Shown here: positions 1 through 64,000 of the stretch, piece by piece | Layout: the number at the start of each line of letters is the position of its first letter | Numbering within the stretch: the first letter of the stretch is position 1 | From: Candidatus Hermodarchaeum yapensis | GTDB lineage: Archaea > Asgardarchaeota > Hermodarchaeia > Hermodarchaeales > Hermodarchaeaceae | Assembly (NCBI GenBank): GCA_016840405.1 | Contig: JAEOSK010000012.1 | Span: 1-64,000 of the forward strand | DNA length: 64,000 nt | Direction of reading: 5' to 3' | Notes under the pieces: generated by a model | The model's database searches: none | Seen by the model: the letters and a program-made list of their open reading frames with translations, nothing else | Told to the model about the DNA's origin: nothing | Position numbers and translations under genes: made by a program

Positions 1-82
1 CGGCTGGCGAAATAGCGGCATAAGTCTTTATCGTGTGTGTCTGCTCTAGATACAAATCCCAATGAGTGTACTCAATAGGTTG

Positions 83-472
83 TCATTTTTTGCGTGGGCG
101 TGAAAAGCGTTCTCGAATCATTTTTTCTAAAGGCAAGGGGTCAACATCACCCCCACCCAGTATTACTTCCATAATGTTTTCGAAGAGTTCTCCATTTAGT
201 CTTTCATAAAGGGCAACTATTGCTGCAAAGGCATCGCAATCCTGAAGACATTCGTGCAGTTTGTCTTTTTCCTCAGGTCTCGAATAGAGAGCATAGCACC
301 CAGCCTTACAGGGACTAATTGGTGGTGGAGAAATCCTAGTAAGCGGCGTGAATTGTACAGCTGAAATGAATCGTTCTGCGGTGGTGCGATGAAGCATTGT
401 ATGGCAATGTTTACATTTTATAGCTTCGACTTTGATTTCTTCTTTACAATATGGACATGAATTATTACCCAT
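83..472 (-). CDS. Zinc-ribbon domain protein (N-terminal CxxC...CxxC, plus twin Cx3C)
   Basis: CPYC-x9-CKHC; the ATG at 472 is preceded by a GGAGG SD, so the track start at 517 looks over-extended. Confidence 0.7.
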   Translation of the reverse strand: MGNNSCPYCKEEIKVEAIKCKHCHTMLHRTTAERFISAVQFTPLTRISPPPISPCKAGCYALYSRPEEKDKLHECLQDCDAFAAIVALYERLNGELFENIMEVILGGGDVDPLPLEKMIRERFSRPRKK

Positions 473-840
473 TGCAATCCCTCCTTTGTATCCACCATAT
501 GGCAGAAATTGAATCACTTAGGTCCAAGCCATTATATATTTGTTTTTTAGGGAAGCAATATAACCACAACGACCACAACCAGAGTTGTCAAGGATTCATG
601 CCAAGTTGATGTTGAACTCAAGGCGAAGTTAGTTGGAGGAAAAGAAGCCCTTGAAGTTGAATCTTAGCATTTTTCTTTTTATTGATAGTGGATAAGGATT
701 ATAACCAGAAATGTAGATGGTATTTTTCAAGGCTAGCTTCACCTTAAATAAGAAAGTGACAAAATCGTTATGTGTCAAGGTCTTAAAGGGAAGAAAAGAA
801 AGCCAGCTCCTCTCTAAATAGCGAAAAAGGATGGATCTTA

Positions 841-2046
841 GTGGACCAAAAAAACACAACTTTACTCATCACTGGCGCTTCTCATGGTTTGGTTCACTTG
901 TTAATGCTTGCGCTTCCTTTTATCACTGCTAAACTCTTACTAATCACACCAGTACCTCCTGGGACGGAAGGGCTCGTGGTAATATTGCTGAATACTCCTG
1001 CCTATTTCATATTCGGCTTTGGTGCTCTTCCAGCTGGAGTAATGAGCGACCGCATTGGTCCCCGTCTAACAATTGCACTCGGATTACTCCTTTCCATCGG
1101 TTCCGGAATTGCCCTCTTTTTCCTCTGGCCATTCGGAATTGGGATGATTGCCTTACTCTTCGTAGTTTATGCCTTTGGGGCAGGACTCTATCATCCTGCC
1201 GGAACAGCCTGGGTTTCAAATACTTTTGAAAAGGATCGGGGGAAAGCTTTGGGGCGTCATGGTATTGGGGGCAGTTTCGGACAACTGGCAGCTCCTCTCA
1301 TCTCAGCATTTATTCTGAGTACCGTGTTCTGGCCGGTTATCTTTCTCTTTTTAGCCGGTGTTGGATTTGTATTAGCCTTTGTGTTACTTCGAGTGCATAT
1401 TGAACCCCATACAGTTCAAGTTGAACCCGAAAAAGATACGAACTCGTCAAGAGGCTTTTTCAGCCGAATGACACCTGTCGTCATGATAATTGTTACACTG
1501 GTTTTCGCTGGAAGAGGAATGCTTTATCGGGGAGCAGTTACCGCTCTTCCAATTTATATCACCGATGAGATTGGAGCACTGCTCTTGCTAGCAGGATTCC
1601 TTGGTACTCTTGTCTATGTAGGAGGGATATTTGGTCAGGAATTGGGTGGACGGCTCACTGATAATTTTGGTTGGAAAAATACGCTCGTCTACATGTCCTT
1701 GTTAACTAGTATCTCCTTGTTACTCCTCTCAATCCCATACGCGCCAACACTGTTCAATGATGCTCTGCTCATCTTTGCCATCTTACTTTTTGGATTCTCC
1801 TTTTTCTCAGCTCAAGCAGCAAGTAACACCATGGTAGCTGACCTTTCAGATCCCCAAAGCCGAGGTCTAGTATTTGGTTGGAGCTTCTTTGCACGGTTTG
1901 GGCTTGGTGCATTCGGTATAGTCATAATTGGTCTAAGCCAGGTCTACCTTGGTAGTTGGATTTACGGTTTCTATGCCATGGCTCTGCTAGGGATACTCTC
2001 AGCCGTTTTAGTTCCCCTTGTTTATCAACGACAGACAAGGGAGTAA
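841..2046 (+). CDS. MFS transporter
   Basis: About 12 TM segments; GxxSDRIGPR and GGRLTDNFG motif A copies; GLYHP motif. Confidence 0.9.
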   Translation: MDQKNTTLLITGASHGLVHLLMLALPFITAKLLLITPVPPGTEGLVVILLNTPAYFIFGFGALPAGVMSDRIGPRLTIALGLLLSIGSGIALFFLWPFGIGMIALLFVVYAFGAGLYHPAGTAWVSNTFEKDRGKALGRHGIGGSFGQLAAPLISAFILSTVFWPVIFLFLAGVGFVLAFVLLRVHIEPHTVQVEPEKDTNSSRGFFSRMTPVVMIIVTLVFAGRGMLYRGAVTALPIYITDEIGALLLLAGFLGTLVYVGGIFGQELGGRLTDNFGWKNTLVYMSLLTSISLLLLSIPYAPTLFNDALLIFAILLFGFSFFSAQAASNTMVADLSDPQSRGLVFGWSFFARFGLGAFGIVIIGLSQVYLGSWIYGFYAMALLGILSAVLVPLVYQRQTRE

Positions 2047-2111
2047 AGAAAGTTTACGGCATCCGAAGTTTTTTAGCCATCAATTCTTTTGGTAAACATA
2101 GGAGACAAACT

Positions 2112-2924
2112 ATGACTGAACACATCATGGGAAATGGCGTTCCAATTGTGGCAACCCAGTTAGTGCGAAATTTTGGTGAAACTGTTGCCGTGAACCAACT
2201 TTCATTCAAAGTTCACGCTGGGGAAATCTATGGGCTTCTTGGACCCAATGGTGCCGGCAAAACTACCACGGTGAGAATGGTCAGCGGGTTGCTTCCACCT
2301 ATTGAAGGTGAGGTCCAAGTGTTTGGATTTAATCCTATGACCCAGCCTATTGAGGTGAAAAAACGGATTGGACTTGTTCCTGAAGATCACATTCTTTACG
2401 AGTCATTGACTCCTCGAGAGTTTTTTAATTTCGTTGCCTCTGTACGCCGTTTAAATCAATCTGAAGTTGAAAATCGGATGCTCTCCCTCATTGATGCCTT
2501 CGAGTTCGCTGAATATTATGACAAACCTATTGCCACCTTGAGCCATGGTAACCGACAGAAGGCCAGTATCATGTCAGCACTGATTCATGATCCTCCATTA
2601 CTTGTCTTGGACGAACCTTTTAGTGGGCTAGATGCACGAACGGTCCGTGTCTTGAAAGATATTTTGAATATCCATTTAGAAAATGGCGGTGGCATACTAT
2701 TTAGTAGTCATATTCTCGAAGTGGCTGAAAGCCTCTGTGATCGTATTGGTATCATTGATGAGGGAAGAATGGTCGCTGAAGGAACGGTGAGCGAACTCCG
2801 AGAAATGGTGAAATCGCATGGTTCTTTGGAAGAGATCTTTCTTCGTGCTGTCCAACAAGACGAAGAAGTTGCTGAAACTGTAAAGGCGCTGCGTAAAGCA
2901 CTGGCGAAAAATACTAGTCTCTAA
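2112..2924 (+). CDS. ABC transporter ATP-binding protein (ABC-2/drug-export type)
   Basis: GPNGAGKTT Walker A, LSHGNRQK signature, LVLDEP Walker B, SSH; ATG 2112 follows GGAG. Confidence 0.93.
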   Translation: MTEHIMGNGVPIVATQLVRNFGETVAVNQLSFKVHAGEIYGLLGPNGAGKTTTVRMVSGLLPPIEGEVQVFGFNPMTQPIEVKKRIGLVPEDHILYESLTPREFFNFVASVRRLNQSEVENRMLSLIDAFEFAEYYDKPIATLSHGNRQKASIMSALIHDPPLLVLDEPFSGLDARTVRVLKDILNIHLENGGGILFSSHILEVAESLCDRIGIIDEGRMVAEGTVSELREMVKSHGSLEEIFLRAVQQDEEVAETVKALRKALAKNTSL

Positions 2925-2946
2925 TTTCTTGGGCGGTTGACAAGAC

Positions 2947-4641
2947 GTGGTTGAAGACTCAGAGCTGAAACATAACATTAGTTGGGGCGAAGCCTGGAGA
3001 ATTGCAGGCAAAATTGCCTTTGAAGTTCAGTTTCGATCTGCGATGTCTATGAGTCAAGGGGCGGTGACTCAAACTATCGAAAAGCAGATTGAAAAAGCTC
3101 GTAGCAATGCTCGGTTCAATAAACTTATGGTAACCCTTTTCATTGGAATGCTAGCTGCTGTGTTTGGATTTACAATCTGGGGCGCTGTGACTGGTGCCTT
3201 TGGTATACAAATCGAATACCAATGGGTTACGGTTGCCTTAACAGTTTCAGTATTTTGCCTAGTGGGTTTCGCCTTCCTGGTATTTTGGGGAATTATGGTA
3301 TCTACTTCGTTCATTTCCACTAATGCACCTGCAATTGGTCAATACTTACCAGTTTCCCAGTCCGATACTGGCAAGCTCGCCTTACTATCCTACATTCGCT
3401 TGTTCGATGCCCAAATGTTCACCGTCTTATTGGCGTTTCCTATCGCATATGGGGTCGCTACTCAATCCATCCTAGGAACATTAGCCTGTTTTGGTGCGTT
3501 TCTCATCACAGTTGGAATCGCAATCACTGCCATGCTTATTCTCGCCCTTTATTTCTATACGCGGATTCAAAGCGCTGGGGGATCACGACTCAGCTCAATA
3601 ATACGGCTTCTTTTCATCTTTTTATGGGTCATTGCTATTCTCGGCTTTTCTCTCTCCTTCCAACTCATCAGCATGCTAATTCCCCTACTGGAAGGTCTAG
3701 CAATCAGCCTAGCGCCCATCTGGTCTGTTCTTTACTTTTGCTATCCCTTTTCACTGGGCACCTTTGTTGTTCTAGCTTCAGGGATTCCTAGTACACCACT
3801 ATTCTGGTTGGATTTTCTTGTGGTTCCCCTATATGGATTCTTGGCTTTTTGGGGAGTCCGATGGGCTCGCAGATTCCTCGTTCAAGTCGGTACGGAAGGA
3901 ATTATTCAAACCGGTCCTAGTATTATCCAACCTGCTACAGTCAAGGTCAAAAGACTAAGCATGGCATTATTTCGGAAAGACTTACGCATTGCAACACGTA
4001 CACCTGGGCAAGCAATCATGTTTTTCCTTCCACTAGTAATGATGATTCCAATCTTCTTACAATTTATAGGGGACGTGGGAGTCATCAGCTTAACAGATGT
4101 CGTCATCTCCATTGCCATTCCTACCATCATGATGGGCTTCTTCTCCATCTTCTTCCTTGGTGTCGAAGCTCGAGGAATGTCTTACACCTTGACTCTTCCC
4201 TTGAAAACCAAGAACATCCTCAAATCCAAAGCACAACTCATTGCCATCATGAGCATATCCATCCCCATCTTTCTCATCATTGTCTCTTTGTTCAAACCCT
4301 TAAACAATCCCGTTTCCTATTTTCTGGCGATGTCTCAGATAGTAGTTGTCTATGTTACCGCGTATCTTTCACTTATTATATTCACTCGAATTATCGGGGG
4401 AGGACGGTTAATTGGGTTTCAAATCGGACAACACGTATCACAAATGATATTGGTAGGCATCGTTACATTTTTCCTCGCGGTTATTCCCATCGGCTTGTTC
4501 GGAATCACTTATCTTGTTACACGAATTCTAACCGAGTCTATTCCAATAGCTTCTATAGTTGGGTTAGCGGGTCTTTGGTCCGGAATCCTCATCACCTATC
4601 TCATTGCCAAATTATTTGAAACGAAGCTTCTTAAAGACTAA
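2947..4641 (+). CDS. ABC exporter permease (fused double ABC-2-type membrane protein)
   Basis: Many TM segments, internal LFRKDLRIATRTP motif, directly downstream of the ATPase. Confidence 0.75.
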   Translation: MVEDSELKHNISWGEAWRIAGKIAFEVQFRSAMSMSQGAVTQTIEKQIEKARSNARFNKLMVTLFIGMLAAVFGFTIWGAVTGAFGIQIEYQWVTVALTVSVFCLVGFAFLVFWGIMVSTSFISTNAPAIGQYLPVSQSDTGKLALLSYIRLFDAQMFTVLLAFPIAYGVATQSILGTLACFGAFLITVGIAITAMLILALYFYTRIQSAGGSRLSSIIRLLFIFLWVIAILGFSLSFQLISMLIPLLEGLAISLAPIWSVLYFCYPFSLGTFVVLASGIPSTPLFWLDFLVVPLYGFLAFWGVRWARRFLVQVGTEGIIQTGPSIIQPATVKVKRLSMALFRKDLRIATRTPGQAIMFFLPLVMMIPIFLQFIGDVGVISLTDVVISIAIPTIMMGFFSIFFLGVEARGMSYTLTLPLKTKNILKSKAQLIAIMSISIPIFLIIVSLFKPLNNPVSYFLAMSQIVVVYVTAYLSLIIFTRIIGGGRLIGFQIGQHVSQMILVGIVTFFLAVIPIGLFGITYLVTRILTESIPIASIVGLAGLWSGILITYLIAKLFETKLLKD

Positions 4642-4687
4642 TGTTGGTTTCGAAAAACACCAGCAAAGCAACTCAGAGGATTTGTTG

Positions 4688-5299
4688 TTATCCTCGGAGT
4701 TTGTTTGAAACGGAAATAAGACGATCGACGGTTTTATGGAGTGTTTTTAATCCTTGTTTATCAGCCTCTGCTCCCGCGGCTTTCTTATCCTTTGACCAAA
4801 TGGTAGCTCCGAGATTAGCTCCAAAGGCTCCACCTCCAATTGAAAAAATGAGATTAATCATGTAAAAGTCATGAATTGAGCGTAATGTGGGTTCTTGGCC
4901 GCCAACGCGATCTCCACCTATTGCTGCCGCTGCACCAATTTTTCCTTCAAACACCGTTGGGTTCTTTGCTACCATCGCACGTGTGCGATCTAAGAGGGTT
5001 TTGAGTTGTCCACTAATATTGCCTTGATACACGGGACTTCCAAGAATGTAAGCATCAGCCCATTCTAAGAGCTCATAAACTTCTTCCATGTCATCCTTGA
5101 AGACACAACCTTCTCGGGTTCGAATGCAGTGGTCACAATGAATGCAAAAGTTGAGCTTCTTATCCATAACGGAAAAGTATTGGGTGTCTGCGTTATACTT
5201 CTCTTTGGCATGTCGTAGGGCTTCTTGAATTACGAATTCTGTGGCAGCTTTTCGTGGGCTTCCGGACACTCCCAACACTCGAAGGGGTCTATTACTCAT
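4688..5299 (-). CDS. Iron-sulfur flavoprotein (Isf-like, flavodoxin family)
   Basis: GVSGSPR, CxxCxxCx5C cluster motif, GSPVY, GGQE. Confidence 0.9.
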   Translation of the reverse strand: MSNRPLRVLGVSGSPRKAATEFVIQEALRHAKEKYNADTQYFSVMDKKLNFCIHCDHCIRTREGCVFKDDMEEVYELLEWADAYILGSPVYQGNISGQLKTLLDRTRAMVAKNPTVFEGKIGAAAAIGGDRVGGQEPTLRSIHDFYMINLIFSIGGGAFGANLGATIWSKDKKAAGAEADKQGLKTLHKTVDRLISVSNKLRG

Positions 5300-5428
5300 A
5301 GAATCCACCAGCGTATACCTTGTGGTTCTGATTTTTCTACCTTATCGATTCTCTACTCTCAGGGGAAAAGTTCTCTAGGACAAGAAGCAATGAAAATAAG
5401 CACTTATACTCAATGAAATTGTAAGGGA

Positions 5429-5983
5429 TTGATGATGACTGTGAAGTTTGCTTGGGCAATAACTGGAGCTGGGGATTATATGACTGACTCAATTCAAGTG
5501 ATGAAAGAAATTGTAACCGAGTACGATGTTAAAGTGCTGGTGTTTCTTTCAAAAGCGGGTATCCAAGTGATTAAATGGTACAAACTTATGGAAGACTTGA
5601 AGACCATTAGTCCAAAGATACGAACCGAAATCGACGCAAATACTCCATTCATTGCTGGGAAGCTCCAAAAGGGCACATACCGGTTCCTTGTAGTAATGCC
5701 CGCAACTGCAAACACTGTGGCAAAAATCGCCTACGGCATCGCAGACACCTTGATTACGAATTCTGTGGCTCAAGCCATGAAGACCGCTGTTCCCATTTAC
5801 ATTTACCCCGTAGATCAAACACCGGGTAGTGTTACAACCGTGTTACCAAGCGGAGAGAAAATGGAGCTAACCACTCGGAAAGTTGATCTTGAAAATGTTG
5901 AGCGGCTCCGCTCAATGACGAGTATGACCGTTCTTGCCCACCCCTCCGAGATGAAAACCCATCTTCAAAAATATCTTGAATAA
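5429..5983 (+). CDS. afpA: Archaeal flavoprotein, AfpA family (HFCD/flavoprotein superfamily)
   Basis: AWAITGAG N-terminus, PATANTVAKIAYGIADTLITN motif; divergent from the Isf-like gene. Confidence 0.8.
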   Translation: MMMTVKFAWAITGAGDYMTDSIQVMKEIVTEYDVKVLVFLSKAGIQVIKWYKLMEDLKTISPKIRTEIDANTPFIAGKLQKGTYRFLVVMPATANTVAKIAYGIADTLITNSVAQAMKTAVPIYIYPVDQTPGSVTTVLPSGEKMELTTRKVDLENVERLRSMTSMTVLAHPSEMKTHLQKYLE

Positions 5984-5990
5984 AGTGCAT

Positions 5991-6437
5991 TCATAATTTG
6001 GGAAGTAATCCTGCCTCCGTTAGCAGTCTCTGTGTATCTTCATGGATTTCATTACGAATTTTCGTAAGATCCTCTTTTGCGAACCAAGCGCCTTCTCCGA
6101 CATCAGAGGCTGGTTCAAAATCCCCCTGTGTAACCTTGGCAACAACATCCAGATAGACAATATGGTCGAGAAGGGAACCATCAGAATCCCGAATTATTCG
6201 CTCCATGGGACGCACCCAGTGGAGAATGCGAATTTCTAATCCGGTCTCTTCTCGAACCTCTCGTCGGACCCCATCCTCCAATGATTCACCGGGATCAAGA
6301 CGACCTCCAGGACAAATGAATTTTCCCGCCCAGAACCCTTTCTTTTCAGGACCATGTTTGACTAGCAACACTCTATCTTGCTTGTCGAGAATCACGGCGC
6401 CGACGCAAGGAACGATTCGTCCAGTCATGAAAATCAA
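5991..6437 (-). CDS. NUDIX hydrolase
   Basis: GGRLDPGESLEDGVRREVREETGL Nudix box. Confidence 0.92.
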   Translation of the reverse strand: MIFMTGRIVPCVGAVILDKQDRVLLVKHGPEKKGFWAGKFICPGGRLDPGESLEDGVRREVREETGLEIRILHWVRPMERIIRDSDGSLLDHIVYLDVVAKVTQGDFEPASDVGEGAWFAKEDLTKIRNEIHEDTQRLLTEAGLLPKL

Positions 6438-6591
6438 CGTGTCTTCCTTATCCTAGTTCTGTTGTTAAATGTCTCCTGTTTCACAACCAATCGGGGTTTT
6501 TGGAAAGAGAAACGCTTAAATTGGTTCAGGGGCAACGCCCTTAATCACCATATTACTTCATGACCATAAAATAATTGTGAGGTCGTCATCG

Positions 6592-7659
6592 ATGGGTACA
6601 ATCAAGATTGCTCTTGTTGGTATTGGTAACTGTGCCAGCAGTCTCGTGCAAGCACTCCATCATTACGGGAATCCAAGTCAAGCAACTGAAAGTGCTGGGC
6701 TCGCTCATCCAATGCTTGGTAACTATGCTGTGAGTGATATCGAAGTTGTTGCAGCTTTTGATGTGAATAAACACAAAGTTGGGAAGCCTCTCAATAAGGC
6801 GATTTTTGCAACACCAAATAATGCTCCAAAATTTGGTGATATTCCAGGAATGAAGATCATTGTGCAACGAGGACCAACCCTTGACGGAATAACCCCCGAA
6901 CTCCAAGAGCTAGTTGAAGAAAGTGACGCCAAACCAGTCGATGTAGCAGCCAAACTCAAAGAAAGTGGAGCCCAGATTTTAGTTGGTCTACTTCCAAGTG
7001 GGGCTAGTGAAGCTACGCACTTCTACGCGGATGCTGCCCTGAAAGCCGGGTGTGGGTATGTCAATGCGTCACCAGTTCTTCTTGCTAGTGACCCTGAATG
7101 GGCTCAACTTTTCAGATCAGCAAATCTTCCCTTGGTCGGTGATGACTTGATGAGCCAATTGGGTGCCACAGCACTTCATCGGGCCCTCTTGGATTTTCTG
7201 GTAAAACGTGGTGTCCGTATTGTAGAAAGTTATCAACTTGATGTTGGTGGCGGAACGGAATCACTCGAGTCTCTTCATCGCGCTCGTGATCAAAAACGTA
7301 GCCTAAAAACACAAAGTGTTTCAGCAGAAGTGCCATATGAAGTGCCTGTCACTGCCGGGTCATCTGATTACGTGTACTTTATGGGTAATCGCCGTGAGAG
7401 CTACTTTTACCTCCGTGGTCGATATATTGGTGATGCGGATTTCAAAATAGATCTCCGGTTAATAAGTCAAGATGCTCCCAATAGCACTTCCATTCTCCTT
7501 GATGTTATCCGAGGAGTGCAAATTGGGTTTGATCGGGGGTTTGTAGGTCCGATTGATGCAGTGTGCTCATATGGGTTCAAAGCGCCGCCTCGTTCATATC
7601 CCCTTTCTCTGAGTGAGGCTATCTTTGAGCATTTCATTCGAAGTACTCGACCCATCTAA
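6592..7659 (+). CDS. Myo-inositol-1-phosphate synthase family protein (divergent)
   Basis: GIGNCASSLVQ, VAAFDV, GDDxxSQxGAT, DAPNS, FKAPP motifs. Confidence 0.85.
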   Translation: MGTIKIALVGIGNCASSLVQALHHYGNPSQATESAGLAHPMLGNYAVSDIEVVAAFDVNKHKVGKPLNKAIFATPNNAPKFGDIPGMKIIVQRGPTLDGITPELQELVEESDAKPVDVAAKLKESGAQILVGLLPSGASEATHFYADAALKAGCGYVNASPVLLASDPEWAQLFRSANLPLVGDDLMSQLGATALHRALLDFLVKRGVRIVESYQLDVGGGTESLESLHRARDQKRSLKTQSVSAEVPYEVPVTAGSSDYVYFMGNRRESYFYLRGRYIGDADFKIDLRLISQDAPNSTSILLDVIRGVQIGFDRGFVGPIDAVCSYGFKAPPRSYPLSLSEAIFEHFIRSTRPI

Positions 7660-7741
7660 ATAGTCGGTTTCCACCGTTCTTTTATAAGCAATGGAGTGAA
7701 ACGACCCTAGGTCATGTCAATATGAGACCCAAGGGTTGTGA

Positions 7742-8632
7742 ATGATAATGCGAATTGGAATTGCCATGAGTCGGGATCGCCCCAATTGGCCTGTCCGACG
7801 ACTAATTCGTGTGTTAGACTCCCGTTCTTGCGAAGCTGTTACTTTTCGCTTAAAAGACATCTCGGTCCACATGGATTCCGAGAGGATGCAGTTTCTACTA
7901 CCCCGGCGACGTCCTCTTGAAGTTAATGGGTTGATTCTTCGAAGTATTGGAGGCGGTTCCACCGATCAAATTACAAGTCGGATTTCAGTATTGGAGGCGA
8001 TGGAATTCTCCGGAATTCGCGTTTTCAACAGTGCCTATAGTCATAGGCGGGCAAAGGATAAACTCGCTACCCTTGTGTGGTTAGCCCATCATGGCATTCC
8101 GATCCCCCAAACCACTGTCACAGAACGACTCGCTGTAGCCGTGGCGAGCACTAAGCGTTACAAGGATATCGTGTCTAAACCGTTACGTGGGTCTCAAGGA
8201 CAAGGGATTTTCCGACTAGATGATCCTGACCTTGCATTTCGAATTTTCAAGATTCTCCAAACCGCAAATCAGACCATGCTCATCCAAGAATTCATCGAGA
8301 CTCCGGGTCGGGATATTCGGGTCTTCGTTGTAGGAAATCGAGTCATTGGGGCGATGTATCGGTATGCGAAACCTGGGGCTTGGAAAACCAATGTCTCACG
8401 AGGCGGGAAACCAGAAGAATGTCCAATATCAAAGGATCTTGAGAAATTGGCTATAAATGCATCAAAGGCAATGCAAATGGATTTTGCTGGTATTGACATC
8501 CTCGAATCGAAGACAGGGCTCGTGGTGAGTGAGGTCAACTCGGCTCCGAACTGGAGTGGATTACAGAAGGCAATAGGAATTGATGCAGCTGAAGAAATCA
8601 TTGACCACATACTTCGGCAATTGGAGGCGTAA
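7742..8632 (+). CDS. RimK/LysX/MptN-family ATP-grasp alpha-L-glutamate ligase
   Basis: KPLRGSQGQG, IQEFI, RDIRVFVVG, WKTNVSRGG, GIDIL, EVNSAP. Confidence 0.9.
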   Translation: MIMRIGIAMSRDRPNWPVRRLIRVLDSRSCEAVTFRLKDISVHMDSERMQFLLPRRRPLEVNGLILRSIGGGSTDQITSRISVLEAMEFSGIRVFNSAYSHRRAKDKLATLVWLAHHGIPIPQTTVTERLAVAVASTKRYKDIVSKPLRGSQGQGIFRLDDPDLAFRIFKILQTANQTMLIQEFIETPGRDIRVFVVGNRVIGAMYRYAKPGAWKTNVSRGGKPEECPISKDLEKLAINASKAMQMDFAGIDILESKTGLVVSEVNSAPNWSGLQKAIGIDAAEEIIDHILRQLEA

Positions 8633-8740
8633 TCTGGGACAAAAAGAGAAAGGAGGGAGAGCGGTGCGGATAGCATCGCACCTCCCTCACTGTGATTTTT
8701 GTTAAAATACTGGACCGCAAGGTCCATCTTGTCCTGGGTT
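8631..8740. other. Structured intergenic element (three-helix fold; possible terminator or ncRNA)
   Basis: Pairings 8631-8642/8729-8740, 8653-8658/8683-8688 with 8663-8668/8677-8682, and TGGACC-GCAA-GGTCCA at 8711-8726. Confidence 0.55.
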
Positions 8741-9127
8741 CATTTGTAACGCGCCTCGATTCATTCAATGAGGGTCTGTTGTGTCCACAGATTGGCGGAT
8801 TTTGTTTAGTTTTTAAGCGTTATGGGTTGCAGGCTTAGTTTCTCAATACAGTCAGGACTCAGCGAATTGCTTTTACAGCATCTTCTCACTGGGTTAAACT
8901 CAATGAAGTAGGATTTTGCCAGGGTGTAACTGTAGACTTGTAAAAAATATTCTACCGACTTTTTGGATTTTGAAAAAACTACCAATTTTGAATAGAATAT
9001 CTTTGTCCAATCCTGATGTGAAAATCGCGGGTTTGGAGGCGCATCAGAGAGGTTGTAAGACGCTCTTTGAGTAATGGTTCACGGGCTATCCGATTCTTGT
9101 TATGTTCTCTGTTAACCCCCGTACCGC

Positions 9128-9134
9128 TTATAAA
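9128..9134 (+). promoter_or_regulatory. TATA box upstream of the GH3-family gene
   Basis: TTATAAA about 90 nt upstream of the ATG; GGAGTGA SD at about 9211. Confidence 0.5.
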
Positions 9135-9222
9135 CCGTTGAAATCACCCAAGCCGAATTATTGGGGCGAGATCCTGCGGACAAGGATTCGTCCCACTCGA
9201 AAAAATTGAAGGAGTGAATTGA

Positions 9223-10800
9223 ATGATTTGGTCACTTGTCTCCAAATTATTGCACCGAGTATCGGTAAAGCCTTTCATTCGAAGCCTCGAAGACCCCGTG
9301 GCAGCTCAAGAAAAGGCTCTCAATGTATTACTCAATTATTCCGCAGGTACAACTTACGGAAAACGACACGGGTTTGGTGATATTCGGGGTTATCAAGACT
9401 TTGTCGAAAAGATTCCAGTAAACCAGTACAAAGATTTCGAGCCTTACATTCAGCAAGAGCTCAAGGGTATTCCTAATGTGTTTTATCCCGAACCAGTTGA
9501 AGTGGTTATGGCAACCAGCGGAACTACTGGTGAACCAAAGCTAATTCCCTATACGCGGTTCTGCAATAAATCACTTAACAGTATGCGAATCCGAGTCTTT
9601 GCTGCGGCAGATCAAATTCGGCCTTTTCTCCAAGGCAAAATATTCACAATGGCGGCTCCTGCAGTCTACAAGCAATTCGGAAAATGGACTGTGGGGTATG
9701 TCACCGGGCATGCCGCAAAAACCGGTAATTTTCTCTTGCGTCGCAAAATTGTCCCTAAACCTGATGTGTTTGATATCGAAGACTGGGACCTGAAATTCCG
9801 CGAAGCTATTCGTCAAGGTGTTGAAAATCGAAAAATCACCGCTTGTGGAGGCGTCACCTCGTTCGTACTAGCATTACTACGTAGAACAAAATACCAATCT
9901 TATAATTGGCTCAAAAATGATCCCGCGATTTCACACAAGACTCAGAAAATCCTCAATGAAGCCCTCATCGATGAAAATGAGCTAGACCTCAAGACGATCT
10001 GGCCCGATTTATCGGTAATTTTCAACACAGGCGTGGTTCGTGATTTGTATGCACCATCAATTCGAGATTTTGTAGGCGATGTACATATTCACGATGCATA
10101 TGGTGGAACCGAGGGAATGTATGGGTTCCAGGTGTATGAGGAGATGAAGGGGGTTGCGCCCTTTGTGGATGAAGTGTTCTTCGAATTTGCAGAAGACTAT
10201 CCTGGTTCCCTCCCGCCTGATGCTGAGACACTTCCTCTAAGTGACGTGAAGCCGAAGACGCCCTACCGCCTTGTCGTTAGTTCTCCATCCGGTCTCTGGC
10301 GATATGATGTTCACGATCTAGTGATTTTTGACTCAGTCGATCCCCTCGACATGCGGTGTATCGGCAAAAGTGAGAACATCATTAATCTCAGTGGTGAGAA
10401 AGTGTCTGAATGGGACATTGGAACTGCATTGACGACAGCTTGTGAAGAACAAGGAATCCAGTTACGCGACTTTGTTGTTGCTCCTGAAGTCAAGGCATCG
10501 GGTGCAACGTATCATATCTTCGCCGAATTAACTGAAACACCTGAGAACATGACACGGTTTACTCGAGTGGTTGATGAAACCCTCCGGGAAGTGAACAATT
10601 GTTACCTCGTGATTAGGAATGCTGGAACTCTCAATCCAGTAATCGTACACGCCCTCCCGCAGGGTAGTTTCGACACCTATCAACATCATCGGCTTCAATC
10701 GGGACGATGCACTGTTGGTCAAACGAAGATGCCCCGGATAACTACCTTCGAACATGTTACCCAATACCTCATGAATGGAATTCCTGTTGAAGCTCCATAA
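9223..10800 (+). CDS. GH3 auxin-responsive promoter family protein (acyl-acid amido synthetase, ANL superfamily)
   Basis: TSGTTGEPKLIP, YGGTEG, FFEF, GLWRYDVHD, GEKV, GQTKMPR motifs. Confidence 0.9.
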   Translation: MIWSLVSKLLHRVSVKPFIRSLEDPVAAQEKALNVLLNYSAGTTYGKRHGFGDIRGYQDFVEKIPVNQYKDFEPYIQQELKGIPNVFYPEPVEVVMATSGTTGEPKLIPYTRFCNKSLNSMRIRVFAAADQIRPFLQGKIFTMAAPAVYKQFGKWTVGYVTGHAAKTGNFLLRRKIVPKPDVFDIEDWDLKFREAIRQGVENRKITACGGVTSFVLALLRRTKYQSYNWLKNDPAISHKTQKILNEALIDENELDLKTIWPDLSVIFNTGVVRDLYAPSIRDFVGDVHIHDAYGGTEGMYGFQVYEEMKGVAPFVDEVFFEFAEDYPGSLPPDAETLPLSDVKPKTPYRLVVSSPSGLWRYDVHDLVIFDSVDPLDMRCIGKSENIINLSGEKVSEWDIGTALTTACEEQGIQLRDFVVAPEVKASGATYHIFAELTETPENMTRFTRVVDETLREVNNCYLVIRNAGTLNPVIVHALPQGSFDTYQHHRLQSGRCTVGQTKMPRITTFEHVTQYLMNGIPVEAP

Positions 10801-10864
10801 AATTCGCAAGAATGGATTAGTCTCGATTTTCCCCTCAGATCTCAAATAGGGGATTCTTTATCTG

Positions 10865-11566
10865 CTAATCCATGGGCAGTGGGTGAGAGCTGATCTGGGC
10901 TTGTTTTGCCCATCCTGGTTTCACCATAAATCCTACTACAACCACTGCGAAACCTATGAGGTCGAGAACTTCGGCAAACCAGAGCCAGGAATAAAGACCC
11001 AGAATACCACCGATAGCTTTGAACAGTTGACCACTCAGAAGAAAGATGATACCCAAAACGACCAAGCCACTATGAATGTCGGGGAGCCGTTTGAGGAACC
11101 ATGCCCAGGAAAATGTGATGATGAACGGAATAATCACGACGAGGAGAAACAAAACGCCCACAAGTCGCGTGAGGTCGATAGTTGGTAGGCTAGCAAGGAC
11201 TGAGAGACAAAAGATTGCAAAAATTGTCATGAATATCTTTCCAGCTCGCATTTGGTCGGATAACCAGATTAGAACCGTCATGTAGAGCATAGGCAACATA
11301 GCGGTGATCACCAGGCCAACTCGAACCTTATACAACTGGAGTGTGTAGACACCTAGTCCCGAATTGACAAACACATCCGTCAGTTCACCAATGGCGATGA
11401 TAATGACGGATATCGACATGAGAAAGGGAAAGTCCGTGTAGAATCGCCGTGTTGATCGGAACCATTGAGAAAATAGAATACTCCCTATACCGATCAAAAC
11501 AAAGAATTTTATCAGTTCTACTATCCATGTTGGGTCTGAAGAGGGAAATTGCATGCCTATGTTCAC
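10865..11566 (-). CDS. Stand-alone seven-TM membrane protein
   Basis: Seven hydrophobic segments and no soluble domain. Confidence 0.75.
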   Translation of the reverse strand: MNIGMQFPSSDPTWIVELIKFFVLIGIGSILFSQWFRSTRRFYTDFPFLMSISVIIIAIGELTDVFVNSGLGVYTLQLYKVRVGLVITAMLPMLYMTVLIWLSDQMRAGKIFMTIFAIFCLSVLASLPTIDLTRLVGVLFLLVVIIPFIITFSWAWFLKRLPDIHSGLVVLGIIFLLSGQLFKAIGGILGLYSWLWFAEVLDLIGFAVVVVGFMVKPGWAKQAQISSHPLPMD

Positions 11567-11665
11567 CTTAGGGACGTGAGGGTACCTGTCATTCGTGTTG
11601 GTGTTTAGGCTTTTAAACTACTATTTGCTAATTTTTCGCAAATAACGAGACCAAACGTTTTGGAC

Positions 11666-12613
11666 CTAAATGTCAGTCTGGAAGATTCCTACGTTTTCCA
11701 ACAACTCGCAGACAAATTGATTCGTATCTGAGGGGTTTCGCAATTGAGCTGGTTGTAGGGAAGTAAAACACTTGCGAGCAAAATCAAACTTTGATACTAA
11801 GGTTGACTGGGACTTACTTTTCCCACCACGATGGTCAAGATCTTGTAATCGTGATCGCGCTTGGTGAACAAGATTACGCAGACCTGCGACTGTGAGATAA
11901 TTTGATTTGTCTAATGTCATTACGGCTCGCGCTGCATCAATTAGTAGGAAGGAGAGGAGCCAAGGTGAATGAGCAGCATCCGGATACGCTGGAAGAGGAA
12001 GTTCATACAGCATAGTCGTGTGCTGGTAGGTGACGCCTGACGCAAATCCTCGCTTCATTAGCAAGTGATCAGCAATGTACGCACGTAACCGAAGGATTGC
12101 CTCTAGCGTGATTGAATAAATAGTGGGATCACTATCATCGACTTGGTGGGGAACTTTTGGGTTCAAGATGTATGCTGATGATAATCGGATAGGACGGTTC
12201 TCTAAATATTTGGGCCACAACATTTCGGGAGTCGTTCCCGGAAGATAATAGGGGTAGTCTTCAACAGTATGCGAATAGTGTTGAGCAAAGCCTAAGGGAA
12301 TGGAATATTCTTTGTCATGACGACAGGGCAGCTCGAAAGGATCAGCGACAAGCACGCAGGTGTCGCGGTTGGACCACAGTGGCATCCATGCCATATGGGG
12401 CCAGAGTGGGTCTTGATCCTCATCGAGTGGAAGAGCAATAATCCGAAGCCGAGTATCACTGCTGAAGGCTTTTTGGATGTTTTTAATTGCGGGACGATAT
12501 TGCAGAGTTACTTCCCGATAACCTGTCGTCATCAAAAGTTGATTTAAGGCATCATCGCGAAGACCATAGCCCTCGCTGAGCCCATCTAGTGGAAGAAGTG
12601 TAGAAGGTTCCAT
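11666..12613 (-). CDS. Hypothetical protein
   Basis: 315-aa ORF filling the gap between genes; no recognised motif. Confidence 0.7.
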   Translation of the reverse strand: MEPSTLLPLDGLSEGYGLRDDALNQLLMTTGYREVTLQYRPAIKNIQKAFSSDTRLRIIALPLDEDQDPLWPHMAWMPLWSNRDTCVLVADPFELPCRHDKEYSIPLGFAQHYSHTVEDYPYYLPGTTPEMLWPKYLENRPIRLSSAYILNPKVPHQVDDSDPTIYSITLEAILRLRAYIADHLLMKRGFASGVTYQHTTMLYELPLPAYPDAAHSPWLLSFLLIDAARAVMTLDKSNYLTVAGLRNLVHQARSRLQDLDHRGGKSKSQSTLVSKFDFARKCFTSLQPAQLRNPSDTNQFVCELLENVGIFQTDI

Positions 12614-12696
12614 GGTGAATCAATGACGTGCCGATTTTGATTTTTTTAAATAGCTTATGGAGGCAGGTCGAAAAGTGAATTCTTGAAGAATCCATC

Positions 12697-13956
12697 TCAA
12701 GTCCATTCTCGAAAAATGAGTAGGGTTTCCATATCAACTACGCCCGGGGTCTCTTCGATAAGCTTGAGAGTTTTGACTCTGGCACTACTAAGACTGCGAA
12801 TATCGATTCGGATTAGATAATCCCATTTTCCTGAAATCGCCGAGACTCGGCGTACACCATGTATTCGTCGCAAATCCGCCATGATATCGCCCGTACCATA
12901 TCGAAGTTTGACAAGAACATATCCGGGTATTTCACTCATGGACAGGGCGACGATACCCGCTATGACGAAAATCGTGCCTGTTAATTTGAGAAGCCAGGAC
13001 AAAAAGTCGCTTGCAGGTGGATTGAATACACCCGGAAACAGAAATGCTCCCATAAGGGTTAAGGGGATTCCCAGAATGATTGCAATGGACCCAACACTTT
13101 GGACAACGGACATTTTTCCGCGGCCCAAGGCTTGAAGATATGTTATCAAGGATAAAAACGTCAATCCGATTGGGAACAATAACCAGGGGGCAACAATTGG
13201 CAATTGGACGATGAGAAGGACTACGACATCGGGAGTTATGAGCGGCAGCATCAGCAAGGTCATGAACAAGTTCAGGAAGAGAAGTAGCCACAAACGAAGG
13301 TTAAGCGAGTCAACGGTTGTCCCAAGCCGGATTTCTGTGCGTTTAGCTCGACTTTGGAAAAAGACGCTTACAGCAATCGTGCCAGCCCAAATGATAATCA
13401 CAAAGAGTAACAGATATGGATCAAAAATTCCAGGTGTAATCCCGACGAGAACTACTCCAAAGGTAATGGCGAGTATGGAAAGCGCCTCAATAGGGCTAGG
13501 CCAGTCGCGGATAAGAATTAGATCTCCTATCATGAGATAGATCAGTGAAAAACGAGAAAAAGGAATGATGGCTGAGACATCACCACTTATCCCAGCGACG
13601 TAGTAGTATGCAAAGGTGGCCACTCCAGCAAAAACACCTGCAAGGATGATATCTAAGAGGATTTTCTTTGATGGCAGTGCGATGTGGGAAAATGATCGAT
13701 CCAGCTGTGTTCCCAGACTGCGTCTCCTTGCCCGATTGGTCGGTATACTCAGGACAATTAACAAAATTACAGTAAACAGGAGTGCCAACCATTGTTCAGC
13801 TAGCGCGAAGGCTATTGGGTTAGGAAGGAAAATCCGATAAGTGAAGATGTCAGAAAATACGGCAAAAGCGTACAATACGCCTGAGGTTAACGCAAGAAAG
13901 TAAAACACGGTTTTTGCGCGTTGAGACCCCATTCGCCGTTCCATGGCTGCTCGCAA
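12697..13956 (-). CDS. EamA/DMT-type membrane transporter fused to a C-terminal Lrp/AsnC ligand-binding (RAM) domain
   Basis: About 10 TM segments in two repeats; C-terminal GYVLVKL...VSAISGKWDYLIRI...PGVVDMETL RAM signature. Confidence 0.75.
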   Translation of the reverse strand: MRAAMERRMGSQRAKTVFYFLALTSGVLYAFAVFSDIFTYRIFLPNPIAFALAEQWLALLFTVILLIVLSIPTNRARRRSLGTQLDRSFSHIALPSKKILLDIILAGVFAGVATFAYYYVAGISGDVSAIIPFSRFSLIYLMIGDLILIRDWPSPIEALSILAITFGVVLVGITPGIFDPYLLLFVIIIWAGTIAVSVFFQSRAKRTEIRLGTTVDSLNLRLWLLLFLNLFMTLLMLPLITPDVVVLLIVQLPIVAPWLLFPIGLTFLSLITYLQALGRGKMSVVQSVGSIAIILGIPLTLMGAFLFPGVFNPPASDFLSWLLKLTGTIFVIAGIVALSMSEIPGYVLVKLRYGTGDIMADLRRIHGVRRVSAISGKWDYLIRIDIRSLSSARVKTLKLIEETPGVVDMETLLIFREWT

Positions 13957-13991
13957 TGATTTCCCCTCCGTCTCAGCACCTGTTATCCTGC

Positions 13992-14231
13992 TTAGAATTC
14001 CTTTTCCACAACGGCAGTTGTAACGCTTTCCATCCCTTTGATTTTTCCAATGTGATTAACCGTTAGGTCATAAAGTGCTTCAAGATCTGGTAAATCAAAT
14101 CGCACGATGATATCAAACTCGCCCGTTGTCACCGTGATACTCGTTGCGGTTTCGAGTCCACGAAGAGCCTCCACGACATCTTGGATATAACCCATGAATA
14201 CTTTGCACATGAAATACGCAGATACTGCCAT
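13992..14231 (-). CDS. Stand-alone Lrp/AsnC ligand-binding (RAM) domain protein
   Basis: AYFMCKV...VTTGEFDIIVRF...IKGMESVTTAVV; no HTH. Confidence 0.88.
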   Translation of the reverse strand: MAVSAYFMCKVFMGYIQDVVEALRGLETATSITVTTGEFDIIVRFDLPDLEALYDLTVNHIGKIKGMESVTTAVVEKEF

Positions 14232-14355
14232 TGCAAACAGCCCTTGTCAAGAAAATCTTGCCTTCCCTTTTCACTCAGCAATTAAAGGTTTTTTCATCAA
14301 AAGCCTTCTCCTGCCTGACAAAAAGTATTTTCTGAGTAAGGGTTCTAGTAACATG

Positions 14356-14664
14356 CTAGACTTTGGCAAGGTGTCCTGTTTTTAATTCCATCTTTATACA
14401 CGTTCTAATGAAATCGTCAAGGGCGTGTCGTTCACTACCAACACAATGGCGTGCACTGAGTTGAGCCGAATGAATCGCTATTAACAAAGATTCTCGGAGC
14501 GCCATTTCAACCGGCATCCCCACGGAAAGGAATTGGGGGATTTGTTCAAGCATCCCCTTAGCAATGGCTATCGCCGGTCCCCTGGCATGCATCGCAACCT
14601 CTCTCATAGTTGATCTGATTAACCAATGTGGTTCGCTCAATCCAAGACCACTTCTACTCGTCAC
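14356..14664 (-). CDS. Small hypothetical protein
   Basis: Helical-looking ORF co-oriented with the RAM genes; start uncertain. Confidence 0.45.
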   Translation of the reverse strand: MTSRSGLGLSEPHWLIRSTMREVAMHARGPAIAIAKGMLEQIPQFLSVGMPVEMALRESLLIAIHSAQLSARHCVGSERHALDDFIRTCIKMELKTGHLAKV

Positions 14665-15384
14665 TAGAGAAATTGCTACTTAAACCACACAAGATTTCTC
14701 TTCTTATACTTCAAAACCTGTAATCAAACTCAGAGTTTCAGATTTTCTCACACGTTTTTGAAATTCGTATAGTAAAATTCTCAGAAAGATTTCTGCCGAA
14801 ACCCACTCAACACAGATTTCATACTGACCCAAATAGTTCAGAACCTTTTACACAGATCTTTCCCCCTTGGTGGTGATATGCTAGTTTTTTCAGAAAAACA
14901 AACTCTTTACTGAAATTTCTAGCCTTAAGTGAATTATGAGAATTCACCTCCTTCGAATACAAGTGGTTGTTGAAATATCCGGTGAGTTCGATAAGCGGTT
15001 AAAAGGCGGTTCCTGGCTCGATATGCAAGTTGGTGACTGAATCCTTTTAGCACAAGGAGTCGTTGCACCTTCTCAACATTGGGTGGAAGAGCACCATTGG
15101 GCAAATACTGACTTCGAGGAAACGAAGAGTCCTATAGAAAATGCCATGGAGTGGAGCTAGAGGTTCTCCCCACCGGTCTACAAATGCTCGTCCATAGGGT
15201 CGTATCTTCTTCAAGGCTGCAACGATAACATAACTCCCGCCAATAACAACTCGTTGCCTACTCAGCAAATCTAGGTCATGTATTTTGTCTTCAACAAGTT
15301 GACCGAATTTGACACCTATTATAATCCTGTCTTGCCACGAATAGAAATCCTTAAAAATTATTCAAATGCCGCCCGCAGTCGCCA

Positions 15385-16341
15385 ATGTTCAACGGCGAAG
15401 TGACAACTGTGAATGAGGAACAAGCAAGCGATATTCAGGAAGCCTTTCGACGTCATGAGTTCGTATCCTTGCCAACAGGAGTAGATGGCACCCACCGAGC
15501 TTATCGCATCTATGGCATTCAGGGTGTTGTTTATTGTGATTTTCTCCTTTATCGAATAAGTAATGGGAGGGGTGGGGCGCTCCGAAACGAGGCCACCCTT
15601 CTCCTTCAAAATCTTTCTCAATTCCACGCACAGCTCCAAAGTCGCCCTCTTCCCCTTACTCCACCAATATATTGTCATGCCATCACATTTCTTGGTAAAA
15701 AGGCATACGTGCTAGCTAATGAATCAGGTCAACTCGTGTCCGCACGGTTACTACCACTCTTAATCATTGATTCAGAATCCCTCATGAATTTACAAATAGA
15801 TTTAGCCTCAACCTCTCCCACTCACCTCGTCAAAAAGTCAAATCTGAGCCAATATCTTGCGAATAATTTCGACAAAACGAATCAAAGGGTCTTCCAAGTC
15901 AACAATCCCTTTCATCAACTCCGAAAATCCTATCATATGTTTGGGCTAGCTCTGTTACTTCTTCCCCTCTTTCTTGGACTCTCAGGAATATTTTGGGGGC
16001 TCAATCAGAGTCCACTTGCTATCCTGTTCGTTCTCGTAGGCATTTTAGGACCGGTCTTCCTCACACGCAAAGCCTCTAAAGCATTTCATCAATTCCGCCT
16101 CCAACACAACATATCGATTCCACTTAGACTCCCTGAACCTGGTCACATTGAACCCGTCATCGAATCTCAATCCCAAAATGAAGCCGAGTTTAAGTCACTT
16201 GATGAAGTGCTATTTCCACAGACCCCCTGGACTCCCTACACAACGGCTGTATTTTATCAAAACTCAATTGGTCTTACAGAGAAACAGATTCTCGATATGC
16301 TATCTGGCACAGACAACACAGATAATGGTGAAAGAGAGTGA
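15385..16341 (+). CDS. Hypothetical membrane protein (2 TM)
   Basis: 318 aa with a TM hairpin; GTGA overlap with the next gene. Confidence 0.65.
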   Translation: MFNGEVTTVNEEQASDIQEAFRRHEFVSLPTGVDGTHRAYRIYGIQGVVYCDFLLYRISNGRGGALRNEATLLLQNLSQFHAQLQSRPLPLTPPIYCHAITFLGKKAYVLANESGQLVSARLLPLLIIDSESLMNLQIDLASTSPTHLVKKSNLSQYLANNFDKTNQRVFQVNNPFHQLRKSYHMFGLALLLLPLFLGLSGIFWGLNQSPLAILFVLVGILGPVFLTRKASKAFHQFRLQHNISIPLRLPEPGHIEPVIESQSQNEAEFKSLDEVLFPQTPWTPYTTAVFYQNSIGLTEKQILDMLSGTDNTDNGERE

Positions 16342-17162
16342 AACAGAAAAGCTCACTGCAACACAATCGGAGTTTTTTGAAGGTCATATCAGGACTCGTT
16401 ATCATACTTGGTCTCCTCTTCTTGGCATCAGGCAATCATTCTTTGAGTCAAGGTCTTTTCAATCAACAAGTCGATACGCAAGCCAGGACTTATCAATTGC
16501 AGGTTCACTCTTCCTATGATAACATCACCAGATCCTTTTATGGAACACAGCAACTCACATTAAAAATTTCAAACAGCTCCTCCATTCAGGGTCACTTATT
16601 ATGGAATCTTACCTGGGACAACGGGAAAACTTGGTATGCTGAAAACGCCTCCTATATCTATTTCATAAATCGAACCTACCAATATGCTGGGCTCACCTGC
16701 TATACTGCATGGTGGATACACCCCGCTGTCCAAATCGGAGACCAAATACAAATTGATGGAGATGTACCTGCAACAAACAACTTTCTTCGCTTAGCGCCCT
16801 TCATCGTTACCGACCTCCTCTCACTCGAAGTCAATCAACAACATTACTTATGCTGGCAACTTACCTACAATTCTCCAAATTATCAACACGAAACTTATTA
16901 TTATGAATACCATACTGGCATTCTTCTCAGTGCAACTTCAGTGCAATTCGAAGCACATCAGCCTGTTCATGAAGTTTGGCTCGAACTCCAAACGGCTGAT
17001 CAACTCCCTCCTCCCATTTCTCCTCTTCTTCATTTCTGGACGAATTACAATTCCACCCTAATTGCTTTTATTGGTGCGACCACAGTTACCCTTCTTGGCT
17101 ATTACCTTCTTCAACGAATCCGCCCTCCTCAAGATCCCTTTCCGTTGAATTCTGGTCAGTGA
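16338..17162 (+). CDS. Secreted, membrane-anchored hypothetical protein
   Basis: N-terminal signal/TM, beta-rich body with NxS/T sequons, YYYEYHTGILL motif, C-terminal TM. Confidence 0.75.
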   Translation: MKQKSSLQHNRSFLKVISGLVIILGLLFLASGNHSLSQGLFNQQVDTQARTYQLQVHSSYDNITRSFYGTQQLTLKISNSSSIQGHLLWNLTWDNGKTWYAENASYIYFINRTYQYAGLTCYTAWWIHPAVQIGDQIQIDGDVPATNNFLRLAPFIVTDLLSLEVNQQHYLCWQLTYNSPNYQHETYYYEYHTGILLSATSVQFEAHQPVHEVWLELQTADQLPPPISPLLHFWTNYNSTLIAFIGATTVTLLGYYLLQRIRPPQDPFPLNSGQ

Positions 17163-17226
17163 ACACAAGGCTTAAAAACAAACTAAATTCCCCCGCCCAA
17201 CGTCCATTCATGGAGGATTACAATTC

Positions 17227-20200
17227 GTGCGGTTACACCGAAAAACGGGCTATAAACTGTTGACGGCTGGGCTCTTCTTCCTACTAGCAATCGGCCTACC
17301 ATTCCTAAATTCTTTACCAACCTTCTTAGTGCAACAGTCATCACTTTCAAAAGAAAAATCGGGGCTAGGAACATTAACATCTAGTTCACCTTATGATGCT
17401 CAAACCCCAGTTCTCCCACCTGATGTAGTTTCTTTACCCTTTTCATTTGGGAAATTACTCGTAGTACATGGGGATTATGTCAACGAATCCAGCCAAGAAT
17501 CCGTTGAAGCTTGGACCAGTCTACTTGAAGGAATGAACTTCAATACAACTGCCATTCATATCACTGATCTAACCATCACCTCTGATTATGATTTGATTGT
17601 AGTGACACCAAGTGTTGGAACAAGCACAGCTAGTTTTGGCATATCAGTTTCCAAAGCACACATTATCACCGCTAGCCAAACTCCTGTTCTTCTTCTTGGT
17701 TATGGGCACGAAGTGTTAGATCAAGTATGGGAGATTAACCTAAACACCGATATTATTCCCTGTATTGAAAGCTATCTGTGGAGTCCTAATGACGCATTTC
17801 AATTCTTTTCGGAACCCCATGTAATCCCAGAAGCTAGTGGTCGGTTTAATATTTACACTGATCACATCGTCTATGATGCTTATCGATTAACCTCGCTTCC
17901 TGAAAAAACCGAAATACTTGGTACAAATGCACTTGGATCCGGAGCACAAATTCTTTGGTTTCGATCCTTACCAATTAATTCTCATCTCTATTATTGGGGA
18001 ATTGATCAAACCGTACATCTCAGTTCACATGGGATTGACTTCTGTGAAAACCTAATCCATTGGTTATTACGCCCACAATACCAAAACCGACTTGGTAATA
18101 CACTTGCAGCCTTTCAATTGATTGCTCCTTCTTTTGATGATTACTGGGCTGTCCAAGGAGCAGGTGGTTTCGGTTATCCCCTTGAACCATCACTGCGTTT
18201 TACTTACTATGTAACAGATATCGTACAAACCTTTGGACTGTCGGTTAATATCTCTACATTCGGATCCTGGCTCATGAGTACGTACAATCCTCTCCAAGGG
18301 GTCTTCGAAGACCTTGCTAGTCCACAACTTCAGGACCGTTGTATCACAACCAGTATGAGTTCTTTGACTTCTGATGCTCTTGGGATACTTAATCAATTTG
18401 ATGCCTCTCAAATTAGTGACTATATAGCAAGCTGTCAGGACCCTATCACTGGAGGATTTTTTATTGAACACGGGGTCTCACAAACTAGCCTCGAGGCAAC
18501 ACGATATTCTGTTGAAGCTTTGCTAATTCTAGGGCAACTATACAAAATTAATGTGGACAATGCGGTCTCTTATGTAAGTACTTGTCAGGAAGCCAATCTC
18601 TCGAGTTCTGATTATGGTGGGTTCTTTTCCTCACCCACAGGTGGAATTACTGCTAGCTTAAAAGATGCCGTCGATGCACTGACAATTCTGAACCATTTTG
18701 CAGCCGTCGACACAATCAATCAAACCGCACTTCTCAATTTCATAATGGCTTGTAAAGAGCCTGGAAAAACGAGTGTGTTTGATACCAAACCAACTTTGGA
18801 CTCCGACGAATGGATATTAGGCACATCTTGTACTCTTCAACTGCTAACTTTCATGGACGCTCTCGAACTCATTGATGTCGAAGCTAGTAGAACGTTTATC
18901 CTGGGCAACCAGTATCCAAATGGTGGATGGGGGCGTGGAGATACACTCCACGATTTCCATAACTCGCCTGATGAAACCTGGTATGCTGTTCAAGCTCTAT
19001 CACTTACCGGTGGATTAGCGTCAGCTAAAGAACCTCTCACCGCGTATCTTGCCCAGTGTTGCACTGGATGGGGTGGAGCTACCGAACCCCTCTTTTTCGG
19101 TGATTTCCTAACTAGCGCCCAACTTCTCTCAGCACTTTACCAAGTCGATGCCATCAATAAGATAAACCAAACTGCCTTTCTTGACTACCTCAATAACTGC
19201 TGGTCTTCTGCTCGTGTCTCTTTCACCGCTCATCAATTACCTCCTGGTGTGGGAATTAACTCGGATACACCTACTCCTGACCGAATTGCCCTCGAATCAG
19301 GAACTTTTGGTCCTCTTTACCACTATTGGTATGCCCAACTAGTCTCGATATTGAATCTCACAGATAATCAATGGATACAACGAAGTGATTTAATCCTACA
19401 GGAAATAGAAGCGAGTCAAACCTTTGCTTCTGGTTTTTCAGGCATGTTCGGACTTCATCATTTGTATGTGGGTCGTGAAGATAATTTCACCTTCCGGTTT
19501 GATAGTACTTGTTGGAGTCTCCTGGCCCATGCAGCCTTGGGAGGTCATTCCACGGATTTGATGAACAATACTGCTGCCTTTTCTTATTTACAGAGTTGTC
19601 TCCAAGACAATGGAACCCACCAATATTTTCATGACTCCTCCCACCCAATCCCATTTCCAAATCCTTGGCGTTTCGCTGAAGGTAACTTAGTTGATACTTG
19701 GTACGGACTGCAAGCCTGGAGTTATCTCGATCCTGGCCTAACCGGATTAAATGGACATAACCTCGCAACATATGCTTCTGACTTCCTCCAAAACAACCCT
19801 ACTCTTGTAACCACATATTATGCCATTGAAATTCTCTACTTTCTAACCGAGAGTGGGTTATATCCTGAGGCTCTAACACTTCTAAACCGAGAAGAGCAAA
19901 TTACTCGCCTACTTACATCTTTTTCATATCACGGGCTAGTCAAAGAACCTTCCATTCCCAATGGTAAATGGACAATTTACCTTCTCGATTTGGCACTTCA
20001 GACCATTAATCGACTGAACCTGCTTCCTATGCTCGATGTTAATCCTGTATTACATTTAACTCAAATTAACTATCTAAACGGAACCTTTTCAATAGGGGAT
20101 CTTGCTGAATTCTCTGCTTCTGTCAGCGAGTCTCGCTGGAATCAACTTCCCGCAAATGTTACCATCTGTATCCAAATCTTCGACACACATTTTAATAACT

Positions 20201-21210
20201 CCACTTACCCAATCAATCCAGGTAACTGGACACTTCAAGAGACCATCCCGGCAAAACTTGGTGCACTTGGCCCTCAGAACCTCACCATTACTGCCATAGC
20301 ACCGGGTGCCATCCCCTATTATGGAGAATATGTCAAAATTTGTGAAGTCTGGGGAAATATCACAACTCGAGCTACCTACATCCCAAGTCTTTCAGTCCCC
20401 CAAAGTATTCCTCTGAATGTATCAGTTCAACTCAACCTTGAAGATTCTACAAACACAGATAGCCAAATCACCAATGGTAATGTTATCCTAGTCATCGAAT
20501 CACTTTACCACTTTTTCACAGCGTCCCATCACGAACTGGGCCTCTATAATACTCAAATCCCAACCCAAGATATGAATCCTGGCGTCTACAGGCTACAAGT
20601 AAATGCGTCAGCACCCTATTGCACAATGGCTTCAACAACAGAAGTCCTTGTCATCATCGTTTTCACAGAACTCACAATAACTATTAATCCAATCGAAGTG
20701 GAGGATTATTTCTTAACACCCACTGTCGAAATTGATGTCCAACTACGCTATTTGAACATGACAGAAACCTATGGGCTGTCAGCAAATCTATTCCTCGAGG
20801 TGATTACTCAAGAATCCAGTCGAGTCTTCCATACTGTGTTAACGACAAATGAGGGTGGACGAGGCAACATATCGATTCCTACACCATCACCAGGCATCTA
20901 TAACATAAGAGTGAAATTTGAAGGACAAGTTGGCTTTTCTTCCTGCTCCCAAATAGAATCGTTTCTTGTCAAATATCCACAGAATCGGATAATGGGAATT
21001 TTTTCATCAATTGTATTATTTTCGCTAGTCATACTGATTCTAGGAGGTATTGGTGGCATACTGTACTTTTTAAAACTCCAAAGTCGTCTGAACCGATTCA
21101 TACGTTTGTTTCCAACAAGTCAAAACTCACAAGCTACACCGGTACATGAATTATTTTCATTGGATGAAGAGTCAGCAAGTAACAGAAATGACGGAGAATA
21201 TGATAGTTGA
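17227..21210 (+). CDS. Large surface protein with prenyltransferase/squalene-oxidase (alpha-alpha toroid) repeats, Ig-like domains and C-terminal TM anchor
   Basis: Repeats YIASCQDPITGGF, YVSTCQ..YGGF, FILGNQYPNGGWG, TWYAVQAL; signal peptide; C-terminal TM. Confidence 0.8.
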   Translation: MRLHRKTGYKLLTAGLFFLLAIGLPFLNSLPTFLVQQSSLSKEKSGLGTLTSSSPYDAQTPVLPPDVVSLPFSFGKLLVVHGDYVNESSQESVEAWTSLLEGMNFNTTAIHITDLTITSDYDLIVVTPSVGTSTASFGISVSKAHIITASQTPVLLLGYGHEVLDQVWEINLNTDIIPCIESYLWSPNDAFQFFSEPHVIPEASGRFNIYTDHIVYDAYRLTSLPEKTEILGTNALGSGAQILWFRSLPINSHLYYWGIDQTVHLSSHGIDFCENLIHWLLRPQYQNRLGNTLAAFQLIAPSFDDYWAVQGAGGFGYPLEPSLRFTYYVTDIVQTFGLSVNISTFGSWLMSTYNPLQGVFEDLASPQLQDRCITTSMSSLTSDALGILNQFDASQISDYIASCQDPITGGFFIEHGVSQTSLEATRYSVEALLILGQLYKINVDNAVSYVSTCQEANLSSSDYGGFFSSPTGGITASLKDAVDALTILNHFAAVDTINQTALLNFIMACKEPGKTSVFDTKPTLDSDEWILGTSCTLQLLTFMDALELIDVEASRTFILGNQYPNGGWGRGDTLHDFHNSPDETWYAVQALSLTGGLASAKEPLTAYLAQCCTGWGGATEPLFFGDFLTSAQLLSALYQVDAINKINQTAFLDYLNNCWSSARVSFTAHQLPPGVGINSDTPTPDRIALESGTFGPLYHYWYAQLVSILNLTDNQWIQRSDLILQEIEASQTFASGFSGMFGLHHLYVGREDNFTFRFDSTCWSLLAHAALGGHSTDLMNNTAAFSYLQSCLQDNGTHQYFHDSSHPIPFPNPWRFAEGNLVDTWYGLQAWSYLDPGLTGLNGHNLATYASDFLQNNPTLVTTYYAIEILYFLTESGLYPEALTLLNREEQITRLLTSFSYHGLVKEPSIPNGKWTIYLLDLALQTINRLNLLPMLDVNPVLHLTQINYLNGTFSIGDLAEFSASVSESRWNQLPANVTICIQIFDTHFNNSTYPINPGNWTLQETIPAKLGALGPQNLTITAIAPGAIPYYGEYVKICEVWGNITTRATYIPSLSVPQSIPLNVSVQLNLEDSTNTDSQITNGNVILVIESLYHFFTASHHELGLYNTQIPTQDMNPGVYRLQVNASAPYCTMASTTEVLVIIVFTELTITINPIEVEDYFLTPTVEIDVQLRYLNMTETYGLSANLFLEVITQESSRVFHTVLTTNEGGRGNISIPTPSPGIYNIRVKFEGQVGFSSCSQIESFLVKYPQNRIMGIFSSIVLFSLVILILGGIGGILYFLKLQSRLNRFIRLFPTSQNSQATPVHELFSLDEESASNRNDGEYDS

Positions 21211-21307
21211 AACTGGCAAGTTAATATAAAATTATCCTACTTGAATGAAAACGAATTTATGACCGGTTATTATAAAGCGCTAAAAAAGGAAAAATGGGGC
21301 GTGGGCT

Positions 21308-21559
21308 CTATTTACGCCCCTCAAAACCGTGCATGCAGAACCAGCCACCACTGATCTTATATTTCTGAAAGACTTCACACCCGAAACAGAAACAACCTTT
21401 ATCTTCAATTTCTTCCGCTGGCTTCTCGGATTGTCCTCGGGCACAGAACAGTGCATTGGGAGGAATTTTGTTTAACTCGTTAGGTTTGAAGGTGGGACAG
21501 GGTCCGCAAAATCGTTTACAGATTTCTAAATTCTCTTGAGTATTAGGGACTTTCGCCAT
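21308..21559 (-). CDS. Small Cys-rich metal-binding protein (DUF2769-like)
   Basis: CxxxCxxCP, LFCARG, GCFCFGC, WFC pattern. Confidence 0.75.
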   Translation of the reverse strand: MAKVPNTQENLEICKRFCGPCPTFKPNELNKIPPNALFCARGQSEKPAEEIEDKGCFCFGCEVFQKYKISGGWFCMHGFEGRK

Positions 21560-21748
21560 AGTGGGTTCTCTCACTACCCAATTAGTACCCCATTTTCTAT
21601 CTTGTTGTTTTTAAACCATCGTTTTTTCCTACACACTATGTGTCTGAGAAACCAACCATAATGCATATAAACAAACCAAAATTCGCGAGCTTCACGAAGA
21701 ATCTCTAGGGTGCAGATCAATTAAAAACTCAACAGGGCGTATTTCACG

Positions 21749-22255
21749 ATGCAGAACTCGTTTAATTCCTTGGCAATAGTAATTCTCATTATCTTCTTCA
21801 TCGAGCTTCTTATTGCCCGTCGTATCTATCGAAACTCACGAAAAAACAACCAGCTGAGATCCAACTCACAAAACCAAATGTATGTCGTCTTCCAACCCAC
21901 GAATAACTGGCAAGGTACTATTCAACAAAATACAATCAACGGACGACCCATCCCAGCACCTCAACAACCAGTCCCCCAATACATACTCGCCCAACCTCAA
22001 CAACCACCTGTGAAGTCACTTTCTACTCGATTCACCCTTGCTACATTTGTTGGAAGTGTATTCTTAATCGCGTTTTTAACCATCAGTTATCTACTTAGAC
22101 CCTTCACCAATGCATGGGGGATTTATCTCCTTCCAATACTCCTCCCACTTCCATTTCTAGCACTCCCTTCGCTTCTTCAATCCAAGAAATATTCGACGTT
22201 TTTCTTCTTGATAAGCGGTCTTGGTCTCGGGTTTCTCTTCATGCTTCTACTCTAA
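21749..22255 (+). CDS. Hypothetical membrane protein with a Q/P/N-rich loop
   Basis: One N-terminal and three C-terminal TM segments. Confidence 0.65.
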   Translation: MQNSFNSLAIVILIIFFIELLIARRIYRNSRKNNQLRSNSQNQMYVVFQPTNNWQGTIQQNTINGRPIPAPQQPVPQYILAQPQQPPVKSLSTRFTLATFVGSVFLIAFLTISYLLRPFTNAWGIYLLPILLPLPFLALPSLLQSKKYSTFFFLISGLGLGFLFMLLL

Positions 22256-22417
22256 AAGTGAAAACGGAAATGTGTGCAAATAAAAGAAACTTGGTGTGAA
22301 ACAACTACCAATCAAACCCATGTTAGAGACAATCAAGAAAAACCACTGTTGCCTAAACCGCTCATTATAAGAATTATGTGAAATACAGAACCACTGAAGA
22401 GGCAGGTTTAAAGAATA

Positions 22418-24865
22418 ATGCCATTCACTAGGGGTTCAAAGATATACAAGAAACATGTCTTTTCAACAATGTTTCTTGGATTTCTACTGATTATACCCTT
22501 TCTCTTTTTTATGGTTCGAATACCACCAGAAGCCTCTAGCCAAAGTAATCACTCACAATCAGCTAGCCTAGAATACTTCCCAATTCAAAATACTACTCAA
22601 AATCAATCATTCAATTATGATTTGTATGATGGTGAATTTGACCAACAATTCATACACTTTTGGCTTCACGAAAGTGATCTTCAATTCGAACAATCAAGAG
22701 ACTTAGAGATGTTAGTTCCTCCTCAGTCACATCCTCAAATAGAAATCAACAGTGACGCAGACTTCGCCTTACAGGGATGGCCGGGCTCTGGAACTCAAAT
22801 TGATCCATTCCGGATAGAAAATCTAACCTTCAATCCATTGCAATTTCATGATGATTGTATAAAGATTCAGAATACAACGGTCCATTTCATAATTCAAAAT
22901 TGCACATTCTGGACTAGTTCGGAGTGGTACTATGCGGGAATCTTTCTTGACAATACAACCAATGCTATAATGAGAAACAATACACTTTCTTCGGGGTACG
23001 GAATTAAACTATTAAATGCAAACTGGAACGAGATTCTGAACAACACACTAGATGGCAACAGAGTTAGTGTCGTTCTCAGTAACTCATCGCATAATACAAT
23101 CCGGTTCAACAATGGTTCAGGAACCCATGGAATCGAGATATCGAATAGGTCAATATCGAATTTAATCCACATGAATTCACTTGAATATGAAGGGGCTGGA
23201 ATAAGCATCGAAGAATTCGAAGGCACGGTGGTTGCCAATAATTCTCTCATAAATGCAGGTTTTTCGATTTTTTCTATTCAAAGGCCATTCCCTGGTTTAA
23301 ATCAGTCACAATTTCAGGGGAATACCCTCAATGGCAAACCCATCATCTTCTTATTAGATCAAGACAGCAGTGCTCTTCCATTGGATGTTGGACAACTCTT
23401 TCTCATTAATTGCAGCAATACTGAAATGTCAGATAATATCTTGACCGCTGGTCCCCAAACGATTTCATTTTGTCTATCGGAAAATATTACCATTCAAAAT
23501 AATGAGTTTTTAGAAACAGAAGGGCAAGTTCCCGGGTTAATAATACTCAACTGTGAGATTATTCAAATCCGTAATAATACCTTCTATAAGACCAATGGAT
23601 TTTACGTAAAAGAATGCAACACTTGTCACATCTATAATAATTCCTTTCTTGGTGAAGACACATATGGAGTAATTAGCATCCGTGATTCACAGTTTTGCAC
23701 CATCTCTGAAAATAATCATATTATAATTTATGTTGAAAGGATTGACACAATTAGCATTACACAAAATTTATGCGAGTCCAAACTTAATCCGGACTATTAC
23801 TTCACAAAAGGTATCTGGGTAAAAGAGAGTACTGTTGTTAGAATCCAAAATAATACCTGCACAAACTGTAGATTTGGAATATATTGCGAATATACGATGA
23901 ACATTATTATCAATAATACCTGTTTCGATAATTGGTTCGGTATTTATGTTCGTGAAGACAACGGGGGACTCGTTGAGAATAACTACTGTAAAGAAAATGG
24001 AATAGGTATTGTACTCTATGAATGTTGGAATAATATCCTACAAAATAATACATGTGTTGACAATGGATCAGGTGGAATTTCAGTAAGGAGAGTGCAGAAC
24101 TTTCAGGTGCGAAATAACTACTGTTCAAATAATGAATATGGAATAAGTCTTCGTCAGATTTCTGCAGGTGAGTTGAATATTGTTGAACACAACAATTGCT
24201 CCAATAATCACGGCGGTACGCTTTATCCTAGTGATGGTATACGACTTGTTGAAGTCAGAGATATCATAATCTCAAATAATACGTGCAACTTCAATGACAA
24301 TGCAGGTATCCAAATTGAAGATGGGGTTTCAATCATTATCAGCGAGAATCAGTGTTCGGAAAATAGCCTTGGACTCTCCATTGTAGGGGACTCGAGATCA
24401 ATCGCAATCACAGGAAACATTTGTTCGGAAAATAGCTATGGGCTCTCTTTTACTGGTGAGGGCAGAACAATCAATGTTACAGAAAACGTCTGTTCTGAAA
24501 ATCAAATTGGGCTTTTTGTCCATAATAGAACGAGACATTGTCATGTTATCAATAACCATTTTCTCTGGAATAGAAACGAGAGCGTGGTAGACGAAGGGTT
24601 TTACGGCGTGTTTGATGGAAACTTCTGGTCCGATTATGTCGGATGGGATCTGAACTTTGATGGATATGGAGATATCCCATACATAATCCCTGGGCGTGCG
24701 GAAAGTCTCGATTTTCGTCCCCGCGGATTTATTCTTACTAGAAGCTTGCAGATTTGGATGCTGATTCTCTTTGTAGTAGGAGTACTAGTGGTTGTAGCTG
24801 TTATTGGGTGGCATTTTTTAGTAACTCCGCAACGGAGGAAACGCTTCTTTTGGATTTCACGATAA
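22418..24865 (+). CDS. Surface protein with right-handed beta-helix (NosD/CASH-type) repeats
   Basis: GWPGSGTQIDPFRIENL, many NNTC/GI repeats, GNFWSDY..D.N.DGYGD.PY, C-terminal TM. Confidence 0.88.
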   Translation: MPFTRGSKIYKKHVFSTMFLGFLLIIPFLFFMVRIPPEASSQSNHSQSASLEYFPIQNTTQNQSFNYDLYDGEFDQQFIHFWLHESDLQFEQSRDLEMLVPPQSHPQIEINSDADFALQGWPGSGTQIDPFRIENLTFNPLQFHDDCIKIQNTTVHFIIQNCTFWTSSEWYYAGIFLDNTTNAIMRNNTLSSGYGIKLLNANWNEILNNTLDGNRVSVVLSNSSHNTIRFNNGSGTHGIEISNRSISNLIHMNSLEYEGAGISIEEFEGTVVANNSLINAGFSIFSIQRPFPGLNQSQFQGNTLNGKPIIFLLDQDSSALPLDVGQLFLINCSNTEMSDNILTAGPQTISFCLSENITIQNNEFLETEGQVPGLIILNCEIIQIRNNTFYKTNGFYVKECNTCHIYNNSFLGEDTYGVISIRDSQFCTISENNHIIIYVERIDTISITQNLCESKLNPDYYFTKGIWVKESTVVRIQNNTCTNCRFGIYCEYTMNIIINNTCFDNWFGIYVREDNGGLVENNYCKENGIGIVLYECWNNILQNNTCVDNGSGGISVRRVQNFQVRNNYCSNNEYGISLRQISAGELNIVEHNNCSNNHGGTLYPSDGIRLVEVRDIIISNNTCNFNDNAGIQIEDGVSIIISENQCSENSLGLSIVGDSRSIAITGNICSENSYGLSFTGEGRTINVTENVCSENQIGLFVHNRTRHCHVINNHFLWNRNESVVDEGFYGVFDGNFWSDYVGWDLNFDGYGDIPYIIPGRAESLDFRPRGFILTRSLQIWMLILFVVGVLVVVAVIGWHFLVTPQRRKRFFWISR

Positions 24866-24946
24866 AATTGTCAGATTGAAAACTAGTTGAGTAAAACAAA
24901 CTTCTTATGGTAAGATTGGTAAGCTAGGTTTAAGGTTCTCTGAGGT

Positions 24947-25894
24947 TTGATTGTGAATACCACACGGCTTGGTCGCGTTGCAAGGGAAGCATTACTTCTT
25001 ATTCGTAAGTTCATGGGGCAAGGAGATTATTATCGAGCCTCCCAAGCATCGCTGAAAGCTGCGGAAGCCTTCAATGAGATTGCCAAACACTCCTCCGGCT
25101 CAGCACATAAAATTGCCATAAAACGAGCAAGAGTTCTCGTCGAAATAACTAAGGTCCTGCGTCGAGGGGAACCCCTCCCCATGGAACTGGTCGATGCCTT
25201 AGATAGTTTTTATCCAACGCCTGTTCCTTCTCCAACACCCACAACGGATGAATCATCTGTGCCAACTGTAGAATCTGAAGTGGATCCAGAAGAAACGGAA
25301 ACTGCTGTCGAAGAAGATGTTGAACCTCCGGAGAAGATTGAAGTTGGCGATGCACAACACCAACTTCTCAACGGCATAAGGATTGCACATACTATTGTTG
25401 AAATGCTAGACCGTGCTGAACAATCGATTCGAATTATGGTTCAAAACTTCACTAACGTCAAAACAGTAACTGTTGGCAATGAAAGCTGTAACGTAAATCT
25501 TCTCGACCGTCTTATTACCAAAGATAAAGCAGGTGTAAAAATCCGTATCATCATCCGCGATCCCGAAAGTCTAGGTGCAGCAGGGAAGCACTTCCGTGAA
25601 GCCGTGGAAACACTCCTTCACGAAGCGCCCAGCATCGAAATCCTAGTTTGTGCTCAAATGCACATCAAGGCCCTAATCATAGATGAATCTGAAGTTCTGG
25701 AAGGCAGTGCAAACTTCACCACAAAAGGGCTCTCAGGCATCGGCGAACAAGCCACATGGACCAATAACGCTGAGTTTGTATCACAGTTCGTGACGCGGTT
25801 TGATCATTATTGGGTGCATCAAAGCTCCGAATGTACCGAATGCAAGAACCGAACTTGTGAAGTCCACGCACTTACTCGCCGAAACCTAACATAA
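24947..25894 (+). CDS. Phospholipase D-superfamily protein (single HKD) with an N-terminal MIT-like three-helix domain
   Basis: HIKALIIDxxxxxxGSANFT motif; helical N-terminus with GDYxxA; P/T/E-rich linker; C-terminal CxxCx4CxxH. Confidence 0.82.
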   Translation: MIVNTTRLGRVAREALLLIRKFMGQGDYYRASQASLKAAEAFNEIAKHSSGSAHKIAIKRARVLVEITKVLRRGEPLPMELVDALDSFYPTPVPSPTPTTDESSVPTVESEVDPEETETAVEEDVEPPEKIEVGDAQHQLLNGIRIAHTIVEMLDRAEQSIRIMVQNFTNVKTVTVGNESCNVNLLDRLITKDKAGVKIRIIIRDPESLGAAGKHFREAVETLLHEAPSIEILVCAQMHIKALIIDESEVLEGSANFTTKGLSGIGEQATWTNNAEFVSQFVTRFDHYWVHQSSECTECKNRTCEVHALTRRNLT

Positions 25895-26207
25895 CATAGG
25901 ATGAATTTGGACAAGCACTCCTGGTATGATAGTAATATTTCTTAAGTTAAAACCTGTAGTGAAAATTTTATCACAGGAGAGGTAAGAAAATAGGCGATTC
26001 AACTCTGTTCTAGGGGTTTTTAAAACCTTTTTTCAAGATTTAGAATCAAAATTTTATTTATACGGATTTTTAGGGTCTTAGAACGTTTTTTTTGTAATTT
26101 AGAATATTCTAATCTGTTCTTCTAACTAGCATCGGGGTGCTTAAATATCCTTCAGGGTCTCTTGAGGTTTTTCAAGAACAACCGCCAAGTAGGGGGCGAA
26201 GCTTGGC

Positions 26208-27989
26208 ATGGCGACTACGGTGCGTAATCGAGAAATCGAAAAAGAAGAATTTAGTCCGAATCAGCGTCGACACAATCGACAAATGATAAAGAAACGTCTG
26301 CACACGGTGCAAGCACATATCACCGAATTGACACACCGTACACCTATCCTCCCCTCAAAGATTCAGTTTTTTGACGATCAATCACTTACTACTCCCACCT
26401 TCTGTGGAACATACAACGGAACAGAGTTCCAAATTGCCAAACAACTCCTCAGTCGACTGCTCTTACTCGATGCTGTGTTATATCGAGAAATGTATGGAAA
26501 TCTTCTACCCAAAATCGTACGCGCTGTTCCGGAAAACGGGGATTTGGGGCTTCTGTGTGCCTATCTCCATCTCCCCGAAAACCAGCAAGAAGAGTTCTTA
26601 AGAATCTGGCAAGTCGTCTCGCCTCGCCAATATTACGGAGACATCTATTACAACGCTCCCTCCTCCTTTCCCCTCTTCAATCGCGTTACTCAGGGGACAT
26701 TCCTCCGATACGTTCTCTCCTTTTTCGATGAACTTGAACCAGCCCTAACTCCATTAACCTCCCGCGAATACGTTGAGCTCTTGGATACTTTCATGCTAAA
26801 TTATGCGTCTCCTCTCACTGATCAAGAACTCCATGTCCTTCATTTGATTCAGGAACATCCCACAGCGACACTGAAACAACTACAGGAAAAATCATCGTTC
26901 TCGTTAGGAAGCCTTAGTAACTATCTGAACAGCTTCCGCAAGAAGCTACTTCTCTCAAGATTCTACAGGATTGATTATCCACGAATACGCCTTAATCACG
27001 TGGCTGTGTTAGCTTATCCCGCCCCTGGTAACAGAGTATCTCGCTATCTTGAACAGTGTCCATACCTAAGAAAAATTCACCAATTTGGAGGCGCAGATGC
27101 ATCTATCCTATTGAGCTATACCATACCTCGACAACGGCTTCGTCGATTACACGAATGGCTACAGGAACTTGTCGGGCTGGGTCACCTCCTTCGGTATCGC
27201 GTCTATCCATTATGTGGTGTCTTCAATGGTTACAATCTTCGGAGTTACTTAGCTTACAATTCTGAGGTTCCGGTTGCAGAACGGTTTCGATGGGTAGCAT
27301 GGATACGCTATCTTCGGGACGTTCTCATCCGGGATGGTTATGGTGAAGTCTTAATTCAGCCCTATGTCTATCATTACAGTGAACCTAACATCGAACCCGC
27401 AAAATTAGATTCCATCGACTATCAGCTTCTCAGTCAAATGAACCCCGAGAGTACTGCCGAAACTCTTGCTCAGTTAATAGGACATTCCATCCATGTAGTT
27501 CGACGACGACAAAAAGAACTGTTCACTCAACACGTCATTTTTGAACGCCCCGACCTTGCCATGTTTCACCTTGGATTAAATGAAACAATCTTTATCATCC
27601 TCGAAGGCAGCGAAGAGACCGTCCGCAACTTTCTAGCGGGATGTCGGGAAGCCCCAATGTTTGGTGGATCCATCTTCCAACACCCCACACCGGGATGTAT
27701 TGTAGCATTTGGCCTCCCAACGGGACTAGCGCTCAAAGTAGGACGAGAACTCGGTCGTCTCTTTCTCGAACAGGATGAATTCGATGCTGCAGTTTTCTAT
27801 GGTAATGGATCCAAAGACTTCATGGTCACATCTGTTCTGAGACGCTGTCAATTTAATTTCGAACTTGGCCAATGGACATGGCATCGAGAATATTTCCCCA
27901 CAGCCTTCGACCATGTGGATCCTCAACATCGCATACTAGGTGTGTCACAAGACACACACCTTTCAAGCTCAAAATTAACTAGGAGTTAA
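26208..27989 (+). CDS. Large protein with two winged-HTH/Lrp-like modules (putative regulator)
   Basis: LTDQELHVLHLIQEHPTATLKQLQ and LDSIDYQLL..TAETLAQLIG..VRRR HTH segments. Confidence 0.7.
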   Translation: MATTVRNREIEKEEFSPNQRRHNRQMIKKRLHTVQAHITELTHRTPILPSKIQFFDDQSLTTPTFCGTYNGTEFQIAKQLLSRLLLLDAVLYREMYGNLLPKIVRAVPENGDLGLLCAYLHLPENQQEEFLRIWQVVSPRQYYGDIYYNAPSSFPLFNRVTQGTFLRYVLSFFDELEPALTPLTSREYVELLDTFMLNYASPLTDQELHVLHLIQEHPTATLKQLQEKSSFSLGSLSNYLNSFRKKLLLSRFYRIDYPRIRLNHVAVLAYPAPGNRVSRYLEQCPYLRKIHQFGGADASILLSYTIPRQRLRRLHEWLQELVGLGHLLRYRVYPLCGVFNGYNLRSYLAYNSEVPVAERFRWVAWIRYLRDVLIRDGYGEVLIQPYVYHYSEPNIEPAKLDSIDYQLLSQMNPESTAETLAQLIGHSIHVVRRRQKELFTQHVIFERPDLAMFHLGLNETIFIILEGSEETVRNFLAGCREAPMFGGSIFQHPTPGCIVAFGLPTGLALKVGRELGRLFLEQDEFDAAVFYGNGSKDFMVTSVLRRCQFNFELGQWTWHREYFPTAFDHVDPQHRILGVSQDTHLSSSKLTRS

Positions 27990-27991
27990 AA

Positions 27992-28324
27992 ATGAACGAC
28001 CAGATTAGATCCGAAAAACCCATTTCAAAACTGGGAACAGAGAAATTACCTCTTCCACGAAAACGTCGCGGTCCAGGCAGAGGAATAGGGCAAAAGCGAA
28101 TAGTTCAAGAAAGACTGGAGATTCTTGACACGATTTTTGATAATCTACAGGAAATGTATAACTTCCTCACACAACAAGGTCACATGATCATCAACGAAAG
28201 TGGCTCAATGCTTGCATCCCAATCCCATCAGAACCTCGATCAACTATTGAAACTGTTAGAAGACTTTCTATGGGTAATTAATTGTGCAATTGCTAAAAAC
28301 GGTGGGCAAGCCAAACTCCCCTAA
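27992..28324 (+). CDS. Hypothetical protein (basic N-terminus, helical C-terminus)
   Basis: GGAG SD; 2 nt after the upstream stop. Confidence 0.6.
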   Translation: MNDQIRSEKPISKLGTEKLPLPRKRRGPGRGIGQKRIVQERLEILDTIFDNLQEMYNFLTQQGHMIINESGSMLASQSHQNLDQLLKLLEDFLWVINCAIAKNGGQAKLP

Positions 28325-29055
28325 ATTAACCTCTTTTGGCGACTTGAGCTAGGTTGAACTACACGCATCTCTTCTAACTGCTCTTCAAATCCAAGAAGAA
28401 ATCCATTGAGGTTTGACGCCGGGACAATAGGAGTTCGATCATTAAATTGGATATCCTCATGCATCATCGTCACGAGCATTGGAACAAATAATGGTGCCTG
28501 CCAATCCAAACACCCAAGGTCGGCTTGAAACCGTGCAAAATGGTTCGCCAAGGTTTTTGTCCGAAGCAGTTGTTCCTCAGTTGCTGTGCGAAGAACTGAA
28601 GCTTTTCCTAAACGTACACCGTATTGCTTACAATCAACACAAAAGAGAATGGGCTTCCGTCGGGCGATGATGTCAATTTCGAATCGACGATTGGTTGAAA
28701 ATCGAAAGCGATGGTGCACCTGAAAATCATAATAGGTAAAGACATGAGCAACAAATTCTTCAAACTCTTGCCAAGTCAACGACTGCAATATTTGGCGCTC
28801 AGGTTCTCCAAGTTGTAATGCCCTGATGGCCACTTGAACCTTGGCGTAACCTGGAAATAACCAATAGTTCTCAGCTTCACGTTGTAGGATATTACCTTCT
28901 TCTAATGAAGCAAGCAAGGCAGATCCTTGGACAAGCTCAGACACTTGATCTTGGTGAATTGAGGAAACACCTTGCGTAACCGCTAGAAGATTCCGCAGCT
29001 GTGTCCCATTCTGAAATGACGCTAGAACTCGCTTCCCTTCATGTAGCCAGTCCAG
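28321..29055 (-). CDS. Mrr-like PD-(D/E)xK restriction-endonuclease-fold protein (probable CTG start)
   Basis: LTWQEFEEFVA, FEIDIIA, VDCKQY motifs; frame is open upstream of the 28944 GTG to a CTG at 29055, 6 nt after GAGGTGA. Confidence 0.8.
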   Translation of the reverse strand: MDWLHEGKRVLASFQNGTQLRNLLAVTQGVSSIHQDQVSELVQGSALLASLEEGNILQREAENYWLFPGYAKVQVAIRALQLGEPERQILQSLTWQEFEEFVAHVFTYYDFQVHHRFRFSTNRRFEIDIIARRKPILFCVDCKQYGVRLGKASVLRTATEEQLLRTKTLANHFARFQADLGCLDWQAPLFVPMLVTMMHEDIQFNDRTPIVPASNLNGFLLGFEEQLEEMRVVQPSSSRQKRLI

Positions 29056-29093
29056 CTGAACTCACCTCAAAATCACTCTCACTAGTGAAGCAA

Positions 29094-29480
29094 TTAGACG
29101 TCAAGTTCACGCAAGGCTACTTTGATTTCTCTTAGCGCATTGTTGATGCCACGAAGGAAAAACCGCGTATTCCGTGGCACTAACGCGGCTAATATCACGT
29201 ACTTACCATCTTGTAGTTGGGTGGATTTACAGACAAGAATACCATTTTCACACCGGATTGTGATATCGCGGATAGCGCCGAGGGTTAGTTCCTCCCTAGC
29301 GCGGTCTGCCGCATTATGAACAAAACTGCCCATTGCCGCTGCAACCTTTTCATCAACACCTCGGCGAACAGCCGATGCGATGACAAACCCTTCATCTGTG
29401 GCAATGATGCTCGCTTTAACTCGCCCTGAGCTATTCAAATCCTCTAAGATCTTTGTTAGCGCATCAACAGTTGAGGACAT
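29094..29480 (-). CDS. Roadblock/LC7 domain protein
   Basis: VKASIIATDEGFVIAS, AAAMGS, ELTLGAIRDITIRCENG; GGAGG SD. Confidence 0.9.
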   Translation of the reverse strand: MSSTVDALTKILEDLNSSGRVKASIIATDEGFVIASAVRRGVDEKVAAAMGSFVHNAADRAREELTLGAIRDITIRCENGILVCKSTQLQDGKYVILAALVPRNTRFFLRGINNALREIKVALRELDV

Positions 29481-29642
29481 CTACCAGTTCCTCCAATAAC
29501 CAGTTTCCACCGCTGCACTTCACATCATATTTAGTACAACGGCTTATAAATTCCGCTTGCGTTCATTTTTTCTTCTCTTCGAAGAACAGTTCCCTCGACA
29601 CGTAACTATTTAGAGAACCTCCCCCTTCAAAACCCACTATCT

Positions 29643-30278
29643 TTGGTGGAATTCACGATGAGCTTAGAACTCCGCAATACCTGGATTATCATCACAACGA
29701 TCATCATCACAATTGTATCTCTGGTGTTATTCTTTGCCCGAAACCGTTTAACCTGGGTTCATCGCTACAACGACAACTTTCTCGGTGTGTTTGGCATTGA
29801 AACAAGTCATGTTCCTTGGGTTCGATATCTAGTGAGTTGGATACTAGGAACCTGTATCGCTACTGTGCTACTCACACTTCTAATCAACATTGGCTTCACC
29901 TTGTATTTATTGTCAGGTCTTTCTGGTATTCCTCTTGATGCCGTTGTCATCTCATTAGCCATTGGGGCAATCATTCTCACGGTTATCCTGCTCATCGCAG
30001 CCATTCCGGCGGTTCTTGCTATGCCATTATCCTGTCCTACGGCCCTTGGCGTTTTCATTTTCCTTACTCAGTACGCCTACGAATACGTCCCTGGTTTACC
30101 CTCAACTATCGTCTATAATCTCAGTTATCTCAGCACCTTACTCTACCTTGGAACCATCGCAATCGGGTTCGTCGCCATTTTCCTATCTTTTTACCTCCTC
30201 CTCCGCACCTACCTCCTTACCCCATTAATAAAACGACGACGAACCCAATCTAATGAAGAAACTGCCAACCCTGAATGA
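29643..30278 (+). CDS. Hypothetical membrane protein
   Basis: About 5 TM segments. Confidence 0.7.
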   Translation: MVEFTMSLELRNTWIIITTIIITIVSLVLFFARNRLTWVHRYNDNFLGVFGIETSHVPWVRYLVSWILGTCIATVLLTLLINIGFTLYLLSGLSGIPLDAVVISLAIGAIILTVILLIAAIPAVLAMPLSCPTALGVFIFLTQYAYEYVPGLPSTIVYNLSYLSTLLYLGTIAIGFVAIFLSFYLLLRTYLLTPLIKRRRTQSNEETANPE

Positions 30279-30403
30279 CACTCTGGTTCAAAATTCAAAG
30301 TCTGATAGAATCGCTGAGAAAATAAAAAGGGGGCTAGGACAATCCCAGAGAAACACACTCGCCGATGAGATTGCCCACAGCCATGTGGGACTTCTATATA
30401 GCT

Positions 30404-30625
30404 CTAGAAGTCATGAGGCATCAAAGTCTTACGCTTGTTTGCCTTAGCTCGATGGGTTGCCTTCGTAATGATTTTTTCGACCATGTCATCGATTGCTTGA
30501 TAAGCTGCAGCAGAAACTTGGAAACCCATTGCGTGAGCTTTCTTGGCAATTGCTTTCTTCACAATTTTATCTACAGCCAATTTTAATTCCTCCAACGGAA
30601 CTACACGGCTTCTCCTCCCATCCAA
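30404..30625 (-). CDS. Histone-fold protein with truncated alpha3
   Basis: QVSAAAYQAIDDMVEKIITKATHRAKANKRKTLMPHDF: L1, long alpha2 and RKTxxxxD at the C-terminus; true start may be TTG 30595. Confidence 0.85.
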   Translation of the reverse strand: MDGRRSRVVPLEELKLAVDKIVKKAIAKKAHAMGFQVSAAAYQAIDDMVEKIITKATHRAKANKRKTLMPHDF

Positions 30626-30747
30626 ATGTGAGAAGAAATACCGCTGTAGTGGGGTCTGGCGGCTTCTCCTATTAAAAGGTTTGGGTCGCCCTTATTTATC
30701 GTTCTAAATATATAAATCGCCTTAATTCTCTATAAAACGGCGTCTTC

Positions 30748-31254
30748 TCAGAGTTTGAACTGAATTCCCTGCTGTTTAAGCGCTTTTTCTAAAACTTGCT
30801 GTCGATATTCAAAATTCCGGACGGCCTCTCCAAGCATAGGGAGCAGTTCTAGATCTTCACCTTTGAAACTTTGGTGGAGATTTTCGAATGCCAGTATCAA
30901 ATCAGCACCAACAGCTTGAGCTCCTACCGCAGCCATGAGCAACGTCTTCCGTTCTTCAAAGGAGTCAGTGGTTTCACTCTGTGCAAGTAACCAATAGAAC
31001 ACTGGTTTAATGAGCTTAAACGCCCAAAGAAGACCAAAAAACTGCCACATCTGGGCCCTGGGATCCTTTGGCATCTCAAGAAGTTGACGGATGATAACAG
31101 TGACTTCCCTTCGTGCCTCAGTAAACTCTTTAGCCGCTTGGGCGAAATCACCCTTTTTGGCTAATTCACTTCCGGTATTCATCAGTTCAAAATATCGTTT
31201 AGGGAGATCATGTATAGTGGCAAAAGTGATTAGTTCGTCCTCAAGTTTCTTCAT
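30748..31254 (-). CDS. All-helical hypothetical protein (TPR/MIT-like N-terminus)
   Basis: ATG 31254 lies 4 nt after the longin gene stop; GSELAKKGDFAQAAKEF helix pattern. Confidence 0.7.
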   Translation of the reverse strand: MKKLEDELITFATIHDLPKRYFELMNTGSELAKKGDFAQAAKEFTEARREVTVIIRQLLEMPKDPRAQMWQFFGLLWAFKLIKPVFYWLLAQSETTDSFEERKTLLMAAVGAQAVGADLILAFENLHQSFKGEDLELLPMLGEAVRNFEYRQQVLEKALKQQGIQFKL

Positions 31255-31258
31255 GTCC

Positions 31259-32293
31259 TTATTCGAGTTTTTTTCGTTCACGGCGAATATAACCTCCTTC
31301 GCTTGCGAGCTCTTTGAAAATCTTGTAATCCTCATCTGATAACCGTAGGAGATTAGCTGCCTCACCATCGGGGATATCTGATGATTGGGCAAGGAGTCGA
31401 GCAACATCTTCGATTCGCTCTCGAACTGTCAGGAAAGCCGTCTCAGAAATTGTACGAAGTTCGGAACCCTTTTCACCCAATGTTTTTTCAGCATGTGCAA
31501 CGGTGTTGGCAATATTCAAGGGTTGTGGATCAAATCCAACGGGTAACACGACGTGTTCTTCAACAAGGAGACAGACATAAGTGAGCCCCATTTTCGAAGA
31601 GTTAGCGAAGGTGGCTTCATAAGCACGATTGGGCAAGCTTAGGATGAAGGACATATTTGGGGGACGATCTCGTAAAACTTGTAGAGCTGCTCCAGCATCT
31701 TCAAAGTACATGACAGGAATCCGACGCCGACGCATGGTTTGGAGCGCACGAATCACCGACTGATTGCGTGTCTTCCGACCTACTGCCAAGATAGGAGCTC
31801 CTCGCAAGAGACCATAAAGAAGAATGTCGAGGCCAGGACCGAATCGACGCCATAGGCGAATTATCGCAGGGCGAAGTTCCATCAATTCTGGAGGTTTTTC
31901 GAAGGTGGGAAGATAATCTTGCACTACTTCCCTGGCAATCGGAATGAAAGATCGAAATGGTGCCACTTCTCCTGTCCATCGCCGTAATTCCTTCTGATAT
32001 CGATCCAAGAACAACGCATTCAACGTTTTCAACACAGCCATTATCGAAACATCATCATCTTCTCGATCAGCTAAGGCTACACTGAGCACTGGATCAGCCA
32101 GATCCCACACAAATTGGTAGTTACCTGTCTCAATGCTGGCGACATCTTCATCAAGGAGGTCTTGACCAAACATCCGTAAGGCTGAAAGAAAACCGGAAAC
32201 CAGTTCAGGGCTTACTCGTTCTTCCTTATCAGTAAAAACAATAGACACTAGAACTAGTCCACTTTTATGAAAATGGTACAACCGATGAATCAT
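31259..32293 (-). CDS. Longin-domain protein with a DENN-like central domain and C-terminal HTH-like segment
   Basis: MIHRLYHFHKSGLVL...LVSGFLSALRMFG...FLDRY...W.G.V..F..F is typical of Asgard longins; start taken at ATG 32293. Confidence 0.8.
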   Translation of the reverse strand: MIHRLYHFHKSGLVLVSIVFTDKEERVSPELVSGFLSALRMFGQDLLDEDVASIETGNYQFVWDLADPVLSVALADREDDDVSIMAVLKTLNALFLDRYQKELRRWTGEVAPFRSFIPIAREVVQDYLPTFEKPPELMELRPAIIRLWRRFGPGLDILLYGLLRGAPILAVGRKTRNQSVIRALQTMRRRRIPVMYFEDAGAALQVLRDRPPNMSFILSLPNRAYEATFANSSKMGLTYVCLLVEEHVVLPVGFDPQPLNIANTVAHAEKTLGEKGSELRTISETAFLTVRERIEDVARLLAQSSDIPDGEAANLLRLSDEDYKIFKELASEGGYIRRERKKLE

Positions 32294-32425
32294 CAGCAAG
32301 CCCGTCCTTTTGTTCGTAAGTTCGTATAAATGACTTTCCACTCGAAATTGAAATCCGACTAAAAGTTGAAGAAGCGCTGAAGTACTTTTCTTGAATAAAT
32401 TGTCTAACCAGAGGGGTAAATCCAA

Positions 32426-33304
32426 TTATTCCTGACCACGTCGCAGCAAGAGCTTGCGGATTAACAAGAAGATAATAATTGCCAACACGATGACAGCCAC
32501 TCCAATTATAATTAGAATCGGTAAGGGGCTTGGAATCGGTTCTAAGGGGATATTCGTTGCTAGGACTTCATAATAGTAGGTCAATGTTTGTTGGGTAAGG
32601 TCGACTGAAAGGATTCGAGTATCATTGGCTTGGTAGTAAATTCCTACGTCATGATCAATTACAAAGGCGGTTTCTTGAAGTTCTTCGGGGGTTGAGGTAC
32701 TATTGAAAAGTTGATAACAAAGTTGGTCACTTCCCTGGAAGGCAAGGGTTGTATAGTCAATTTGCTGCCAGCGACTGTTACCTACAATCACATCAGTCCC
32801 AGTTGTAAGAGTGGTTAAAGTGGCATCGTCGAGAAAGAAACCAGACACTCCGTTTGTGATGGGGTAAGCAATTAGTCCGTCGGCGACGCCCGTTGGGGCT
32901 GGGGCTGACACTGACCCATCTAAGGATTCTATGGTTTGCCAAGACGAATTCGATACAGTAGCAACGTTACTGAAGATACTCACAGAGAAATTGTAAAGTG
33001 CTTCAAGCACAGGACCCACTTGTGCGATGTTTAAAACGCTGATGGTCAAGTTCACGTATTGCTGCCAATGAAGAGTGTAGTTTCCAAATGAGAGGTTTAG
33101 CCCGGTCCAATGATAAATTTGGGTCGCGGTGAGATTCGGTTGAATACTTACAAATCCGTAGTCGTATTCTGTCAAATTCCCAACATTTGGTGTGTACGCT
33201 GCAACCCTTGGTTGCATTGAGATGAAAGCAGTTCCACTCAAACCAATAAGAAAAACGAAGATCAATCCGATGACAAATGGTTGGCGAAAGGTTTTCACAC
33301 GCAA
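32426..33304 (-). CDS. Secreted, membrane-anchored hypothetical protein
   Basis: Signal peptide, several NxT/S sequons, IDHDVGIYY motif, C-terminal TM plus basic tail. Confidence 0.75.
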   Translation of the reverse strand: MRVKTFRQPFVIGLIFVFLIGLSGTAFISMQPRVAAYTPNVGNLTEYDYGFVSIQPNLTATQIYHWTGLNLSFGNYTLHWQQYVNLTISVLNIAQVGPVLEALYNFSVSIFSNVATVSNSSWQTIESLDGSVSAPAPTGVADGLIAYPITNGVSGFFLDDATLTTLTTGTDVIVGNSRWQQIDYTTLAFQGSDQLCYQLFNSTSTPEELQETAFVIDHDVGIYYQANDTRILSVDLTQQTLTYYYEVLATNIPLEPIPSPLPILIIIGVAVIVLAIIIFLLIRKLLLRRGQE

Positions 33305-33477
33305 TCCTCAGTAATCGACTTAGAAAGGACTTTATTAAATCCCTTGTGTTAACACGAACTAATCTACTTCTCAAAATACCCTATTTTGATTCTCTTATTC
33401 CGGAGTCCTCTCTCTTTTTATTGAGCCCCTACTTCACCATCATAGCTATTAACGAGTAGAGAAATGTCTCATCGGCT

Positions 33478-34062
33478 GTGACTGACATGATAGATGAAGA
33501 AAAGCTTCGACGATCAATCGAGGAACACATGGAAAACGCTGAAGAATACATTCGTAAACAGGAGCGCGACAGTGCCCTGATAGAATTTGATATGGCTGCA
33601 GCTAAACTTGACGCGGCTGGGAAAATAAATCAATTGGAACAATTGTGGGCACATGCAGCTGCTGGTTTCACCGCTGCGGAGGCCCCGCGTCAGGCGGCCA
33701 CCAGCTACCTCCACCTTGCGGAACTTGAGGTAAAAGCTGGTCGACAAACTGAGGGTCGCGATAGCTACTTGTCAGCAGCCAATTCACTTTTTGCAGTTCG
33801 CGAGAAAAACCCAGAATTGTGGACAACAATGATTCAGGCTCTTGAGCATGCCATTGACCTCAGCCTAGCCTTGGAGGAAACCTCGCTGGCCATTGAACTC
33901 CTATTCAAGACTGCTATCATTCAATATCGCGAAACAGGATTCACCCTTGATGCCATATATTCACTCGAACGGGCTCAACAACTTCTAGAACAAGTGCCCA
34001 ACCACCCCCTCGCCCAAGATATTAATGAAAAACTCCAAGAGCTTGTCGACTATCAAACTTAA
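33478..34062 (+). CDS. TPR/alpha-SNAP-like helical repeat protein
   Basis: Repeated A-x-x-Y-x-x-A helical hairpins. Confidence 0.75.
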   Translation: MTDMIDEEKLRRSIEEHMENAEEYIRKQERDSALIEFDMAAAKLDAAGKINQLEQLWAHAAAGFTAAEAPRQAATSYLHLAELEVKAGRQTEGRDSYLSAANSLFAVREKNPELWTTMIQALEHAIDLSLALEETSLAIELLFKTAIIQYRETGFTLDAIYSLERAQQLLEQVPNHPLAQDINEKLQELVDYQT

Positions 34063-34102
34063 CATCCACACGCTCTCAGAATAGTTCAGACAACCAATCC
34101 CC

Positions 34103-34156
34103 CGCGTAACTGGACAATCCGTCCCTGGCTCAAAACGGATGTGACTCAGTTACGCG
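34103..34156. terminator. Long hairpin between convergent genes
   Basis: CGCGTAACTG/CAGTTACGCG 10-bp stem plus ATCCGT/ACGGAT 6-bp inner stem. Confidence 0.5.
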
Positions 34157-35328
34157 AGGGCTTGGAGGCTCTGCTGCACGACCCATGCTCTCTCTTCCTC
34201 AGTGAGTGCGGGGTGAACTGGGAGGGACAACACTTCCTTAGCGGCTTGCTCGGATACCGGCATCGACCCCTCCTTATACTGGAAGAGCCGCCGGTAAATG
34301 GGGGTTAAATGGAGAGGAACCTCATAGTAAATTGCAGCACCGATTTTTGCGGTGTGCAACGTTTTTTGGACGTTATCTCGGTTCCTTGGGGCAAGAATGC
34401 GAATTGTGTACAGATACCAATTATGTGTCGCCCAAGACGCCTCCGTGGGGCGCACAATATTCTTCACATCAGTTAGATGGCTTGTCAGATATTCGGCGTT
34501 CTTTTTTCGTTTCTCTAAAAAGACAGGAAGCCGTTTCATTTGTTCAACGCCAATGGCGGCCTGCAATTCGGGTAACCGATAATTGTGACCCAACTGTACA
34601 TACTCATAGGGGCGAATTTCCCCATGCGTACGAATCTGCTGTAGGGTTTCGGCTAATTCATCATCATTAGTTGTGAGTAATCCCCCTTCGCCCGTGGTTA
34701 TGACCTTACTTGGATACAAACTGAAACAGCCCACATCTCCAATGGTCCCCACATTACGACCCTTATACTTCGAACCGTGTGCTTGTGCTGCATCCTCAAT
34801 TATTCTCACATCATGTTTCTGAGCTAGCTCAACCAGTGGATCCATGTCTGCAGGATGACCATACAAATGAACAGGTAAAATGGCACGAGTTTTGGGTGTG
34901 ATTGCTGCCTCTACTTTAGCAGGGTCTAGGTTGAAATTGTCGGGTGAGATGTCTGCAAAGACTACCTTAGCTCCATTTAGGAGCACCATGTTCGTTGTGG
35001 CAATAAAACTGAAGGGGGGTGCGATGACCTCATCACCCGCCTTTACGTCGAAGGCGAGTAGGGCAGCATGAAGAGCAGCGGTCCCCGAGTTCATTGCGAT
35101 AACGTGTTTGGCACCAACAAACTTCGCAAAGGCTTCTTCGAAGCGACGGACGAACGTACCAGATCCCGACTTGTGAGTTAACATCCCGCTTTCGAGGACT
35201 TCGGTGACCGCTGCTATTTCTTCTGCACCTAGTATGGGGAGGTTGGAAGGAATGAATCGGTTCGGTGGTGAGGTCGGTTTCGGAGGCACTGTCGTAGTCT
35301 CCATATAGTGATGGTGCGGATCCTCCAT
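34150..35328 (-). CDS. DegT/DnrJ/EryC1/StrS PLP-dependent aminotransferase
   Basis: NSGTAALH, PVHLYG, IEDAAQAHG, SLYPSKVITTGEGG. Confidence 0.95.
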   Translation of the reverse strand: MEDPHHHYMETTTVPPKPTSPPNRFIPSNLPILGAEEIAAVTEVLESGMLTHKSGSGTFVRRFEEAFAKFVGAKHVIAMNSGTAALHAALLAFDVKAGDEVIAPPFSFIATTNMVLLNGAKVVFADISPDNFNLDPAKVEAAITPKTRAILPVHLYGHPADMDPLVELAQKHDVRIIEDAAQAHGSKYKGRNVGTIGDVGCFSLYPSKVITTGEGGLLTTNDDELAETLQQIRTHGEIRPYEYVQLGHNYRLPELQAAIGVEQMKRLPVFLEKRKKNAEYLTSHLTDVKNIVRPTEASWATHNWYLYTIRILAPRNRDNVQKTLHTAKIGAAIYYEVPLHLTPIYRRLFQYKEGSMPVSEQAAKEVLSLPVHPALTEEERAWVVQQSLQALA

Positions 35329-35518
35329 ATAAAATTAACTGTTATTACCTAAAAATGAGTTAAAATTGGGAGTTGCGAAATTTTCTCGTACTAAATCAAC
35401 GTCAAAAAGAGAATTCAAATCTGAAATAGCACACGCTCTTCACATTTTTGGTAAAAGCTAGAAGCAAGGCTCACCTTGGAAACCATAAGTCTATACAAAT
35501 GCAGAAGGTGGATGGGGA

Positions 35519-35941
35519 TTAGAGGCTGCCAATCACTTGCATGAGGATTTTGTGGTGACGTAATTCGTCTTCGTAGATGTGTTTAAATATCGCTTTAATT
35601 GTCGGTTGCTTCACATTCTTGATTTGCTCTTTGAGAAGCTCGATCATTTGGTTTTCGACTTCGATGTGTTGTTTGAGGTCGCGCTTAGCTACTTCTTTAT
35701 CAATCCAACGCTGTTCGTCGAAATCTTTGAAAGAATATGGTGTTTCTTTGAGTACCCGTTCGACCGTTTGGTACATCTTCAAGTGTTTCGCGGAGTCCAT
35801 TCCTAATTCTTCGATGAGAAGCTTTACAGCTGCATTTGTTAAAGTTTTAGCCGTCTTCTCATAGAGTTCAACTGCCTTTGCTTCAATCTTCATGGCACGA
35901 GTAATCATTTCGAGTAATTCTTTATGCGGTGTTTCAGACAT
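35519..35941 (-). CDS. Ferritin-like (rubrerythrin-type four-helix) protein
   Basis: E...DSAKH and E...DELRHH di-iron motifs. Confidence 0.85.
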   Translation of the reverse strand: MSETPHKELLEMITRAMKIEAKAVELYEKTAKTLTNAAVKLLIEELGMDSAKHLKMYQTVERVLKETPYSFKDFDEQRWIDKEVAKRDLKQHIEVENQMIELLKEQIKNVKQPTIKAIFKHIYEDELRHHKILMQVIGSL

Positions 35942-36021
35942 TGTACTCAGACCCATAATTGTAATGGCACAAAATGGGATTTACTCTAAGAAAAGACTTC
36001 TCCTCTTGGCAATGAACCGGA

Positions 36022-36432
36022 TTAAAACTTCCACACTTCTTCCTTCAGAATCTTGTGATGGCGTTCTTCATCATTGAGGATATGCTGTAAGAGGGTTTTG
36101 ATAAGTTTATCATCAGTTGCTAGAACCTCATCTTTGATAAGCTCGATCATCTTCTTTTCGCGATCTATATGTGTTTTAATCGCTTCCAATCCTTGATTCC
36201 GTTGTTGCCAAGTACTGACGAACGTCTCTCGAGATAGTTCGCCAGATTTTAAAGATTCGAGCATCATCTGAACGATGGCAGCGTGTTTGGTCGAATCTGC
36301 AGCACAGATCTCAAACAATGCTTTAATCCCTACATGATCGATATCCTTCATTTCCTTTCGTAGGGCTCGGGCCGATTCTTTCTCAAGTGTAAGTTGAGTT
36401 TCTAGTAATTTGATTAATCGTTCATTGGCCAT
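36022..36432 (-). CDS. Ferritin-like protein (paralog of the neighbour)
   Basis: E...DSTKH and E...DEERHH motifs. Confidence 0.85.
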   Translation of the reverse strand: MANERLIKLLETQLTLEKESARALRKEMKDIDHVGIKALFEICAADSTKHAAIVQMMLESLKSGELSRETFVSTWQQRNQGLEAIKTHIDREKKMIELIKDEVLATDDKLIKTLLQHILNDEERHHKILKEEVWKF

Positions 36433-36438
36433 GATTTT

Positions 36439-36987
36439 TTACTCCTTCATGAGGTTATCAATAATGTCACGGTAATATGAGTGAACGTTAGGACTCACCC
36501 GTGCATCCAATGCCTTAAATTCTTTGGCTAATTTATTCAATTCTTTCTTGGACAACATGTCTGCCGCTGCAGGAAATAGTTCTGTATCTTCCAGCTTGAT
36601 ATGTGGGTCAATTAGTTCAAGATATCCATCTAGACAGCGAATTACTCGTTCTCGGGCTGCACGGTCACCGGTAAACATGGGGCGTGCCCACCGTCGTAAG
36701 TCGGATATGTAGCCAAGGAGATACATGTGTTCTTCAACGAGCTTATCGATAGTAGCATTATACTCCGAAGATACCGACTGTTCAACAATGGCAGGAAACA
36801 GAAGCTGTTCTTCTTTGCCATGGTGAACTATGTCAGCATAGGTGCTCCAAAAATCAACGAGCTTCCAATAACGGCGGGGGCGGATTGGACCACCAGCATT
36901 GATTTCATTGCGAAAGGCTTCGGACGCTGAAACAGCTTTCGCAATTAGTCGGTGCTCCTTAACCAAGTGTTCAAGAGGTTGCATCAA
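36439..36987 (-). CDS. Hemerythrin-like domain protein
   Basis: EH, HHGKEEQLLFP, EEH, HIKLEDTELFP. Confidence 0.92.
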   Translation of the reverse strand: MMQPLEHLVKEHRLIAKAVSASEAFRNEINAGGPIRPRRYWKLVDFWSTYADIVHHGKEEQLLFPAIVEQSVSSEYNATIDKLVEEHMYLLGYISDLRRWARPMFTGDRAARERVIRCLDGYLELIDPHIKLEDTELFPAAADMLSKKELNKLAKEFKALDARVSPNVHSYYRDIIDNLMKE

Positions 36988-37064
36988 ATCACTCCTAACG
37001 AAAGATTATGGTGTCCTCTAAACAAACATCTCGGTTAAAAAAACCTTTGATTTACGGGTTCGTG

Positions 37065-37772
37065 TTAAAGCGTAAGTTTAGTTGGTTCAAATAGATCGGG
37101 TATCACTACTTGGATTCCTGGCACAGCATCTTCTGCAAGTTCTTTGTATTTGTTCATTTGACGCGCATTTCCATGCATTGGCACAACTACTTTTGACCTT
37201 AAATCCAGAGTGAATTCTAAAGCAGTTTCAGGGGTGCAGGAGGGTGAAGGTGTACCAGTCGGAAGAAATGCCAGATCTGCAGGGTGGTTCTTCACGGGCA
37301 CATGACCTGAGTCACCTGCATGGAAGATACTGAACTTATCGTACGCCACATGAAAGAGGGTGATTGGTCGGGGATGTACACCGATAAAAGATGTCACTTT
37401 CACATCATTTACGGTGGTGACAGATTTTGGGTCAGCAAAGGTTAGGTGTGATGATGGGATTCTCTTGACAAGATCTTCGGCGACCTGGGGCTCAGCAATA
37501 ATGTGGGCGGAAGTTTTGTTATGAATTCTTCCCACGTAGGGTGCATGATAGTGATCCCAGTGAGTGTGCGTTAAAAACAGAAGGTCAAGTCTAGGGATAT
37601 TATCAACCACTTCTTTCTCCAAAGTTTTTCCCAAATCGAAGGCCAACGACAACTTTGAAGTCCGTAAAAGAATTCCTGCATACCCAATATACAAGAAAGC
37701 TATGTTCGAACCTTCTAAGGGTAGCTCAAAAAATGCTTGGAGTGCTTCTATTGATGTTTTGTCTTCGACCAT
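37065..37772 (-). CDS. MBL-fold metallo-hydrolase
   Basis: THTHWDH, HAGD, PMH. Confidence 0.88.
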   Translation of the reverse strand: MVEDKTSIEALQAFFELPLEGSNIAFLYIGYAGILLRTSKLSLAFDLGKTLEKEVVDNIPRLDLLFLTHTHWDHYHAPYVGRIHNKTSAHIIAEPQVAEDLVKRIPSSHLTFADPKSVTTVNDVKVTSFIGVHPRPITLFHVAYDKFSIFHAGDSGHVPVKNHPADLAFLPTGTPSPSCTPETALEFTLDLRSKVVVPMHGNARQMNKYKELAEDAVPGIQVVIPDLFEPTKLTL

Positions 37773-37924
37773 GACAGAGGCCTCTCTTGATAGAGCACAT
37801 CTGAAGGTTAGATAACTAATTTTCCATTGCCATCACTGTCTGCCAAAACGATTTTCATCCTTCCATAAATAATAAGAAATGAATCTGTACAGAGTCTGTT
37901 TTCTTCAGATGAGGTTGTGAGATT

Positions 37925-39652
37925 ATGCGTCAACTTCGCCCTCGCTATATTGTCTTTCTCATTGGCATACTCATGATGGTCAGTGGAATTGGCATGGCAT
38001 ATGGGACTCAAACCAACCTAGGAACAGTGCAAACAACGCAATTTTATCTCATCACCAGTGAAGGTGTCCCCATCCACAGCACCTTACAAGTTCCCAATGC
38101 TGCCACGCCTGCCTCCCCATTACCTGGCGTGATTGTCATCCATGGAGTCATGGGAACCAAAGAATGGATTATGGGCTTTGGTATTGAATTGGCACGACGT
38201 GGCTTTGTCGTCTTGACCATCGATGCAGTTGGTCATGGAAATTCCGGTCCTAGCCTTGGTTCAGGAACAGATCGTGGAGGCATCGTCGCGCTCGAATTCT
38301 TGGATAGTCTCCCCTATGTGAGCACTATTGGCATGGTAGGACACAGCATGGGTTCCGGAATTGCCTCTCAAGCCATGAATGTTTCCTCCGTCCAAGTTGA
38401 TAGTTTTGTAATCGTTGGAGGCGGAGGCTTGGTCAATTCCACCTATCCCAATAACGTACTCATCGTTACGGGTTTGTATGATGAATTGTTCAACATTCCT
38501 GGAATGTTGGATGCCTTAGCCACTCCTTTCAATACCACCGCTCCAGTGATTCCCGGGCAACTCTACGGAAGTTTTGTCACAGGGACAGCACGAAAAGTTG
38601 TGATTCCCCAATCAAATCATCTGTTTGAAATCGTCGACCCCTATGCCATTAGTGAATCTGTCGACTGGCTCTTGAACAGTCTCAAAGGCTCTCCCGACGC
38701 TTATTGGATTCCTGCCCAAAACCAAATCTATCCCATATGGATTCTTGGGGGATTACTTGCCTGCATTGGTGCCATACTTTCAGTGTTAGCTCTTTTTACG
38801 ATTCTCATCCGTTTCGGGCCCTTCCGGCAAATCCAACAATCTCCCAACTCCTCGTATTTCGCTAGCACACCTGTATATCTGGGGCTAGGTCTACTCTATG
38901 GAGTCAGTGGCCTTGTTACACTATTTGCCCTATTACTGGTTGATATCCCCCTCTACTTCACTCAAGGGTTGGGATTATCTGTAGCTTTAGGACTCTTGGC
39001 AGGAGGACTGGTTACCCTCTTAATCCTCCTTGGAATCAAATTCTATCAAATCAAAAAATCCAAGAATCCTCCAACTTGGAACGACTACGGTGGATTCAAT
39101 GGCAAACCCAACCACTTAGTGAAAATAATCGGACTCGGATTTCTACTAGGCTTCATCGGCATAGCTTGGCTATACCTCTGGGTGCTTCCCGTTGACCTCC
39201 TTCTCGCCCTTGACTTCCGAGCATTTCTCCCCTTTCTCAAAGCCGTCTCACCAGTACGAGCTACCTACATCCCTGTCTACTTCTTACTGCTTCTGCCCTT
39301 CGTCTTAATCGAAGCATTATGGATCATGGGGTTGTTAAGAACTGCGCCCAGGGATAGATGGTGTACAACGCAAACCGTTTGGACTGTCAAGGCGATCTTC
39401 ATCAAAATCCTACTCTACGCTTCAATCATAATCATCCAAACCCTAGGAAGCATTGCGATTGGTAGTTCGCTCATCTCTGGGTCCATCGGCTTCCAGCTTA
39501 TCTACCTCTACATGTTCATCCCATTTTTCGCAGTGTCTACTACAGTAATCGCTTGGTCTTACCGGATTAGCAACCGCTTCTACATTGCCGTCGTCTTCAA
39601 TGCATTCCTCTTTGCTTGGCTCATGGCATCCATTCTCCCCATCTACATCTAA
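37925..39652 (+). CDS. Alpha/beta hydrolase with a C-terminal polytopic membrane domain
   Basis: HG oxyanion motif, GHSMG nucleophile elbow, D and H candidates, about 8 C-terminal TMs. Confidence 0.88.
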   Translation: MRQLRPRYIVFLIGILMMVSGIGMAYGTQTNLGTVQTTQFYLITSEGVPIHSTLQVPNAATPASPLPGVIVIHGVMGTKEWIMGFGIELARRGFVVLTIDAVGHGNSGPSLGSGTDRGGIVALEFLDSLPYVSTIGMVGHSMGSGIASQAMNVSSVQVDSFVIVGGGGLVNSTYPNNVLIVTGLYDELFNIPGMLDALATPFNTTAPVIPGQLYGSFVTGTARKVVIPQSNHLFEIVDPYAISESVDWLLNSLKGSPDAYWIPAQNQIYPIWILGGLLACIGAILSVLALFTILIRFGPFRQIQQSPNSSYFASTPVYLGLGLLYGVSGLVTLFALLLVDIPLYFTQGLGLSVALGLLAGGLVTLLILLGIKFYQIKKSKNPPTWNDYGGFNGKPNHLVKIIGLGFLLGFIGIAWLYLWVLPVDLLLALDFRAFLPFLKAVSPVRATYIPVYFLLLLPFVLIEALWIMGLLRTAPRDRWCTTQTVWTVKAIFIKILLYASIIIIQTLGSIAIGSSLISGSIGFQLIYLYMFIPFFAVSTTVIAWSYRISNRFYIAVVFNAFLFAWLMASILPIYI

Positions 39653-39733
39653 TCCAAAGGTTACAGGGGTTCTATCGCAAGGTTAAAGCAGAAGGATATC
39701 CCTCATTCACAGTGAAGACTTGGAGATCCAGAT

Positions 39734-41704
39734 ATGTCTGATGATCAGTTCTGGTTGCTAGATGCCGCCTACGACGCTGACAATGGACATGTGCAGCTCA
39801 CCTATCTCCAAACCCCTGCCCAAAAGCTGCACACGGTCCTGGCTGACTTTATTCCCTATTTCTATGCTCTTCCACCAAATCTCGGTGAGTCTGTTAAGCG
39901 AAAGGAATTGATGCAAAACGAGTTCATCGAAGTGGCTCGTATCCCACACACTTCTCGTGCACAAACGGAACGCGAATGGGAACGTGACTTGAGCCCGGAA
40001 TTGAGCTTCATCTATGATCAAAACCTCCGATTTGGAAGTCCCCATAAACAAACAGAGCAGGGACTTCAACTTGATGCCCCAATCCCACCTGACCAACTCC
40101 AAGAATTCAACACTCGGTTTGCTCAAATCGCGGAAGAGGACCCACTGAAATTTGATTTTCTCAAGGAGTTTTTTCGATACGCGATCCAACCAGTTCCCGA
40201 CCTTCCACGGGACCTTCTCGACATCAATGAGAACTTCGATGAATCACGAATCCTGTGGGGCATAATGTTAGCGCGCATCGCCAACATTCATTTCTCCCGT
40301 GCTCTCAAAAGCCGTCGTGTCTCCGACTGGATTCGTTCCATGCTGCATACAACCTATCGCCATCTCGATATTCTCATCCCCAGCCCCGAAGAACTCACAC
40401 TAGGTCATACTCCACATCGCGTTGAAGGCGCGCTCACTATTGCACCCAAACCCGGGACCTATTACAACATGACTGTCGTCGATTTCGAATCCCTGTACCC
40501 CAGCCTCATCGACCGATACAATCTCAGCTACGAAACCATGGATTGTCAACACGACGAATGCAAGACACATAGCGTTCCAGATGAACCTCATTACATTTGC
40601 ACCAATCGCCGAGGAATTTTCAGTGCACTTATCGGGGCGCTGAAAGACTTACGCATTCACTGGTTCAAACCCCTCAGCCGACAAACTGACCTACCCAAAG
40701 CAGAACGGGAGCACGCGACAACCATCTCAGATCTTCTCAAATTACTTCTCGTGAGTAGCGGAGGTGTAACAATACGCATTCGTGGACTAGCCTCCCCTCC
40801 TCTAGCTGAATCCATGATGGCCTATGGACGCTGGGCCTTACGATCTAGCTGGGATTTTGCTATTGAACATGGCATGCGCCCCATTTACGGAGATACTGAC
40901 TCGCTCTTCTTAGACCATCCAACAGCCAAACAAGTGAAATGGCTCATCGCAAAAGTGAAGGACGAACTTAAACTTCGTCTAGCTGTGGATGTCGTATACC
41001 CACTATGTGTATTCAGCTCAGCAAAGAAAGCCTACTTTGGAATACTGCCCGATGGAACACCCGACCCTAAAGGCATCACCCTAGGAAAATCGAACACTCC
41101 ACCACGGTTCCGTCAAATCTTCTTGGAAGTCGCAAAACCCCTCGTCGGAGTGGATTCTCCCAAAAAGCTAGCCAACGCTAGACCTGAAATCGTAGAAATC
41201 CTCCAACACCAAATCGCCGCTCTTCGTCATGGTGAATTTACCGTTGAAGATATGGAGTATAAGGTGAAAGTCTGGAAAGCTGAAAAAAATCTCAAAAGAG
41301 GAAGCGGGCTAGCCCAACCCTACCAAGCCATGCAACAGCTCACCGATAAGGGAATCAAAGTGAAAAAACGCGAAGAAATTGGATTCGTCAAAGTCAAGCC
41401 CTTCCGCTACGGTTCTCGCACCTTTAGTGTCAAACCCACACGCATGGCAACTCGTCACGAAATTGATGTCCCAGACTATATCCGCAAACTTGAGATGGCG
41501 TTCGAACAGGTTCTTGCCCCCCTTCAAATCGAATTTCCCAAGAAACGGTCACAAGGACTTGATTCATTTCTTTCAGAAGCTCAGCACGAACCTTTTACTA
41601 CTGATGAAAGCGAATCAGACTCCTCTGGTCGATGGGATTCAAAGGATCAACAGAAACGACTGCAAGATTTTGTAGAGTCTAATGACTTCGACAATACCGG
41701 TTAG
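39734..41704 (+). CDS. Family B DNA polymerase, PolB1-derived, lacking the 3'-5' exonuclease domain
   Basis: DFESLYPS, YGDTDS, KKAYFG; PolB1-like N-terminus; no ExoI-III motifs; 656 aa. Confidence 0.9.
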   Translation: MSDDQFWLLDAAYDADNGHVQLTYLQTPAQKLHTVLADFIPYFYALPPNLGESVKRKELMQNEFIEVARIPHTSRAQTEREWERDLSPELSFIYDQNLRFGSPHKQTEQGLQLDAPIPPDQLQEFNTRFAQIAEEDPLKFDFLKEFFRYAIQPVPDLPRDLLDINENFDESRILWGIMLARIANIHFSRALKSRRVSDWIRSMLHTTYRHLDILIPSPEELTLGHTPHRVEGALTIAPKPGTYYNMTVVDFESLYPSLIDRYNLSYETMDCQHDECKTHSVPDEPHYICTNRRGIFSALIGALKDLRIHWFKPLSRQTDLPKAEREHATTISDLLKLLLVSSGGVTIRIRGLASPPLAESMMAYGRWALRSSWDFAIEHGMRPIYGDTDSLFLDHPTAKQVKWLIAKVKDELKLRLAVDVVYPLCVFSSAKKAYFGILPDGTPDPKGITLGKSNTPPRFRQIFLEVAKPLVGVDSPKKLANARPEIVEILQHQIAALRHGEFTVEDMEYKVKVWKAEKNLKRGSGLAQPYQAMQQLTDKGIKVKKREEIGFVKVKPFRYGSRTFSVKPTRMATRHEIDVPDYIRKLEMAFEQVLAPLQIEFPKKRSQGLDSFLSEAQHEPFTTDESESDSSGRWDSKDQQKRLQDFVESNDFDNTG

Positions 41705-41792
41705 CTCAAACAGGTTTCTAATCATTACGTTTAAACTAGTTTATACGTAAAAATAGTAAACTTTTATATACAACCACCCGTAAACGAAAAGT

Positions 41793-42581
41793 ATGGTGGA
41801 GATTCGTTTTCTTGGCACCGTCGAAACGGTCCTAAAAAATCGTAGACAACTCTTCGCCAACATCCATGACAAACGCAACCTGAAGAACTATTTCATCGAT
41901 TTTCAGGTGGCCATCTTTCTCTTCTCCTTCATTTATGGCGCTTCCATGGGCTTCTTTTCCGGACTTGGAATCCAAGTCTTATACTCTGCGCTGAAAATCC
42001 CTCTCTTACTCTTTCTCACACTGTACATCTGTGTTCCTACGTTTTATGTTCTCGATAGCTTGTCAGGAGGAGCTTTGTCCTTTCGGCAAATGCTCACCAT
42101 CCTCCTTGCTGGATTCACCATCATGGCCACTATTCTTGTTGCATTTCTTCCAGTGACTGCCTTTTTCCTTCTCACAACATCGGACTATTCCTTCATCGTG
42201 CTGCTCACATTAGCGGTCTTTGCCCTTGGAGGCATAGGTGCTGTCATCTATTTCCTTCAAGGATACTTCACAATTTACCGGCTCGAAACCGAAACTGGTC
42301 CCCAAATCACAGATTCCGGAAAGTGTCCCCAATGCGGACGAAAAATCAAGGAAGACCAAGCCTTCTGCCCCTCATGTGGAACCCGAATCATGTATGATGG
42401 CGACAAAGGGTTCCGCGCATCATCGCTTCCCATTCTCATTGGCGTATTCGTTCTAATCTTCGTTGGCACTCAGCTGGCATGGATTCTTAGACCCTATTTC
42501 CATTTCTATCCCTTCTTCATCCGACCCCTAGGAGGGAACTTCTACCTCGCAATGCTAGAACTAATCTTTCCATGGCTGTAA
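41793..42581 (+). CDS. Yip1-like membrane protein with an inserted double zinc ribbon
   Basis: 5-6 TMs; CPQCG-x8-FCPSCG insert; VGTQLAWILRP. Confidence 0.7.
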   Translation: MVEIRFLGTVETVLKNRRQLFANIHDKRNLKNYFIDFQVAIFLFSFIYGASMGFFSGLGIQVLYSALKIPLLLFLTLYICVPTFYVLDSLSGGALSFRQMLTILLAGFTIMATILVAFLPVTAFFLLTTSDYSFIVLLTLAVFALGGIGAVIYFLQGYFTIYRLETETGPQITDSGKCPQCGRKIKEDQAFCPSCGTRIMYDGDKGFRASSLPILIGVFVLIFVGTQLAWILRPYFHFYPFFIRPLGGNFYLAMLELIFPWL

Positions 42582-42604
42582 TGCAAACAGGGATCTAAGA
42601 ATTG

Positions 42605-43474
42605 TTAGCTGAGTTCCCCATCTTTTTCCACCGGGTTTCTGAGAATCCCGATGCCGTCAATCTCGGCTTCGACCACATCACCCGGCTGTAGAAACACCGG
42701 CTTGGGTTTCACCTTGAATCCCACACCAGCGGGCGTGCCCGTCGCAATGACATCTCCTGGTTCCAATGTCATGACTTGAGAAATATCTGCAATCAGTTCT
42801 GCTACCGAAAATACCATGTTAGCCGTGGAACTATTTTGACGCGTTTTCCCGTTGAGTCGCAGTTGCATCTGCAAATCTTGGGGATCTTGAATCTGGTCTG
42901 GGAGCGTCAGACATGGACCCATGGGTGCAAAGGTATCGAAGCTCTTGCCCCGGAACCATTGTCCATCCCGGAATTGATAATCGCGAGCCGACACATCGTT
43001 GAAGACTGTATATCCCCCCACATAATCCAAAGCTGTATCAACAGGGATATTGTGTCCGCTTTTGCCAATTACCACGCCTAATTCAACTTCATAATCAATT
43101 TGTGATGCTCCATCCGGAATGATGATGTTCGCTCCATGTCCAATGGTTGCAGTGGGTGGCTTGGAAAACAAGATTGGCGCTTCGGGTAACTGTTGTCCTG
43201 TTTCTTCCGCATGATCCCGATAGTTGAGACCAATCGCAATAATTTTCGTAGGGCGAGGAATCGGGGCTAACAGGGTCATTTCATCGATGGGTTGGGCATC
43301 AATCCGACCTTTCAAAGCGGCCTCAATCGAATTTTCTAACGAATTATCATTGAATAACGAGATAATATCAGGGATACCTGGAGTTGGTACTACCTCTCCA
43401 TCATCAATACAACCAACCCGGGGACCAGCATCTGTCGCGTAGGTGACCAGCTTCACCTGAAGAATTCTCTCCAA
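42605..43474 (-). CDS. Fumarylacetoacetate hydrolase family protein
   Basis: IGLNYRDH, DYEVEL, NDVSARD, GKSFDTF, GDVIATGTPAGVG; likely start GTG 43456. Confidence 0.95.
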   Translation of the reverse strand: MERILQVKLVTYATDAGPRVGCIDDGEVVPTPGIPDIISLFNDNSLENSIEAALKGRIDAQPIDEMTLLAPIPRPTKIIAIGLNYRDHAEETGQQLPEAPILFSKPPTATIGHGANIIIPDGASQIDYEVELGVVIGKSGHNIPVDTALDYVGGYTVFNDVSARDYQFRDGQWFRGKSFDTFAPMGPCLTLPDQIQDPQDLQMQLRLNGKTRQNSSTANMVFSVAELIADISQVMTLEPGDVIATGTPAGVGFKVKPKPVFLQPGDVVEAEIDGIGILRNPVEKDGELS

Positions 43475-43577
43475 TTAGAACGTGACTTCAACTAACCTGT
43501 TAAATTCCACACTTCAACCCTAAAAGATTGACTCTATTACAGGATTCATCCGACAAAATTCCTCTCACATTGCTGCT

Positions 43578-44024
43578 TTATTCGCCACACCGGAAGAAAA
43601 GCCACCCATCCTTCACCTTCTGAAATCGGATTAGACAGTACTGTCCTTTCAATCGCTTACCATTAAGAACAACGATGATTTCCTTCTCTTCCCATTTTAC
43701 CGTATCATAAGTTCCCTGATCCCACAGCTCAACCGTTCCTGCTCCGTATTCTCCCTCAGGAATCACTCCCGAAAAGGAAGCATATTCCATGGGGTGGTCC
43801 TCAGTTTGAATTGCTAATCGGCGTACGCCTTTCTTAGTTGGAGGTTCTTTTGGAACTGCCCAGCTTATGAGGACACCGTCACGTTCTAATCGGAAATCCC
43901 AGTGTAGGTTCTGGGCTTCATGGCGCTGGATGACATAAATCTGGTTGCTTCCTGGTTGAATCTTTGGTTCGGGTTCCGTGGTTTTTTTGAAGTCTCGTTT
44001 TTTCCGATATTCGTCAAGGCTCAT
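43578..44024 (-). CDS. Stand-alone LigD-type 3'-phosphoesterase (PE) domain
   Basis: SLDEYRKKRDF..TTEP, VIQRHEA..LHWDFRLE, SWAVPK, RLAIQTEDHP.EY, YGAG.V..WD.G. Confidence 0.92.
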   Translation of the reverse strand: MSLDEYRKKRDFKKTTEPEPKIQPGSNQIYVIQRHEAQNLHWDFRLERDGVLISWAVPKEPPTKKGVRRLAIQTEDHPMEYASFSGVIPEGEYGAGTVELWDQGTYDTVKWEEKEIIVVLNGKRLKGQYCLIRFQKVKDGWLFFRCGE

Positions 44025-44034
44025 GTTCTATCTC

Positions 44035-44964
44035 TCACTTTGTTTTGTGGGTGAAGAGCCATTCAGCCAGACCTGTGCCGGTTTGTTCTAACTCTTCGCA
44101 TTCATGAGTAACCATTTCTTCGAAGAGTTCCGTTTCTCCACCCTTAAATGGTCGTGCATATCGGGCAAAAGTTACTGGATGGATGAGCTGAGAGTGAATG
44201 GTGAAGGTTCGACCCTTCTTATCTTTGAGTTGAGTCTGGGCCTTGATTGGTTTTCTTATGGTTCCTTCTTCAAATTCAGTTTCAAGTTGAATTTTGACAA
44301 GTGGGGTAGTTTCGGTTGCTAAACTGACGCATCCTGAGAGATGTCCTTTGCCTTTGACGGTGTCATACCGTAGTCCAATCATGAGGTCATCAAATTGGGC
44401 TTGGAGGGCGAACCATTCATCGATATGCCAGTTTCGGCGTCCCCAGCTTTTGTCCCGTTGTCCATACCCTTTGAAGTGATGGGTGCGGCCATCTGGGTAT
44501 TCGATGTGTCCTGTGATGGTTCCTGATTGTTCGAGGTGCCGTCCCCAACTGGTTCCACTTCCTCTGCCAAAATCATAGGCAGGGAATCGACTACGCCATT
44601 GGATTTCAGCGGATATTCGTGGACTTTGATAATGGATGCGCCAATCCGTGAAGGGGTTGACGAGTTCATAGCTGAGTTGTCCATCGTTCAAAGCCTGGTA
44701 GAAATCCTTAGGGATCGGACCTTCAGGTTCGGTGAGGTAGAACTCGGGAGTATCTTGAACGAACAGGGCGAAGACAAATTCGCGTTTAGGGGCGTTTGGG
44801 ACAATGCCGATTGTGGAAAAACCGCTTACTTGGGCTTGGAGGTCTACCCAGTTGAAGTAGAAGCTCTCCCGCCAATCTTTGTGTTTGGTGGGTTTGTGCA
44901 AATAATCATCGTGGTCGGTAAAGCCCTTCATTTTCACTTTACTCCATGAGGGCACAATATCCAT
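44035..44964 (-). CDS. Hypothetical beta-rich protein (tocopherol cyclase/CrtC-like fold suspected)
   Basis: WRESFYF, HLEQSG, GQRDKSWGRRNW motifs. Confidence 0.65.
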   Translation of the reverse strand: MDIVPSWSKVKMKGFTDHDDYLHKPTKHKDWRESFYFNWVDLQAQVSGFSTIGIVPNAPKREFVFALFVQDTPEFYLTEPEGPIPKDFYQALNDGQLSYELVNPFTDWRIHYQSPRISAEIQWRSRFPAYDFGRGSGTSWGRHLEQSGTITGHIEYPDGRTHHFKGYGQRDKSWGRRNWHIDEWFALQAQFDDLMIGLRYDTVKGKGHLSGCVSLATETTPLVKIQLETEFEEGTIRKPIKAQTQLKDKKGRTFTIHSQLIHPVTFARYARPFKGGETELFEEMVTHECEELEQTGTGLAEWLFTHKTK

Positions 44965-44994
44965 AGTGTGTGGACGTTTTCATTTTCTTTACCT

Positions 44995-46155
44995 TCAATG
45001 TTCCGGTAAATAGTAAAACGTTGGGTCCTTGGCTCGTTCGTCGGGTGGACGAAACATTCGGGCGAAGGCGTTGTCTCCATCATGTTCCATGAAGTAGGGG
45101 ACATATTCTTCCATGGAATGTGGCGTGAGATCCCAAGTGATTTGGTTGGTGATGCCAACTTGGTTGGTGAACCGGGCGAACCCTCGCATATAGGCTTTGG
45201 CTCCAGCGATGAGCCGCTGTTGTTTATCCCATTCAGCGAAGCGCATGAATAATTCTTGTTGTGCGGCATCTGCTGCTTCGCCATAAGCTGACAGCTCATC
45301 TAGTCCAATGATTGCGAGTTTTGAGCCTTTTTTGGTGTATGCCATCATGCTTGTTACATGGTCTCCGTATTCTGCTGGATCATGGCTAATGGTTCCCACA
45401 TCGATGGCTTTGGCTTTCATATCTTTGAGTGTCATGGCGATGCCTAAGGTGGACGTGGGGAGTTTTGTTTCGGTTTCGGACCAGGGGAGCCAGAGGTCTT
45501 CGTGGCCATCGTGTAAATGTGTATATTCGGTGATGACTAAGATTTCCTCACTATTGATTGGATAGGGGCCATGTTCGATGATTTTGGCTCGGGCTTCACA
45601 TTCATCCATAAAGGCGTAGAGGTCAACGGCTCCAATGGCCTTACGGAACCCGCTGACTTGTTGAGGTTTGACAGGTTCAAGGTGATCCTGTAACCATGAG
45701 CGGACCTCTTCGCCAAAGGCAAGGTTAACGTATCCTGCTGATTCGACAGTTGGATTTCCAGAGGTAAAATAATGGGTTCCCAAGCGATACCAATTTTCTA
45801 GTATGAATCGCCACTGATCCTGCTTATCTTTCGGTTCTTTATCCGGGTCACTGTCGCATTGGTTGAAAATTACTCCCATCCGACCGAGACCATAGTAGAG
45901 CCACTGATAGGTAATGGATAGGGCGTGGATTTCAGAAAGAAGTGTTTTGCTCTTTGCTGCTAATTCCTCTGGTGTGATGCGGTCCCAGACTTGTTTCATG
46001 ATGTCATATTGGGTTTCATAAGTATTGTAGCAGGCAAGTGAGATATAGGCGTTAACGGGGAACAGTTGAGACTCCAGTAGTCCCCGTTCAAGCAGGATAT
46101 TCGTAAACACGTCAGAGAGATGAGCGATCTGTTTATTGATAGCTTGGAGATCCAA
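44995..46155 (-). CDS. Hypothetical protein
   Basis: 386-aa ORF with a GGTGA SD; co-oriented with the downstream genes. Confidence 0.75.
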   Translation of the reverse strand: MDLQAINKQIAHLSDVFTNILLERGLLESQLFPVNAYISLACYNTYETQYDIMKQVWDRITPEELAAKSKTLLSEIHALSITYQWLYYGLGRMGVIFNQCDSDPDKEPKDKQDQWRFILENWYRLGTHYFTSGNPTVESAGYVNLAFGEEVRSWLQDHLEPVKPQQVSGFRKAIGAVDLYAFMDECEARAKIIEHGPYPINSEEILVITEYTHLHDGHEDLWLPWSETETKLPTSTLGIAMTLKDMKAKAIDVGTISHDPAEYGDHVTSMMAYTKKGSKLAIIGLDELSAYGEAADAAQQELFMRFAEWDKQQRLIAGAKAYMRGFARFTNQVGITNQITWDLTPHSMEEYVPYFMEHDGDNAFARMFRPPDERAKDPTFYYLPEH

Positions 46156-46242
46156 TGCACGTCACCACTAATGGCTAGTTCTCGTACTGTGTATCCAAGT
46201 TATACAAAAACGCTTTAATCTGTTCAAAATCGGATAAAGGGT

Positions 46243-46749
46243 CTAGGGTTTTTTCTTCCTTTTTGGTCTGTTTTGTTCGCGGAGTTCACGTCGTTTCAGA
46301 TAGATTGGTATGACACATACGAGTCCCCCGATGATGCCAAGAATTGCGCCGAGGAAATGGAATACTCCGGGGAAGAAATACACGCCATACACTAACCAAA
46401 CGCCCACGATAATAACGGGAATTGAAAAGAAGAGGGCAAGATATCCTCCAAGGACGGGGTTATCCCAATATGAAATGATTCCGGAAACAATCATACAAAT
46501 CGCACTAAATATCACGGCCACAATGGCGATGAGTATCATATCAGCCAGTGTCCTGTATAGTGGTTGAAATTCTGGTGGTATGGTGCCAATTAATGTCAGA
46601 AAGTCCAAGACAAAAAGGTAAATGGAAATTTGGGCGATAATTACCATGATTCCGCCTAGAATTTGAAGGAGGCCACCGATCGCTGAAACCAATGAGGTTT
46701 GTTTTCTTTTAAACATGGCAGGGAGTCCTTCCAATGCGTTATTGGTCAC
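46243..46749 (-). CDS. Four-TM membrane protein with a basic tail
   Basis: Hydrophobicity pattern. Confidence 0.7.
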   Translation of the reverse strand: MTNNALEGLPAMFKRKQTSLVSAIGGLLQILGGIMVIIAQISIYLFVLDFLTLIGTIPPEFQPLYRTLADMILIAIVAVIFSAICMIVSGIISYWDNPVLGGYLALFFSIPVIIVGVWLVYGVYFFPGVFHFLGAILGIIGGLVCVIPIYLKRRELREQNRPKRKKKP

Positions 46750-46788
46750 TGTCTCAGTTTATTCCCTTAAATGTCCCGATTGGGTAAC

Positions 46789-48207
46789 TTACTTCGCTTC
46801 AGTGCGATTTTTCATTTTTTGGTGGACTTGTTTCGATCTGAGTAGTCGAAACCCTAGCCAGACCGTTATAATACTTACGAGGAGTGGAAGTACAATCGTC
46901 AGGACAATCCAAGAAATCCTTTGAAGCATGTTTTGATTTACATCACCAGGAATTCGGACGAGCAAAACATCCCAACCCGATTCAGCAGAATAGGTGGCTC
47001 CCGTGATGGCGAATCCCCGGTCACGACATTCTATTAGCGAGTATCCTCTATCATGTTGACTTCCGCCAAAGGTCCAATTCAACAGAACTTCACCTGATGA
47101 ACTAGCCATGATGAATGAAATATCATTGAAGCCTGACCGTAAAATTGCACTACCTGTTAGAGCTAACTGACCTGACCAAGTCTCGGTAATGGATTGAGCC
47201 GACTCGTCATAAGCACCACCAAAACTTGTATTCCAAATCATTGTCCCATAGGGGTTTGTACGTACCAACCAAATGTCATTATCAACATTTCCTATGCTTC
47301 GAATTCCGCCTGCCAGTGCAAAACCTCTGTCCCGACATTCTACTAGTCCACGACAGAAATAAGACCCTGCGCCACCATAAGTCTCGTTCCATAACAAATT
47401 TCCATCTACATCTGTTCGAAGTAACACGGTATCTGCAAGGTTTACGGGATCATTACTGCCTAGAAATGCAAATCCTCCATCCCAGCATTCTACAAGCGTA
47501 TCATCATTATACGGAGGCGAGGTCTCATAAGTCTGATTCCATAAAGGATTTCCATCGTCGTCGAGACGAAGTAGCCAGGCTTGCGTATACTCAATTCTAC
47601 CAATGAGGGCAAATCCACCTACTCGACAGCGAATAATTGTATAACCTACATCATCATAGCCACTATCAAAAGTTTGATTCCAAAGCAAGTTCCCCCGATA
47701 ATCTATCCTGACCAGAAACATATCCATTGACTCTGGTGCCACTGTGTATCCCAGAATAGCAAAACCCCCATCAGGACACTCGACAATATCATACCCTTCA
47801 TCAAAGCTTTCACCACCAAAACTCGAACGCCAAAGGAGATTCCCCGTCTCATCTACACGAAGCACAAATAGGTTGAATAGCAAATCTGATGCATCCAAAC
47901 CCTGTTGAGTTGTACCAGTGATAGCATAACCACCCGTCTGACATTCCACAATAGCACGGCCAAGATCAAATGAAGACTGACTAAAGGTCCGGTTCCAAAT
48001 CTGCTCAGGACGCAAGTTCAGGGCGATTTTCTGAATAGATGGCCTCTCACTCAATGGAAAGGATTGATAGGGTTGTTGGAGTTTGGGGTTTAAGTTTGCA
48101 GGATCGATGTAATGCTTGTAAGGCACTAGGGTCAAGGTTATTAAGAATAGTAAGAAACCGATTGTGATGGGATGGAAAGCATTATCGGACAAGCTAGAGT
48201 CATCCAC
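46789..48207 (-). CDS. Secreted beta-propeller-like repeat protein with C-terminal TM anchor
   Basis: About 7 repeats of the type L.R.D..GN.LWN.T(F/Y)GG..D....(I/L)VEC.DGG(F/Y)A. Confidence 0.82.
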   Translation of the reverse strand: MDDSSLSDNAFHPITIGFLLFLITLTLVPYKHYIDPANLNPKLQQPYQSFPLSERPSIQKIALNLRPEQIWNRTFSQSSFDLGRAIVECQTGGYAITGTTQQGLDASDLLFNLFVLRVDETGNLLWRSSFGGESFDEGYDIVECPDGGFAILGYTVAPESMDMFLVRIDYRGNLLWNQTFDSGYDDVGYTIIRCRVGGFALIGRIEYTQAWLLRLDDDGNPLWNQTYETSPPYNDDTLVECWDGGFAFLGSNDPVNLADTVLLRTDVDGNLLWNETYGGAGSYFCRGLVECRDRGFALAGGIRSIGNVDNDIWLVRTNPYGTMIWNTSFGGAYDESAQSITETWSGQLALTGSAILRSGFNDISFIMASSSGEVLLNWTFGGSQHDRGYSLIECRDRGFAITGATYSAESGWDVLLVRIPGDVNQNMLQRISWIVLTIVLPLLVSIITVWLGFRLLRSKQVHQKMKNRTEAK

Positions 48208-48382
48208 TGAAAATTATGTTTGGAACTCCTTTTGCTCCCATAAGAGAATTCCCATATGGGTAAAATCTGAACCACATGTATTGTAATTATTCTTCTTCGA
48301 TTCGCACTTTGCATTTTCCCGAACCCCACGGTTCCCATGAATAAATAACAGACCCCGTGAGGGGGTACCATAGGAAAACGAA

Positions 48383-48808
48383 ATGACAATTGACCAGCTA
48401 TTGGAGAAATTCCAGAAGATTATCTCTACTCCTGCCGAATCCCCTTCTCCTCCCTTTAATGAATCAGGGGAGACAGTGGAAATTCTCCTTCAAACTAATT
48501 CAATGCGAATCCTTGTAATCCGGGAATCCGTGAATCCTCAGACGGTGAACTTGGAAGTTGAAGTCTGGTTGCCAAATCGTAATCCCAACACTTTTGATAC
48601 AGAATCACAAACTGCAGAAACTGAACGGGATGATGAGGATCTTAGTACATCGCTTTCCAGAATGATTGATCATTTACAATACTTGCTTAAGCTGCAGCAA
48701 TCTGGATTCACTTTGGACGTGATAAAGCATGACTGTCTATGGACAGCATCGAAGTCCTTTACAGAGACGCCTTCGCGAGATCTCTTTGAACTCCTAGTTC
48801 CTCCTTGA
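48383..48808 (+). CDS. Hypothetical protein
   Basis: 141-aa ORF divergent from the upstream gene. Confidence 0.65.
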   Translation: MTIDQLLEKFQKIISTPAESPSPPFNESGETVEILLQTNSMRILVIRESVNPQTVNLEVEVWLPNRNPNTFDTESQTAETERDDEDLSTSLSRMIDHLQYLLKLQQSGFTLDVIKHDCLWTASKSFTETPSRDLFELLVPP

Positions 48809-48953
48809 TTTTTTAGAATGCAGCTATGATTTACTTTAAATGAGAGAACTTTCTCACAGAATATGTTCTTCGAGTAGAGCTCTAGCTGATCATTCCTCTG
48901 GTGTCAGCGGGCTAGCTTCCCCTACTCGCTTGGACGGTATCCACTGATTCCGG

Positions 48954-49928
48954 GTGTCTGCTGTGGACCAAATTGACAAGGGCATTTTTTACGCCTTGGA
49001 TGCCAATTGTCGTATTTCTTATGAGGACCTTGCACGTCGTTTTAACCTGAGTGCCAATGCAATTAAAAAGCGGGTTATGAAGCTCCAGGAATTGGGGGTC
49101 ATAAAACGATTTACCGTGTGGCTTAGTCTCGCTATGATTAACGCTGAAATGTTCGTCGCTATTGCTTCCACTGATAGTAATCAGAATGATGAAGCACTTA
49201 TCAACGCCATCGGGAATAGCCCCATGGTTCATCGTGTGGCTCCTCTAGCTAATGAGGATATCATGGTTTTTGGAGAATATGTTGGGGCAAAGGGACTTTC
49301 TCAACTTTGCCGATTTATTCGCGGCTTGGATGGCATTTCTGATATTGAAATTCATACATTACTCACTGATAAAGGGAGTCAAGTTCAACTAACGAAATTA
49401 CAATTACGTGTACTCCATCACCTCCGAGATGATGCCCGAATTTCAATTGTGGATCTCGCCAATCGAAGTGGATTAACCGCCCGAACCATTCGCCGCGTTC
49501 TTCATCAATTGGGTGCAGATAAAGGATCATATCGCGCTTTTGTATTAGATGATCGAATTAACCCAGAATATCGGGCATCACGAGAACCAGTTCATTTTCG
49601 AACAATCTGGAACTGGACAGCTGGAGCAAGTTTTTACTGTACAGCCCAGATGGTCTACAAAGAAACGAAAGGGAACCCTCAAACCTTATTTGTGTGGCTC
49701 CAAAAACAATTTCCTTTAGAGCATTGGTATGCCTATGCCTCGGCTTCTGAACCGATTTTATTCAGCAGATTTTTCCTCAATCGCATTGGAGATTTTGAAC
49801 CGATCGTACGAAAAATAAAACGCAATCCATCAGTAGAGAACCTGAAAACCCTGATATCTTATCCTCAACGCCATTTTCCAAGCCTCCGCGAACTCCGATT
49901 GGATGAAATGCTACAAGAATCTGGATAA
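48954..49928 (+). CDS. Tandem Lrp/AsnC-type transcriptional regulator
   Basis: Two HTH modules: DQIDKGIFYALDANCRISYEDLA and KLQLRVLHHLRDDARISIVDLA. Confidence 0.88.
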   Translation: MSAVDQIDKGIFYALDANCRISYEDLARRFNLSANAIKKRVMKLQELGVIKRFTVWLSLAMINAEMFVAIASTDSNQNDEALINAIGNSPMVHRVAPLANEDIMVFGEYVGAKGLSQLCRFIRGLDGISDIEIHTLLTDKGSQVQLTKLQLRVLHHLRDDARISIVDLANRSGLTARTIRRVLHQLGADKGSYRAFVLDDRINPEYRASREPVHFRTIWNWTAGASFYCTAQMVYKETKGNPQTLFVWLQKQFPLEHWYAYASASEPILFSRFFLNRIGDFEPIVRKIKRNPSVENLKTLISYPQRHFPSLRELRLDEMLQESG

Positions 49929-49953
49929 AAATTCCAGGTTAGTGAAAATGTGC

Positions 49954-50136
49954 TTAGGGGAGGCTGGGCATATAGGGTATAAACCAGTTCGCGCCTCCAA
50001 GCAATAGAAAGATGATTAAGATGATGATCATAAAGATTGCACAACATCCGAATACTCGGCGTCGAAGAGTTGACGGCTCAGCTTCTTCCCAGGCCTTCAT
50101 TTCCTCCTCATCAAAATCGTCATCGTTGTCAATCAA
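49954..50136 (-). CDS. Small single-TM protein with an acidic N-terminus
   Basis: GGTGAGG SD; DDDDFDEEE, RRR, CC, then a TM. Confidence 0.65.
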   Translation of the reverse strand: MIDNDDDFDEEEMKAWEEAEPSTLRRRVFGCCAIFMIIILIIFLLLGGANWFIPYMPSLP

Positions 50137-50326
50137 TATCTTACCTCACCCTTTCACAATGTAAACCTGTGTTTATGTTTTTTCAAACAGAACTCCTTAG
50201 ACCTCTCAGAACCGGTTTCAATTTTCCTTATGGTCTTCTTTCTAGTTCACCGTAGTATATTCTTTACTGATTTTACTTTGAACCATAATCTCAAAAAACT
50301 AGGAGCCCTGTATACTTTTTGTTTTT

Positions 50327-51067
50327 ATGATTGATTATAACGATTTGGCCCAGAAATATCTGCAACACCGTCGAGTGCATCCTCAAGTACTCAAGGAGCT
50401 TGTAAAGTCAAGTGGAATTACGAACAAGTCACAGGTACTTGAGATAGGATGTGGCACAGGTATTTACAGCATTGCCATTCAACAACAAGTTCCGATGAAA
50501 TGCTGGGCCATCGACCAATCTGAAGAAATGCTCAAAATAGCGGCTAGCCAATCTTCCACCATCACCTTCTTGCAGGGACGAGTTGAGGCGTTGAACTTTG
50601 AAGATAATTACTTCGATTTTGTCTTTTCAGTCGATGTAATCCATCATATAGAGGATATCATTCCTTATTTTGCAGAGGGTTTTCGTGTCCTAAAACCCGG
50701 TGGAAAAATCTGTTCGGTCACCGATTCTGAAGAAATCATTCAAAATCGCCGACCCTTGGCATTCTATTTTCCTGAAACCATTGATGTGGATCTGAAACGA
50801 TATCACTCAATCTACGTTTTACGCGCTCGTATGCAACAGGCTGGTTTTCGCGACATCCAACACACTCAAGTCGAATTTCCTTACGAAATTACAGACATCC
50901 AAGCGTATCGTGACAAAATCTTCTCCTGTCTGCATCTCATCTCACCCGAGTCCTATCAGAACGGCTTGAGCCGTATGGAACAAGACCTCTTAGACGGCCC
51001 GATAAAAGGCAATAGTCGGTATTCACTTCTCTGGGGTACGAAAAAGGCTCGAATTGTTTTTGTCTAG
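50327..51067 (+). CDS. Class I SAM-dependent methyltransferase
   Basis: VLEIGCGTG, FDFV, RVLKPGG. Confidence 0.92.
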   Translation: MIDYNDLAQKYLQHRRVHPQVLKELVKSSGITNKSQVLEIGCGTGIYSIAIQQQVPMKCWAIDQSEEMLKIAASQSSTITFLQGRVEALNFEDNYFDFVFSVDVIHHIEDIIPYFAEGFRVLKPGGKICSVTDSEEIIQNRRPLAFYFPETIDVDLKRYHSIYVLRARMQQAGFRDIQHTQVEFPYEITDIQAYRDKIFSCLHLISPESYQNGLSRMEQDLLDGPIKGNSRYSLLWGTKKARIVFV

Positions 51068-51088
51068 AATCATTTTGCTTCTCATTTC

Positions 51089-51676
51089 TTAGAGACCAAG
51101 TAATTGCAAGAGAAATTGACCTAGATAAATCGCAGACACAAGAATTGAGAGAATTGTTCCAATAATTCCCACCCAACGGAGCGTGGTAGGCCATCCTGTC
51201 GAATAGCCCATCATATAGCCCGAATCTTGAACTGGATCTGGTGGCACTCCTCTCGGAGACATACCTGGGGGGCCAAAGGCATCATAGGCAGGGTAAATCT
51301 GTAAATCAACCACATCGTGCATTATTAACTCTGAGAGCGCCCGTACAAACGCGACGTGTCGTAAACCTACGCTTCGAGCGGCGGATGAAATCCGTGTTGG
51401 CTCCGTGACATGACTGACAATCCCCAGGATGAGTTGGGCACGGTCTTTCTTCTCATACTGACGAGCGGCCATCATCACCGCAATGAACACAAAAATCAGA
51501 ATCAACCCTACGGGGAAGATAAGTGCGGATAATCCGAACTCAAAATAAAGGAGGGGAATAAGGACGCCGCCAAACATGAAGGGCATGAAAAATCCCAACA
51601 CGCTCAAATATATCATCGCTTTGCCATCGAGGCTAGCAGAATAAGATTGCCACTGGTTATCAGATACTTCTGCCAC
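51089..51676 (-). CDS. Membrane protein with a central winged-helix (PCI-like) segment
   Basis: 2 TMs, then TRISSAARSVGL...LSELIMHDVVDLQI, then 1 TM. Confidence 0.65.
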   Translation of the reverse strand: MAEVSDNQWQSYSASLDGKAMIYLSVLGFFMPFMFGGVLIPLLYFEFGLSALIFPVGLILIFVFIAVMMAARQYEKKDRAQLILGIVSHVTEPTRISSAARSVGLRHVAFVRALSELIMHDVVDLQIYPAYDAFGPPGMSPRGVPPDPVQDSGYMMGYSTGWPTTLRWVGIIGTILSILVSAIYLGQFLLQLLGL

Positions 51677-51918
51677 CTTTCATTAACCCCACAAGAGTAA
51701 TTGAAAAAAAGAACATATACTTTTTGACCGCTTCTCCAAGACTGCTAACGTGTTGCAGTATTCAAAGAATCCAACACTTCAGGTGAGATTTCTTGCCAAT
51801 ATCTGAACTGGGCTTTTCGGAAAACGGTTCATGAACCTTCCAAACAGAGCGATTCAGAACCTTGAGCGTACCCTAACTTTATACTTATCAATTCAGTTGA
51901 AAGTTCCTTGTAGGATGG

Positions 51919-53121
51919 TTGACTATGGCGATTCAAAAGTTAGCTCTATTAGCTCTTCTCTCCTTACTCCTTGTTTCGCTGAGTACCCCGAGTCAGCTCC
52001 AAGCTGTCGCACAGCCTACTGAACCTGATTATTGGCCGACCACTGACTGGCAAACTGCTTCTCCCGAATCACAAGGACTTGATTCTTCATGGCTGTTGCG
52101 TATGGAGAACTACATCAATGAAGCGTTTATCTCTAATCCACTTCGATCCATTCTCGTCGTTCGCCACGGGTATCTTGTCTATGAAAATTACTTCGGTACT
52201 CCGGAAATGGAGAACCAGACAAACAATATCTTCTCTTGTACAAAGAGCGTGACCTCCTCCCTTATTGGCATTGCAGTCTCACAGGGATACTTGAACATCA
52301 ATGAATATCTCGTTGACTTCTTTCCCAACATGACCATCGAAAATTTGGACAGCCGAAAACAGGCCATCACCGTTGAACACCTCCTCACCATGACTTCTGG
52401 TCTGCCTTGGGATGAATGGTCCTATCCTTACGGTAGTCCCCTAAACGACTGGGATCAGATGACAGGAAGTCCTAACTGGGTGGAGTTTGTAATCAACCGT
52501 CCCATGGATTATGCCCCTGGTGAACAGTGGGTCTACAACACTGGTGGATCTCATCTCCTCTCTGCTGTTCTCACCCAAGCAACCAATCTCTCTGCCTTAA
52601 GCTTCGCTGAAACTCATCTTTTCGGACCACTAGGTATCAATGACTATGCCTGGAACGATGATCCACAAGGTATTCACAATGGCGGGTCGGCTCTTCGTCT
52701 GCGAGCACGTGATATGGCAAAATTTGGATTTCTCTATCTTCATAATGGAACCTGGGATGGCGAGGAAATCCTTCCTGCTTCATGGGTAACTGCTTCTTCT
52801 GCACATCACGCTACTGTTGACAGTCAAACACAATATGGCTATCAATGGTGGATTCATCCCTCGATTGACACTTATGCAGCCCACGGACACCAGAATCAGC
52901 ATATCTTTGTCATTCCACACCTCGATATGGTCGTCGTCTTCACCGCACGAAGTACACATCTCGATGTGTTTCTATTCCTTGAAGACTATATCCTCCCTGC
53001 TGCCATTCCACCAATGATGGATCCTCTCCTAATAATGGGCTTGCTGGTTACTGGCAGCCTCGTGGGAGTTGTTGTCATAGTGAGCTTTGTTGTTTATTGG
53101 AGAAAGAAGAACCAACCCTGA
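51919..53121 (+). CDS. Serine hydrolase, beta-lactamase/AmpC-like family, membrane-anchored
   Basis: SCTK (SxxK), LLTMTSG, YNT, signal peptide and C-terminal TM. Confidence 0.92.
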   Translation: MTMAIQKLALLALLSLLLVSLSTPSQLQAVAQPTEPDYWPTTDWQTASPESQGLDSSWLLRMENYINEAFISNPLRSILVVRHGYLVYENYFGTPEMENQTNNIFSCTKSVTSSLIGIAVSQGYLNINEYLVDFFPNMTIENLDSRKQAITVEHLLTMTSGLPWDEWSYPYGSPLNDWDQMTGSPNWVEFVINRPMDYAPGEQWVYNTGGSHLLSAVLTQATNLSALSFAETHLFGPLGINDYAWNDDPQGIHNGGSALRLRARDMAKFGFLYLHNGTWDGEEILPASWVTASSAHHATVDSQTQYGYQWWIHPSIDTYAAHGHQNQHIFVIPHLDMVVVFTARSTHLDVFLFLEDYILPAAIPPMMDPLLIMGLLVTGSLVGVVVIVSFVVYWRKKNQP

Positions 53122-53135
53122 ATATCACAAAGTGA

Positions 53136-53888
53136 CTACCAGATAACACTCTTCCCTGTGTTATTGAACTGATGCCAGTCTTTCTCCGCGAACACTAATC
53201 CTTCCAAAATCTTCGAATTGTCAAGAGCTGACAAAGTTTCTACAGGATGCCAATGAAGTTCACGATTAGTCCACTCATCATTTCCTGGAACCGGTTTTGT
53301 GACATCTGGCTGTTCTTCAGCAATAGCGAGGAGAAGCAACACTGAACCAACCGGAGTGTAAAGATCCGCGGTAATTGCTATCAAGAGTGTATCTTCTCGA
53401 AGTGCAATATGTACCTCCTCCGTTATTTCTCGCATACACGCTTGCCAAAATGGTCTTTCAACGTCCTCAACATCCAACATCCCACCGGGTGAACCTAAGA
53501 ATTGTGGACAATGCATATGGTCCTTAGTTCGCTCCCCAAACAGTAAATATCGTTTATCTGGTGACAGAATAATGGCTTGGACGCCCAACACCCCATACGG
53601 CTCTAACCTAATGTTAGTCTCCAACAAGGTTTGGACTCGCGAAAAACGGATACACCCCATTTGTAATTCAAGGCGTTCCTCAATGACGGAGAAATTTTCG
53701 AGTCTTAACAACATCCCATCATATGCTTTCGGGTGCTGTACAATAATTTCCTGCCAGAGCTTCTTCCTCCTTTGCTCCAACTCTTTTGGAAAAGTAGTTT
53801 CAGAATCTGATGTAAGCTGCCAATCCACATTTTCCGTTTTAGTTTGCCCCTGCCAATAGATGACTAACACAAAAACCATTTCCCCCAC
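53136..53888 (-). CDS. NUDIX-fold hydrolase
   Basis: PGGMLD...CMREITEEV degenerate Nudix box. Confidence 0.8.
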   Translation of the reverse strand: MGEMVFVLVIYWQGQTKTENVDWQLTSDSETTFPKELEQRRKKLWQEIIVQHPKAYDGMLLRLENFSVIEERLELQMGCIRFSRVQTLLETNIRLEPYGVLGVQAIILSPDKRYLLFGERTKDHMHCPQFLGSPGGMLDVEDVERPFWQACMREITEEVHIALREDTLLIAITADLYTPVGSVLLLLAIAEEQPDVTKPVPGNDEWTNRELHWHPVETLSALDNSKILEGLVFAEKDWHQFNNTGKSVIW

Positions 53889-54161
53889 ATATTAACACGA
53901 TATGCAATTATCTCATTCAAAGTAAGAACATCCGGCTATTGGAAATCATTACCATCCAAATGGGGCAACCTTGAATGATTTCTCGTCGTCCTTATATTTT
54001 GCCTCCACTTCATGGCACCTTCACAAAATTGTTATAAATGCGGTGTAGCCTTGAAACCACCATAATACATCACAGTCGTGATACTGTATGGCTCCAAAGC
54101 TCCTCCTCTTGAAATCCCTGCGGTGCCAACATGAGAGACACCGGAAGAGGTCGAAAGAATA

Positions 54162-54557
54162 ATGAAATTTGAAACAGGAGAATTAACACATTCTGTTATT
54201 GAAGGAATTTTCAATAGTCTGCCTGTTGACATCACCTTTGTCGACACCGAGGATACCGTTCGCTTTTACAGCGAATCCGGTGGACGCATCTTCCCACGCA
54301 GCAAAGCCGTCATTGGACGAAGTGTCCAAGCCTGCCACCCCAAACAAAGCGTCCATAAAGTCCAACAAATCCTCGACGATTTCCGAGCTGGTAAACGGAA
54401 CACCGCAGAATTCTGGATCAATCTCAAAGGACGAATGATCTACATTCGCTATTTTGCTGTCCGGAACCAAAGCGGCGAGTACCAAGGCTGCCTGGAAGTC
54501 ACACAAGACATCACAGACATCCAAGCCCTCACTGGTGAAAAACGACTTCTAGATTAA
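54162..54557 (+). CDS. Stand-alone PAS domain protein (DUF438-associated type)
   Basis: LPVDITFVD, RIFPRS, IGRSVQACHP..S, EFWI, YIRYFAVR, GCLEVTQDIT. Confidence 0.9.
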   Translation: MKFETGELTHSVIEGIFNSLPVDITFVDTEDTVRFYSESGGRIFPRSKAVIGRSVQACHPKQSVHKVQQILDDFRAGKRNTAEFWINLKGRMIYIRYFAVRNQSGEYQGCLEVTQDITDIQALTGEKRLLD

Positions 54558-54598
54558 CTAAAACAGAAATAATACCATTAATCCTTATTTGCTTTTAT

Positions 54599-54706
54599 TT
54601 ACAGATGTCTGCAACATTTGTGCTTTCCCGAATAGCAAAAAATGGCAACAAGTACGAGAATGCCAACAACAAGCAGAAGCCCTATTATCAACTCTTCTAC
54701 AAGCAT
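54599..54706 (-). CDS. Unannotated 35-aa single-TM microprotein
   Basis: MLVEELIIGLLLVVGILVLVAIFCYSGKHKCCRHL, preceded by GAGGTG; fills an intergenic gap. Confidence 0.6.
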   Translation of the reverse strand: MLVEELIIGLLLVVGILVLVAIFCYSGKHKCCRHL

Positions 54707-54804
54707 AACCACCTCAACCCTCTGAAGTGTTTCTAGATGCTGTTAATTTCAACATGGGATTTCTTTATTTTTACTCGTTGCACATAGACTGGTAGAATTT
54801 AGGA

Positions 54805-55938
54805 GTGGGATCGATGAAGCCGCTGTCTCTTCAGGATGTAAATCATTATATTATTGGTGCAAAGGTTCTAGCGTGTGGTGGCGGGGGAAGCGAAAGAACC
54901 GCACAGAAACGAATCAAGGAAATCTATGAAAGAGATGACTGTTTCCAAATGGTGACACTAGATGAGGCACCTGATGATGAACTCTTTTTCATTGTAGGTA
55001 GTGTAGGGGGCGGAGTCAGTGTAACCGCTCAGAAGGCAGTAGCCAAGCTTCCACGGATCAAGACTGATCTCTATGTTGAAGCCGCCCAGCGACTGGCAGA
55101 ACATCTTGGGCGTGAACCCTTTGGCTTTATTGCCACCGAGATTGGACCAGGAAATGGAGTAGTCCCCATGTATGTAGCAGCAAAGATGGGAAAGGTGTTC
55201 ATGGATGGGGATTGTTGTGGTCGAGCGAAACCTGAAATCGCAATCTCGACAACGAACCTTGCTGGATTGCCAATAACTCCGCTAAGCATGGTTTCACCAT
55301 TTGGGGACTTACTCATTTTAAAGACCGCTGTGGATGATGCTCGAGCTGAAGTAATTGCTAGACATGTAGCAATTGCCTCGGGTGGCACTGTAGGAGTGGC
55401 CCGGTGTCCGGCGACTGGTCGAGATTACCGCCAGGCTGCTATTGCTGGTACTGCCACACGGTGTATTCAGCTAGGTCAAGCAATGAATGAAACTCGTGAA
55501 GAAGATGGCAATGTGGTTGAGCGAATATTATCTGAAACTGGGGGAATCAATCTTTTTTCAGGTAAGATAACACAAGCTCAGATTACTGATGCCGGTGGTT
55601 TTACGACTGGTTCAGTTGAGATAAGTGGTCGTGTTCAAGAAGGAAAATGGCAAGGGCGGGATGGAACTGTCCGTGTATGGTGTAAAAATGAGTATCTTGC
55701 GATGTGGTTTAATGACACACCTATGGCTTCTTCTCCTGATTCAATTTGTGTCGTCGATACAACAACCGGAGAGGGAATCGCCATCAATAATGTTGAATTG
55801 AAAACTGGTCGTCATGTTACAGTGATTGGTATCCCAGCAGCACCACAATGGCAAACTGCAGAGGGTATCAAACTGTTTGGCCCATCACACTTCCAATTGC
55901 AAATGGAGTATACACCAATTGAGAAACATCAGTCTTAG
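54805..55938 (+). CDS. DUF917 family protein
   Basis: GAKVLACGGGG, EIGPGN, DGDCCGRAKPE, PDSIC. Confidence 0.88.
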   Translation: MGSMKPLSLQDVNHYIIGAKVLACGGGGSERTAQKRIKEIYERDDCFQMVTLDEAPDDELFFIVGSVGGGVSVTAQKAVAKLPRIKTDLYVEAAQRLAEHLGREPFGFIATEIGPGNGVVPMYVAAKMGKVFMDGDCCGRAKPEIAISTTNLAGLPITPLSMVSPFGDLLILKTAVDDARAEVIARHVAIASGGTVGVARCPATGRDYRQAAIAGTATRCIQLGQAMNETREEDGNVVERILSETGGINLFSGKITQAQITDAGGFTTGSVEISGRVQEGKWQGRDGTVRVWCKNEYLAMWFNDTPMASSPDSICVVDTTTGEGIAINNVELKTGRHVTVIGIPAAPQWQTAEGIKLFGPSHFQLQMEYTPIEKHQS

Positions 55939-56042
55939 TTTCTTAGAGATTCATGCACTTGGTTTCTCGTAATTTTCTAGATGAAGGGAAAGGATAAGTT
56001 AGAGCAGGTTCAAAACATGGTAAATTTTGCTAGAGGTCGAAT

Positions 56043-56636
56043 ATGAAAATGAAAGTCTCGTTAGGTCCAGGTACTCTGGCATATCCAACACCTGTCTTCG
56101 TAGTCGGCACATATGATAAGACTGGAAAACCCAATCTGATGACTGCCGCATGGGGTGGCATCTGCTGTTCCAAACCACCCTGTGTAGCTATTGCCCTGCG
56201 AGAAGCCACCTACTCTTATAGTAACATCATGGAGCAGAAGGCTTTCACCATTAACATTCCCTCCGAGGATATGGTCAAAGAAGCCGATTACGTCGGTATA
56301 GTTTCGGGTAAAACAGAAAACAAGTTTGAAACCTTGGGACTCACACCTGTGAAAAGCGAACTGGTCAATGCCCCCTACGTTGACGAATTTCCTTTCGTGT
56401 TAGAATGTAAACTTTTACATATCCTCGAAATCGGACGTCACACCCAATTTGTCGGTGAAATCCTCGATGCCAAAGTCGAACCAGCAGTGCAAGCGTCAAA
56501 CAATAACCCTGATCCCCTCAAAATGAAACCCTTCTACTTCGATCCCGGAACGCGTGGCTACTACTCAACCGGTAAACGCATTGGTGACGCATTCGGAATC
56601 GGAAAAGAACTGAAGAAAGAATCTACTTTTACGTAA
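56043..56636 (+). CDS. Flavin reductase-like FMN-binding protein (flavoredoxin type)
   Basis: [28 protein letters not shown]. Confidence 0.9.
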
Positions 56637-56679
56637 CCGCTGCTAACAATTTTCAGGTCAAATTCTGCCAGTCGATTGT

Positions 56680-57618
56680 TTATGCATCTGCAATACCTTG
56701 GGGTACAATCGTAAACAATGCTTCACCCTCAGGAAGATACGGCGAGTCAATTAAAGTTGCAATCCGTCGCTCTGCCTTACTCTTGCGTAGATAAATCCGC
56801 GTCTGAGCCGCATGCGCCACAATATGCCCTCCAGTCGGTCTATCCGGCGCACCGAAAAAAACGTCAGGCTGGGAGTGGACTTGATTAGTTGTCACGACAC
56901 AGACGTTGCAGACTTCGGCGAGTCGGAGGAGGTCGTGGAGGTGTTTGTTGAGTTTTTGTTGGCGTTCGGCGAGCATGCCGCGGCCGAGGTATTCGGCGCG
57001 GAAGTGGCCGATGAGGCTGTCGACGATGAGGAGTCGGACTTTTTCGAATTGGGGGTTGTCTTGGATTTGTTGGACGAGGAGCATTTGGTGGTCGCTGTTG
57101 TAGGCGCGGCCGACGATGATGTTTTTGAGGGCTTGGTTGGGGGGGACGTTTTTGTCTTGGGCCATGTTGATGATGCGTTCGGGACGGAAGGTGCCTTCGG
57201 TGTCGATGTAGGCGGCTTTGGCGGCGCATCCGCCTTGATCGGGGGGCAGTTGGACGCTGACGCAGATTTGGTGGCAGATTTGGGTTTTTCCTGAGCGGAA
57301 GGCTCCGGCGAATTCGGTCATGGAACCAGTTTCAAGACCACCGCCAAGGAGTGCATCGAGTTCACGGCTGTTGGTAGTGATGCGTTCAATGGTTTGGCGT
57401 TTTTTCCAGAGTTGATCCGCGGTTTCTAGCCCGATGCTGGCGAGACGTTGGGCGGATTCGATAATCTTTTGGGCTGTGTTAGCGCCGATGCCTGCGAGGC
57501 TAGTGAGTTCTTTGACGGAGGCTGCGGCGATGCCTTCGATGGTGCGGAAGCCGCATTCTTCGAGTTTTTGGGCGACGGTGGGTCCGACGCCATCGATTTT
57601 TTCGAGTTCTGAGGGCAT
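56680..57618 (-). CDS. radA: DNA repair and recombination protein RadA
   Basis: HhH N-terminal domain, GAFRSGKTQ, YIDTEGTFRPERI, LLIVDS, GRGMLAERQQKL, TNQV, GGHIVAH. Confidence 0.93.
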   Translation of the reverse strand: MPSELEKIDGVGPTVAQKLEECGFRTIEGIAAASVKELTSLAGIGANTAQKIIESAQRLASIGLETADQLWKKRQTIERITTNSRELDALLGGGLETGSMTEFAGAFRSGKTQICHQICVSVQLPPDQGGCAAKAAYIDTEGTFRPERIINMAQDKNVPPNQALKNIIVGRAYNSDHQMLLVQQIQDNPQFEKVRLLIVDSLIGHFRAEYLGRGMLAERQQKLNKHLHDLLRLAEVCNVCVVTTNQVHSQPDVFFGAPDRPTGGHIVAHAAQTRIYLRKSKAERRIATLIDSPYLPEGEALFTIVPQGIADA

Positions 57619-57666
57619 GGTTCTTCCATCCGATGATTGGTGCATGATGGGATTCAGACAGAGTGA

Positions 57667-57822
57667 GTGGGGAGACCTTGCCGAAAGTATTCAGACACGA
57701 GGCAAGGGGAATCACACACCGGTGATTGTGTACTGTGTCCCCTATTATACGTACTGGTCTTTTAGCGAGAGGTGTCCAACCCACGTGTTTATTCTTTCCT
57801 CATCAGAATCGGGGCTTTATAA
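57667..57822 (-). promoter_or_regulatory. radA promoter (TTATAAA) and structured 5' leader
   Basis: TTATAAA on the minus strand at 57822-57816; nested complementary segments across 57667-57784. Confidence 0.5.
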
Positions 57823-57868
57823 TCCTTAGACACCCCGCAATGAAAGTGAAAATAATAAATCCTATCTT

Positions 57869-59725
57869 CTAGATCGAAGACATCATCTTGGCGAGTCCAA
57901 GATTTTGAATAGTTATCTTGGTTGGACGCCCATCAGTGTCACAGCCTCGTCGCTTGTAAAATTCAGTCAAGGACTCCTCGAAATCTTTGTGACTGATAAA
58001 CGCTGTGTAGCCTTTGGTGGGTCCATCTGGGATAGGCTCGTTCATGAACCGGTGTGGAAGAACATCATACCTTCGGGGTGCATCATCGTATTCACGGTTA
58101 TTGAACATCCGGGCTAGGAGCCAGATACGATTAGCTGCTTCGTTCACTGATTCTTTGGTTGCCTTAGCTCCTGTTACAGTTTCAAGTATTTCCGCACAGC
58201 CCTTAATCCCTAGCCGGGGTGAAATTGAGTGAGTGAAGTGACAAATTATCAGCGAATCTTTGAGCACTTTCAGATTTTGTTGCTCGAGAAGTGAATCTAA
58301 GACTGTAGTGGCACTAGCGTTGGGGGGTTCCGTAGTTGAAGGCCACCCACGAAGATGGCTTGGTCCAGCTGCAGCAGTTGCGTAACTAAGACCCAAACCG
58401 AGTTTACCTCGCGGATCCCAGGCAGGATACTCCAAACCCTTTGTATGGACGGCCACTTGATGGGCTTCACCATCCAATTCCGAAGCGAATTGTCGAGTAC
58501 CCTGGGCGAGTCGGTCACCGATACCTTCACGATTGGCTATCTTTGGAAGGAGCTCCAAGACACTGTTAGCATCACCAAATTCAATCTTAGCGCCTTTGAG
58601 CTCATCGGGCAACAGTCCCTTTTGTGAGAGCTCCATGAGGAATCCGATCACGTTCCCTATGCTGATGGTATCGAGCCCCAATGCGTTACACAAGTGGTTT
58701 GCATGAATTATTGCGTGTGTGTCAGCTATCCCTAAATTTCCACCCATTAAGCCCAAGGTTTCATACTCGGGAATAGCAATTTTGCCAGTTTGTCCAGCAG
58801 GAGCCCACTTGAAGTCAGGCTTTTTGAACGTCCAAGCACAACTGATCACACAACCCTCACAGGGCGTCCGTCGCTTATCATCATGATACTTTTTCTCAAT
58901 GCTTTCATCAGATATTTCCTTATGCCCCTCAAAATGGGTTGCTTGAAAATTCCGGGTCGGGAACATACCGATACTGTTTGCGTAATCTACAAGCCATGGT
59001 GTTCCGTGGTAGTGGAGGGAGTGCCCTCGTCTTTTTGCTTTTCTTGACCGTTGAACAAGTTTCTTGAGGAGGGATAATTCTTTCTCAGAATCCGGTGTGG
59101 GAATCCACACTTTTTCTGTTTGGATGGCAATGGCTTTCAACTGCTTTGCTCCAAAGACAGCACCTAATCCGCCGCGACCAAAATTCCGGAAATAATTATG
59201 TGTTAGACAAGCAAACCGAACTAAATGTTCTCCTGCTGGACCAGTGGAAAGAACTTGGGTATTGGGGTCTGCTTTTCGTAGCGCCAATTCGGTTTCATGT
59301 GTAGTTTTGCCCCAAAGATCTGTTGCATCGTTAACTGCGTGACCGTTGGGACTAATTTGAATCCAGGCCGGTTTTTCAGATTTCCCTTGAATGATGAGTA
59401 AATCATAGCCCGCTCTCTTCAATTGAGGACCAAGATTACCACCCATCTGACTATCGATGTACAGATTCGTTAGCGGGCTTTTTGAAACCGCAGCAATTCT
59501 TCCGGTAATGGGAATACGAGTGCCTTGGGCAGGACCTGCTGCCAAGTAAAACCGATTCATAGGGTCGAGAGGGTTAATCCGTGGTGGAACTTCTTGATAC
59601 AGATAGTAGGTTCCCAAGCCCTTGCCTCCAATGAATTGATGCAAGACTTCTTGGGGAATCGCCTCTTCACGAATTTGTTGAGTGGTCAAATCAACGCGAA
59701 GAAGTTTACCTTGCCATCCAAACAT
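57869..59725 (-). CDS. aor: Tungsten-containing aldehyde:ferredoxin oxidoreductase family protein
   Basis: MFGWQGKLLRVDLT, KSPLT, GRGGLGAVFGAK, CxxCxxxC, PEYET, GLDTIS, DPRG. Confidence 0.93.
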   Translation of the reverse strand: MFGWQGKLLRVDLTTQQIREEAIPQEVLHQFIGGKGLGTYYLYQEVPPRINPLDPMNRFYLAAGPAQGTRIPITGRIAAVSKSPLTNLYIDSQMGGNLGPQLKRAGYDLLIIQGKSEKPAWIQISPNGHAVNDATDLWGKTTHETELALRKADPNTQVLSTGPAGEHLVRFACLTHNYFRNFGRGGLGAVFGAKQLKAIAIQTEKVWIPTPDSEKELSLLKKLVQRSRKAKRRGHSLHYHGTPWLVDYANSIGMFPTRNFQATHFEGHKEISDESIEKKYHDDKRRTPCEGCVISCAWTFKKPDFKWAPAGQTGKIAIPEYETLGLMGGNLGIADTHAIIHANHLCNALGLDTISIGNVIGFLMELSQKGLLPDELKGAKIEFGDANSVLELLPKIANREGIGDRLAQGTRQFASELDGEAHQVAVHTKGLEYPAWDPRGKLGLGLSYATAAAGPSHLRGWPSTTEPPNASATTVLDSLLEQQNLKVLKDSLIICHFTHSISPRLGIKGCAEILETVTGAKATKESVNEAANRIWLLARMFNNREYDDAPRRYDVLPHRFMNEPIPDGPTKGYTAFISHKDFEESLTEFYKRRGCDTDGRPTKITIQNLGLAKMMSSI

Positions 59726-59916
59726 CTAGTTAACATCCCGTTACTCTGGACTTTGGCATTGAGGATGATAAAACCTTAGCGTATCTCTCAAACCAGAAAT
59801 AGATTGGGGCACCGGGGTCTTCCGGTATAATAATTCATTTAAGGCGCCATCTGACCCGACACTATAATACTGCTCAATTTCGTTTTGAGCAAGACGCCAA
59901 GGGGCTCGAACGTGCA

Positions 59917-61821
59917 GTGGAACACAAATACTCCACCCAGATGCTTGCAATCATAGTACTCGTTACGCTTATTCCATTCTTCCTAACCTCTTCAGAGCAA
60001 GAGCTAATTCCAAACGTTCTAGCAACTTCCGTCGAGTGGGATCCAACAGGACCTTTCGCTGACCGGGCAGTATTCCATGTAATTTCAAGTCAGGACCAAC
60101 AAATCGCTGCTTTAATCGATGGAAGTCTTGATCATTTAGCCGATAGTGTCAAAGCCACTTATGTTGAAACCCTTGAAGCCAACCCGAATATCGAAGTAAC
60201 CCGTACGAAAGGACTCAAAGTTGGCATCATGGCTATTAATTGTGAACGTTATCCCTACTCAATTCCAGGATTTCGCCAAGCTCTTGCCTTAGCGGTGGAT
60301 AAACATGAAGCCTTATCGATAATGTGGGAGGGGCTAGGGTTTGTTCTCGACTCACTCATTCCCCCAGCAACCGGTGTGTGGCATAACAATCAAACCACAC
60401 CGAGTTACAAGGAATCACAAGTTGAAGTTGCACGAATTGTCCTCAACCAAGCCGGGTTCATCGATATCGACAGTGATGATTTCGTTGAGGCACCGGATGG
60501 GTCAGACTTTGTTTTTCGCCCTCTCTATCCCTCTGAAAGTTCAGGATGGGGTGCGGTAATGGCTGCCATGCAAGGTTATTGGACTGATGCCGGTATTCCA
60601 GTAGCCCCTCAAGCAGTCCCAGATATCACATTAAAAGCCCTCATAGAGACCTATCCACGTGATTATGATGCTGCAAATATCGAAATTGATTTCCTTCAAC
60701 ATAACCCACTACTCTTAGAGAACTTCGTTAGTGACCAGATTCCGAATTCTGGATGGAACTTCATGAACTGGTCTAACAGCACCTATGACAACTTGATTGA
60801 TCTCATGTTAACCTCATCTGATAAAGATACAGTCCTCGATGCAGCTCATGATGCACAGCAAATCCTCGTAGGCGATATGCCCATGCTTGTGTGGTATACC
60901 AATTTAGAAGTCAATGCCCACCGAACAGACACTTGGCAAAATTTTGTAGTTGTACCAGGTTACGGGACAGGACCTATGAATCGTTGGACTCCACGAACAG
61001 TCCGCTTAAGATTTGGAGACCCATACCGCCATCCAACAAGTGGAACCGGTGGAGTCTTCGACACACTCATTAGCGAACCAATGGATTCGCAAAATCCATT
61101 AACTGCGAAAAAAGCATCAAGTCGGTACATCTTAGATCAGATATACCTCACTCTTACAGGATTAGACGATCCATTGAACCTTTCAAGTACCCTTAATGGA
61201 GGCGGTCTTGCTTTCGAGTGGTCCAAAAGAGAACTCCCCGAAGGCTACCAATTCGACTTTATCTTATACGGAAATACAACCGATATTCCTCCGGCTTTAC
61301 AAACGTCTGAAATTGATGGATACTATCAATCTTCCCCTGCATATTGGCATGACATGGGTGGTGATTTTGGAGGAAAAGTTACCGCCCATGATGTTGAATT
61401 TAGTTACAATTTGATTGTCGATAATGCAATTCCAGAGTACATCAAACAAATTCCCTATTTGAATTCCTGTGAGGCGATTGATGATTACCATGTACGCATT
61501 ACGACGAACGGAAAGAGTTACTGGGCCTTTGATTATATCCGAAACTGGGTAATCCTCCCCAAGCACATCTGGCAGGGAATCCTCAGTCCACTCCTTTTCA
61601 CGAATTCGAAACCCATCGGCTGTGGCCCCTACCAATGGTATAGACGAATTGAGGGTGAATATGTCGAACTCGTATTCTGGGAGCATTACCATGATGGTGT
61701 TCCCGGACACACGTTCGGAGCAATTCCTCCTGTAAATTATCTACTCGCCTATCTTTCCGTGGGTATTCTAATAATCGCAATTATTATTCTCGGAAGTTAC
61801 TTGTACCTCCGATCAAGGTAA
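59917..61821 (+). CDS. Family 5 (peptide/nickel-type) ABC substrate-binding protein, circularly permuted, with C-terminal TM anchor
   Basis: FRQALALAVDK in the N-terminal half; NPL, WHD..G..VTAHDVEFSY and PIGCGPY in the C-terminal half. Confidence 0.85.
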   Translation: MEHKYSTQMLAIIVLVTLIPFFLTSSEQELIPNVLATSVEWDPTGPFADRAVFHVISSQDQQIAALIDGSLDHLADSVKATYVETLEANPNIEVTRTKGLKVGIMAINCERYPYSIPGFRQALALAVDKHEALSIMWEGLGFVLDSLIPPATGVWHNNQTTPSYKESQVEVARIVLNQAGFIDIDSDDFVEAPDGSDFVFRPLYPSESSGWGAVMAAMQGYWTDAGIPVAPQAVPDITLKALIETYPRDYDAANIEIDFLQHNPLLLENFVSDQIPNSGWNFMNWSNSTYDNLIDLMLTSSDKDTVLDAAHDAQQILVGDMPMLVWYTNLEVNAHRTDTWQNFVVVPGYGTGPMNRWTPRTVRLRFGDPYRHPTSGTGGVFDTLISEPMDSQNPLTAKKASSRYILDQIYLTLTGLDDPLNLSSTLNGGGLAFEWSKRELPEGYQFDFILYGNTTDIPPALQTSEIDGYYQSSPAYWHDMGGDFGGKVTAHDVEFSYNLIVDNAIPEYIKQIPYLNSCEAIDDYHVRITTNGKSYWAFDYIRNWVILPKHIWQGILSPLLFTNSKPIGCGPYQWYRRIEGEYVELVFWEHYHDGVPGHTFGAIPPVNYLLAYLSVGILIIAIIILGSYLYLRSR

Positions 61822-61995
61822 CCATCAAATTACTCAAAAAAGCTGATTTGCTATCCTTTGATAATTTGAATTTTTTTGCTTAGAATATGAAGATATGCCT
61901 TGTTTTTCCCATTTTTTGTAAAAAATATCATTTTTTATACGAAACCTTTTTGCACTATCTTACGCTGTACGCCTTAGGGTACTACCTGGGAAAGG

Positions 61996-62589
61996 GTGAA
62001 AGTGTCAAGCAAGTTAGCACCCTCTGACATACATGAAAGAGTCACAGATCGCCCAACAGATTTTGGTATTAAAGTAGTCATGATGGGCGATGGCGCAGTG
62101 GGTAAAACGTCACTTGTACTCCGATACACCCAAAATACATTCTCACCCGAGTACAAACAGTCTTTAGGGGCAAGTTTTGCGGTCAGAGATTTAGAAATCC
62201 AAGACCAGAATGTCAAACTGGTTATTTGGGATGTCGCAGGTCAACCCTCATTTCGCCAAGTCCGCCGCCATTACTATAGCGGAGCTCATGGGGCCCTCCT
62301 ACTATTTGATGTCACAGAACCACGAACCTTTATGACCCTCCAAAACTGGTACAACGACTTTCGGAATGTAGTTCCTGACGGAGCAATAATTCTCATCGGT
62401 AATAAAGTAGATCTTGAGGAAAGTCGACAAGTCCCACCGGAAGCAGCTCAAATGCTGCAAAACTGGTGGAACATCCCTTACATCGAAACCTCCGCTGCAA
62501 ACGCCACTGGTGTCACTGATGCGTTCATCCTTGTTGCAGAAAATGCTCTAGAACGGGCAAAATCTCAAATGCGACCAAAAGAAGACTAA
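61996..62589 (+). CDS. Rab/Ras-superfamily small GTPase
   Basis: GDGAVGKT (G1), WDVAGQ (G3), GNKVD (G4), ETSA (G5), YYSGA; no C-terminal Cys. Confidence 0.95.
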   Translation: MKVSSKLAPSDIHERVTDRPTDFGIKVVMMGDGAVGKTSLVLRYTQNTFSPEYKQSLGASFAVRDLEIQDQNVKLVIWDVAGQPSFRQVRRHYYSGAHGALLLFDVTEPRTFMTLQNWYNDFRNVVPDGAIILIGNKVDLEESRQVPPEAAQMLQNWWNIPYIETSAANATGVTDAFILVAENALERAKSQMRPKED

Positions 62590-62634
62590 TCCACTTTTTT
62601 GGAATTTTTCACGTTTCGTCTCATTCAATTCATT

Positions 62635-63057
62635 CTACAGGTTGTTTCTTTCTATCAAAGTTACTTTCAGTGTGAGCCCGTCGACTCCTTCAACCAAGAT
62701 GGGCGAATTTTGGCGAATCTGATTTTGTGATTGGGCATTCCAAACTTCACCACGGACTCGAACTCTGCCAACCCAAACATCCGACTTGATTTCCCGAAAA
62801 TCGCTCAATGCCACGCCTTCTTGACCAATTAATGGATCATAAACGGGAATGTAGGCACTGGTCCAATAGGAGTAAATTTTCACAAGCGTAAAGATGACGA
62901 GTCCAAATACAACCACAATCATCCCTGGGAGTATAAGCCACGGAACAAAAACACTGAGAACCACAAAGGCGATAGTGGCAATTATGGCCTCTTCGATGAC
63001 ATTAATGATGATGAAACCATACAACCGCCTTCGAGATCTTTTCTCTTCTTGACTCAT
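62635..63057 (-). CDS. NfeD family protein (C-terminal OB fold)
   Basis: 2 TMs plus LIGQEG...GRVRVRGEVWNA...VEGVDGLTLKV. Confidence 0.88.
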   Translation of the reverse strand: MSQEEKRSRRRLYGFIIINVIEEAIIATIAFVVLSVFVPWLILPGMIVVVFGLVIFTLVKIYSYWTSAYIPVYDPLIGQEGVALSDFREIKSDVWVGRVRVRGEVWNAQSQNQIRQNSPILVEGVDGLTLKVTLIERNNL

Positions 63058-63191
63058 ATCCTAACTCCTTTCTTGATTCCCATAAGAGCTCATATGTCAT
63101 GTAAACTTCTAGATTCATAGAAAAAAGACTATCCTTTCGGTAGCCTTTTACCCCAAAGTGTCATGCACTTACATTTGGAGGCAAGTAGGTT

Positions 63192-64000
63192 ATGATTGAA
63201 GAAGCTTTAGCAAACGAGCTCAATCTCCTTCGAAAACTCGTCGAAATCAACACCACCGTCACCAGCGATAGTCGAACGGGCTACGCTGAATGCTCTGAAA
63301 TGATCCGCCTTGAAGCCCAACGAATGGGTCTAGGCACAGAAGTGTTAGACGGACGAGATGTAACTATCGATGGCGATTCACGACCAAATGTGGTGGTTTC
63401 ACTTGAAGGAACATCCGATGTGAATCTCATCTATGTAACTCACCTCGATGTCGTCCCCGCTGATCCTGAGAAATGGAAAACGCCACCATTCCAACTCCGA
63501 GTAACAAAGGATCGAGCATATGGTCGCGGTGCTGCGGACGATAAAAGCAATATCGTTGCAGCCATGTCAGCAATGGCTGAATTAGCCCAAGGCGAGCCCG
63601 AGGTTAACATCAATCTCCTTGTCACTGTTGATGAAGAAATTGGCGGGAGAGCCGGGATTGAGTACTTATTCAAGGATTTGAAGATGCGTGGCCATGCGGG
63701 AGTTGTCATTGACAGTGCCCCTAACTATGTCAGTATAGGGGCTAGTGGAGCCCTTTGGGGTCGAGTAACCATCAAAGGTGAAGGAGGGCACAGTGGATAT
63801 CCCCACAAGGCAGATAATGCCATTTATCGTGCTACAAGATATATCGACAAACTCCGGGAATATCATTCAAAGGTATCCAAGGTTCGAAGCAAGATCCCCG
63901 CTCCTCCACAAGCTCCGTATCCTAAGGTTCATGGTCGATTCACAATCACTATGATCCATGCAGGGGAGAAAGAAAATGTAATTCCTGGTGACTGTGAAAT
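63192..64000 (+). CDS. M20 family metallopeptidase/deacylase (ArgE/DapE-like), truncated by the window end
   Basis: My translation from ATG 63192 gives THLDVVP, YGRGAADDK, DEEIGG, GHSG; absent from the ORF track because it has no stop in the window. Confidence 0.9.
   Translation, partial: MIEEALANELNLLRKLVEINTTVTSDSRTGYAECSEMIRLEAQRMGLGTEVLDGRDVTIDGDSRPNVVVSLEGTSDVNLIYVTHLDVVPADPEKWKTPPFQLRVTKDRAYGRGAADDKSNIVAAMSAMAELAQGEPEVNINLLVTVDEEIGGRAGIEYLFKDLKMRGHAGVVIDSAPNYVSIGASGALWGRVTIKGEGGHSGYPHKADNAIYRATRYIDKLREYHSKVSKVRSKIPAPPQAPYPKVHGRFTITMIHAGEKENVIPGDCE

Follow-up and report, generated by a model that had tools for sequence, protein, structure and literature searches.

A conserved Asgard archaeal protein joining a divergent MIT-type bundle to an intact single-HKD phospholipase D domain

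The 64,000-nucleotide stretch of the Candidatus Hermodarchaeum yapensis genome analyzed here (contig JAEOSK010000012.1, positions 1 to 64,000; hereafter the window) carries a gene, P0001, whose product has an N-terminal module that, by fold and profile similarity, is a divergent MIT-type bundle, and a C-terminal phospholipase D (PLD) domain that its sequence matches and structural model assign to the single-HKD Nuc/NucT/Zucchini kind (PLDc_2). Our overall explanation, to which we give a probability of about one half, is that P0001 is a soluble, linker-tethered PLD enzyme that would dock through its MIT-type module and thereby be recruited to ESCRT-III. The first-pass annotation of the locus had described a helical bundle, a linker, a PLD domain with an intact motif and a Cys tail, and this description was confirmed: the open reading frame is real and conserved, with 48 homologs. 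The features of the gene, all on the forward strand, are the following (coordinates in the window):

24942..24955, forward strand: Shine-Dalgarno-like GAGGT (24942-24946) and probable true start codon GTG (24953-24955), from the sequence and homolog N-termini
24947..25894, forward strand: P0001 open reading frame (MIT-like/PLD protein, conserved in Asgard archaea), 315 aa from TTG, stop included
24959..25162, forward strand: MIT-like three-helix bundle, residues 5-72, from AlphaFold2 (pLDDT 93), the best fold match (2w2u) and hhalign to Vps4 MIT
25181..25204, forward strand: short conserved fourth helix after the bundle, residues 79-86 (LVDALDSF), from the alignment and AlphaFold2 models
25220..25348, forward strand: P/T/E-rich, fast-evolving linker predicted to be disordered, residues 92-134 (pLDDT <50; about 20% ortholog identity)
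25358..25816, forward strand: single-HKD PLD-fold phosphodiesterase domain, residues 138-290, from Pfam PLDc_2, VIA and the profile search of PDB sequences
25649..25651, forward strand: Cys235, four residues ahead of the catalytic His, invariant across all three clades
25661..25714, forward strand: catalytic motif H239-x-K241-x4-D246-x6-G253-S-A-N256, from the sequence and alignments
25832..25867, forward strand: C296-x2-C299-x4-C304-x2-H307 cluster, a putative zinc knuckle, from alignments (low model confidence)

The P0001 protein is 313-315 aa long. Its true start is more likely the GTG at 24953 than the TTG, since GAGGT lies 6 nt upstream of the former and the N-termini of the homologs coincide with it (MNTTRL...). 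Forty-eight full-length homologs were found, all of them in Asgard archaea, and P0001 is therefore a real gene rather than a chance reading frame. It was present in every searched genome of its class, at 56-74% identity that follows taxonomy, and the family occurred in only 2 of 20 sampled Asgard families. Gene order around P0001 is conserved in five related genomes or contigs, and in none of them does the gene lie beside ESCRT, DISARM or Dpd genes; the ESCRT cluster of this genome is on another contig (C19, P0001 being on C33). Among orthologs, identity reaches 77% in the N-terminal domain, 72% in the PLD domain and about 20% in the linker. Conservation of the N-terminal domain as strong as that of the catalytic domain fits a conserved protein partner. 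No hydrophobic segment was found in the P0001 sequence. Public annotation of the family is limited to "phospholipase D family protein", and the JGI annotation reads cardiolipin or phosphatidylserine synthase-like. Part or all of the stretch was contained in 20 metagenome runs, from marine sediment, seawater, estuary and marsh, and no RNA run was among the runs listed.

AlphaFold2 placed helices at residues 5-24, 28-47 and 51-72, followed by the short helix at 79-86, and modelled the N-terminal domain alone with a pLDDT of 93 and a pTM of 0.85. The predicted arrangement, three antiparallel helices over about 70 residues, is that of an MIT domain. Within it, the GxYxxA turn singled out in the first-pass annotation (G26-D-Y28-Y-R-A31) held in part, as G26 and A31 are invariant but Y28 varies among homologs. 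The best Foldseek matches of the domain were the archaeal Vps4 MIT structures 2w2u and 2v6y (target-normalised TM 0.81-0.84, the upper value for 2w2u, the MIT domain of Sulfolobus Vps4/CdvC), and the best 40 included the MIT domains of VPS4A/B, SKD1, katanin, LIP5, NRBF2, spartin and MITD1. The same entry, 2w2u, was the best VIA match, with a Z of 10.7 and an rmsd of 1.9 over 73 of 74 residues; since many unrelated helical bundles also reached a Z of 9-10 against the model, fold alone does not discriminate in favour of MIT. In an ESM Atlas feature search, MIT, katanin-MIT and NRBF2-MIT clusters appeared at 0.78-0.81, where 0.9 is the level for more than a lead.

In profile comparison by hhalign against 31 Asgard Vps4 MIT domains, the N-domain profile aligned over all three helices (62 columns) with a probability of 85%, an E of 6e-6 and a score of 32.5, about 10 SD above 60 column-shuffled controls (10.6 +/- 2.2, maximum 16.9; reversed profile, 13.7), and the E against the Vps4 MIT of its own genome was 1.7e-4. 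Similarity to the N-domains of the MIT-PLD proteins of Jordarchaeia, described below, was weak (E 0.013), and none was detected to the MIT domain of the paralog P0050. The Pfam MIT model (PF04212, gathering score 30 bits) gave no match at E up to 10 in P0001 residues 1-95 or in 20 orthologous N-domains, in which Pfam returned only weak PaREP1, TPR_WDR35 and FliS noise. Searched against 1.8 billion representative proteins, the N-domain profile had six matches, none of them a Vps4: its own family, a transglutaminase fusion and two TPR-repeat proteins. The N-domain HMM retrieved only designed helical repeats from the PDB sequences, at an E of 0.57 or worse. Further, the P0001 N-domain carries an invariant KHSxG loop and a four-residue insertion in helix 1, both missing from Vps4 MIT. 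In the comparison that had been proposed for this domain, Foldseek, VIA and hhalign spoke for archaeal Vps4 MIT, and Pfam MIT missed it. The likeness to MIT claimed earlier is upheld by the fold, by the Vps4 MIT profile comparison and by homologous PLD proteins in which the corresponding N-terminal position is taken by an MIT domain significant in Pfam.

The linker following the bundle is P/T/E-rich, as had been noted, and predicted to be disordered. The claim of an intact single-HKD PLD domain was also substantiated: Pfam PLDc_2 (PF13091) matched residues 150-289 with 66.7 bits (E 2.3e-18; cut-off 27), and the HxKx4Dx6GSxN motif, with H239, K241, D246 and GSAN, is complete and conserved in homologs. 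Whole-model Foldseek returned Nuc (1byr) with an E of 1e-8 and a target-normalised TM of 0.77, and VIA aligned P0001 to NucT (Z 16.7, rmsd 2.1, 140 residues), Nuc (Z 16.2) and Zucchini (Z 14.6). Among PDB sequences, the PLD-domain profile matched best the bacterial phospholipase 7e0m, with Nuc (5e-8), MitoPLD (6e-8), the poxvirus nicking-joining enzyme and the PLD3/4 exonucleases also close. With the NCBIfam NucT model (PRK13912) the score was 21 bits, far short of the cut-off of 297; the resemblance to Nuc and NucT is one of fold and superfamily only. Single-HKD enzymes all need a second copy to complete one active site, and P0001 would, by analogy with Nuc and Zucchini, dimerise. The CxxCx4CxxH tail was found as described and is conserved in the P0001 clade; its three Cys are kept across clades, His307 only in that of P0001. 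The Cys-rich tail probably binds zinc, with Cys235 as a candidate fourth ligand.

The same architecture recurs in other Asgard archaea. The PLD-plus-Cys-tail region of P0001 is 34% identical (E 9e-29) to that of P0059 from Jordarchaeia, a protein with a Pfam MIT domain (35.9 bits; cut-off 30) and a PLDc_2 domain with an intact HKD. P0059 and its relatives in Jordarchaeia and Freyarchaeum (P0061-P0073) carry no more specific annotation than "phospholipase D-like domain-containing protein". With P0001 they have in common an N-terminal helical bundle and a homologous PLD domain in which the HKD is intact, an invariant Cys precedes the catalytic His and a CxxCx4C tail follows. They differ in that the N-domain of the Jordarchaeia proteins is a Pfam-significant MIT (36 bits; 97.7% to Vps4 MIT in hhalign), whereas the P0001 bundle is divergent, and in that they have a short linker and a tail without the His, while P0001 has the KHSxG loop, the extra helix and a long acidic linker.

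A paralog of P0001 in the same genome, P0050 (contig C14, 275 aa), pairs an MIT domain with a pseudo-PLD domain. Its architecture is that of P0001 and its PLD-plus-tail region is 26% identical (E 4e-22), but in 7 of 7 orthologs examined HxK is replaced by HxN and GSAN by GTAP or GTAS/GSAP, whereas the P0001 motif is intact. P0050 aligns over its full length to P0059 (E 2e-33), and its N-domain profile, at 93% to Vps4 MIT, is nearer to canonical MIT than that of P0001. The two paralogs co-occur in every searched genome of the class. The catalytically degenerate P0050 is the closer mimic of MITD1 in layout. In a sister genus, the P0001-type N-module, including the short fourth helix, occurs joined to a protease of transglutaminase-like (papain) fold; within the present genome this fusion matches P0001 best and the Vps4 MIT domain second. 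Judged from this sequence fusion, the N-module is a mobile adaptor. A separate Asgard family has MIT fused to a NucS_C endonuclease.

That ESCRT is encoded by this Asgard genome was verified, as Vps4 (P0051) and two ESCRT-III genes were found, the ESCRT-III tails consisting of a conserved Pro-motif and a helix. Of the two ESCRT-III proteins, P0053 has a MIM1-like tail and P0052 a tail of LPSVP followed by a helix. Complex prediction for the N-domain with an ESCRT-III tail gave a median ipSAE of 0.33 (0.44, 0.31 and 0.33), compared to 0.01 for the best control; the runs shared at least 42% of their contacts, with a partner pLDDT of at least 70, and the score was lost once the MIM1-like tail of P0053 was replaced. 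Of the pairs used for calibration, 58 of 80 solved complexes passed the mark, as did 2 of 110 mismatched pairs. Values of 0.60 or under comprised only 7 of the 80 solved complexes, yet both passing mismatched pairs. In the band that includes 0.33, wrong predictions outnumber right ones, except where the pairing was already probable. Because MIT-MIM complexes have already been solved, the pass may only reflect likeness to them. These models lend weak support to binding of the N-module to an ESCRT-III tail.

In the mechanism that we propose, residues 5-88 would form a divergent MIT-type docking module, joined by a disordered tether of about 45 residues to a single-HKD phosphodiesterase of the Nuc/NucT/Zucchini type. 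In ESCRT-III polymers, the MIT-like module would bind the MIM-type tail at the subunit C-terminus, most likely that of the Vps2/24/46-like subunit. Docking to the tail would raise the local concentration of the enzyme and favour its dimerisation at membrane remodelling or division sites, where docked P0001 would cleave a phosphodiester bond. By analogy, a nucleic acid is favoured over a lipid head group as substrate, given that the nearest structures are NucT, Nuc and Zucchini, that nucleases are among the PDB sequences matched, and that an MIT-NucS_C fusion family exists. From these comparisons we infer that P0001 binds ESCRT-III and zinc, that it dimerises, and on what kind of substrate it acts. 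A broader and rather doubtful proposal is that Asgard archaea already possessed an MIT-MIM "recruitment code". ESCRT-III polymers would then be a platform on which several enzymes dock by MIT-type modules, namely a PLD nuclease, a pseudo-PLD, a NucS-like endonuclease and a transglutaminase-like protease. Of these, the PLD and NucS nucleases would clear or process nucleic acid caught in the neck during division or scission, and the arrangement would be an archaeal forerunner of the abscission cofactors MITD1 and calpain-7. Within such a code, the pseudo-PLD paralog may pair with the active PLD protein.

Alternatively, the N-terminal bundle would be a TPR- or MIT-like adaptor that has ceased to read ESCRT-III, or never did so, and that serves another conserved partner, self-association or regulation, P0001 then being a cytosolic nucleic-acid phosphodiesterase with no role in membrane remodelling. 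This fits the absent Pfam MIT match, the TPR repeats as the only non-family matches in 1.8 billion proteins, the KHSxG loop and helix 1 insertion not seen in Vps4 MIT, the extra conserved helix at 79-86, which could fill a groove in cis, and a gene unlinked to ESCRT genes. It is opposed by the alignment of all three helices to the Vps4 MIT profile at about 10 SD above shuffles, by the fusion of the homologous PLD domain to a true MIT in two other clades and, weakly, by the need of the complex score for a MIM1-like tail, and we consider it possible though somewhat unlikely. On the catalytic side, the JGI name would make P0001 a phospholipid-metabolising enzyme, akin to cardiolipin or phosphatidylserine synthases, that remodels lipids with or without recruitment by ESCRT to the neck. 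The phospholipase 7e0m as top PDB sequence match and the description of MitoPLD as a cardiolipin hydrolase count in favour of a lipid substrate, and local removal of lipid head groups would suit a scission site. Synthases and classical PLDs have two HKD motifs and, in many cases, membrane anchors. Unlike them, P0001 has a single HKD and no hydrophobic segment; moreover, its closest folds are nucleases, and both the Cys cluster and the MIT-NucS parallel point to nucleic acid, which makes a lipid enzyme unlikely.

A role in anti-virus defence, as a nuclease like DrmC or DpdK, would be in line with the best NCBIfam and PADLOC matches, which were DpdK and DrmC, and with an Mrr_cat-like gene about 2.4 kb downstream on the opposite strand. 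However, DpdK scored 37.6 against a cut-off of 100 and DrmC 28.8 against 133, both weaker than generic PLDc_2, PADLOC detected no DISARM or Dpd partner genes among the neighbours, and conserved gene order and taxonomy-tracking are unlike a mobile defence island; we give a defence role very little credence. Highly unlikely, too, is direct orthology or ancestry to eukaryotic MITD1, with MIT_C descending from an Asgard MIT-PLD. The domain order is shared, the two C-terminal domains are members of one superfamily (PLD), and the paralog P0050, which stays conserved despite the loss of its catalytic Lys and of the Asn of GSxN, indicates that pseudo-enzyme forms evolve readily. Against descent, P0001 matched PLDc_2 rather than MIT_C (PF16565; no match by hmmscan at E up to 1), no MITD1 chain was found at E up to 10 in the PLD-profile search of PDB sequences, and no chain with the MITD1 C-terminal domain was among the best 50 rows of whole-model Foldseek and VIA. 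MIT_C was also not found in the 61 searched Asgard genomes, a result of little weight as control genomes were equally without a match. Further, the P0001 family is confined to 2 of 20 sampled Asgard families, and MIT_C, which also occurs in bacterial BrxL, has a different catalytic signature, HDR (PMC12065111). The HKD of P0001 is canonical and conserved, not degenerate or non-canonical as is the trait of the MITD1 family, in which such a motif goes with a membrane-binding surface. The earlier designation of P0001 as an archaeal MITD1 counterpart is not supported in the sense of family membership; most likely, it shares the MITD1 layout as an independent fusion.

A soluble PLD enzyme of this kind, with its putative ESCRT-III docking module, suggests that the tethering of enzymes to the membrane-cutting ESCRT machinery predates eukaryotes. 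Some twenty eukaryotic proteins with MIT domains, MITD1, calpain-7, AMSH, spastin and ULK3 among them, are recruited to ESCRT-III filaments by an MIT-MIM code (PMC9477494). For archaea, discussion of MIT has centred almost wholly on the domain at the N-terminus of Vps4/CdvC (PMC10936438, PMC7240154), and our literature search found no paper tying MITD1 or MIT-PLD fusions to Asgard archaea. If the N-module binds ESCRT-III, MIT-based recruitment of effectors would be older than eukaryogenesis, and P0001 would offer a small, tractable test system with a 92-residue domain, 36-residue tails and a simple enzyme. The co-occurring active and dead paralogs are a natural example of how an MITD1-like pseudo-enzyme can arise.

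Among known systems, human MITD1 (PDB 4a5x, 4a5z, 2ymb; Hadders et al. 2012, cited in PMC12065111) has the same order as P0001, with an MIT-type bundle, a linker and a PLD-superfamily domain, and its MIT domain superposes on the P0001 model with a Z of 9.4-9.7 and an rmsd of 2.2 over 71 of 73 residues. The two differ at the C-terminus: P0001 ends in a PLDc_2 domain of canonical HKD type, its active site intact, followed by a Cys tail, and MITD1 in MIT_C. The MITD1 domain dimerises, and that of P0001 would do likewise. Nuc (Salmonella, 1byr/1bys), NucT (H. pylori, 6ehi) and Zucchini/MitoPLD (4ggj, 4gel) share the single-HKD PLD fold with P0001 but lack its MIT-type module. These three are homodimeric phosphodiesterases acting on nucleic acids; Nuc and NucT are secreted or periplasmic proteins, and Zucchini has a mitochondrial anchor. 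Eukaryotic MIT enzymes such as calpain-7, AMSH, USP8, spastin and ULK3 (PMC9477494) follow the same logic of MIT, flexible linker and enzyme, with different catalytic domains, and the transglutaminase-like (papain-fold) protease fusion of the sister genus parallels calpain-7.

The frame at 24947-25894 on the forward strand, whose product is here called P0001, comprises 315 codons counted from TTG. A GAGGT at 24942-24946 abuts this TTG and lies 6 nt ahead of an in-frame GTG at 24953. Because the N-termini of homologs coincide with the residue encoded by the GTG, translation probably starts at 24953 and yields a protein of 313 aa; residues are nevertheless numbered from TTG. All elements described in the first-pass annotation, namely three helices, a P/T/E-rich linker, a phospholipase D (PLD) domain with intact HxKxxxxD and GSAN and a CxxCx4CxxH tail, were recovered in P0001:

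Residues 5-24, 28-47 and 51-72, and a shorter stretch at 79-86: helices of the N-domain (AlphaFold2, domain alone: pLDDT 93, pTM 0.85)
Residues 92-134: disordered P/T/E-rich linker
Residues 150-289: Pfam PLDc_2 (E 2.3e-18)
H239-x-K241-x4-D246-x6-GSAN: catalytic motif
C296-x2-C299-x4-C304-x2-H307: C-terminal tail

Full-length homologs (n = 48; 290-340 aa) all came from Asgard metagenome-assembled genomes. Mean identity to P0001 among 26 of these was 77% for the N-domain, 72% for the PLD domain and 83% for the tail, and 20% for the linker, a profile which indicates a real gene with both modules under purifying selection and the linker acting as a free tether. In one family member, P0044 (alignment A1), the catalytic His is replaced by Q and the Cys tail is missing; this copy may be decaying or truncated.

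The N-terminal bundle had been annotated as MIT-like, and this assignment was upheld by fold and by profile comparison with Vps4, while the Pfam MIT model gave no call. In Foldseek searches, the best three matches were MIT domains of Sulfolobus Vps4/CdvC (2w2u, 2v6y; target-normalised TM 0.81-0.84, rmsd 1.4-2.2), and the best 40 included those of SKD1, VPS4A/B, katanin p60, LIP5, NRBF2, spartin and MITD1. An exhaustive VIA search also ranked 2w2u first (Z 10.7, rmsd 1.9, 73/74 residues), with the MIT domains of calpain-7 at Z 10.4 and of MITD1 at Z 9.7. The fold E-values were weak (best 0.09) and designed or unrelated helical bundles reached comparable Z; therefore, the fold alone did not decide MIT identity. 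The family's N-domain profile matched the MIT domain of the genome's own Vps4 (61 columns, 34% identical, E 1.7e-4) and, with all three helices aligned, 31 Asgard Vps4 MIT domains that had been extracted from genomes and aligned without gaps (probability 85%, E 6e-6, score 32.5). Control scores were 10.6 ± 2.2 (maximum 16.9) for 60 column-shuffled targets and 13.7 for the reversed target. When searched against 1.84 billion representative proteins, the profile retrieved nothing beyond its own family, two proteins with TPR repeats and a further protein, P0057, a result that counts against the MIT reading. The TPR matches spanned only the helix 1-2 hairpin, compatible with the known TPR-like packing of MIT domains, and show that the N-domain signal is partly generic.

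Relatives in which MIT is recognised directly were found by running the Pfam MIT model over 61 Asgard genomes. This yielded proteins of about 275 aa from another family (Freyarchaeum or Jordarchaeaceae in public records), which combine MIT at 35.9-36.4 bits (cut-off 30) with PLDc_2 bearing an intact HKD and a CxxCx4C tail. PLD plus tail of this true-MIT clade aligned with P0001 at 34% identity (E 9e-29). A second copy is encoded in the genome under study, outside the window:

Contig C14, 98392-99216 (L004, 889-1713), reverse strand: paralog P0050, 275 aa

P0050 aligned over its full length with the 275-aa proteins (E 2e-33), its N-domain profile matched Vps4 MIT at 93% (hhalign), and its tail reads CxxCx4C. 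In all seven orthologs examined of the P0050 clade, HxK is replaced by HxN and GSAN by GTAP or the closely similar GTAS and GSAP, the protein otherwise being conserved. As six orthologs from across the class share the substitutions of P0050, it is a stable, conserved pseudo-enzyme. It accompanies P0001 in each of the class's genomes that were searched and could possibly serve as a heterodimer partner of P0001. The N-domains of P0001, P0050 and the true-MIT clade were each closer to Vps4 MIT than to one another, as would be expected from independent divergence out of a common MIT ancestor. Fold, profile, true-MIT homologs and the second copy in the genome are thus four lines of evidence placing the N-domain with MIT domains.

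Modules of this type were also joined to other domains in the following loci:

L081, 140-991, reverse; L082, 112-969, reverse; L017, 1336-2169, forward (sister genus): N-module plus transglutaminase-like cysteine-protease core
L055, 391-1083, reverse (another Asgard family): 231-aa fusion of MIT (Pfam, 37.6 bits) and NucS_C endonuclease (35 bits)

P0057 (277 aa) shares the N-module of P0001, fourth helix included (104 residues, 35% identical), and continues into a core of transglutaminase type (Pfam Transglut_core, E 4.8e-7), in which Cys, His and Asp candidates were recognised by eye. Such a fusion was not found in the genome under study (86% complete), where the best match of P0057 after P0001 was the Vps4 MIT domain (E 0.07). 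The P0001-type N-module is thus mobile, and the MIT-NucS_C protein is a second kind of MIT-nuclease fusion. Taken with the PLD proteins, these fusions show Asgard MIT-type modules combined with no fewer than four effector domains.

The C-terminal module of P0001 is a single-HKD PLD-fold domain. Among the matches listed, the nearest structures (Foldseek, VIA) were NucT (Z 16.7, rmsd 2.1, 140 residues) and Nuc (16.2), followed by the pseudo-PLD FAM83B (16.0), Zucchini/MitoPLD (14.6) and TrmB/TrmBL2 (about 14); restriction-enzyme PLD domains ranked below these (SauUSI 13.5, BfiI 12.2, NgoAVII 11.4). A PLD profile built from the three clades matched, among PDB sequences, bacterial phospholipase 7e0m (2.6e-9), Nuc (5.4e-8) and MitoPLD (5.7e-8), as well as poxvirus nicking-joining enzyme and PLD3/4 exonucleases. 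By analogy with Nuc and Zucchini, two PLD copies would be needed to form the active site. Invariant across the three clades are the His and Asp of the catalytic motif, a glycine and a threonine in the GSxN region, one Trp, C296, C299 and Cys235, the last lying four residues ahead of the catalytic His; C304 is nearly so, and His307 is restricted to the P0001 clade. C235, C296, C299 and C304 may constitute a putative zinc site tying the tail to the active-site strand, in a region where the model has low confidence. A DrmC or DpdK defence identity is unlikely, with scores far under the cut-offs and partner genes absent nearby.

Plausible partners for the N-domain are present in the genome, whose two ESCRT-III (Snf7-family) paralogs, P0052 and P0053, have tails consisting of a proline motif and a terminal amphipathic helix:

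L057 (contig C19), 868-1047 and 1501-1680, both reverse: ESCRT-III paralog tail features

Both tails are strongly conserved, with almost no variation among the class's 19 genomes, where the proteins share 84-99% identity, far above the 56-74% of the PLD protein. P0053 ends in SLPEPEKRVSELESEIQRLKEEG, an Ile/Leu-rich, MIM1-like helix, and MIM1-like tails have been reported for Asgard Vps2/24/46 (PMC7240154). In the P0052 tail, the MIM2-like motif LPSVPEGE precedes a basic helix. Complexes were predicted from the N-domain alignment and the two tails, each cut to its last 36 residues (alignments A4, A5 and A2). In calibration, 58 of 80 solved complexes passed the ipSAE mark, as did 2 of 110 mismatched pairs; only 7 of the 80 passed with 0.60 or less, and both passing mismatched pairs fell in that range too. 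The N-domain scored 0.44, 0.31 and 0.33 (median 0.33; best control 0.01), a result graded as weak support, in the range at or below 0.60 where a pass is wrong more often than right except for pairs that were already probable. Runs agreed in at least 42% of contacts with partner pLDDT of at least 70. With the P0053 tail swapped for an unrelated peptide, ipSAE fell to 0.01, which assigns the modelled contact to the MIM1-like tail. Solved MIT-MIM structures already exist, so the pass may stem from resemblance to these rather than from binding; on balance, the prediction gives a small push in favour of binding to an ESCRT-III tail.

Members of the active clade were found in the window's class alone (one family, two genera, 19 genomes), their public relatives being labelled variously Promethearchaeota, Hermodarchaeota or Thorarchaeota, and those of the true-MIT clade in a single further family out of 20 Asgard families sampled. 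The P0001 gene has intergenic spacers of its own (about 80 nt upstream, 313 nt downstream) and is flanked by:

22418-24865, forward: NosD/right-handed beta-helix repeat protein, 815 aa, terminal hydrophobic segments, directly upstream
26208-30278: conserved gene-order block downstream, also in L009, L011, L013, L015 and L016

The upstream position varies among relatives, and the stretch with the NosD/beta-helix gene has the window's lowest G+C (0.369 at 22001-24000). Downstream, PLD is usually followed by an HTH protein of about 590 aa (MarR/HTH_24 match) and a 110-aa protein, both missing in one relative, and then, on the reverse strand, by Mrr_cat/NERD-like and Roadblock/LC7 proteins, and lastly by a protein of about 205 aa without a Pfam match. 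This context makes a mobile defence island less likely. Vps4 and the two Snf7-family genes of the ESCRT system lie on contig C19, and the surroundings of P0001 speak neither for nor against an ESCRT link.

Altogether, we regard P0001 as a MIT-family module joined to a predicted active single-HKD phosphodiesterase (probability about 0.85); that it is an ESCRT-recruited enzyme has an even chance. In such a mechanism, the bundle would dock on polymerised ESCRT-III through a subunit tail, most likely that of the Vps2/24/46-like subunit, and the long tether would bring the PLD domain to the membrane neck or its contents, where crowding on the polymer would favour the dimer that makes the active site, and a phosphodiester would be cut. 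Within this ESCRT-recruited model, nucleic acid is somewhat favoured over lipid as substrate, a preference based on the closest structural and sequence matches, on the cluster of Cys residues and on the parallel fusion of MIT to NucS.

P0001 belongs to the MIT-tethered enzymes, a class already known. A survey of archaeal ESCRT systems handles MIT as the Vps4 domain, and we found no paper tying MITD1 or MIT-PLD fusions to Asgard archaea. The proposal that P0001 is an archaeal counterpart of MITD1 was not supported in the sense of family membership. The C-terminal domain of MITD1 is Pfam MIT_C, a separate family with an HDR-type signature that also occurs in bacterial BrxL (PMC12065111). P0001 gave no match to MIT_C, MITD1 chains were absent from the matches of the three-clade profile to PDB sequences, and MIT_C was not found in 61 Asgard genomes in a search run without a positive control. 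P0001 therefore has the layout of MITD1, and may work in a similar manner, but does not have its defining domain, and independent fusion is the simpler reading of that layout. Between the two paralogs, P0050, whose motif is degenerate (HxN, GTAP), is the closer look-alike of MITD1.

Follow-up and report, generated by a model that had tools for sequence, protein, structure and literature searches.

A PolB1-type DNA polymerase that lacks the proofreading exonuclease domain in one Asgard archaeal family: a predicted repair enzyme

What kind of enzyme is encoded by an archaeal gene that reads as a PolB1-type DNA polymerase from which the proofreading domain is missing? This question is raised by one locus in a 64,000-nucleotide stretch of Candidatus Hermodarchaeum yapensis (contig JAEOSK010000012.1, positions 1 to 64,000, hereafter the window), for which the original prediction, made from the letters, was a PolB1 derivative with its exonuclease excised, a rewired motif B and two PIP-like boxes. 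Archaeal B-family polymerases are usually sorted as B1, B2 and B3 together with the minor groups B4-B10.

Identity of the gene and the missing exonuclease domain

The features of the window that bear on the identity of the gene are the following.

39734-41704, + strand: whole gene, an intact open reading frame (stop codon included) for a 656-aa PolB1-derived family-B DNA polymerase without exonuclease domain, as delimited by the reading frame, PF00136, the AF2 model and the match to 1s5j
39734-40210, + strand: PolB1-type N-terminal domain (aa 1-159), aligning with its counterpart in full-length B1 and covered by the 1s5j match
40211-40264, + strand: deletion junction (aa 160-177), in which a short linker leads from DLLDIN, a remnant of the ExoI strand, to the post-exonuclease helix
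40265-40435, + strand: post-exonuclease helices and decayed YxGG/A motif (MLARIAN, VSDWIRSML, LIPSPEEL, RVEGAL)

With Saccharolobus solfataricus Dpo1 (PDB 1s5j) and the NCBIfam models NF004417, NF004419 and NF004415 taken as the archaeal PolB1 reference, the closest solved relative of the protein in sequence is 1s5j (E 1e-59), which is also the top structural match of its AF2 model (pLDDT 86.8; Z 34.1, rmsd 3.2 Å over 504 residues), the alignment starting at residue 1 and covering residues 1-605. The PolB1 equivalog model NF004417 gives a score of 327 bits, below its cut-off of 780, and the PolB2 model NF004416 gives just 70.8 bits. PF00136 is the sole Pfam domain found (residues 186-594, E 2e-21), the same search yielding no match to the exonuclease domain PF03104. 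The N-terminal domain carries the motifs WLLDAAYD (7-14), FIPYFY, WERDL (82-86), IYDQNLRFG (IYD at 93-95), DPLKF and QPVPDLPR (152-159), followed by MLARIAN (178-184), VSDWIRSML (196-204), LIPSPEEL (214-221), DFESLYPS (250-257), KLLLVSSGG (336-344), YGDTDS (385-390), SQGLDSFL (606-613) and QKRLQDFV (640-647), and every motif named in the original prediction was recovered at its place. A comparison of the termini with full-length PolB1 shows that the PIP-bearing N-terminal extension of the latter is absent.

In the alignment with full-length PolB1, the segment QPVPDLPR-DLLDIN pairs with the "..P.PE....A(V/L)DIE" ExoI strand, the remnant reading DIN instead of the DIE of B1, and everything from this strand to the helix before MLARIAN is missing, with ExoII and ExoIII both absent. 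Between residues 159 and 178 lie 18 aa here and 17-20 aa in 29 members of what we call the short family, in comparison with a median of 210 aa in full-length B1 (range 202-229, n=42), 125-141 aa in PolB2 and 187-208 aa in B3-like enzymes. About 190 residues, that is the whole 3'-5' proofreading exonuclease domain, are gone; what is left comprises the N-terminal domain together with palm, fingers and thumb. The absence of PF03104 and the length of this interval bear out the excision that had been proposed, and only the size of the remaining gap, then put at about 15 aa, has to be raised to about 18-20 aa. Further downstream the YxGG/A motif is decayed to RVEGAL, with Val230 where an aromatic side chain is expected and 9 aa deleted immediately upstream; the aromatic position is Y or F in 41 of 42 B1 sequences, V, L or I in all 29 short forms and D in five of five PolB2.

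An unusual architecture, and nothing else, would speak for an assembly artefact or for a recent pseudogene formed by deletion within the organism's own PolB1, a reading to which we give practically no credence. The exonuclease-less architecture recurs in 146 relatives with an identical junction across many independent assemblies, and in 18/18 genomes of the source organism's own family, which rules out an assembly artefact; the organism's own PolB1 is a distant paralogue that falls in a different clade. Moreover, the dN/dS of 0.12, a value for the closest pair alone since dS is saturated for the other pairs, indicates purifying selection, and therefore the gene is not a pseudogene. The gene is genuine, and the observation of an exonuclease-less PolB1-type polymerase is confirmed.

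Origin, distribution and genomic setting of the short family

In the trees the short family forms a clade of its own (support 100/100), which is joined to B1 (100/99) and stands apart from B2 (100/100) and from the B3-like outgroup. The PolB phylogeny, which had been proposed as a check, thus places the 656-aa protein inside the B1 clade and, together with 1s5j as best solved relative, upholds its derivation from PolB1. Membership of PolB2 is ruled out by motif C (YGDTDS, in comparison with HGIVD in the organism's own PolB2), by the trees, by the operon setting and by the length of what remains of the exonuclease, as had been anticipated. Among full-length sequences, three B1-like proteins on long branches stand closest (96/83), and for this reason the exact place of the short family inside B1 is unsure. 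The family itself is a long separate branch in which the Asgard copies, here called Hermod-type, group with Bathyarchaeia and not with Asgard PolB1, their clade being nested among the Bathyarchaeia (Bathy-type) sequences with a support of 99/97. A scan of species-level genomes kept 80 loci, 18 of them in Hermod-type MAGs and nearly all the others in Bathyarchaeia; the gene was found in 13 genomes of a Bathyarchaeia-class sample of 121, and in no other Asgard family among 201 genomes sampled. The short family is confined to Bathyarchaeia and one Asgard family. The nesting of the Asgard clade suggests horizontal transfer, and the Asgard gene probably came from Bathyarchaeia, a recent deletion within its own lineage being the less likely origin.

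A patchy distribution combined with evidence of inter-phylum transfer would also be in line with a viral or other mobile-element polymerase lodged in the chromosome. We find this hardly credible, since the short family has no member on IMG/VR viral contigs, its synteny is kept across Hermod-type genomes, the neighbouring genes include no integrase, capsid or terminal-protein genes, and the GC content of the gene is the same as that of its flanks. The flanking genes encode an alpha/beta-hydrolase membrane protein and a zinc-ribbon membrane protein, at distances of 81 and 88 bp, and no DNA-repair gene neighbourhood is present at the locus. Clustering of the open reading frames at 32 loci revealed synteny within Hermod-type genomes only and no neighbour conserved between Asgard and Bathyarchaeia loci, the recurrent neighbours at the latter being genes for radical-SAM proteins and lipoate ligases, unconnected with DNA. 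Likewise, the iRadA-PPB2/arCOG07300 operon was not seen at the locus, PPB2 being judged by gene sizes and Pfam hits; according to PMC11791011 and PMC4104785, PolB2 is found in the iRadA-PPB2 operon.

The same genome also encodes a full-length PolB1 (969 bits with NF004417, carrying two inteins), the second gene for which a search had been recommended, as well as a true PolB2 on contig C39, PolD, a Y-family polymerase and PCNA (C13:24564-24905). With PolB2 and the Y-family polymerase already present, it is not evident why a third polymerase for damage tolerance should be required.

Some archaeal PolB genes are split, and some proofreaders, DP1 among them, act in trans. Given these cases and the presence of PolD in the genome, one may ask if the exonuclease is supplied in trans, as part of a split enzyme or as a partner protein, and overall synthesis is still proofread. 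This is, in our judgement, quite improbable: in a genome that is 86% complete, searches for a stand-alone PolB-type exonuclease gene with PF03104 and PF10108 matched the full-length PolB1 alone, and tblastn with the exonuclease region of that PolB1 gave no other match. The want of a conserved neighbouring gene and the decay of the YxGG/A switching motif argue in the same direction.

Catalytic core, C-terminal tail and proposed function

The catalytic part of the protein and its tail comprise the following features.

40481-40504, + strand: motif A, DFESLYPS, with catalytic Asp250 and steric-gate Tyr255
40544-40600, + strand: Cys/His cluster in the palm (C271-x-H273-x2-C276...H286-x2-C289), a possible metal site
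40649-40765, + strand: fingers and motif B, with Arg307 and Lys312, then KLLLVSSGG in which Lys336 is kept
40886-40903, + strand: motif C, YGDTDS, with both catalytic aspartates; PolB2 has HGIVDS there
41024-41035, + strand: KxY primer-binding motif, KKAY
41549-41572, + strand: first box, SQGLDSFL, the ancestral PolB1 C-terminal L-D-x-F-[FLM] motif, PIP-like, its Gln lying outside the canonical spacing
41573-41650, + strand: acidic Ser-rich linker (aa 614-639), predicted to be disordered and present in the Hermod-type clade only
41651-41674, + strand: second box, QKRLQDFV, a predicted PIP box of the pattern Q-x-x-L-x-x-F close to the C-terminus

Motifs A and C are invariant in 146/146 family members, in agreement with the catalytic motifs having been read as intact, and the residues D250, Y255, R307, K312, K336, D387, D389, K432 and Y434 are invariant or nearly so, K432 and Y434 of KxY and the finger residues Arg307 and Lys312 being invariant. 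The Cys/His cluster, a candidate metal site, is common to full-length PolB1, and a variant of it occurs in PolB2. The consensus of motif B is KxxxNASYG in B1 and KWxLVxCFG in PolB2; in the 656-aa protein the canonical Asn is replaced by Val340 and the canonical Tyr by Gly343. The Asn position is Val in 145 of the 146 members, and the Tyr position is Gly in all 43 Hermod-type and Tyr in all 103 Bathy-type members. The rewiring first noticed in KLLLVSSGG is therefore present, with the qualification that Asn to Val is family-wide and as in PolB2, and just Tyr to Gly is specific for the Asgard clade. A non-canonical motif B and a lost exonuclease domain might be taken for the marks of a relic that no longer catalyses and has a structural or regulatory part, comparable to the C-terminal half of Pol epsilon, which is inactive. 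Such a reading we hold to be highly improbable in view of the metal-binding and dNTP-contacting residues kept across 146 members and of the low dN/dS; according to PMC8764526, moreover, PolB2, once deemed inactive on weaker grounds, proved to be active.

The C-terminal L-D-x-F-[FLM] motif is found in full-length B1 and in all short forms, the organism's own PolB1 having RRLDTFFG, and the AF2 model can be aligned up to residue 614 with the 3a2f chain of the Pfu PolB-PCNA complex. From residue 605 onward its pLDDT is below 50. In this low-confidence tail, the residues Q, L and F of QKRLQDFV fit the pattern Q-x-x-[LIM]-x-x-[FYW]-[FYW], and position 8 is Val, which is non-aromatic, as is position 8 in the Fen1 (..WS) and DP2 (..FT) of the same genome. 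The tails of Fen1 (QQSLDAWS), DP2 (QTTLKGFT) and the Y-family polymerase (QASLSDYY) are of the same type. A Q[KR][RQ]LxD[FY] tail motif is present in 42 of the 43 Hermod-type members and in 0/103 Bathy-type members, which suggests that, after the transfer, the Asgard clade acquired an acidic tail that closes with a predicted PIP box. Two PIP-like boxes had been proposed; the second stands as a probable PIP box, canonical in its Q, L and F and specific for the lineage, and the first is better described as the ancestral PolB1 motif with a misspaced Gln.

Based on these sequence features, we hypothesize that the 656-aa protein is an active, non-proofreading and PCNA-tethered repair polymerase that works beside the replicases, a proposal which we regard as fairly probable and under which the PCNA-recruited, low-fidelity or lesion-bypass enzyme of the original prediction is plausible. 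The enzyme would be active and unable to proofread, its pol/exo switching motif having decayed along with the lost domain. The nascent-base-pair pocket is expected to be relaxed by the Asn to Val change in motif B, as in the PolB2 lesion extenders, and in the Asgard clade the Tyr to Gly change, which falls at the position of RB69 Tyr567, may relax it further. Tethering to PCNA would be achieved through one or both C-terminal motifs, to which the Asgard clade adds a flexible acidic tail and a predicted PIP box of canonical type. A relaxed pocket, the loss of proofreading and a PCNA tether together point to a specialised clamp-bound role in repair, presumably in filling gaps or in extending from mismatches or lesions, and not to the main replicase. 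The loss of both Asn and Tyr from motif B could nevertheless lower activity, and not fidelity alone.

The intact catalytic core and PCNA-type motifs would also suit a replicative helper, which extends primers or fills Okazaki gaps without proofreading in the manner of Pol alpha and hands over to PolD or PolB1, both encoded in the same genome, and the retention of the gene throughout the 18 genomes of the family fits such a housekeeping role. We consider this unlikely: the patchy spread (the 13 positive genomes of the Bathyarchaeia-class sample and a single Asgard family) argues against a core function in replication, most relatives live without a short-family gene, and no primase or replisome neighbourhood is found at the locus.

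If the repair polymerase proposed here is active, it represents a second, independent route from a replicase to a proofreading-less specialist, PolB2 being the first. The two types of the short family amount to a natural experiment, the Bathyarchaeia type keeping the Tyr of motif B and the Asgard type having Gly and an added tail with the predicted PIP box, and comparing the two is a way to learn how fidelity depends on the residues of motif B and on the clamp tether. For polymerase engineering, too, compact B-family enzymes that have a widened pocket and no exonuclease hold practical interest. More tentatively, as a possibility on which we would not insist, the family may constitute a fourth chromosomal kind of archaeal B-family polymerase, which would have arisen by a single clean excision of the exonuclease from a replicase, relaxed its pocket (first Asn to Val, then Tyr to Gly), passed from Bathyarchaeia to the ancestor of the Asgard family and gained a new PIP tail there; it would then be an independent archaeal counterpart of eukaryotic Pol zeta, unusually permissive towards mismatches, lesions and perhaps modified nucleotides or ribonucleotides.

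A description of an exonuclease-less PolB1 family was not found in full-text searches of open-access papers, and may exist elsewhere. The accessible parts of PMC7544198, PMC4104785, PMC11791011, PMC12680538 and PMC8764526 make no mention of such a lineage, and the supplements of PMC7544198 contain none of the family taxon names and accessions looked for. Likewise, a B1 lineage without exonuclease is not mentioned in the surveys of Makarova 2014, Kazlauskas 2020 and the 2025 Asgard replisome work, the last of which states that truncated sequences were removed.

Comparison with known systems

The short polymerase resembles PolB1 most, being closest to it in sequence and fold, sharing its clade and having in common with it the N-terminal domain, the CxHxxC...C cluster, motifs A and C and the C-terminal L-D-x-F-[FLM] motif. 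In contrast to PolB1, it has no exonuclease domain, scores far below the equivalog cut-off, shows KxxxVSxGG in place of KxxxNASYG in motif B, has lost the aromatic residue of YxGG/A, and carries neither the N-terminal PIP extension nor inteins.

PolB2, represented by the damage-inducible Dpo2 of Sulfolobus, is a proofreading-less extender of lesions and mismatches according to PMC8764526. Like PolB2, the short polymerase is a B-family paralogue without proofreading that exists beside replicases, and both have the Asn to Val change in motif B and the loss of the YxGG/A aromatic residue; these common traits lead us to predict a similar role. The two differ in motif C, which in PolB2 is HxxxD with one conserved Asp (HGIVD[SC] in the organism's own PolB2 and in four Bathyarchaeia PolB2), and in the exonuclease domain, which PolB2 keeps in a decayed form; the PolB2 models NF004416 and NF004418 are not the best match of the 656-aa protein.

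The catalytic subunits of eukaryotic Pol alpha and Pol zeta offer a further parallel, as B-family replicase paralogues that no longer proofread and have turned to specialised roles in priming extension or lesion extension. Unlike the short polymerase, which has a predicted PIP tail and no exonuclease fold, they retain the exonuclease fold in inactivated form and, at the C-terminus, metal-binding domains to which B subunits bind, and no specific phylogenetic link between them and the short family was seen.

Finally, the Y567A variant of RB69 gp43, in which a small residue takes the place of the Tyr of KxxxNSxYG, the position of motif B that is changed in the Asgard clade as well, is catalytically normal, discriminates less well against mismatches and extends them better (PMC3377560, PMC3792054). 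That variant was engineered by a point mutation in a phage replicase that still has its exonuclease domain, whereas the Asgard change is natural, fixed in the clade and combined with the Asn to Val substitution and the loss of the exonuclease.

Excision of the exonuclease domain

The source genome (a MAG of 2.7 Mb, 86% complete, in which the window is contig C33) carries three PolB genes, among them the second, full-length PolB1 for which the original prediction had proposed a search.

PolB genes of the source genome
39734-41704 of the window, + strand: PolB1-derived polymerase gene without exonuclease domain (short form); single long ORF, 656 aa
C40:11573-16576, - strand: full-length PolB1; exonuclease domain, two inteins, NF004417 at 969 bits
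C39:112515-116312, - strand: PolB2; one intein, motif C HGIVD, top models NF004418/NF004416

PolD DP2, a Y-family polymerase and PCNA are also encoded, and no B3-type PolB gene was found in the 86%-complete genome. The short form coexists with replicases and other damage-tolerance polymerases. A Pol-alpha-like helper of replication is a less well supported reading than a specialised enzyme. Of the two other PolB genes (loci L008 and L009), the PolB1 open frame comprises 1668 aa including its inteins, one of which splits motif A at the position of short-form residues 252/253; that of PolB2 sits within motif B, between KWLLVVC and FGYLG, and DP2 (open frame of 1698 aa) probably also has one. Unlike PolB1 and PolB2, the exonuclease-less paralogue has none.

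All motifs quoted in the original prediction were found in the 656-aa protein where it had placed them. The sole Pfam domain is PF00136 (family-B polymerase, residues 186-594), no exonuclease domain being detected by Pfam search of the whole protein. Among NCBIfam models, the PolB1 equivalog NF004417 ranks first with 327 bits (cut-off 780). By sequence, the closest solved structure is PolB1 of Saccharolobus solfataricus (1s5j, E 1e-59; residues 177-614 paired with 398-840 of the chain). The same structure, followed by Thermococcales PolB structures, is the top match (Z 34.1, rmsd 3.2 Å, 504 residues aligned, model residues 1-605) of an AlphaFold2 model computed from a 25-sequence family alignment, which is confident (mean pLDDT 86.8) with disorder limited to residues 605-656.

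Alignment of the short family with 30 full-length PolB1-like proteins mapped the junction. The N-terminal domain is alignable through QPVPDLPR-DLLDIN, on the ExoI strand of PolB1 ('..P.PE....A(V/L)DIE'), and everything between this remnant and the helix before MLARIAN, ExoII and ExoIII included, is absent. Residues 159 and 178 are separated by 18 aa in the window protein, and the equivalent positions by 17-20 in 29 family members, against a median of 210 aa in full-length PolB1 (range 202-229, n=42), 125-141 in PolB2 (n=5) and 187-208 in B3-like enzymes (n=7); therefore, the exonuclease loss is complete, exceeding the decay of this domain in PolB2, and the predicted excision is confirmed. The YxGG/A motif reportedly coordinates the polymerase and exonuclease modes (Truniger et al. 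1996). At its aromatic position, 29/29 short forms have V/L/I, 41/42 PolB1 have Y/F and 5/5 PolB2 have D, and nine residues directly upstream of the motif are deleted as well. Proofreading supplied in trans is less well supported, given that no stand-alone PolB-type exonuclease gene was found in the source assembly (86% complete).

Catalytic core and putative clamp-binding motifs

Residues were counted over 146 members (Asgard type, 43; Bathyarchaeia type, 103). D250 and Y255 of motif A, R307, K336, Y385, D387 and D389 of motif C, and K432 and Y434 of KxY are invariant, and K312 is Lys in 145/146. The catalytic motifs are thus intact, as originally claimed, and a non-catalytic relic is a less well supported reading than an active enzyme. 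The rewiring proposed for motif B also stands: its Asn position is Val in 145/146 members, and its Tyr is retained in 103/103 Bathyarchaeia-type proteins and replaced by Gly in 43/43 Asgard-type ones. Full-length PolB1 reads KxxxNASYG and PolB2 KWxLV(T/V)CFG; therefore, the Asn-to-Val change is common to PolB2 and the short family. Between motif A and the fingers lies a C-x-H-x2-C...C cluster, which is ancestral and no novelty of this gene, since it is common to full-length PolB1; in PolB2 it is variant.

Asgard-type proteins have a 7-residue N-terminal-domain deletion relative to the Bathyarchaeia type (window aa 72-82, nt about 39947-39979; alignment columns 113-127); this segment would correspond to the one around Val93 that walls the uracil 'read-ahead' pocket in Thermococcales PolB. 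Y13, aligned with the pocket Tyr7, is Y/F in the Asgard type and variable in the Bathyarchaeia type.

Of the two PIP-like boxes originally proposed, one fits better than the other. SQGLDSFL, in which the Gln is off PIP spacing, is the window version of a C-terminal L-D-x-F-[FLM] motif found in full-length PolB1 and all short forms. The Asgard clade alone carries an additional tail of ~40 aa, acidic and disordered, with Q[KR][RQ]LxD[FY] at its end (42/43 Asgard-type, 0/103 Bathyarchaeia-type). The window version, QKRLQDFV, matches the organism's own PIP pattern, non-aromatic eighth residue included, as judged by the tails of Fen1 (QQSLDAWSG), DP2 (QTTLKGFTPSNP), the Y-family polymerase (QASLSDYY) and PolB2 (QTLLDPHLRG); the protein is a candidate PCNA binder. 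Short forms lack the N-terminal extension of full-length PolB1, which often has a PIP-like motif (QKRLTEYI, QKRLDDFS, RRLDEFF). Such a motif lies at the extreme N-terminus of many full-length PolB1 of Bathyarchaeia and Asgard archaea (loci L116-L120 and L029-L033), QCSLLEFF included, and enzymes combining it with a C-terminal L-D-x-F-F may have two clamp-binding ends.

Distribution and origin of the short family

A search over 1.8 billion cluster representatives recovered a discrete family whose members are 614-664 aa long and score 400 bits or more, separated by a gap from full-length PolB1-like proteins (at most 278 bits). From 430 columns of the polymerase domain, two quick trees (LG+G4, 83 rows; mixture model, 49 rows) and a careful one (LG+C20+F+G4, 49 rows) were built. 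The quick trees give the same topology as the careful one, from which supports are quoted. The short clade is supported at 100/100 and its union with PolB1, in which the window protein falls, at 100/99. PolB2 membership was rejected, as the PolB2 clade is separate at 100/100 and motif C is YGDTDS here but HGIVD in the genome's own PolB2; the short family is distinct from PolB2. Its nearest full-length sequences are three long-branch PolB1-like proteins with retained exonuclease domains, a placement that may be a long-branch effect.

Short forms occur in 18/18 genomes of the window's own family and in no other family among 201 Asgard genomes sampled, the remainder matching solely via full-length PolB1; record titles are mostly Hermodarchaeota or Promethearchaeota, with one Thor- and one Odinarchaeota label. 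Non-Asgard loci are mostly from Bathyarchaeia, where 13/121 sampled genomes have the gene; separately, it accompanies full-length PolB1 in each of five Bathyarchaeia genomes, four of which have a PolB2-like gene too. Support for placing the Asgard short clade (100/100) among Bathyarchaeia-type forms is 99/97, and the latter are monophyletic in 0/200 bootstrap trees, whereas the full-length PolB1 of this Asgard family clusters with other Asgard PolB1. As judged from these trees, this pattern fits a single ancient exonuclease loss, after which the gene was transferred to the ancestor of the Asgard family, Bathyarchaeia (or close kin) being the donor.

Against its closest orthologue, the window gene has a dN/dS of 0.12 (dS 0.45). 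The short forms make up a polymerase family that derives from PolB1, lacks the proofreading domain and is conserved and under selection; an artefact was rejected. In another genome of the same genus (G110), the orthologue (C73:7375-9306, - strand, locus L027) lies within a 708-aa open frame matching as query 1-258 plus 252-613, which suggests either a local duplication or the insertion of ~50 aa close to motif A. Two members in bacteria-labelled MAGs (L105, DATKLC010000111.1, Krumholzibacteriaceae; L109, DATIYC010000058.1, Acidiferrales), at 41-43% identity to the query and on contigs of 5.2 and 12 kb, most likely reflect wrong binning of Bathyarchaeia contigs and not transfer to bacteria.

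A mobile-element gene is less well supported; no family member was found in IMG/VR viral contigs, and synteny is kept among Asgard genomes only. The window gene lies between an alpha/beta-hydrolase membrane protein (upstream) and a zinc-ribbon membrane protein (downstream), radical-SAM and lipoate-ligase genes recur at Bathyarchaeia loci, and no operon partner was found at the window or family loci. The 81-bp upstream gap (39652-39733) contains TTAAAG at 39684-39689 and a GGAG, ~45 and 8 nt ahead of the ATG, respectively. These are compatible with a promoter and ribosome-binding site belonging to the gene itself, as opposed to co-transcription with the hydrolase gene.

Family members are annotated in GenBank as 'hypothetical protein' or as 'DNA polymerase domain-containing protein'. 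No description of the family was found in the open-access literature, and the main surveys (PMC4104785, PMC7544198, PMC12680538, PMC11791011) do not mention it.

Predicted function and known parallels

We infer that the short form would be an active, non-proofreading specialist, with a relaxed base-pair pocket and tethered to PCNA, serving specialised synthesis, for example to extend from mismatches or lesions or to fill gaps. This reading is supported, rather than proved, by two parallels. PolB2 likewise has Val for Asn in motif B, has lost the YxGG/A aromatic residue and is devoid of proofreading. In RB69 polymerase, Tyr567 (counted from K560 in KxxxNSxYG) is the equivalent of the motif B Tyr, and the Y567A mutant, whose catalytic parameters stay normal (PMC3792054), is altered at the very position that is Gly in Asgard-type short forms.
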